Source of the DNA: Crocosphaera subtropica ATCC 51142
Lineage (GTDB): Bacteria > Cyanobacteriota > Cyanobacteriia > Cyanobacteriales > Microcystaceae
NCBI RefSeq assembly: GCF_000017845.1
Contig: NC_010546.1
Coordinates: forward strand, 4,140,001-4,172,000
DNA length: 32,000 nucleotides
Reading direction: 5' to 3'
Shown here piece after piece: positions 1-32,000 of this stretch. Numbering within the stretch: position 1 is the stretch's first letter; each line of letters opens with the position of its first letter. A program made the translations under genes and the position numbers. The notes beneath the pieces were generated by a model. The model worked only from the letters and a program-made list of their open reading frames with translations. It was not told the origin of the DNA and did not search any database.

Positions 1-1237
1 TGGTAGTATTTCGTTCAATAATTTTAGTAAAGACTTCCCCTAGGGTTTCGATACCCAGGGATAAAGGCGTTACATCTAATAATAAGACATCTTTCACTTC
101 ACCCCCTAATACACCCCCTTGAATAGCGGCCCCTAAAGCTACAGCTTCATCAGGATTAATCGACCGTTCCATTTGACTATTGGGGAAAACCTGCTGAATT
201 ACACGATGAATCGCTGGTATACGAGTTGATCCCCCCACTAAAACCACTTTTTCTAATTCTTCGGCTTCGAGTTCACAATCGTTGAGGGCTTGGGTTAAGG
301 GTTGTAGGGTGGCTTGGGCTAGGTCTTTGGTTAAGTCCTCAAACTGGGCGCGAGTTAGCTCTGTTTCTAGGTGTTTTGGGCCAGTATCATCGGCGGTTAT
401 AAAGGGAAGATTAATAGACGTGGTCAACATACTAGAAAGTTCGATTTTGGCTTTCTCGGCCGCTTCTCTCAGTCGTTGTAAGGCCATTTTATCGTGACTG
501 AGATCGATGTTTTCCTCTTGTTTAAAATTGTCGGCCATCCACTGTACGATGGCATTATCAAAGTCATCCCCTCCCAGATGATTATTGCCGGCGGTGGCTT
601 TGACTTCAAACACGCCATTTCCCAATTGTAAGATGGAAACGTCAAAGGTTCCGCCCCCTAAATCAAACACTAAGATATATTGTTCTTCATCTTGTTTATC
701 CAGACCATAGGCTAAAGCGGCCGCAGTCGGTTCATTGATAATTCTACGGACATCTAACCCGGCAATAGTGCCGGCATCTTTAGTTGCTTGTCGTTGGGCA
801 TCGGTAAAATAGGCAGGAACCGTGATTACAGCTTCGGTAACCGGTTCTCCTAAATAGTCTTCGGCATCTTTTTTTAACTTTTGTAATACCATTGAGGAAA
901 TTTCTTGGGAGGTGTAATGTTGCCCACGAATTTCCACATTAACCATCTCCTCTCGTCCCATGACACACTTATAGGGAACTCGCGATCGCTCTTCTTCTGT
1001 TTCGTCCCAACGTCGCCCAATAAATCGCTTAATACTGTAGATCGTATTTTCTGCATTAGTAACGGCCTGTCGTTTGGCTAACTGACCGACTAATCTTTGA
1101 TTGCCTTTCCCAAAGGCCACAATACTTGGTGTTGTTCTTCCCCCCTCGGCGTTGGGTATTACTATGGGTTTGCCCCCTTCCAAAACCGCTACACAGCTAT
1201 TTGTGGTTCCTAGGTCAATACCGATGACTTTTCCCAT
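1..1237 (-). CDS. dnaK: Chaperone DnaK/Hsp70, N-terminal ~412 codons (3' end lies beyond position 1)
   Basis: Absent from the ORF track only because no stop lies in the window. The reverse complement from 1237 reads ATG GGA AAA GTC ATC GGT ATT GAC CTA GGA ACC ACA = [12 protein letters not shown]. It stays open to position 1 through Hsp70 signatures ([36 protein letters not shown]). Confidence 0.96.
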
Positions 1238-1448
1238 AGCACTTATTTTTTTAAATAGTTCATCATTAATAAATTGGCTAAAAGTCACAGGAGATTTAAG
1301 AATAGCAACCAAGATTAAACCGATCGTTAATGGGTTACTGGATTGTTGTCTATTCCCTAGCCTGTAGCACTATGGTTCCTGCGACTTCTCCCCTTAATCT
1401 CTATATTACCCATTAATTTCCCTAGGGTTTTAGGGATAATTGCTTAAT

Positions 1449-2201
1449 TTACTCACCTGAGTTGGTTTCATCTGGGCTAGAACTTTCGGTTTCTTCGGGG
1501 GACTCTGTGGGTTTTTCTGCTGCTACTTTGACCATAGCATGGCGTAATACCTGATCTCCTAACATATAACCACGCATCAATTCTTCTATAACGGTTCCCT
1601 CTGGATATTCATCCGTGTATTCTCGTAACATGGCTTCATGATATAGGGGATCAAAAGGTTGACCTTCAGGACGCATGGGACTCACCCCTAGACGTTTTAG
1701 ACTATCTACTAGATTTTTGTAGACCCCTTGATAGCTTTTGTGAATAATGGCTTCTCCATCATTACTAGGGTTAATGGAGTTGCGGGCTCTCTCAAAGTTA
1801 TCTACGACGGACAATAATTCTCCAATGGTTCTACATTTAACCTGGGTTTCTAAGTCTTGTTTTTCTTTTGCAGTCCGTTTGCGATAGTTATCGAATTCCG
1901 CCGTCAGACGAATATGACTGTTTTTAAGCAAATCATACTGTTGGGCTTGTTCTTGTAGTTTGTTTTGTAGGGCTTCTAGTTGTTCAGTTAAGGCAGTAAT
2001 AGTGGCTTCTGGAGACTCTTCTTGAGAGGAAGTAGAAACCCCTGTTTCTACTTCCTCTTCAATGGTTCCATCAGTTGGAGGATTGGCGGTTGTTTCTGCT
2101 ACGGTTTCTGTTTCAACAGTTACAGAGGTGTCATCTGTTGATTCGACTTCAGGGGTTTCTATGTTTTTTTCTAGTTGCTGTTCGTTTTGTTGAGTAGACA
2201 T
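1449..2201 (-). CDS. grpE: Nucleotide-exchange factor GrpE with a ~75-aa acidic Glu/Thr-rich N-terminal extension
   Basis: 250-aa ORF. It has a coiled-coil segment ([23 protein letters not shown]), then GrpE-type motifs ([22 protein letters not shown]). It lies directly upstream of dnaK on the same strand. Confidence 0.93.
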
Positions 2202-2533
2202 TCTGCTAAAATATATAACCCGTCTGTATAATAATCCTATCTTTTATTATATAGGGTAACTTGTCACAGTTTTAAATTGATAGTTCACTCATCAAAAAAA
2301 CTGCAACCTGTGAGTTTAAAGTACAATATGGCTGACTTAAACTACACCTATAGTTCAGCCTAATCTTCCACCACCTTAAGAACAGATGATGAAGTTAATT
2401 CTTCAATGTAAAATGTTTTTGATGCTTGATATCAATTAACTCAATTTTGTTGATAATCTTTTCTTATTACCTAAAATAAGTTGACCCCATCTAAAATTAT
2501 CATACATTGACTGATTTCTGAATCCAGTTGAAG

Positions 2534-3382
2534 CTAAGTTAAAGCTTGAGCTAATTGAGATAACTGTCGATGATTTAAAAAACGACGCAGAGTTTCAGCA
2601 ATATGATTCGGCTCTAAACTAACTAAAACATAGGGTAATTTAGCTGAAGCTAATTGTTGTAAAGCTTCACTAGACTTGATTTTATTTTCTTGGTCTAATT
2701 CAATATAATCACTATTTTGCTTTAATTCTTTAATAATAACAGGAGCTAAAGTACCATAAGAATGGTGAGGATTAGCAATTGCTTTTGACGCATTGTTTGT
2801 TACAATTTGCCAATTATCAATATTAGGAAAAAGCTGTCCTAGTTGAGTACATAATTGTTGCAAACTTTGGCGATTTTGCTCATTTGCTTTTTCTTGAAAT
2901 AAAGATAACATTTGTGTTAATAAATCTTTAACTTGAGCAAAAACATCCGTATTATTAGAATGCTCATCTTGATTCAAAATGTGATTAAGGTAGGCTTGAA
3001 GTTCGACAAACGAAGATTCTGCATCTTGAACAATTTTGTCAGCTTCTTCTGCATTGAGTCCAAAAGTCCCTTGCAGTTTCTCAATTAAATTCTGTAAAAC
3101 ATCGTATCCTTTTAAGAAAAGAGATTCTAGCTTTTGATCGGCAGAAATTCTATTTTCTCTGAGAATTTTAAATGAATCTTCTAAACGGTGAGCGATTTTC
3201 TGAATACTACTATAACCTAACATAGCTGCCCCCCCTTTAATAGAATGGGCTGCCCTAAACATTTCATTAAGTCGTTCTTGATCTTCAACCACAGCGGATA
3301 GTTCTAAAAGTCCAGCTTCTAAGGTTTCTAGATGTTCTTTGGCTTCTTCAATGAAATAACCCAATATTTTTTGCTGATCCAA
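2534..3382 (-). CDS. Stand-alone HPt (CheA-P1-like histidine phosphotransfer) domain protein with a ~170-aa uncharacterised C-terminal region
   Basis: The N-terminal ~110 aa read FIEEAKEHLETLEAGLLEL...MFRAAHSIKGGAAMLGY...IAHRLEDSF. This is the HPt four-helix-bundle signature with the phosphorylatable His in HSIKGGA. No kinase or receiver domain is present in the ORF. Confidence 0.8.
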   Translation of the reverse strand: MDQQKILGYFIEEAKEHLETLEAGLLELSAVVEDQERLNEMFRAAHSIKGGAAMLGYSSIQKIAHRLEDSFKILRENRISADQKLESLFLKGYDVLQNLIEKLQGTFGLNAEEADKIVQDAESSFVELQAYLNHILNQDEHSNNTDVFAQVKDLLTQMLSLFQEKANEQNRQSLQQLCTQLGQLFPNIDNWQIVTNNASKAIANPHHSYGTLAPVIIKELKQNSDYIELDQENKIKSSEALQQLASAKLPYVLVSLEPNHIAETLRRFLNHRQLSQLAQALT

Positions 3383-3712
3383 AATAGTTCCCCCCTATAT
3401 TTCATCAAATAGTTTTGACAGGCAATCCAATCCTTAAGCCTACGATTTTATGATTCCCTGAAATGATAAAAAAGTAACACAAGTTGGTTAAACTAAAGAC
3501 AAGATGTCAAGTCTGGCTACCTCTCATCGGAAAAATCGAGTGGTAAGGTCCACTGTTAAAAATTGTTGATACCAATCCTTAGATTTTTTTATATCTTAAG
3601 CCCCATTTGTCATAACAGCATTTATCCTAAAAGATAGAGCTAGTTTAGAAACGATTTTTCTAATTGCCCCATCTTATCTAAATTGGTTTATTTGTTGTTA
3701 AGTCGCGTGGTA

Positions 3713-4378
3713 ATGAAAGAGATAGAACGATACTATAGAGTGTTGGGATTAGAAGTTGGAGCTTCCCTCGACGAAATCAATCAAGCCTATCGAGACTTGG
3801 CTTTTATTTGGCATCCCGATCGCTTACCGAAAGACAATGAAAGATTGTTAGCCAAAGCGGTGGCAAAATTACAAGAAATTAATCATGCCCGTGAACAACT
3901 AAAAACCCATCAATTAGTGTCTCATCCCTCAAAAACTGTCTCTGTAAAGCGAGAAAGCCACTCTCCTTATCCCTACAGTCATTATCCTCAATCTCAAGCC
4001 CAACGCCCTTATTATCGTGATTGGAGTGGGGCTGATTTAAAAGGGGCTAACTTAAAAGAAAAGGATCTCTCTGGACGTAAGTTAATTCAAGCGGATTTAA
4101 GTTACGCTGATCTTAGTGATAGTTTTTTACATAAAATTAATTTAGAAGGGGCAAATCTATTTCGGGCGAATCTGTTTCGAGCGAATTTGTTACGGGCTAA
4201 TTTGAGATGTGCTAATCTACAACAGGTTAATTTAGTCGGGGCTGATCTCAGTGGGGCTGATCTCAGTGGGGCTGATCTCAGTGGGGCCAAAGTGGGATCA
4301 GGTAATCGAATTATGGTGAAATTAACCGGAACTATTCTTAGAGGGGCTATTTTACCAGATGGTAGTGTACATCATTGA
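3713..4378 (+). CDS. J-domain (DnaJ-like) protein fused to a pentapeptide-repeat domain
   Basis: Preferred start is ATG 3713 (MKEIERYYRVLGLEVGASLDEINQAYRDLAFIWHPDR, with the HPD motif). The ORF-track start at 3683 is a TTG 10 codons upstream. The C-terminal half is A(D/N)LxX pentapeptide repeats (ANLFRANLFRANLLRANLRCANLQQVNLVGADLSGADLSGADLSGAKV). Confidence 0.86.
   Translation: MKEIERYYRVLGLEVGASLDEINQAYRDLAFIWHPDRLPKDNERLLAKAVAKLQEINHAREQLKTHQLVSHPSKTVSVKRESHSPYPYSHYPQSQAQRPYYRDWSGADLKGANLKEKDLSGRKLIQADLSYADLSDSFLHKINLEGANLFRANLFRANLLRANLRCANLQQVNLVGADLSGADLSGADLSGAKVGSGNRIMVKLTGTILRGAILPDGSVHH
4238..4287 (+). repeat. Perfect 15-bp tandem repeat GGGGCTGATCTCAGT x3 (plus a 5-bp partial fourth copy) inside the pentapeptide-repeat CDS
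   Basis: Units at 4238-4252, 4253-4267 and 4268-4282 are identical at the nucleotide level. Each encodes one GADLS pentapeptide in frame. Confidence 0.95.
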
Positions 4379-4408
4379 AATTTAGAATTTATTTAGAACA
4401 TGCAATAA

Positions 4409-4434
4409 TAAGGGCATCATAGATTATGCCCTTA
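4409..4434. terminator. Hairpin between convergent genes (J-domain protein and leuA), a putative bidirectional terminator
   Basis: TAAGGGCAT (4409-4417) pairs perfectly with ATGCCCTTA (4426-4434), giving a 9-bp stem and an 8-nt loop. It sits in the 70-nt gap between two converging stop codons. No long T-tract is present. Confidence 0.5.
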
Positions 4435-4448
4435 AGACCAACTAAAAT

Positions 4449-6062
4449 TTAGTTTTTAGAGGTTAAAACAGGTTCAGAAGGGTGTACTTTGGTTTGTTCT
4501 TGAATCGCCCCATAAAGCCGATTTAATGCGCTAATATAAGCACGAGCCGAAGCAGTTATAATATCTGTATTAGCTGCATAGCCTGAGTAAATACGTCCTT
4601 CATGACGTAACCGAATAGTAACTTCTCCCATTGCATCAATACCAGCAGTAACCGACTTAACGGAGAACTCAATCAACTCATTGGGAACATTGACAACTCG
4701 GTTAATGGCTTTATAAACTGCATCTACAGGACCAGTCCCAATGGCAGCATCGGTTAATTCTTTTCCTTCAGGGGTTCTCAGGGTAACAGTAGCTGTAGGA
4801 GCAGAATGATCACCACAGGATACTTGTACTAACTCTAAACGAAATAATTCGGGGGCTTGTTGAATTTCATCGTTAACAATGGCTTCTAAGTCCCAGTCGG
4901 TGATCTCTTTTTTCTTATCAGCTACTTCTTTAAACCGCAAAAAAGCGTTATTCAAGTCTCTTTCTGACAATTCAAAACCTAATTCATCTAAACGGGTACG
5001 AAACGCATTCCGTCCTGAGAGTTTACCCAGTACAATTTGATTATTAGTTAACCCGATGGACTCTGCATCCATGATTTCGTAGGTTAACTTATTTTTGAGA
5101 ACGCCGTCTTGATGGATACCGGACTCGTGAGCAAAAGCATTTGCTCCGACAATGGCTTTATTGGGTTGTACAATCATCCCAGTTAGGTTAGACACCAGAC
5201 GGGAGGTTTTATAGATTTCTTTGGTATTAATATTAGTTAAGGGTTCCATTGAATCAACGGGACGACCCAAGAAGGGGTTAAAATATTGACGGCGCACATG
5301 AAGAGCCATTACCAACTCTTCTAGGGCGGCATTCCCTGCCCGTTCTCCAATGCCATTAATGGTGCATTCTAGCTGTCTGGCTCCATTTTTCAGCGCTTCG
5401 AGGAAGTTAGCCACTGCTAACCCTAAGTCGTCGTGTCCATGAACGGAAATGATAGCTTGGTCAATGTTAGGTACATTATCTTTAATGCCTTTAATCAAGG
5501 CACCGAACTCGCTAGGGGTGGTATAACCTACGGTGTCGGGAATGTTTACCGTGGTTGCACCTGCTGCGATCGCTGTTTCTAAGACCTGATACATAAATTC
5601 AGGATCACTACGGCCGGCATCTTCTGGGGAAAATTCTACATCATCAGTAAAGGTTTTCGCATAAGCTACCATTTCTGGAACAATAGCTAAAACTTCTTGC
5701 CGTGTCTTTTTCAGCTTATGTTTGAGATGGATGTCAGAGGTGGCAATAAAGGTATGAATACGAGATTTAAAAGCTGGTTTTAAGGCTTCTCCTGCTGCTT
5801 TAATGTCGTTTTTTGTGGCTCTAGCTAAACCGCAAATTCTTGGACCACTTTCGTTACCAACGGTTTTGGCAATTTTTTGAACTGCTTCAAAATCTCCTGG
5901 GCTGGCATAGGGAAAGCCGGCTTCAATGATATCAACCCCAAGTCGTGCTAATGCGCGAGCAATAGTCAGTTTTTCTTCAACCGTTAAACTAGCACCTGGG
6001 GACTGTTCTCCGTCTCTAAGGGTAGTATCAAAGATGATAATGTGATCGGGTTGATTGCTCAT
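4449..6062 (-). CDS. leuA: 2-isopropylmalate synthase
   Basis: 537-aa ORF. It contains [38 protein letters not shown] and a C-terminal LeuA dimerisation/regulatory region. Confidence 0.96.
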
Positions 6063-6445
6063 AGGAAGGACTTAAGGGGATTTCATCAACGATAAAATTT
6101 CTATTTTCTTATTATATCTTAGCCTCCCTTGCATTAGTTGAAAAACAATCTAATGATTCTTCTGCTGCTATCATTCCACAGACAAGGTATATTCCTACAA
6201 CCGTTGAACATTTCTCAGAAAGAGAATTAATTAAAGATAACCAAATATGAAGCACTACAATTAATACTGTGAAAATTAAATTAATACTTTGACTCTTACT
6301 ATTAATGGGTTTTATTTCTATATATTTCCATTAATTTTTGCTAAGAATCGATACACTATCCCTTAAGTTTGGGACTGACATCACAATTCAATATTTATAC
6401 TATAGACCATAACAACGATTTAATTATAAACAAGGAGCGTCTATT

Positions 6446-6760
6446 ATGAATATTAATCCTAAAAATCTTTTGATTGCAACCTTTGTGATGGGAACCGCTT
6501 TCCTTCCTTTTTCCCAGGTTAATGCAGGAACAGTTGTTAATGGAACCGATAATAGTATCTTGTGTAAAGGTTCAAAATCTTGCACCCATTTAAAAGCTTA
6601 TTGTGATGCAGAAGGGGGTACTTATACACCAGCAGACGAATACGGAAAATGTCGTTTACCCAATCAAACTCAAGGAACAAATACCTTTCGGATTCCTGCT
6701 TCTTTATCCACTCCAGTTAATGTAACTCCTGCTAGAACAGTTACCCCTAACAGACGTTAA
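6446..6760 (+). CDS. Small secreted protein with four Cys, function unknown
   Basis: AGGAG Shine-Dalgarno 8 nt upstream of the ATG. The N-terminus MNINPKNLLIATFVMGTAFLPFSQVNA|G looks like a Sec signal peptide. The mature part has Cys at residues 40, 46, 53 and 69 and a Thr/Pro/Asn-rich tail. Confidence 0.6.
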   Translation: MNINPKNLLIATFVMGTAFLPFSQVNAGTVVNGTDNSILCKGSKSCTHLKAYCDAEGGTYTPADEYGKCRLPNQTQGTNTFRIPASLSTPVNVTPARTVTPNRR

Positions 6761-6791
6761 TATTAATGTCAGAAATAGATAGGAAAGTTTA

Positions 6792-6821
6792 TGTAGAGAT
6801 GTTTGCTTAAATATCTCTACA
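6792..6821. terminator. Hairpin between convergent genes (small secreted ORF and the fructosamine-kinase-family gene)
   Basis: TGTAGAGAT (6792-6800) pairs with ATCTCTACA (6813-6821), giving a 9-bp perfect stem and a 12-nt loop. Confidence 0.4.
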
Positions 6822-6881
6822 ATTATGTTTAGTCGTAATAATTCATAACTATTCCCCGTTCTCTGTTACCTTAAAAAATAT

Positions 6882-7748
6882 CTAACTTTTTAATACTTCT
6901 TGAATCATATAATTAGCCTGAGAACCATAACCACCTCCAAACAAATTATAATGATTTAAAATATGATAAAGATTGTACAAAGTTTTTCGTTTTTTATACC
7001 CTTCATCTAAGGGGAAAACCTCATTATATCCCCGATAAAATGGAGCTGGAAACCCCCCAAATAGTTCAGTCATGGCGATATCAACCTCTCGATCGCCGTA
7101 ATAGGTAGCAGGATCTAATATAACCGGTTCTCCTGCTTCTGTTACTGCTGCATTTCCTGACCATAAATCACCGTGGACTAAAGAAGGTTGAGGATGAATT
7201 GTTGATAAAATATCTCTTACTTTTTCTACAATTTGACTATAGTTACCGAAATTTCCTCCCTTTCTTGATGCTAATTTTAACTGAAACCCAATACGATGAT
7301 CTGCAAAAAAGTCAGACCACTTTTCTGTCCAATTATTGACTTGTGGTGTTGAACCAATCGTATTATTTTGACTCCAGCCAAACTTACTTTGTCCTTGGTA
7401 TTGGTGCATGTTTGCAAGATTTCTTCCCATTAAGTCCCAAGAATCTTTAGAAGAACGACCAAATTCTAGCCATTCTAAAACAATGTAACTAGAGCGTTCT
7501 GTCATTCCCCAACAGATGGGTTTAGGCACTCGAATGGTTTGAGTTTCTGCCATTTCTTTTAGTCCCAATGCTTCGGCCGTAAACATTTCTACTTGAGACG
7601 CATGGTTGATTTTTACGAAGTATTTAGTATCTTCTCCAATCAGACAATAACCTTGATTAATACAGCCTCCACTCACTGATTTTTGACTTTCAATGGTGAA
7701 AGATTTTCCTGTTGCTTGACTGATATGTTCAGAAATTTGTGTCCACAT
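6882..7748 (-). CDS. Fructosamine/ketosamine-3-kinase family protein
   Basis: 288 aa. It carries the family-typical motifs LVHGDLWSGN and DPATYYGDREVDIAM, and shows a protein-kinase-like fold pattern. Confidence 0.88.
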   Translation of the reverse strand: MWTQISEHISQATGKSFTIESQKSVSGGCINQGYCLIGEDTKYFVKINHASQVEMFTAEALGLKEMAETQTIRVPKPICWGMTERSSYIVLEWLEFGRSSKDSWDLMGRNLANMHQYQGQSKFGWSQNNTIGSTPQVNNWTEKWSDFFADHRIGFQLKLASRKGGNFGNYSQIVEKVRDILSTIHPQPSLVHGDLWSGNAAVTEAGEPVILDPATYYGDREVDIAMTELFGGFPAPFYRGYNEVFPLDEGYKKRKTLYNLYHILNHYNLFGGGYGSQANYMIQEVLKS

Positions 7749-7817
7749 TATCTTTATTCTTAATTATTAACAAGTTTACAGTTTAGAATCAAAGAAAAAT
7801 AATTGCCAATCAATCAA

Positions 7818-9113
7818 TCAATTACAATTTTTCACTATTGTTACTCCGTAAGCATTCAGATTAAGATACTTTTGTGCTGCTTTTTGAATATCATTTAAGG
7901 TTAAAGATTGGATGATTTGAGGATAAGATAAAGCCATGTTTATATCCTGCATTTGAGAATAATAATATCCGTAAAGATTAGTGCGATCGCTTGGCCGTTC
8001 ATTATTAAAAATAAAGCGATTAATCGCTTGTCTTTTGATACGATTTAACTCTTCTTCTTTGATAGATTCTTTTTGAATTTTATGCAAATGTTGAATAATT
8101 ATTTTTTCGACCTCTGTAATATTATCTTTTGATAATTTAGCAGCTACATAAAACATTCCTTGAACTTTTTGAGTCATATTACTAACACTAATTTGAGACA
8201 CCAATCCCTTATCTTCTCGTAAATCTTGAAATAAACGAGAGGTTTTTCCTTTCCCTAAAATAGAGGCTAAAACATCCAACGCATAAGTCTCATTTAACTC
8301 CAAAAACCCCGGTACTTTCCACATCATAATTAACCGTGCTTGTTGCAGTTGATCATCTTCATATTCTTGGCGTATAATGTCTTGAAATGGTAACTCAGGA
8401 ACAGTAGGGAATTTTAAAGCCTTAAAAGTATCCGAAATCGTTTGTTTAGCGTAATAAGTCTGCTCAAAACTATTAGCAACAGTCTCAACTAATTCTTCAA
8501 CAGGAAGATTTCCTACTGCTACTGCTGTAACTGACGTGGGATGATAACAACTACCATGAAACTCACGCATTTGTTGAGAAGTTAACCCTTCAATAACTGA
8601 TGCTGGACCCAAGACGGGACGACGATAAGGTAAGCTTTCAAAACAAGTCTCCATCGCTCGATAAAAGGTACGACGGTTAGGATTATCATGAGAACGTCTA
8701 ATTTCTTCTAAAACAACTAATTTTTCTCGTTCAAATGCCCCATTCTCAATCATAGGATTGAAGACAACATCTAACTGTAACGGCACTAGCTCCGCAAAAT
8801 CTGGAGGTGCGCTGGTAACATAAAAATGGGTGTATTCTTGAGAAGTAGCTGCATTAGTAACCGCACCTTTTTGTTCAATCCGTTGCTCAAATTCTCCACT
8901 TTTCAACTTAGGTGTCCCTTTAAAGACCATATGTTCGAGAAAATGAGCCATTCCGTTGATATCATTGGACTCTAAAGCTGACCCTACCCTAAGCCATACA
9001 TTAAGGTTAACCGCTTCAACAGGCATTTGCTCAGCAATAATTGTTAATCCATTGTCTAGATTAACAATAGTGGGTGCATGGGTAGCTGATGAATCAAGGA
9101 CGGAAGAAAGCAT
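7818..9113 (-). CDS. M16 (pitrilysin-family) zinc peptidase / processing protease
   Basis: 431 aa. The inverted zinc-binding motif HFLEHMVFKGT (HxxEH) lies near the N-terminus, followed by an M16 C-terminal-type domain. Confidence 0.9.
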   Translation of the reverse strand: MLSSVLDSSATHAPTIVNLDNGLTIIAEQMPVEAVNLNVWLRVGSALESNDINGMAHFLEHMVFKGTPKLKSGEFEQRIEQKGAVTNAATSQEYTHFYVTSAPPDFAELVPLQLDVVFNPMIENGAFEREKLVVLEEIRRSHDNPNRRTFYRAMETCFESLPYRRPVLGPASVIEGLTSQQMREFHGSCYHPTSVTAVAVGNLPVEELVETVANSFEQTYYAKQTISDTFKALKFPTVPELPFQDIIRQEYEDDQLQQARLIMMWKVPGFLELNETYALDVLASILGKGKTSRLFQDLREDKGLVSQISVSNMTQKVQGMFYVAAKLSKDNITEVEKIIIQHLHKIQKESIKEEELNRIKRQAINRFIFNNERPSDRTNLYGYYYSQMQDINMALSYPQIIQSLTLNDIQKAAQKYLNLNAYGVTIVKNCN

Positions 9114-9244
9114 ATAATAATCTTAATTAAGTCTGCTAATTCCATCTTACATGGCAAGTTGGCCATGACAACCAACTTCAATCCCTACTAAATTTTCGTT
9201 TTATAATTGAAATGGTTTAACAATCAAAAAATTAAGAACTTATC

Positions 9245-9415
9245 ATGAATAAAATTGTTAATAACACCTTACGCTTTATTAACCTTTGGGCAAAAATGGA
9301 AATAATAGCAGCTTTGGTCTTAACTGTGATCATTTTAGGATATGCTGTTTTTCCTAAAAGCAGTCAAACTAGAACCCAGTCTCCTAATGAGGTTCCTTCA
9401 ACCATACAGCGATAA
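9245..9415 (+). CDS. Possible 56-aa single-pass membrane protein, below the ORF-track length cut-off
   Basis: Hand translation gives MNKIVNNTLRFINLWAKMEIIAALVLTVIILGYAVFPKSSQTRTQSPNEVPSTIQR*. It has one clear hydrophobic helix. No obvious SD is present, and it lies in the 660-nt gap upstream of rplC. Confidence 0.3.
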   Translation: MNKIVNNTLRFINLWAKMEIIAALVLTVIILGYAVFPKSSQTRTQSPNEVPSTIQR

Positions 9416-9452
9416 CCGCTTTGGCTGACAACTCCCTTCAAAAAAAATCAGC

Positions 9453-9479
9453 TTGACCCTTGCTTTTTATACTTAATAT
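9453..9479 (+). promoter_or_regulatory. Candidate sigma70-type promoter for the rplC cluster
   Basis: TTGACC (9453-9458) followed by TAATAT (9474-9479). The spacer is only 15 nt, so the call is weak. Confidence 0.2.
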
Positions 9480-9775
9480 CATATACAATGTTTGATTGTG
9501 GCCAAAAGCTAGTTAATAGACCTTGGCTCAATATAACGGAAGCAAGCCGCTTCAAGATACTGAAGAGACTAAGCTTTAAGTCTTGGAGAGTCACGGCCAA
9601 ACCAACTTAACCCGTTGTCAAAAACAGGTTAAATCTATCGTTAACTGCCTATACTGAAATCGCCTAATGTGCAATTAGTGCGTATTCATAAAAACAAGCG
9701 AGGAAACACTATCTCGCACTTTTAGGGTGAGGAATCTCCCTAAAGAATGTTGTCTAGCCTATAGAGGAAAAAACC

Positions 9776-10414
9776 GTGGCTGTTGGTCTTCTTGGAACCA
9801 AACTCGGTATGACCCAAATCTTCGAGGAGGAATCAGGCCTTGCCATTCCTGTCACCGTTGTGCAAGCGGGTCCATGTACCATTACACAAATTAAAACCGC
9901 CGAAACCGATGGTTATAGTGCCATCCAAATCGGATATTTAGAAGTTAAAGAAAAAGCTCTAACCAAGCCAGAGTTAGGCCATTTAAAAAAAGTAGAAGCC
10001 TCACCCCTGCGTCATCTCAAAGAATATCGGGTTGATGATACGGCTACTTACACATTAGGAGAAGCGGTTAAAGCCGACATTTTCAATGCAGGGGATCTCG
10101 TTGACATTGCGGGAACCTCAATGGGGCGGGGATTTGCCGGTTATCAAAAACGCCATAACTTTAAACGAGGTTCTATGACCCACGGTTCTAAGAATCATCG
10201 TTTACCAGGATCAACTGGCGCAGGAACTACTCCAGGGCGGGTTTATCCAGGGAAAAAAATGGCCGGTCAATACGGTGCAGTTAAGACCACTACCCGCCAT
10301 TTACAAGTGGTCCGAGTAGATGCCGAACGCAACTTGTTACTCATTAAAGGAGCAGTGCCTGGAAAGCCAGGGGGTCTCTTAAATATTACCCCAGCTAAGA
10401 TCGTTGGTAAATAG
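9776..10414 (+). CDS. rplC: 50S ribosomal protein L3 (uL3)
   Basis: GTG start. [16 protein letters not shown] is the canonical uL3 N-terminus. It is the first gene of the cluster. Confidence 0.97.
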
Positions 10415-10453
10415 AGACAAACCCATCACTAAACGAGAGATACATCAAGAACA

Positions 10454-11086
10454 ATGGTTGATTGTAACGTTAAAAACTGGCAAGGGGAAGAAGTTGGCCA
10501 AACTACCCTAGAGCTAAAAGTGGCTAAAGATGAAACAGCATCACACTTATTACACCGTGCTGTTGTGCGTCATCTAGCTAATGCTCGTCAAGGAAATGCT
10601 TCGACCAAAACCAGAGCAGAAGTTAGAGGGGGTGGCCGTAAACCCTGGCGACAAAAAGGAACTGGACGAGCCAGAGCCGGATCGATTCGTTCTCCTTTGT
10701 GGCGAGGAGGCGGTGTGATTTTTGGACCCAAACCGAGAGACTTTAGTCTAAAAATGAACCGTAAAGAAAGACGGTTAGCTCTTAGAACCGCCATCGGTAG
10801 CAGAGTTGAAGACATGATCGTCGTTGAAAACTTTGCTGAACAACTTCCTCAACCCAAAACAAAAGAACTCGCTTCAGCTTTAACCCGTTGGGGTGTAGAA
10901 CCAACCCAAAAAGTGGCTTTGGTGCTAGTAGAGACAGATGCAAACATTTATTTGTCAGCCCGAAATCTTTGTCATGTCAAGATTTTGCGAGCAGATAGCC
11001 TTAATGTTTACGATTTGCTCGATGCTGATAAAATCGTCATCACCTCCGAAGCCATCAGCAAAATTCAGGAGGTTTACAATGACTGA
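10454..11086 (+). CDS. rplD: 50S ribosomal protein L4 (uL4)
   Basis: 210 aa. Contains [30 protein letters not shown]. Confidence 0.97.
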
Positions 11087-11381
11087 ATATAATCCCCGTG
11101 ACCTAGCAGATTTAGTAATTAAGCCCATTATTACCGAAAAAGCGACCCTGCTGTTAGAACAGAATAAATATGTGTTTGACGTGTTACCTAAAGCCACCAA
11201 ACCAGAAATTAAAGCAGCGATCGAAAGTTTATTTGATGTCAAAGTAACAGGGGTGAACACCATTAAACCCCCTCGTAAAAAGCGTCGTGTGGGTCGATTT
11301 ATTGGTCATAAACCCTTATACAAACGGGCGATCATTACCCTAGAAGAAGGAGATACCATTAACCTCTTCCCTGACGTATAA
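11079..11381 (+). CDS. rplW: 50S ribosomal protein L23 (uL23)
   Basis: The true start is ATG 11079 ([22 protein letters not shown]). It overlaps the rplD stop within ATGACTGA. The 10938 start in the ORF track is an extension lying inside rplD. Confidence 0.95.
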
Positions 11382-11478
11382 CCTTGTTATCTGTCAAAGA
11401 ACAGGCAACTCAGTCATCTATAAAATCGGTGCATCATCAGGAAACGACTCATTAGCAGACCAAACCTAAAAGATAATC

Positions 11479-12306
11479 ATGGGTATTCGTACTTATCGGC
11501 CATACACTCCCGGAACCCGACAGGCATCTGTCTCAGATTTCGCGGATATTACTAAACCGAAGCCGGAAAAATCATTAACCACCTACAAACACAACAAGAA
11601 AGGCCGCAATAATCGAGGCGTTATTACCAGTCGTCATCGTGGTGGCGGCCATAAGCGGTTGTATCGCATTGTGGACTTTAAACGGGATAAATATGGCGTT
11701 CCTGCCAAAGTAGCAGCCATCGAATACGATCCCAATCGTAACGCCCGTATCGCTCTGTTGTTTTATCAAGACGGGGAAAAACGTTATATTTTAGCCCCTG
11801 CTGGTATTACAGTCGGCACAGAAGTTATCTCAGGGGAAGATTCCCCCTTTGAAGTCGGCAACGCCTTACCGCTATACAAAATTCCTTTAGGCACAGAAGT
11901 CCATAACATAGAATTAGTGGCTGGTAAAGGCGGTCAAATGGTACGGGCTGCCGGGGCTGCTGCTCAAGTGGTGGCAAAAGAAGGCGACTACGTTACTTTA
12001 AGACTCCCCTCCAAAGAAGTCCGCATGGTACGCAAAGAATGCTATGCCACCATTGGCCGCGTTGGGAATACCGAAGCCCGCAACATCAAACTCGGAAAAG
12101 CAGGCAGAACCCGTCATTTAGGGCGCAGACCCCATGTCAGAGGAAGCGTCATGAACCCGGTTGATCACCCCCACGGCGGAGGAGAAGGACGCGCCCCTGT
12201 TGGTAGAAGCGGACCGATGACCCCTTGGGGTAAACCAGCTTTAGGGGCAAAAACCCGAAATAAGAAAAAAGCTAGTTCTCGGCTAATTGTACGCCGTCGC
12301 CGTTAA
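11479..12306 (+). CDS. rplB: 50S ribosomal protein L2 (uL2)
   Basis: Contains [14 protein letters not shown] and [15 protein letters not shown]. Confidence 0.97.
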
Positions 12307-12331
12307 AACCATAGAGTCAGTTTAAATTATT

Positions 12332-12610
12332 ATGAGTCGCTCCCTAAAAAAAGGCCCTTTTATTGCAGATAGTCTCCTAACCAAGATTGAAAAGCTCAAC
12401 GAAAAAGGAGATAAACAGGTCATTAAAACCTGGTCAAGAGCTTCTACCATCATCCCTGCCATGATTGGTCATACCATTGCTGTCCATAATGGTAAACAGC
12501 ACGTTCCTATTTTTATCTCCGAACAGATGGTCGGTCATAAATTAGGAGAATTTGCCCCCACCCGTACCTTTAGAGGACACTCTAAGGGCGATAAAAAAGC
12601 CCGAAGATAG
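12332..12610 (+). CDS. rpsS: 30S ribosomal protein S19 (uS19)
   Basis: Contains [16 protein letters not shown] and [11 protein letters not shown]. Confidence 0.97.
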
Positions 12611-12692
12611 AAAAAAGTAGGAGTCAAAAACAGGCAGTAGAAAATAATCTGCTACCTGTTCAAATAACAAGTTACAGATAGACACAAACATT

Positions 12693-13055
12693 ATGGCAGT
12701 TGATACAACCACAGAAGCCAAAGCCATCGCCCGTTATATTCGGATGTCCCCCTTTAAAGTAAGACGGGTACTCGATCAAATTAGAGGTCGTTCTTATCGG
12801 GAAGCCTTGATTATCCTCGAATTTATGCCCTATCGAGCCTGTGAGCCAATTTTAAAACTATTGCGCTCCGCTGTTGCCAACGCCGAACATAATCAAGGGC
12901 TTGATCCAACCACCTTAGTCGTTAGTCAAGCTTACGCAGATGGAGGACCAAGTTTAAGACGGTATCGACCCAGAGCGCAGGGACGGGCTTATCAAATCCG
13001 TAAACCTACCTGCCACATTACCATCGCCGTTGCCCCCCAAGTAGAAGACAACTAA
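12693..13055 (+). CDS. rplV: 50S ribosomal protein L22 (uL22)
   Basis: Contains [25 protein letters not shown]. Its position matches the conserved order. Confidence 0.96.
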
Positions 13056-13078
13056 CGACCTTAAGCACAAACAAAAAT

Positions 13079-13804
13079 ATGGGACAAAAAATACATCCAA
13101 TTGGTTTTCGTCTTGGCGTTACCAAAGAACATAAATCCTGTTGGTATGCCGATAAAAGACGCTATCCTGAACTATTACAAGAAGATTTAGCCATTCGGCA
13201 GCACGTTGAAAAAAATCTTAGTAATGCGGGGATTGCTGATATTCGGATCGAAAGAAAAGCCGATCAAATCGATCTTGCCATTCATACCGCTAGACCTGGG
13301 GTTGTGGTTGGAAGAGGGGGAAGCGGTATTGAACAGTTACGAACTGGTTTACAGCAAACCCTCGGCGAAAATCGTCAAATCCGCATTAATGTGATTGAAG
13401 TGTCACGGGTAGATGCTGATGCTGCTCTCATTGCTGAATATATTACCCAACAACTAGAACGACGGGTATCCTTTCGCCGTGTGGTTCGCCAAGCCATTCA
13501 ACGGGCCCAAAGGGCTGAGGTCAAAGGCATCAAAATTCAAGTGGGAGGGCGTTTAAACGGGGCTGAAATCGCACGGACTGAATGGGTTAGAGAAGGACGA
13601 GTCCCCTTACATACCCTCAGAGCCGATATTGACTATGCCTATCGGACTGCCCAAACCATTTACGGTATTTTAGGGGTTAAAGTTTGGGTCTTCAAAGGAG
13701 AGATTATTCCAGGACAAGACGAACAAGCTATGGCCGCTCCTGCACCGACTCCGAGAAAGAAACGGCGACCCCAACAATTTGAAGACCGTTCTAACGAAGA
13801 ATAA
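13079..13804 (+). CDS. rpsC: 30S ribosomal protein S3 (uS3)
   Basis: [13 protein letters not shown] at the N-terminus, then a KH-domain region ([12 protein letters not shown]). Confidence 0.97.
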
Positions 13805-13842
13805 GCAAAACGATTTAAGTTAAACCGTATCACTAACCACCC

Positions 13843-14262
13843 ATGTTAAGTCCTAGAAGAACGAAATTTCGTAAACAACAACGAGGGCGTATGAGAGGGC
13901 TGGCACACCGAGGCAGTACCCTCAACTTTGGGGAATATGCCCTCCAAGCTACTGAACCCTCCTGGATCACCTCTCGTCAAATCGAAGCAGCCCGTCGTGC
14001 CATGACCCGTTATATCAAAAGAGGGGGAAAAATTTGGATTCGGGTGTTCCCTGATAAGCCTGTGACCATGCGAGCAGCAGAAACTCGGATGGGGTCAGGA
14101 AAAGGCTCTCCAGAATACTGGGTAGCAGTGGTTAAACCAGGGCGGATTATGTTTGAATTGTCCGGCGTTGCTGAACCTGTTGCCCGTGAAGCTATGCGTC
14201 TGGCCGCTCAAAAACTTCCCATTAAAACTAAGTTTATTACGCGCCAAGAGGAGTACATCTAA
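13843..14262 (+). CDS. rplP: 50S ribosomal protein L16 (uL16)
   Basis: [19 protein letters not shown]. Confidence 0.97.
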
Positions 14263-14265
14263 ATC

Positions 14266-14502
14266 ATGGCATTACCCAAGATAGAAGAAGTAAGACAACT
14301 CAGCGATGAAGAACTGGCAGAAGAAATTATTGCCACCAAGCGCGAACTCTTTGATCTAAGGTTTCAGCAAGCCACTCGCCAGTTAGAAAACACCCACGAG
14401 TTTAAACATACCCGTCATCGCATGGCTCAATTATTAACCATAGAACGGGAAAGACAACTCAACATTAACCAATCATCATCTACGTCAGCAGAGGAGGCGT
14501 AA
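14266..14502 (+). CDS. rpmC: 50S ribosomal protein L29 (uL29)
   Basis: 78 aa. Contains [33 protein letters not shown]. It starts 4 nt after the rplP stop. Confidence 0.95.
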
Positions 14503-14509
14503 GCTAATT

Positions 14510-14752
14510 ATGGCCGTTAAAGAAAGAGTTGGGGTAGTGGTCAGCACCAAAATGGATAAAACCGCAGTCGTGGCCGTAGAAAACCGCTCCCCTCACCCCA
14601 AATACGGAAAGATCGTTGTGAAAACCAAAAAATTTAAAGCACACGATCCTGAAAACCAATGTCAAGAAGGCGATCGTGTTCGCATTCGTGAAACTCGCCC
14701 CCTCAGCAAAACCAAACGCTGGGAGATCAAGACCATTTTAACCGCTCATTAA
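14510..14752 (+). CDS. rpsQ: 30S ribosomal protein S17 (uS17)
   Basis: Contains [24 protein letters not shown] and [15 protein letters not shown]. Confidence 0.96.
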
Positions 14753-14769
14753 ATGACCCTATTACTACC

Positions 14770-15138
14770 GTGATTCAACAGCAAACCTATCTAAATGTCG
14801 CTGACAATAGCGGAGCCCGTAAACTGATGTGTTTAAGGGTTCTAGGCACTGGTAATTGTCGCTATGGAGAAATTGGGGATAAAATTGTTGCCGTTGTCAA
14901 AGATGCCCTCCCCAATATGCCTATTAAACGCTCTGATATTGTCACTGCCGTCATTGTAAGAACTCGTCAACCGGTCAATCGAGCCAGTGGCATGAGCATT
15001 CGTTTTGACGATAATGCTGCCGTCATTATTAATGCCGACGGTAACCCCAGAGGAACCCGTGTTTTTGGTCCAGTGGCCAGAGAATTAAGAGACAAAAGCT
15101 ACACCAAAATCGTATCTTTAGCACCGGAGGTACTCTAA
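14770..15138 (+). CDS. rplN: 50S ribosomal protein L14 (uL14)
   Basis: GTG start. [21 protein letters not shown]. Confidence 0.97.
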
Positions 15139-15140
15139 AC

Positions 15141-15488
15141 ATGAGCAAAAAAAAATCGCCTCAACGGTACAAAATGCACGTTAAAACAGGGGATACCATT
15201 CAAGTGATCTCAGGACGAGACAAAGGGAAAGTGGGAGAAGTTCTCAAAACCATCCCCACCACCAGTGAAGTCGTCGTTAAAGGAGTCAACGTCAAAACCA
15301 AGCACGTTAAACCCCAACAAGAAGGAGAATCAGGACAAATCGCCACCTTTGAAGCTCCTATTCATAGTTCTAACGTCATGTTGTACTCCACCAAAGAACA
15401 GGTGGCCAGCCGTATCAGTTATACCTTTACCGAAGAAGGTCGCAAAGTAAGAATGTTGAAAAAAACAGGGGAAATTATCGATTCTTAA
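15141..15488 (+). CDS. rplX: 50S ribosomal protein L24 (uL24)
   Basis: KOW motif [24 protein letters not shown]. It contains an in-frame A9 run at 15147-15155. Confidence 0.95.
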
Positions 15489-15635
15489 TTTCTTTTGTTT
15501 GAGAAGCAACAATCAACAGGGAATCATCAAAATTCAACCCATTCTTTCTTTGCTTCTATCACCAACACTAAAATTAACTCCAACCAACCTTAACCATGTT
15601 CCCCTGACCAAGCCCAGGGATGAGGAAAACTAATC

Positions 15636-16181
15636 ATGGCTCAACCGAGACTTAAAACTTTTTATCAAGAAACCATTGTTCCAAAACTGCAACAGCAGTT
15701 TAGTTACAGCAACATCCACCAAGTTCCCAAAATCGCCAAAATTACCATTAACAGAGGACTAGGGGAAGCATCCCAAAATGCCAAAGCCCTAGAATCTTCT
15801 ATTAGTGAATTAGAGACCATAACAGGACAAAAACCCGTTGTGACTCGCGCTAAAAAAGCGATCGCTGGTTTCAAAATCCGTGAAGGAATGCCCGTAGGAG
15901 TCATGGTGACCCTGCGCTCAGAAAAAATGTACGCTTTTCTTGATCGTCTAATTAACCTCGCTTTACCTCGGATTAGAGACTTTCGAGGCATTAGCCCCAA
16001 AAGTTTTGACGGAAGGGGTAACTACAGTCTTGGCATCCGTGAACAACTCATTTTTCCAGAAATTGATTACGACACCATCGATCAAATTCGGGGCATGGAT
16101 GTTTCTATTATTACCACAGCCCAGACTGATGAAGAAGGGCGTGCGTTACTCAAAGAAATGGGAATGCCCTTCCGTACCTAG
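15636..16181 (+). CDS. rplE: 50S ribosomal protein L5 (uL5)
   Basis: Contains [17 protein letters not shown] and [10 protein letters not shown]. Confidence 0.97.
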
Positions 16182-16219
16182 TCAATCCCTTATTCAACAG
16201 GAGAAACTCATCAGCAATA

Positions 16220-16621
16220 ATGGCACCTAACGACATCATCTCAGATATGCTTACCCGTATCCGCAACGCCTGTGCGGTACGTCACCCCACCACTGTTGTT
16301 CCCACCACCAAAATGACTCGCAGTATTGCCCAAGTTCTCAAAGAAGAGGGCTTTATCGAGGGATTTGAAGAAGTGGGAGAAGGGGTGAAAAAACATCTTG
16401 TTATTTCCCTAAAATATAAGTCACGAGGCCGTCAACCTATCATCAACACCCTACAGAGGGTGAGCAAACCAGGGTTACGGGTCTACTCCAATCGGAAAGA
16501 CTTACCCCGTGTCTTAGGAGGCATTGGCATTGCCATTATTTCCACTTCCAAGGGAATTATGACCGACAGGGAAGCCCGTCGTCAAAACGTCGGAGGCGAA
16601 GTGCTTTGCTACGTTTGGTAG
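16220..16621 (+). CDS. rpsH: 30S ribosomal protein S8 (uS8)
   Basis: Contains [13 protein letters not shown] and GGEVLCYVW. It follows rplE directly, with no rpsN between them. Confidence 0.97.
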
Positions 16622-16690
16622 CAAAACCTAGCTATTAGAGTATTTACCCCTTAGTAAGCACTCAGTGATCACAGATAACCCATAAAAAAA

Positions 16691-17230
16691 ATGTCTCGTA
16701 TTGGTAAAAAACCCATTCCCCTGCCCAATAAAGTCACCATCGACATAAAAGGGCAACACATCGCTGTCAAGGGACCAAAAGGTTCCCTAGAATTAGATTT
16801 GCCGTCAGAAGTGACCGTCAACCAAGAAGGAGAGACCGTTGAGGTTCAACGAGTTGATGATTCCCGTACTGCCCGTGAACGTCATGGACTGTTTCGTACC
16901 CTAGTGGCTAATATGATCCAAGGGGTTTCCCAAGGTTTTGAAAAACGCCTCAATATTCAAGGGGTTGGCTATCGGGCCCAAGCGCAGGGCAGCAAACTCA
17001 CCCTCAATGTAGGCTACAGTAAACCCGTTGAAATGACCATGCCCCAAGGCATCAATGTGGCCGTTGAAAACAATACCCAAGTGGTCGTTAGTGGTATCGA
17101 TAAAGAAATTGTCGGCAACATCGCTGCCAAAATTCGAGGAGTTCGTCCCCCAGAACCCTATAAAGGGAAAGGAATTCGTTATCAAGATGAATACGTCAGA
17201 CGCAAAGCAGGTAAGGCAGGTAAGAAATAA
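16691..17230 (+). CDS. rplF: 50S ribosomal protein L6 (uL6)
   Basis: [15 protein letters not shown]. Confidence 0.97.
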
Positions 17231-17232
17231 TT

Positions 17233-17595
17233 ATGAAAACCACACGAAAAGAATCTTTAAAACGTCGTCATCGACGCATTCGCAGGAAAGTCAGTGGTAC
17301 CCCCGACTGTCCTCGCTTAGCGGTTTTTCGCTCCAATCATCATATCTATGCCCAAATTATTGATGATGTAGCACAACATACCTTGGCAGCCGCTTCTACC
17401 CTAGAACCAGACCTAAGAAACAGTCTTTCTTCGGGTGCAACCTGTGAAGCCTCGGCCGCCGTGGGCAAATTAGTGGCCGAAAGAGGTATGGCTAAAGGCA
17501 TCGAACAGGTGGTTTTTGATCGCGGTGGCAATTTATATCATGGTCGGGTCAAAGCTCTAGCAGACGCAGCCCGCGAAGCTGGATTACAGTTTTGA
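17233..17595 (+). CDS. rplR: 50S ribosomal protein L18 (uL18)
   Basis: Contains [27 protein letters not shown] and [24 protein letters not shown]. Confidence 0.97.
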
Positions 17596-17637
17596 ATCAA
17601 ATCATTAATATTTTTCCTCAGTAATAAGGTAATTATT

Positions 17638-18159
17638 ATGGCAAAAAGTCGCAAAAGTAACCGAGATAAGTCAAAAGACAGCAACTGGCAAGAACGAGTC
17701 ATCCAAATTCGTCGTGTTAGTAAAGTGGTCAAAGGGGGTAAAAAATTAAGCTTCCGCGCCATTGTTGTGGTTGGCAATGAAAAAGGCCAAGTCGGTGTTG
17801 GTGTCGGTAAGGCCGGCGATGTTATCGGTGCCGTCCGTAAAGGGGTCGCTGATGGCAAAAAACAACTCATTGACGTTTCTTTAACTAAGTCCAGTTCCAT
17901 TACCCATGTGGCTAAAGGGGTATCCGGCGGAGCTAAAGTTATTGTTCGGCCTGCTGCCCCTGGTACGGGGGTAATTGCAGGGGGTGCAGTACGGACCGTT
18001 TTAGAACTAGCAGGACTGAAAAACATCTTGGCCAAGCAGTTAGGCTCAAATAATCCTCTTAACAACGCCAGAGCTGTAATTAATGCCCTCGAAGGCTTAC
18101 GCACTTTTTCAGAAGTCGCTCAAGAAAGAGGCGTACCTCTAGAGCATCTTTATACTTAA
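17638..18159 (+). CDS. rpsE: 30S ribosomal protein S5 (uS5)
   Basis: Contains [27 protein letters not shown] and [11 protein letters not shown]. Confidence 0.97.
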
Positions 18160-18187
18160 ACTTTGTCTTTGATACTCAAAAAATCCT

Positions 18188-18664
18188 ATGAGAATACATG
18201 AAGTCAACCCCCAAAAAGGGTCAACTAAACGCCGTCGGCGCATTGGTCGGGGCATCTCCGCTGGTCAAGGGGCCAGTGGTGGCTTTGGAATGCGTGGACA
18301 AAAATCTCGCTCCGGTACTGGTACAAAAGCCGGGTTTGAAGGGGGACAAATGCCCCTCTATCGTCGGGTTCCTAAGTTAAAACATTTTCCCCTGGTTAAC
18401 CCTAGCCATTACACCATCATCAATGTGGGTAAACTCAATAGTTTATCTCCTAATACTGAAGTAACCTTAGAAAGCTTAATGGAAGTCGGGTTAATTACCA
18501 GTAATGATGGACCATTGAAAGTGTTAGGCAATGGTGAATTAACAGTTCCTTTGACCGTTAGAGCACCTAAATTTACTGCATCAGCTAAAGCCAAAATTGA
18601 AAGTGCAGGAGGCAGTTGTCAAGACTTATCAGATACCTCCAATGCCCCTAGCAATAACGAATAA
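18188..18664 (+). CDS. rplO: 50S ribosomal protein L15 (uL15)
   Basis: Contains [30 protein letters not shown]. It follows rpsE directly, with no rpmD between them. Confidence 0.96.
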
Positions 18665-18762
18665 TGGATACTAACTTATGACCTCTCCCCCAGAGGAGAG
18701 GCCTAGTTTCTGAATTAAATGATTGGTTTCTTCTACAAACCCAAAAAAACGCATTAAACAAA

Positions 18763-18800
18763 ATTATCAATTATCAATTACTAATTATCAATTATTAATT
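18763..18800 (+). repeat. Imperfect heptamer tandem repeat ATTATCA (about 5.5 units) in the rplO-secY spacer
   Basis: ATTATCA ATTATCA ATTACTA ATTATCA ATTATTA ATT, read directly at 18763-18800. Confidence 0.85.
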
Positions 18801-18855
18801 GTTTGGTAAAATGTCAGCAATAATAAATCATCGTTGATCACTGAGGTTACCATTA

Positions 18856-20172
18856 ATGGTTGTCAGTCGAGAGAAAACACCTACAGCACAAGAAACCTTT
18901 TTACAAATGGCTCAAGCAGCCGGTCTGCGAGGGCGGTTGTTAATCACCATAGGTTTATTAATTTTAATTCGTTTTGGTATTTTTATTCCAATTCCTGGCA
19001 TTGATAGGGCTAAATTTGTTTCTGCTATTAGCAATAACCAAGTATTGGGATTTTTGGATATCTTCACCGGGGGTGGTATTTCTACATTGGGCATTTTTGC
19101 TCTAGGAATTCTTCCCTTTATTAATGCCTCGATTATCATGCAGTTATTAACGGCGGCCATTCCTTCTTTAGAAGATTTACAAAAAAATGAAGGAGAAGCC
19201 GGCAGACGAAAAATTTCCCAAATCACTCGTTATGTGGCCGCTGGATGGGCTGTTATTCAAAGTACAGCCATTACGGTGGGGTTATTACGGGAATATGCCC
19301 TGACCGATACGATTTGGTTTGTTCCAGAAACCGTTTTGGCGTTGACCGCTGGTTCCATGTTCGTCATGTGGGTATCAGAGTTAATTACAGAACGGGGGAT
19401 TGGTAATGGAGCTTCTTTGTTGATTTTTGTCAATATTGTCGCTAGTTTACCCAGAACCCTCGGACAAACCATTGATTATGCCCAAACTGGTGGCAGACAA
19501 GCCGTGGCACAAGTGGTTATCCTCTTGTTAGTGTTTTTAGTGATGATTGTTGGGATCGTTTTTGTTCAAGAAGGAACCCGACGCATCCCGATTATCTCAG
19601 CCCGTCGTCAGGTGGGACGGAAGCTTTACCGAGAAAGAACCAGCTACTTACCTCTTAGACTCAACCAAGGAGGGGTTATGCCCATTATTTTCGCCTCTGC
19701 GGTGTTGATTTTACCCCAATCCTTAGCCGGATTTTTTGGAGATGAAGGGCAATTTAGTCAAATCTTGATTCAAGTGGCTAACGCCTTACGTCCGGGTACT
19801 TGGGTTTATGTGGGGGTTTATTCTCTGTTAATCCTATTTTTTAGTTATTTCTATGCTTCTTTAATCGTTAATCCTGAAGATGTGTCGAAAAACTTGAAAA
19901 AAATGGGTTCTAGTATTCCTGGTATTCGTCCAGGGGAAAAAACCAAAGAATACCTAGAAGGGGTTTTGAACCGCTTGACCTTTTTAGGGGCTATCTTTTT
20001 GAGTTTTGTGGCTACTGTTCCTACTTTGGTGGAAGGGGCAACCGGCGTGACTACCTTCCGAGGGCTAGGGGCAACTTCTCTGCTCATTCTCGTCGGGGTA
20101 GCCATTGACACAGCCAAACAGATTCAAACCTATGTCATCTCTCAACGTTATGAGGGCATGATCAAACAATAA
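18856..20172 (+). CDS. secY: Preprotein translocase subunit SecY
   Basis: 438 aa and multi-pass. Contains GIFALGILPFINASIIMQLL and ISARRQVGRK. Its position after rplO is conserved. Confidence 0.96.
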   Translation: MVVSREKTPTAQETFLQMAQAAGLRGRLLITIGLLILIRFGIFIPIPGIDRAKFVSAISNNQVLGFLDIFTGGGISTLGIFALGILPFINASIIMQLLTAAIPSLEDLQKNEGEAGRRKISQITRYVAAGWAVIQSTAITVGLLREYALTDTIWFVPETVLALTAGSMFVMWVSELITERGIGNGASLLIFVNIVASLPRTLGQTIDYAQTGGRQAVAQVVILLLVFLVMIVGIVFVQEGTRRIPIISARRQVGRKLYRERTSYLPLRLNQGGVMPIIFASAVLILPQSLAGFFGDEGQFSQILIQVANALRPGTWVYVGVYSLLILFFSYFYASLIVNPEDVSKNLKKMGSSIPGIRPGEKTKEYLEGVLNRLTFLGAIFLSFVATVPTLVEGATGVTTFRGLGATSLLILVGVAIDTAKQIQTYVISQRYEGMIKQ

Positions 20173-20248
20173 ACTATCTGGGGAAAAGGAACTTGTGGTT
20201 GCTTTTCCCTACTCTCAACAGAGTCACTAATACAATAGCAACAAAATT

Positions 20249-20809
20249 ATGAGTACAGGGAAGGGATTAATTTTTTTGGGTCCTCCTGGTTCGGGGAAAG
20301 GAACCCAAGCCCAACAATTATCAAAAGAGTTTAATATTCCCCACATTTCTACGGGGGAAATGCTACGAGAAGCCATTGCCCAACAAACCCCCTTAGGACA
20401 AAAAGCCCAAACCTATGTAGATCAAGGGGAATTGGTGCCGGATGACTTATTGTTAGATTTAATTGAAGACCGATTAAATCAGGAAGATGCTCAAGAGGGC
20501 TGGATTTTAGATGGATTTCCTCGTAATGTTTCTCAAGCTGAATTTTTAGATAAATTACTTCATAAATTAGACAAGTTTTCCCCACAGGCGATTAACCTAG
20601 ACGTTCCCGATGAAGTGATTATTGATCGTCTGTTACTACGAGGGCGAAAAGATGATAATAAAGAGACGATTCGCCGTCGTTTAGATGTTTACCGAGAAAA
20701 AACCCAACCGGTTCTTGACTATTATCGCCAACATGACAAACTGTCTTCTATTGATGGTAACCGTGAATTACAAGAGGTGACCACAAGCCTTAAAGAAGTC
20801 GTGACTTAA
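20249..20809 (+). CDS. adk: Adenylate kinase (short LID type)
   Basis: P-loop GPPGSGKGTQ, plus ILDGFPRN and RGRKDDNKETIRRRL. Confidence 0.95.
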   Translation: MSTGKGLIFLGPPGSGKGTQAQQLSKEFNIPHISTGEMLREAIAQQTPLGQKAQTYVDQGELVPDDLLLDLIEDRLNQEDAQEGWILDGFPRNVSQAEFLDKLLHKLDKFSPQAINLDVPDEVIIDRLLLRGRKDDNKETIRRRLDVYREKTQPVLDYYRQHDKLSSIDGNRELQEVTTSLKEVVT

Positions 20810-20966
20810 GGCAATAATTAAATTCGGTAAAAAGCCAAGAGTAAGAAGGAGGTTTGCTAAGATATGTAAGGGAAAGTTGATCGTGACCCTTCTTTTATGA
20901 TAAAGAAACGTCCGACCATCATGGTAATTGATCTTTTCCTAATTATACTATTTGAGGCATCAGATT

Positions 20967-21197
20967 GTGTCAAAACAAGATTTAATTGAAATGGAAGGAA
21001 CCGTAACCGAGTCTCTTCCCAACGCTATGTTCCGAGTGGATCTCGACAACGGGTTTAATGTTTTAGCCCATATTTCCGGTAAAATCCGCCGTAACTACAT
21101 TAAAATTCTGCCAGGTGATCGGGTTAAAGTAGAATTAACCCCCTATGATCTCACCAAAGGGAGAATTACTTATCGGCTAAAAGGTAGTAAAAAGTAA
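20967..21197 (+). CDS. infA: Translation initiation factor IF-1
   Basis: The likely start is GTG 20967, giving (M)[52 protein letters not shown]. The ORF-track start at 20952 is a TTG five codons upstream. Confidence 0.93.
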
Positions 21198-21251
21198 GGG
21201 GTTAGGGGGATGAAAATCCCCTCGTTAAACTCTCTTAAATTACTATTATAG

Positions 21252-21281
21252 CTGACACAAACAAGCAAATTTTGCTATAAT
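21252..21281 (+). promoter_or_regulatory. Candidate sigma70-type promoter for rpmJ-rpsM-rpsK-rpoA-rplQ
   Basis: -35 CTGACA (21252-21257), an 18-nt spacer, then an extended -10 TGcTATAAT (21273-21281). It lies 33 nt upstream of the rpmJ ATG. Confidence 0.45.
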
Positions 21282-21313
21282 AATAAGCTTGCAGTCCTGC
21301 TGTAGAAAAATCC

Positions 21314-21428
21314 ATGAAAGTCAGACCATCAGTCAAAAAAAATGTGTGAAAAATGTCGCGTTATACGGCGACGGGGAAAAGTCATGGTACTGTGTACTAA
21401 CCCGAAACATAAGCAACGTCAGGGTTAG
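21314..21428 (+). pseudogene. rpmJ: 50S ribosomal protein L36 (bL36), frame interrupted by one extra A in an A8 run as the sequence stands
   Basis: ATG 21314 reads MKVRPSVKK and then NV-stop (TGA 21347-21349). The +1 frame from 21342 reads [28 protein letters not shown]-stop at 21428. Together these make a complete 37-aa L36 with its CxxC...C....H zinc motif if the run 21335-21342 were A7 rather than A8. Confidence 0.85.
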
Positions 21429-21495
21429 GATGGCATTTCCTAAAACACCATAGAAACATTAGGCAAACAAGAACACGCTAAGAGGGAAAACAAAA

Positions 21496-21879
21496 GTGGC
21501 AAGGATATCTGGTGTTGACCTGCCAAGAGATAAGCGAGTCGAAATTGGCTTAACTTATCTGTACGGTATTGGTTTATCACGATCTCAAGAAATTTTAGCA
21601 GAAACGGGTGTCAACCCTGACACCCGCGTCCGGGATTTAAGTGACGAAGACGTAGCTAAATTACGGGCTTACATCGAAAATAACTATCAAATCGAAGGGG
21701 ATTTGAGACGATGGGAAGCGATGAATATCAAGCGATTGGCTGATATTGGAACCTATCGAGGCCGTCGTCATCGTCAAGGACTTCCCGTCAGGGGACAACG
21801 GACCAGAACCAATGGTCGTACCCGTCGAGGTAGACGAGTAACCGTAGCTGGGAAGAAAAAAGCTCCAGCTAAGAAATAA
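21496..21879 (+). CDS. rpsM: 30S ribosomal protein S13 (uS13)
   Basis: GTG start. [26 protein letters not shown]. Confidence 0.97.
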
Positions 21880-21986
21880 TCAGCATTCATTGGCAATTAC
21901 GTTAGAGAAAAATTTCAGCGAAAGATTATGGCGCGACCAACGAAAAAGGCGGACCCAAAAAACAGAAGAAAAACGTTCCTAACGGT

Positions 21987-22319
21987 GTGGCTCATATTCA
22001 GTCCACCTTCAACAATACCATTGTCACCATTTCTGATACGAAAGGAGATGTGATTTCTTGGTCTTCGGCCGGGGCGAGTGGCTTTAAAGGAGCCAAAAAA
22101 GGGACTCCTTTTGCTGCTCAGACAGCTGCTGACTCAGCAGCCCGTAGAGCTATCGACCAAGGAATGCGACAAATAGAAGTTATGGTGAGCGGACCAGGTG
22201 CCGGTCGAGAAACAGCCATCCGCGCACTACAAGGGGCAGGATTAGAGATTACCCTAATTCGAGATGTTACCCCTATTCCTCATAACGGCTGTCGTCCTCC
22301 AAAACGACGTCGAGTTTAG
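21987..22319 (+). CDS. rpsK: 30S ribosomal protein S11 (uS11); the conserved N-terminal 20 codons lie upstream in another frame
   Basis: The body reads (V)[16 protein letters not shown]...[10 protein letters not shown]. The expected N-terminus MARPTKK is encoded from ATG 21928, but it is 59 nt (not 60) upstream of 21987, so it is out of frame. The body frame reads [13 protein letters not shown] back to 21948 with no ATG. A one-base deficit in the A5 run 21943-21947 would explain this. Confidence 0.9.
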
Positions 22320-22423
22320 CCAGCGTTACCCATCTTCATCACACTATGAATATTTGGCGTTAGGAGACAGACACAGTCATTTGTGTCTGGGAGGCATTTG
22401 ACAATGAAGGGAGGTCACTAAAC

Positions 22424-23368
22424 GTGGCGCAATTTCAGATTGAGTGTATAGAATCTAAGACTCAAAAAAATCAGAGTCAATATAGTAAATTTGTTCTAGA
22501 GCCATTGGAACGGGGTCAAGGGACAACTGTTGGCAATGCCCTCAGACGGGTATTATTAGCCAACTTAGAAGGGACAGCGGTAACCGCCATTCGTATTGGC
22601 GGGGTAAATCATGAATTTGCTACCATTCCTGGGGTTAGAGAGGATGTCTTGGAAATCATGTTAAACATGAAAGAGATCGTTCTCAAAAGTTATACCGATC
22701 AGCCCCAGATTGGTCGCTTGGTGGCGACAGGGGCTGCCCATGTCACTGCTGGCCAGTTTGATTTACCCTCAGAAGTAGAAGTGATTAACCCGACTCAACC
22801 CATTGCTACCTTGACAGAAGGGGCAAAATTAGAGATGGAATTTCGCATCGAAAAAGGGGTGGGCTATGTCCCGGTAGAAAGGTCTAGCGATGAACCAACA
22901 GCCCTTGACTTCCTACAGATCGACGCTGTATTTATGCCAGTGACCAAGGTTAACTACAGTGTAGAAAGTATCCGTGGAGAAGAAGGGGAAGCTAAAGACC
23001 GTCTGATGTTAGAAATTTGGACTAATGGGAGCTTTAACCCCAAAGAAGCCCTATCCAGAGCAGCAGATATCTTAGTGGACTTATTCAATCCCCTTAAAGA
23101 CCTCAATCAACTCGAAACTGCTGTTCCGGAATACCCAGACGAAGAAAATCCTCAAAGTCAGATTCCCATCGAAGAATTACAGTTGTCCGTACGGGCTTAC
23201 AATTGCTTAAAACGGGCGCAAATTAACACGGTGGCTGATTTGTTAGATTATAGTCAAGAGGATCTCTTAGAAATTAAAAACTTTGGGCAAAAATCGGCAG
23301 AAGAAGTGATTGAAGCCTTACAAAAGCGTTTGGGGATTACCTTACCCCAAGAAAAGGCAAAAGCTTGA
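22424..23368 (+). CDS. rpoA: DNA-directed RNA polymerase alpha subunit
   Basis: GTG start preceded by GAAGGGAGG. Contains LEPLERGQGTTVGNALRRVLL and a C-terminal domain with LSVRAYNCLKRAQINTVADL. Confidence 0.97.
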   Translation: MAQFQIECIESKTQKNQSQYSKFVLEPLERGQGTTVGNALRRVLLANLEGTAVTAIRIGGVNHEFATIPGVREDVLEIMLNMKEIVLKSYTDQPQIGRLVATGAAHVTAGQFDLPSEVEVINPTQPIATLTEGAKLEMEFRIEKGVGYVPVERSSDEPTALDFLQIDAVFMPVTKVNYSVESIRGEEGEAKDRLMLEIWTNGSFNPKEALSRAADILVDLFNPLKDLNQLETAVPEYPDEENPQSQIPIEELQLSVRAYNCLKRAQINTVADLLDYSQEDLLEIKNFGQKSAEEVIEALQKRLGITLPQEKAKA

Positions 23369-23453
23369 TGTTTGATCAATCATGCCGTTTGTTGATGGGG
23401 TGATTGATCATCATAACTGTACTGTTCTATTAGTTTAGGGAGGAAAAACAACT

Positions 23454-23804
23454 ATGCGTCATCGGTGTCGTGTCCCTCAGTTGGGAAAAGCAGCCGACCA
23501 ACGAAAAGCTCTATTGCGATCGCTGACAACGGAGTTAATTCGTCATGGTCAAATCAAAACCACAAAAACCCGTGCTAAAGCAGTACGTTCGGAAGTCGAA
23601 CGCATGATCACCTTAGCGAAGGATGGCTCATTATCCGCTAGACGTAGAGCCATCGGTTATCTCTATGATAAACAGTTGGTTCATGCCTTGTTTGCTGAAG
23701 CCCCAGAACGCTACAGTAATCGCAAAGGAGGATACACCCGTATTGTGAGAACCCTGCGCCGTCGGGGAGATAATGCGGAAATGGCTATTATTGAGTTAAT
23801 GTAA
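23454..23804 (+). CDS. rplQ: 50S ribosomal protein L17 (bL17)
   Basis: Contains [24 protein letters not shown] and GGYTRI. Confidence 0.96.
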
Positions 23805-23959
23805 CCTGAGTTAGGAGGTCGGAGTTAGGTGTGATAATAGATTCAACCTCTAAAATAAAATTTTGAGACTTGCTGGTCATTATCGATTATCTATCAACTC
23901 TCTCAGTCCAAACTTAAGTTCAGATGAGGTCTTTTTAGACACGGTAGTTAAGTTGGTTT

Positions 23960-24820
23960 ATGGACAAATTAAAGCAACAACCCAACCGAAAAAGAGTCGC
24001 TCTGGTCATTCAATATCAGGGCGGTCGGTTTCATGGTTGGCAAAGACAACCTACCCAGCGTACCGTTCAAGAAGATATTGAAACCAGCATTGCTCAAGTC
24101 TTAGGCTACCATGTTCCCATTCATGGGGCAGGCCGAACCGATGCAGGAGTCCACGCTGCAGCACAAGTGGCTCATTTTGACGATGTTAGCCCAATTCCTC
24201 CCCAACGGTGGGCAGATATTTTAAACCAACGACTGCCCGATGATATCTTAGTTCGAGGGTCAGCAGAAGTTCCGTTAACTTGGCACGCTCGATTTTCAGC
24301 ATTGTGGCGACGTTACCGTTATACCTTTTACACCGACAAATGCCCAAATTTGTTTGTTAGTCCGTTTAGTTGGCACTACTATTATGAGCCTTTAGAAGTG
24401 GAATTAATGACAAAAGCATTGAATCCCCTATTAGGAAGGCATCATTTAGCAGCCTTTCGTCGTGCCGGTTCTAAGCGTCATCATTCTTGGGTAGAAGTCC
24501 AAGAGACTCAATGTTATCGTCAAGGACCATTTATTCATTTAGAAATCCAAGCCAACGGATTTTTATACGGAATGGTGCGGTTATTGGTGGGACTATTAGT
24601 GGAAGTAGGAAGCGGTAAGCGATCGCTGGCCAACTTTACTGAAATTTGGCAACACCAACAGCGTGAACAAGTTAAATATTCTGCCCCTGCAAAGGGTTTA
24701 TGTTTATTAAGAGTGGGTTATCCTGATTTTCCCTTACCTTCTTCTATTTGGTTTGATACTCAACCGCTGTTTGTCTTTCAAGTTAACCAGGAAAGAGAAG
24801 CAGGAAAAATGGTGACTTAA
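23960..24820 (+). CDS. truA: tRNA pseudouridine(38-40) synthase TruA
   Basis: Contains VALVIQYQGGRFHGWQRQ, GAGRTDAGVHA (catalytic Asp motif) and RRYRY. Confidence 0.93.
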   Translation: MDKLKQQPNRKRVALVIQYQGGRFHGWQRQPTQRTVQEDIETSIAQVLGYHVPIHGAGRTDAGVHAAAQVAHFDDVSPIPPQRWADILNQRLPDDILVRGSAEVPLTWHARFSALWRRYRYTFYTDKCPNLFVSPFSWHYYYEPLEVELMTKALNPLLGRHHLAAFRRAGSKRHHSWVEVQETQCYRQGPFIHLEIQANGFLYGMVRLLVGLLVEVGSGKRSLANFTEIWQHQQREQVKYSAPAKGLCLLRVGYPDFPLPSSIWFDTQPLFVFQVNQEREAGKMVT

Positions 24821-24885
24821 GCTCTGATATCCTTTTTCTTTGATTAAAACAACAACCTAGTTAATCTTTTATTCCTTAGCTATCC

Positions 24886-25341
24886 ATGACTAAAACAATT
24901 ACACCATCATCACAAGGACTTGACCAGAAATGGTATGTCATAGACGCAACAGATCAGCGTTTAGGACGACTGGCTTGTGAAGTCGCTAAAATTCTAAGAG
25001 GCAAAAATAAGCCCACCTATACCCCTCATATGGATACAGGGGATTTTGTCATCATTATCAATGCTGACAAAGTGGCAGTTACAGGCCGCAAAAGCACTCA
25101 AAAGTTATATCGTCGTCACTCCGGAAGACCAGGAGGGATGAAAATAGAAACGTTTGAGAAGCTACAACAACGAATTCCTGAGAGAATTATTGAAAAAGCT
25201 GTGAAGGGGATGTTGCCTAAAAATGCTCTGGGCCGTCAACTGTTTACTAAATTAAAAGTATATCCAGGGCCAAATCATCCTCATCAAGCTCAAAAACCTG
25301 AAGAATTAACCTTAAATACTATTCCCAACGGAGATAAATAA
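24886..25341 (+). CDS. rplM: 50S ribosomal protein L13 (uL13)
   Basis: Contains [35 protein letters not shown] and [10 protein letters not shown]. Confidence 0.97.
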
Positions 25342-25754
25342 TGCAAGCAACCGAAAATAAAGAAAAAGTCGTTTACTGGGGGACTGGTCGCCGCAAATCG
25401 GCGGTCGCTAGAGTTCGTCTTGTTCCTGGTAGTGGCGAAATTATCGTTAATAAAAAACCAGGCAATATCTATTTCAATCGTATTCCTGATTACCTTCAAG
25501 CGATTAAAGGACCTCTAGAAACGTTAGGATTAGAAAATGATTATGATATCCTGGTCAATGCTCACGGTGGCGGTTTAACGGGTCAAGCAGATGCCGTAAA
25601 ATTAGGAGTAGCTAGAGCGTTATGTGAATTAGCCCCTGAAAACCGTCCTCCCCTCAAAGCAGAGGGCTATTTAACCCGTGACCCTCGGGCTAAAGAACGG
25701 AAGAAATACGGATTACACAAGGCGCGTAAAGCTCCTCAATACTCAAAACGATAA
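25341..25754 (+). CDS. rpsI: 30S ribosomal protein S9 (uS9)
   Basis: The start overlaps the rplM stop (TAATG). Contains [24 protein letters not shown], and [25 protein letters not shown] at the C-terminus. Confidence 0.97.
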
Positions 25755-25791
25755 ATCAATTATCCACTTATTTAGTAAGGAGATAAATAGT

Positions 25792-26106
25792 ATGGCAAAA
25801 CCTGATATTCATCCAACTTGGTATCCAGAAGCCAAGGTTATCTGTAACGGGGAAGTAGTGATGACCGTGGGATCGACGCAACCCGAAATTAATGTTGAAG
25901 TGTGGTCTGGTAATCATCCTTTCTATACGGGAACGCAGAAGATTATTGACACAGAGGGACGGGTAGATCGTTTCCAGAAACGTTACGCTATGATTGGCAA
26001 AAAAAAACCAGAAAAAAGCACCCAAGGCAGATGCTTCGGAAAAATAGCGGACAAAACGGCGTTATTGACCCAGCAGAGTTTCTGCTGGGTTGTTGTTTAT
26101 TTTTAG
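25792..26106 (+). CDS. rpmE: 50S ribosomal protein L31 (bL31, non-zinc type); C-terminal tail suspect
   Basis: AAGGAG SD, then ATG 25792: [65 protein letters not shown]. The ORF-track start at 25678 lies inside rpsI. As read, the last ~35 codons run through a terminator hairpin and its T-tract. The frame reached by skipping one base ends at TAG 26045-26047. Confidence 0.9.
26068..26104 (+). terminator. Rho-independent terminator after rpmE
   Basis: ACCCAGCAG (26068-26076), loop AGTTT, then CTGCTGGGT (26082-26090). This is a 9-bp perfect GC-rich stem followed by TGTTGTTTATTTT. Confidence 0.75.
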
Positions 26107-26180
26107 TGAGCAGTGAACAGTAAGCGATAATTAATAACTGATAGCCGAGAACTGGTAACTGATAATTAAGCTACTGTTAG

Positions 26181-27317
<1,137 letters not shown>

Positions 27318-27363
27318 AACAGTTATCAGTGATCAAGTTTTTAGTTATTAAGGGGGATCAGGG

Positions 27364-27726
27364 ATGACCATGATTCAATGTCTTCATACTGCTATTGTGG
27401 TGTCTGATTTAGAAAAAGCAGAACAATTTTATGGCAATATTTTAGGCTTAAAAAAGGTCGATCGCCCTCTGAAATATCCTGGAGTTTGGTATCAAGTTGG
27501 GGATTATCAAATTCATTTAATGGTACACCCTGGCTTTAATTGTACCTTATCTAATCAGGAAAAATGGGGAAGAAATCCTCATTTTTCCCTGGGGACTGAT
27601 AACCTCAGTGATATTATCGCTCGTCTACAGAGTCATGGTCATCCTGTACAAATGAGTCAGTCAGGTAGAGCAGCTTGTTTTACAAGAGATTTTGATGGTA
27701 ATGTAATAGAAATTAGTCAATTCTAA
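27364..27726 (+). CDS. VOC-family (glyoxalase/bleomycin-resistance/dioxygenase fold) protein
   Basis: 120 aa. LHTAIVVSDLEKAEQFYGNILGL is the typical first beta-alpha-beta-beta-beta module. It also contains HLMVH, PHFSL and DGNVIEI. Confidence 0.8.
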   Translation: MTMIQCLHTAIVVSDLEKAEQFYGNILGLKKVDRPLKYPGVWYQVGDYQIHLMVHPGFNCTLSNQEKWGRNPHFSLGTDNLSDIIARLQSHGHPVQMSQSGRAACFTRDFDGNVIEISQF

Positions 27727-27882
27727 GAGGAAATGTCCTATGAAATCTCTCTGAATACTATACTTTATAGTAAGGTAAGCAGGGGGAGAATGGGTTTGCC
27801 GTCATGATTTGAATGATGAATCATTAAGCGGATTTCATATAAGGTTGACTGTATTGGTTCAATATGAATAGTCATCAAATAA

Positions 27883-28188
27883 TCAAAAACTCCCTGAAAT
27901 AATAAATTTTCCACCTGCTACTAAAAAACTTACAACGACAGTAATCAAAATCCCAATTAATGTCCAAATTAATGCCCACACTAATGTCCAAATTTGATCT
28001 TGTTGTGAGGTTTTAATCTCTTTTATGTCTTCTTGGAGAGCATTAATTTCTACTGTTAGGACTTCTCTTTGTCCTTTGGCTTCTGTTAGTTCAATTTTGT
28101 TGTCTCTAAGTTCTTTTTGTAAACTATCTAATTTTTTGTTAATCTCTGTGAGAATTTCTGTTAAATTTTGTTCACTGGTCTTTGACAT
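27883..28188 (-). CDS. Tail-anchored coiled-coil membrane protein, function unknown
   Basis: 101 aa. The N-terminal ~60 aa are heptad-like and charged (LTEINKKLDSLQKELRDNKIELTEAKGQREVLTVEINALQEDIKEIK). A Trp-rich transmembrane helix follows (IWTLVWALIWTLIGILITVVVSFLVAG). It is transcribed divergently from the ACAD-like gene. Confidence 0.55.
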   Translation of the reverse strand: MSKTSEQNLTEILTEINKKLDSLQKELRDNKIELTEAKGQREVLTVEINALQEDIKEIKTSQQDQIWTLVWALIWTLIGILITVVVSFLVAGGKFIISGSF

Positions 28189-28422
28189 CTTTATTTATTC
28201 TTTTTCTAATCTTTGAGAGATTATTTGCCAGCAGCTTCTTGATTTTGTCAAGTTTATTTTATAAATCTTATTAACTATTACCCAAAAAATATCAAGAACT
28301 TATTACTCATAAAGCTTGCTTACTTTACATAAACCCGTTAGAATAGCGATTAATTTTTGTGAAGGTTATAATATACCCTGCAAAGGAATAGCCTAAAGCA
28401 AAGCTACCTAAGGAGGAACGTC

Positions 28423-30231
28423 ATGCACCAACTCAAGCAATATTGGGTTGCTGAAAGACTTGACAAAGACTTAGGAGATCCGTGGACTCCTGAGAACGTA
28501 ATGTCGTTTAAGCAGGTCGTTGAGATCGACGAGAAAGAGGAATTTCCTCACTCAGAGATCGAATGGCTTTACAACTGGAAACTGCAACATTACTATGTTC
28601 CGGCGGAGTGTGGTGGGGAGTTTACTTCCTTTGAGGAATTTTTAGCATTTGTTCGTGTTTTATGTCGTCGAGATCAAACCATAGGGATCGCATTTACCAC
28701 CCTATTTTGGTCTTTTATCACTTGGATGGCAGGAACAGAAGAACAAAAGCAACAATTAGCCCAATACATCAAAAACGAAAACGGGGCGATGTGTTTAGGC
28801 TATTCTGAACGAGAACATGGGAGTGATCTTGTTGGGGGTGATTTAACGGCGCAAAAAGTCCCAGGAGGGTACATCCTCAACGGGGAAAAATGGCCGATTA
28901 ACCGCGCTACTATTTCAGGAATATCTTATATTTTGGCGAAAACCGATCCAGAGGGGGGACCAAAATGTTTAACCCTGTTTATGGTAGATAAACGTCAATT
29001 AAATCCTGATAATTATTACAATTTACCAAAAATTTTAACCCACGGTATCCGCGCATCGGATATGAGTGGGATCGGCTTTAAAGATTGTTTTGTTCCTGAC
29101 TCCATGCGAATTAAAGAGGAAGGAGACGGATTAGAATTTGCTTTAAAAGGCTTTCAAGTGACTCGGACGTTCTGCGCTGCCTTTTCTTTGGGTGCAGCCG
29201 ACACTGCTTTGAGAACCACCTTAAATTTTGCAATCAAACGGGTTGTTTATGGGAAAAAGGTTATCGATATTCCCCAACCCCGTAAAGTGCTGGTGGATGC
29301 TTTCTTAGATATCTTAATCTGTGATTGCGAAACCATTGGTGCAGCAAGAGGATTTCATATTATCCCCGAACAATTTAGCGTTTGGGCCTCGGTGACTAAA
29401 TATTTCGTCACCACCCAAATAGAAACCATGATCAACAGCGTTTATACAGTCCTAGGATCACGGTTCTATATGCGAGAAGAACACGACTGGGGTATCTTCC
29501 AAAAGGTGCTACGGGATAATTCCATCATCAGTATGTTTGATGGTAGTACAGTGGTTAATTTACACGCGCTGATGCTTCAGTTTAGACAATTAACCAAACA
29601 AAGATCCCGTCGTAAACCAGAAGCGATCGCAGATTTACAAAAACGTTTAGAAGCCATCTTTTCCCTAGAGCAACCCTTACCTTCCTTTAACGGAGAGAAA
29701 CTCGAATTATTTGGGCGAGGGGCCGATGATCCCCTACAAGGATTAGAAATAGCCCTACAACAGCTAGAAGCGTTTAAAGAAACCACAGACACAGATGAGG
29801 AAGTGTTAGAAAAGCTGATAGTTTTGGGTAATTTAGTTTTAGAGGAATTAAACGCCCACGATGAGTTAATTGCTAACTCAAAGTTTGAATATGGCCATGA
29901 TCAATCCCCAGAATTGTTTGAAGTTGCCAAAACCTACTGTACCCTTCATGCTGCGGCCTGTTGTTTACAGATGTGGTTATACAATCGAACAATTTTAGGG
30001 GACTTTTTTGCTCAAGGGGAATGGTTAGTCTTAAGCTTACACCGACTCTTAAGAACAATGCGTCCCTTACCTTACAGCATTTCTGATGTTTATGTAGAAA
30101 ATACCGCCCAAGAACTGCTAAAACTTTATAAAGAAGATAAACTGTTTTCAATCGTTCCTTTTCAATTAGCTCATTCACCGATAAACGAGGATCGCTCTTA
30201 TGCAACTTCAAAGCTCCAGCTACAAGCTTAA
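28423..30231 (+). CDS. Acyl-CoA dehydrogenase-family flavoprotein, atypical (602 aa, long C-terminal extension)
   Basis: Strong SD AGGAGG (28411-28416). ACAD middle-domain pattern GYSEREHGSDLVGGDLTAQKVPGGYILNGEKWPINRA. C-terminal-domain pattern VLRDNSIISMFDGSTVVNL, with Asp where classic ACADs have the catalytic Glu. About 229 residues follow that motif. Confidence 0.85.
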   Translation: MHQLKQYWVAERLDKDLGDPWTPENVMSFKQVVEIDEKEEFPHSEIEWLYNWKLQHYYVPAECGGEFTSFEEFLAFVRVLCRRDQTIGIAFTTLFWSFITWMAGTEEQKQQLAQYIKNENGAMCLGYSEREHGSDLVGGDLTAQKVPGGYILNGEKWPINRATISGISYILAKTDPEGGPKCLTLFMVDKRQLNPDNYYNLPKILTHGIRASDMSGIGFKDCFVPDSMRIKEEGDGLEFALKGFQVTRTFCAAFSLGAADTALRTTLNFAIKRVVYGKKVIDIPQPRKVLVDAFLDILICDCETIGAARGFHIIPEQFSVWASVTKYFVTTQIETMINSVYTVLGSRFYMREEHDWGIFQKVLRDNSIISMFDGSTVVNLHALMLQFRQLTKQRSRRKPEAIADLQKRLEAIFSLEQPLPSFNGEKLELFGRGADDPLQGLEIALQQLEAFKETTDTDEEVLEKLIVLGNLVLEELNAHDELIANSKFEYGHDQSPELFEVAKTYCTLHAAACCLQMWLYNRTILGDFFAQGEWLVLSLHRLLRTMRPLPYSISDVYVENTAQELLKLYKEDKLFSIVPFQLAHSPINEDRSYATSKLQLQA

Positions 30232-30613
30232 TAACCAAGCAACAGCAACTACCACGCCAGTCGAAACTGTCCAAAATTGGCTGATTAAGCAGTTAGCTGA
30301 GCAGTTACGTCTTGACCCTGCTAGTATTAAACTCACCGAACCGTTTACCCGCTATGGCCTTGATTCTATTGATGCTGTGACCCTAGTAGGAGACTTAGAA
30401 GACTGGTTAGACTTAGACCTTCCTGATACTTTATTTTGGGATCATCCCACTGTAGAAAAATCAGCCAAGTATCTTGAAGAAAATTATGATCTTGCTGATG
30501 CAGTGAGTAATATTGAATCAGAAGAAACAGTAACCGAAACACCCATTAATGAAACTCAAGATAATAATAACGACAAAAAAGGATGGGGAAATCTTTTTGG
30601 AAGATTCAAGTAA
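30200..30613 (+). CDS. Stand-alone acyl/peptidyl carrier protein (phosphopantetheine-binding) with a ~45-aa C-terminal tail
   Basis: Contains FTRYGLDSIDAVTLVGDLEDWLDLDLPDTLFWDHPTVEKSAKYL. This is the PP-binding signature with the attachment Ser56 (TCT 30365-30367). GAGGA SD at 30187-30191. The ATG overlaps the ACAD-like gene by 32 nt. Confidence 0.85.
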   Translation: MQLQSSSYKLNNQATATTTPVETVQNWLIKQLAEQLRLDPASIKLTEPFTRYGLDSIDAVTLVGDLEDWLDLDLPDTLFWDHPTVEKSAKYLEENYDLADAVSNIESEETVTETPINETQDNNNDKKGWGNLFGRFK

Positions 30614-30635
30614 AAAATAAACCATAAAATATCAA

Positions 30636-30676
30636 TAGGGTTAGCCAAGAAGAAAACTTGACTAACCCTAATTTTT
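30636..30676 (+). terminator. Rho-independent terminator after the carrier-protein gene
   Basis: TAGGGTTAG-C-CAAG (30636-30649) pairs with CTTG-A-CTAACCCTA (30657-30670). That gives 9 + 4 bp with one mismatch and a 7-nt loop, followed by ATTTTTA. Confidence 0.7.
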
Positions 30677-30865
30677 AATAGAACACTTCTCAAAATCAAA
30701 CGTCTTAAACCCCCAATTATTTCATGGCAACAATGACAACTCCGAACTCAGGTTTATGAGCGACTGAAACGTGACTTGACCTGCTATAGTATTAAAAATT
30801 CTATCTTCTGTTTCTCTAGAACTCAATAATTGGGTTTCATAGCTTAAATATAAATTATTATATGT

Positions 30866-32000
30866 ATGAATTACTCTGATTTTTCTTTTTGGTGGATTTT
30901 AATTTTATTTAGCGTTCCCTTTTTTACGGTTCGTTATTTAGCGCAGTCAGCTAATCTATGGCGTGGAATTTTTGATAGTATTGGTCTATTAGCTTTATCG
31001 TTTCTGCTCTTTTTCCATGCAAGTCGCTCTAGCTTTGTTATTTTTGTCGCTGAGCTTATTTTTAACTATTTGATGGTGCAATGGATGTTGCGATCGCAAG
31101 GTTGGAAAGCAAAGATAATTGCCACTATTCTTATTGTTATTAATGTTTCTATTTTAGCCTATTTTAAATACTTAATTTTCTTTGTTGAGGACGTTATTGG
31201 TTTATTTATCAATGTACCCGAAAATTGGCAAGAATTATCCCCCATTCCTGTTAAAAATCGTATTCCTCCAGGAGTTTCATTTTATACCTTTCAGATGGTT
31301 GCTTTTGTAGTAGATTCTCTTAATGCCAGAAAAAAGAAACCTATTTCTTTTATTGATTATCTTAATTTTGTTGCTTTTTTCCCTCAAATTGTAGCAGGAC
31401 CGATTGAAAGAAGAAAAGATTTATTTCCTCAGATTGAATCTTTTCGTTTTAAATTTAAGGTAGAAAACTTTGAAACAGGGTTAAGATGGATTACTTTGGG
31501 TTTATTTATGAAGTTTGTTTTAGCGGATAATATTGCTCCTTATATTAATTTAGAAATTGCTGATAATGCTTGGACAGTTTGGTTTTTTGCTTTATTATTT
31601 ACCCTAAGAATTTACTTTGATTTTGCGGGTTATAGTTTTGTTGCTATCGGTATTGCCAGCTTTTTAGGGGTTAAATTAACGGTTAACTTTTTAGCCCCTT
31701 ATACCTCCCAAAGTATCAATGAATTTTGGCGACGTTGGCACATTACCCTAAGTACCTGGTTTAGAGATTATGTCTTTTTACCGTTAATGGGATCAAATAA
31801 AAAATGGGCAGCTTTTTACCTATTCTTAACTTTTACGTTATCAGGATTTTGGCATGGTGCTGCCTGGAATTTCATCATCTGGGGTGCTTATCACGGTGCA
31901 TTATTGTTAGTATTAAGGTATTTAGGTCGTCCTTTCTATGGCTTAGTCGGAAGTTATTTTCCTCGTCCTCAAATTGTCTCTTGGTTTTTAACCTTTGCCT
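30866..32000 (+). CDS. MBOAT-family membrane O-acyltransferase (AlgI/DltB/PatA type), N-terminal 378 codons; runs off the window
   Basis: Not in the ORF track because it has no in-window stop. Hand translation from ATG 30866 gives MNYSDFSFWWILILF...GVSFYTFQMVAFVVD...FFPQIVAGPIERRKD...FWRRWHITLSTWFRDYVFLPL...SGFWHGAAWNFIIWGAYHG. It stays open to 32000, and the invariant MBOAT His is in RRWHITLS (CAC 31739-31741). Confidence 0.9.
   Translation, partial: MNYSDFSFWWILILFSVPFFTVRYLAQSANLWRGIFDSIGLLALSFLLFFHASRSSFVIFVAELIFNYLMVQWMLRSQGWKAKIIATILIVINVSILAYFKYLIFFVEDVIGLFINVPENWQELSPIPVKNRIPPGVSFYTFQMVAFVVDSLNARKKKPISFIDYLNFVAFFPQIVAGPIERRKDLFPQIESFRFKFKVENFETGLRWITLGLFMKFVLADNIAPYINLEIADNAWTVWFFALLFTLRIYFDFAGYSFVAIGIASFLGVKLTVNFLAPYTSQSINEFWRRWHITLSTWFRDYVFLPLMGSNKKWAAFYLFLTFTLSGFWHGAAWNFIIWGAYHGALLLVLRYLGRPFYGLVGSYFPRPQIVSWFLTFA

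Follow-up and report, generated by a model that had tools for sequence, protein, structure and literature searches.

ACAD, ACP and MBOAT genes as the core of a cluster conserved across cyanobacteria: a possible carrier-fed surface acylation system

Genes and features of the locus

The window analysed here is a stretch of 32,000 nucleotides from Crocosphaera subtropica ATCC 51142; at its right-hand end it carries three genes, all on the + strand, which code for an acyl-CoA dehydrogenase-like protein (ACAD), a carrier protein (ACP) and an MBOAT protein (MBOAT1). The features are the following:

28307..28422, + strand, conserved upstream leader and left boundary of the conserved block (nucleotide homology among Crocosphaera loci)
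28423..30231, + strand, ACAD, 602-aa VLCAD-like flavoenzyme (Pfam, AlphaFold2, Foldseek)
30200..30231, + strand, ACAD/ACP overlap of 32 nt (read from the sequence)
30200..30613, + strand, stand-alone ACP of 137 aa (PP-binding, E 3e-16)
30614-30865, ACP-MBOAT1 spacer of 252 nt, containing the hairpin
30636..30670, + strand, terminator-like hairpin with a T-run behind it, 23 nt past the ACP stop (folding energy)
30866..32000, + strand, first 378 of the 485 codons of MBOAT1, cut by the window end (Pfam MBOAT)

An earlier note on this DNA had placed three same-strand genes of these families here, and profile searches confirmed both coordinates and families, with matches for the ACAD N, M and C domains (Acyl-CoA_dh_N, E 6e-5; _M, E 2e-11; _1, E 7e-12), for PP-binding and for MBOAT (E 6e-28). 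Homology of the leader to all ten other Crocosphaera loci starts at 28307-28311, with the exception of L019, where it starts at 28389, and compared with these loci the sequence to the left of 28307 is strain-specific; the leader probably holds the promoter and the 5' UTR.

Pfam coverage of the ACAD is limited to residues 32-380. The AlphaFold2 model (pLDDT 90.6) superposes on canonical ACADs with a TM-score of about 0.9 in Foldseek, and its full-length fold matches are long ACADs of the VLCAD type, namely VLCAD and 3owa. Asp373 (codon 29539-29541) stands at the catalytic-base position, where 34 members of the family have D (23), E (5), H (5) or G (1). In residues 587-602, whose codons overlap the ACP gene, pLDDT falls below 50.

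The phosphopantetheine-attachment site of the ACP is Ser56 (codon 30365-30367), in a GLDS motif, and it is followed by an acidic linker and a conserved C-terminal tail, KGWGNLFGRFK. The tail motif KGWGxL(F/W) is kept in almost all the cyanobacterial ACPs listed, a few being divergent or truncated. As the earlier note had read from the sequence, the ATG of the ACP lies 32 nt within the ACAD frame; a GAGGA element stands 8 nt 5' of it. An overlap of 29-35 nt is found in most loci (n=64 measured); the overlap suggests translational coupling of the two genes. An ACP gene comes after the ACAD in 78 of 80 loci.

The spacer contains a hairpin with a 13-bp stem, followed by AUUUUUAAU, with a folding energy of -16.5 kcal/mol (z = -4.0; none of 200 shuffles folds equally well), which is unique within the window. 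It is kept in the Crocosphaera loci L013, L015, L016, L017 and L019, with base changes in both stem and loop, and is absent at the loci of other genera. Thus, the strong terminator that had been described between ACP and MBOAT1 stands as a hairpin, which may act as terminator or attenuator, but it is specific to Crocosphaera.

The full-length MBOAT1 was taken from locus L001, on a contig 100% identical to the window. The catalytic residue, His292 (codon 31739-31741), is the His of the WRRWHITLS motif noticed earlier 252 nt past the carrier gene. The C-terminal Tyr-shuttle motif FIYFEF lies beyond the window end; FIYF(E/D/A)F terminates every MBOAT1 orthologue, and His292 and Tyr482 are invariant in the alignment (A4). 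The invariant His and the terminal FxYxxF match the described acyl-Tyr shuttle mechanism (PMC12148441). Against the solved DltB structure MBOAT1 scores 106 bits. Identity as DltB is ruled out by a score of 181 bits on the DltB model, whose cut-off is 375, together with the fused C-terminal shuttle; the DltB-type likeness proposed at first is therefore abandoned, FxYxxF being typical of acyl-CoA-using enzymes of the PatA/AlgI type.

Conservation of the cluster

Eighty cyanobacterial loci were found through the ACAD, 74 of which are informative for MBOAT1. In 62 of these 74, MBOAT1 lies no more than 4 kb downstream of the ACAD and on the same strand, with synteny of ACAD, ACP and MBOAT1 spanning four orders (Chroococcales, Oscillatoriales, Nostocales and Synechococcales). 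Among 80 metagenome loci of generic MBOATs, no ACAD was found nearby and a carrier-protein match was present in one, on the opposite strand, so that the arrangement seen in the window is far above chance. The gene-neighbourhood comparison proposed in the earlier note thus bore out the co-occurrence, and the three genes are the core of a conserved cyanobacterial gene cluster. Throughout the phylum, ACAD identity is 62-98%, which speaks for a conserved function under purifying selection.

The usual order is FAAL, ACAD, ACP, MBOAT1, SGNH-fold protein, NDH-2, HTTM/DCC membrane protein, MBOAT2 and a second partner. An ArnC-like GT2, GT-C-like proteins and a methyltransferase of the FkbM type are often encoded nearby and suggest that the acceptor is a glycan. 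Look-ups anchored on MBOAT1 found ACAD and ACP directly upstream in three of four cases (L177, L178 and L179). In one of them, Gloeocapsa (L179), the spacer between ACP and MBOAT1 is only 6 nt, and MBOAT1 adjoins the cassette and not an SGNH gene. The Crocosphaera cluster is rearranged: ACP and MBOAT1 are still together, and the SGNH and HTTM genes are found at other loci.

A FAAL-type AMP ligase stands directly upstream of the ACAD in at least 47 of 69 relatives, which disposes of the earlier suggestion that the ACAD takes the place of an adenylase. The ligase was recognised by its AMP-binding and DIP2-like C-terminal domains, and its best NCBIfam matches are fatty-acid--AMP ligases (448 bits, vs 101 for DltA and 101-149 for amino-acid adenylases or DltA). 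In the genome of the window no FAAL is adjacent to the ACAD, and the search did not locate one.

The SGNH-fold partner is a membrane-anchored protein of 312 aa, whose gene follows MBOAT1 in 40 loci and lies at a second locus in Crocosphaera. Its AlphaFold2 model (pLDDT 89) matches SGNH esterases best in the PDB, with DltD in 13th place, and the motifs GGSGA and DTHxH are invariant. It belongs to a narrow family that has no Pfam model (389 matches; among the best 120, all those with an organism name are cyanobacterial). Hence the earlier remark that no DltD was in view holds for the Crocosphaera neighbourhood, but not for the 40 loci where this DltD-like partner follows MBOAT1.

In some genomes the cassette and MBOAT1 are found apart. 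Nine Microcystis loci have a well-conserved ACAD-ACP pair (76% identical) with no adjacent FAAL or MBOAT1, and no Microcystis orthologue of MBOAT1 or of the SGNH partner is among the top matches listed; since the pair is kept there without MBOAT1, its use may be independent of this MBOAT. In Pannus, two copies of MBOAT1, the SGNH gene and NDH-2 are on a different contig from ACAD-ACP. On a contig from a soil metagenome, an MBOAT1-type gene is accompanied by a similar SGNH partner, but FAAL, ACAD and ACP are all missing from the 3.4 kb upstream of it.

Comparison with known systems

In the Dlt system of Firmicutes (DltA, DltC, DltB, DltX and DltD), a stand-alone phosphopantetheinyl carrier, encoded beside an MBOAT with the invariant His, is charged by an adenylating enzyme, and an FxYxxF Tyr and a membrane-anchored SGNH-fold protein finish the transfer outside the cell; the cyanobacterial cluster would follow the same logic. 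However, the Dlt loader is a D-alanine ligase while the cyanobacterial one is a FAAL, an ACAD lies between loader and carrier, and the shuttle motif is fused to MBOAT1, whereas in Dlt it is on the DltX microprotein. The host also differs, being a Gram-negative phototroph, a bacterial type without teichoic acids.

Polymer O-acetyltransferases of the PatA/PatB, AlgI/AlgJ/AlgX and WssH/WssI types pair an MBOAT with a separate SGNH-fold protein anchored in the membrane, as the cluster does. In both, the MBOAT is about 485 aa long and has its C-terminal FxYxxF on extra helices; in most cyanobacterial relatives the SGNH partner is encoded just downstream. Those systems use acetyl-CoA and no carrier protein; conversely, in most genomes the cyanobacterial MBOAT1 has the FAAL-ACAD-ACP cassette directly upstream, and its SGNH partner is of the narrow family described above.

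The eukaryotic protein-lipidating MBOATs HHAT, PORCN and GOAT use acyl-CoA donors and acylate proteins directly, with no SGNH partner or carrier. If the explanation preferred below is right, they would resemble MBOAT1 in carrying a fatty acyl group across the membrane, taken up on the cytoplasmic face and delivered to an acceptor on the other, a likeness drawn from general knowledge and membership of the Pfam MBOAT family.

Homologous cassettes of FAAL, ACAD and ACP, in identical order and with the ACP right after the ACAD, occur in Acinetobacter and in Ralstonia PKS-NRPS clusters. The A. baumannii cassette (A1S_0112-0114) is part of A1S_0112-A1S_0119, the acinetin 505 cluster, in which A1S_0112 is the proposed loader of the ACP A1S_0114 (PMC5376624). 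The ACADs of these cassettes are 36-38% identical to the window ACAD over the full length, C-terminal helical domain included, and against the cyanobacterial family profiles their proteins score 512-620 (FAAL), 422-477 (ACAD) and 69-73 bits (ACP). There a condensation domain or ketosynthase receives the acyl-ACP, whereas in cyanobacteria MBOAT1 follows; moreover the ACPs of Acinetobacter and Ralstonia (86 and 95 aa) are too short for the linker and KGWGxLF tail of the cyanobacterial ones.

Possible function of the cluster

The explanation to which we give an even chance is an MBOAT-SGNH system for surface acylation that would be fed by the ACP with a fatty acyl group tailored by the ACAD. According to the families of the proteins, the FAAL would activate a fatty acid on the cluster's own ACP and the VLCAD-like ACAD would then oxidise the chain while carrier-bound, most likely by alpha,beta-desaturation; as a precedent, the FAAL-ACAD-ACP trio of Proteobacteria is predicted to provide assembly lines for lipopeptides and polyketides with an acyl starter. 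By analogy with DltC and DltB/DltX, and with PatA, the acyl-ACP would dock on the cytoplasmic face of MBOAT1, whose invariant His would move the acyl group to its own FIYFEF Tyr on the periplasmic side. Finally, the Ser of the SGNH-fold protein would take the acyl group and esterify a putative envelope glycoconjugate. This combination of fatty-acid activation on a dedicated ACP, oxidation and transfer by an MBOAT was not found described in the literature searched. The single surface-acylation module imagined in the earlier note is upheld as far as synteny goes, while the direct transfer from ACP to MBOAT1 is suggested by gene order. Feeding by the ACP is favoured because the conserved cyanobacterial block encodes no alternative consumer of acyl-ACP, be it a condensation domain, a ketosynthase or another acyltransferase.

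A less probable but serious alternative is that two separate cassettes are neighbours. One, MBOAT1 with the SGNH partner, would form an ordinary acyl-CoA-dependent polymer O-acyltransferase like PatA/PatB or AlgI/AlgJ, probably with acetyl-CoA as donor. The product of the other, FAAL-ACAD-ACP, would be a modified fatty acyl-ACP consumed by an unlinked enzyme, either for that envelope product too or for a different lipid. In all characterised cases a fused C-terminal shuttle is served by an acyl-CoA donor, with no carrier protein involved, and the bacterial MBOAT-SGNH systems described in the literature searched all move a small group, acetyl or D-alanyl; both points count against an ACP-fed fatty-acyl system, as do the separate MBOAT1-SGNH genes of Pannus and of the soil contig, the solitary ACAD-ACP pair kept by Microcystis, the FAAL not found in the genome of the window and the strong Crocosphaera hairpin between ACP and MBOAT1. 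The shuttle, the two separate arrangements and the hairpin all suit side-by-side cassettes, and so do the Microcystis pair and the feeding of NRPS/PKS enzymes, not MBOATs, by the cassette in other phyla. Against them stand, besides the missing alternative consumer, the order and strand kept across four orders, the rarity of carrier proteins near generic MBOATs and the adjacency of ACP and MBOAT1, which in Crocosphaera and Gloeocapsa has survived rearrangements that took the SGNH gene away from the locus. An ACP-fed system remains our preferred reading.

It is unlikely that the cargo of the carrier is a small or unusual acid, such as an amino or hydroxy acid, oxidised by the ACAD-like enzyme as in prolyl-carrier-protein dehydrogenases, a chemistry closer to Dlt. 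The weak sequence matches of the ACAD to the prolyl-PCP dehydrogenases PigA and RedW (4irn, 6af6) and the small groups moved by known bacterial MBOAT-SGNH systems would agree with it, but the product of the homologous Acinetobacter cassette has a C15 acyl chain (PMC5376624). Moreover, the ACAD resembles VLCAD throughout its length and the adjacent ligase of the relatives scores as a FAAL, far above amino-acid adenylases or DltA.

The association of the ACAD-ACP pair with PKS/NRPS, considered in the earlier note, is seen in the homologous trio outside cyanobacteria, and none of the neighbour families found conserved at the 80 cyanobacterial loci has an NRPS/PKS domain. It is very improbable that the pair is left over from a lipopeptide or polyketide pathway, or is a satellite of one, and that its adjacency to the MBOAT has no functional meaning: homologous trios in NRPS/PKS clusters of Acinetobacter, Ralstonia and Streptomyces, and the richness of cyanobacteria in such pathways, speak for it, but against it stand those domain-free neighbourhoods, the gene order kept in most loci and the purifying selection indicated by ACAD identity.

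Three genes at the window's right end

ORF listing and translation bear out the three same-strand genes described by the earlier note, Pfam profiles match the families that it had assigned to them (ACAD, PP-binding and MBOAT), and a hairpin with a T-run is present between the second and the third gene, where it had placed a terminator. The features are:

28423-30231, same strand as the two genes below: ACAD, a 602-aa ORF of the acyl-CoA-dehydrogenase family; three Pfam ACAD domains
30200-30613, same strand: ACP, a 137-aa carrier protein ORF with its ATG 32 nt within the ACAD ORF; PP-binding E 3e-16, with the GLDS serine
30636-30670: hairpin of 13 bp followed by a T-run; dG -16.5 kcal/mol, z -4.0
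30866 to beyond the window end, same strand: MBOAT1, starting after a 252-nt spacer; Pfam MBOAT E 6e-28

The remaining window is of housekeeping character (GrpE, LeuA, a ribosomal-protein operon, SecY, RpoA, TruA, RF-1), and Rfam and tRNA scans of it gave no matches. Its DNA is 91-94% identical to that of Crocosphaera chwakensis and Cyanothece sp. BG0011, and the ACAD is 97% identical to the C. chwakensis protein. The Logan contig L001, 100% identical to the window DNA, provides the rest of MBOAT1, which at full length has 485 aa and ends in ...PSEFIYFEF.

The Pfam domains of the ACAD span only aa 32-380 of the ORF; the family, 637 clusters at 50% identity (E below 1e-30), nevertheless matches over the full length, C-terminal 220 residues included. 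The predicted structure (pLDDT 90.6) gives a TM of about 0.9 to Bcd and MCAD in fold comparison and aligns full-length with VLCAD and B. anthracis 3owa; the model thus predicts a three-domain ACAD fold with a carboxylate at the position of the catalytic base, which is Asp373 and not Glu (34 family members: D in 23, E in 5, H in 5, G in 1). Rosetta-stone fusions were sought among ACAD relatives of 774-1188 aa, which display ACAD domains only and no ligase, ACP or MBOAT; three of them are two ACAD units in tandem. Tandem fusions or adjoining paralogue pairs are represented by P0127, P0155, P0162 and L094 7256-10773, and in Streptomyces they adjoin PfaD/PKS genes; long ACADs may thus work as heteromers in the tailoring of polyketides and lipids.

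A conserved cluster in cyanobacteria

Scanning of a nine-sequence ACAD alignment against contigs, with one genome per species, yielded 584 relatives, of which the best 80 are all cyanobacterial (ACAD identity 62-98%). When the ORFs of these 80 loci were clustered and the window proteins mapped onto the clusters, a recurrent same-strand order was found: a 612-aa fatty acyl-AMP ligase (FAAL), ACAD, ACP, MBOAT1, a 312-aa protein, a type-II NADH dehydrogenase-like flavoprotein (NDH-2), a 623-aa membrane protein, a second MBOAT (MBOAT2) and a 406-aa protein. ACAD and ACP adjoin in 78/80 loci, FAAL lies directly upstream of ACAD in at least 47 of 69 cyanobacterial loci, and MBOAT1 is found at most 4 kb downstream of ACAD in 62 of the 74 loci with enough flank (best 80 of 584). 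The background control consisted of 80 generic MBOAT loci among the matches listed, from metagenomes, with the motifs EFWRRWH and FWHGAAW; these MBOATs have 31-46% identity to MBOAT1 and are not orthologues, none of the loci carries an ACAD, and a carrier-protein match occurs at one, on the opposite strand. The co-occurrence of ACAD, ACP and MBOAT, on which the earlier note had made its link between the three genes depend, is therefore real in cyanobacteria. Starting from MBOAT1, ACAD-ACP was located immediately upstream in three of four look-ups, and a tblastn of MBOAT1 against plasmids returned generic MBOATs only. In Gloeocapsa (L179) FAAL-ACAD-ACP-MBOAT1 stands alone, with a gap of 6 nt between ACP and MBOAT1 and the SGNH gene not adjacent.

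The exceptions to MBOAT1 synteny are nine Microcystis loci, with cox genes after ACAD-ACP, and the loci of Pannus, C. watsonii WH 8501 and one MAG. Microcystis (L009, L026-L032, L035, L067) keeps ACAD-ACP alone, 76% identical, between cytochrome oxidase genes, with no FAAL adjacent and no orthologue of MBOAT1 or of its SGNH partner among the matches listed. The upstream divergent genes of Microcystis and Rippkaea, considered as a common alternative acyltransferase, are unrelated to each other. An MBOAT locus with an AMP-ligase match (L100) was likewise discarded as a parallel: it is devoid of a carrier protein, an unannotated ORF intervenes before the ligase and nothing ties the ligase to the MBOAT. 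A contig labelled 'Candidatus Gracilibacteria bacterium' (L021, JAAUUT010000087.1) carries FAAL-ACAD-ACP-MBOAT1, with an ACAD 82% identical to that of Crocosphaera; mis-binning of a cyanobacterial contig is almost certain here.

The starter cassette

The 612-aa ligase combines an AMP-binding and a DIP2-like C-terminal domain, as a fatty acyl-AMP ligase; its scores are 448 bits against the fatty-acid--AMP ligase model, 411 against FadD32 and 101 against DltA. The window has no adenylase, and L001 has neither an adenylase nor an SGNH gene within 10 kb; in the window, ACAD is preceded by a gene of the glyoxalase family and an ORF of 101 aa, and not by a FAAL. The suggestion that the ACAD occupies the place of the adenylase has nonetheless to be abandoned, since most relatives carry FAAL directly upstream.

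Homologues of the ACAD occur in two proteobacterial clusters, in Acinetobacter (36% identity over 97% of the query) and in Ralstonia (36-39% over 85%). The order is LuxR, FAAL, ACAD, ACP, NRPS and MMPL in Acinetobacter baumannii, and FAAL, ACAD, ACP, PKS and NRPS in Ralstonia; a long ACAD of about 600 aa followed directly by a stand-alone ACP is common to both and to the window, and the cyanobacterial profiles give high scores with all three proteins of both trios. In Acinetobacter the genes are those of A1S_0112-0119, the cluster responsible for the lipopeptide acinetin 505; A1S_0112 is the proposed loader of the ACP A1S_0114, and A1S_0113 is predicted to modify the carrier-bound intermediate (PMC5376624). 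The FAAL directly upstream of ACAD, typical of A1S_0112-0114, is lacking in the window but present in most cyanobacterial relatives. Because of this homology, the cyanobacterial trio can be regarded as a starter cassette for lipid chains. No NRPS condensation or PKS ketosynthase domain occurs in the conserved neighbour families of the 80 cyanobacterial loci; what is new here is the MBOAT that follows the cassette, where the others have a condensation domain or a ketosynthase.

The best NCBIfam matches of the ACP are to PKS and fatty-acid ACPs, and none of the ten NCBIfam families matched is a D-alanyl carrier-protein model. Its C-terminus (window 30500-30613, and the ACPs of loci L011-L090) consists of a linker of ~30 residues, acidic and rich in Pro and Ala, and a conserved tail of basic and aromatic residues, KGWGxL(F/W)G(R/K), with a possible role in docking to the membrane or to a partner; in Acinetobacter and Ralstonia the homologous ACPs, of 86 and 95 aa, have no room for either. 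The tail does not track the presence of MBOAT1, as the Microcystis and Pannus ACPs are also tailed.

The acyltransferases and their partners

Two types of bacterial MBOAT-SGNH systems are recognized: Dlt, with a carrier protein, DltX and D-alanine, and acetyl-CoA-fed systems with a fused shuttle and no carrier (PMC12148441). The tyrosine of the FxYxxF 'acyl shuttle' hands the acyl group to the SGNH partner; in Dlt the motif belongs to a microprotein of its own, DltX, PatA and other MBOATs that use acetyl-CoA have it fused at the C-terminus, and MBOAT/SGNH pathways apart from Dlt work without a carrier protein (PMC12148441).

All MBOAT1 proteins end in FIYF(E/D/A)F and all MBOAT2 proteins in FLYFQF. 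The catalytic His292, in WRRWHITLS inside the window, and the C-terminal motif are invariant in the MBOAT1 alignment. Against the DltB equivalog model TIGR04091 (NCBIfam), MBOAT1 reaches 181 bits and MBOAT2 144, with a cut-off of 375, and alignment of MBOAT1 to solved DltB covers aa 136-349 only. The Dlt-like module proposed earlier thus survives in part: as in Dlt, a stand-alone phosphopantetheinyl carrier protein sits beside an MBOAT; however, the MBOAT is not DltB, the ligase of the relatives fits FAAL models and not DltA, and the shuttle motif is fused at the C-terminus of every MBOAT1 orthologue instead of residing on a DltX. The invariant His, the C-terminal FxYxxF and a dedicated SGNH-fold partner are shared with PatA/B and AlgI/J, a class without carrier proteins, for which an ACP upstream of the MBOAT in 62/74 loci is atypical. 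MBOAT1 is structurally of the PatA/AlgI type and genomically tied to a carrier protein.

The 312-aa protein, for which neither Pfam nor NCBIfam has a family, carries a membrane helix at its N-terminus, and its GGSGA and DTHxH motifs are invariant. The best matches of its AlphaFold2 model (pLDDT 89) are SGNH esterases, such as rhamnogalacturonan acetylesterase (1deo, E 6e-6), TesA, and sialate and xylan esterases, with DltD 7dxm at rank 13 (prob 0.82). The family is present in 40/80 loci, mostly directly after MBOAT1. The Crocosphaera copies, 72-78% identical, lie elsewhere in the genome; one, on a contig of the sample that also gave L001, has as neighbours the 623-aa gene and a putative glycosyltransferase of Leptospira type. 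The window itself encodes no such protein, in keeping with the absence of DltD noted earlier; in the relatives and at the second Crocosphaera locus this predicted SGNH-fold protein is a candidate DltD-like partner.

MBOAT2, 30-37% identical to MBOAT1 and found in about 25 genomes, and its 406-aa partner, found in 19 and weakly similar to DUF1574, close the cluster at L083 11967-14692 and in L040, L045, L063-L065, L068, L071, L074 and L082; they may form a second acylation pair sharing its target with that of MBOAT1.

NDH-2 (51/80 loci) and the 623-aa protein (about 600-623 aa, 41/80) are also conserved members, as at L001 3594-4844, L084 14858-18024, L091 10001-12876 and L178 10429-13643. The latter protein, HTTM/DCC, joins an HTTM/LMF1-like membrane domain to a DCC1-like thiol-disulfide oxidoreductase domain, and had no match in the PDB by sequence, singly or as a profile. 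By analogy, the pairing of NDH-2 with a vitamin-K-dependent carboxylase homologue recalls the FSP1/GGCX vitamin K cycle; cyanobacteria make phylloquinone, and the two proteins may provide a quinone-linked redox step in the acylation pathway.

An ArnC-like GT2 occurs in 7/80 loci, and genes for GT-C-like membrane proteins, LPG_synthase_TM proteins and an FkbM methyltransferase are also found in a subset of the 80; the ArnC-like, LPG_synthase_TM and GT-C-like genes lie downstream in L056, L038 and L178, and an FkbM-family gene lies between ACP and MBOAT1 in L024, L025, L033 and L075 and just upstream of MBOAT1 in L096 (7147-8118). These neighbours are consistent with modification of a periplasmic glycoconjugate and with a glycan target.

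A proposed carrier-protein-fed acylation pathway

The cluster unites a fused-shuttle MBOAT, its own carrier protein, a ligase that activates fatty acids and a dehydrogenase for tailoring, and is conserved through much of the phylum; in it, the logic of Dlt meets an MBOAT-SGNH pair of PatA/AlgI type and a starter cassette known from natural products. In the pathway that can be proposed from gene content, FAAL would load the ACP, the ACAD would desaturate or otherwise oxidise the tethered chain, MBOAT1 would shift it to its own terminal Tyr, and the SGNH protein would esterify an envelope glycan. A system fed by the ACP would be the most economical reading of the gene order, because nothing else in the conserved block is a plausible consumer of acyl-ACP and because the adjacency of ACP and MBOAT1 outlasts the displacement of the SGNH gene in Crocosphaera and Gloeocapsa. 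Its chances are nevertheless put at about even, since the argument is one of synteny and there are counter-indications: a fused shuttle is otherwise typical of MBOATs that use acyl-CoA, MBOAT1-SGNH-NDH-2 and ACAD-ACP lie apart in Pannus, an MBOAT1-type/SGNH pair occurs without the cassette on a soil contig, and Microcystis has ACAD-ACP, apparently without MBOAT1 and the SGNH protein. The same observations favour the main alternative, in which a conventional acyl-CoA-dependent MBOAT-SGNH pair simply adjoins a lipid-starter cassette serving another enzyme; with no such enzyme in the conserved block, it is considered less likely than the ACP-fed reading. The full form of the ACP-fed pathway, a lipidation of cyanobacterial surface polymers in which a FAAL-loaded, ACAD-desaturated fatty acyl-ACP would be the direct donor for a PatA/AlgI-type MBOAT and the fatty (enoyl) chain would cross the inner membrane via the C-terminal Tyr to reach the SGNH protein, is advanced tentatively.

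If true, feeding of an MBOAT by a carrier protein would be seen for the first time outside Dlt, and transfer of a long acyl chain for the first time in a bacterial MBOAT-SGNH system; in function, the pathway would be a bacterial counterpart of Hedgehog, Wnt and ghrelin acylation. With the ACP as donor, the known donor range of bacterial MBOATs would be wider, a natural-product starter cassette would have been reused for cell-surface chemistry, and the cyanobacterial envelope or exopolymer would bear an undescribed lipid modification, with possible effects on surface hydrophobicity, aggregation, sheath/mat formation, and grazing or phage resistance. Full-text literature searches retrieved no description of a FAAL-ACAD-ACP-MBOAT cluster, and reviews on FAALs and on fatty acids in cyanobacteria mention no MBOAT link.

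Rearrangement and decay in Crocosphaera

The Crocosphaera version of the cluster is rearranged, with ACAD-ACP-MBOAT1-NDH-2 at this locus and the SGNH and HTTM/DCC genes at another; FAAL was located at neither. In L001 the MBOAT1 stop codon overlaps the start of the 416-aa NDH-2, after which unrelated genes follow. The left edge of the conserved block is at 28307-28311, where homology to other Crocosphaera loci starts in 9/10 loci compared (28389 in L019). The flank to the left, with RF-1, the glyoxalase-family gene and the 101-aa coiled-coil/TM ORF (27883-28188, minus strand), is specific to this strain, and thus the block has been relocated. The hairpin 3' of ACP is kept only inside the genus, with stem and loop bases changed.

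In C. watsonii WH 8501 (L018 11746-16279) the locus is disrupted and MBOAT1 and NDH-2 are absent: a 2.2-kb IS element, with a 479-aa transposase, sits exactly at the ACAD/ACP overlap, and homology stops just past the ACP hairpin, where another transposase-like gene starts. WH 8501 is a small-cell strain, low in exopolysaccharide, and the decay of the locus in such a strain may mean that the cluster is connected with exopolymer.
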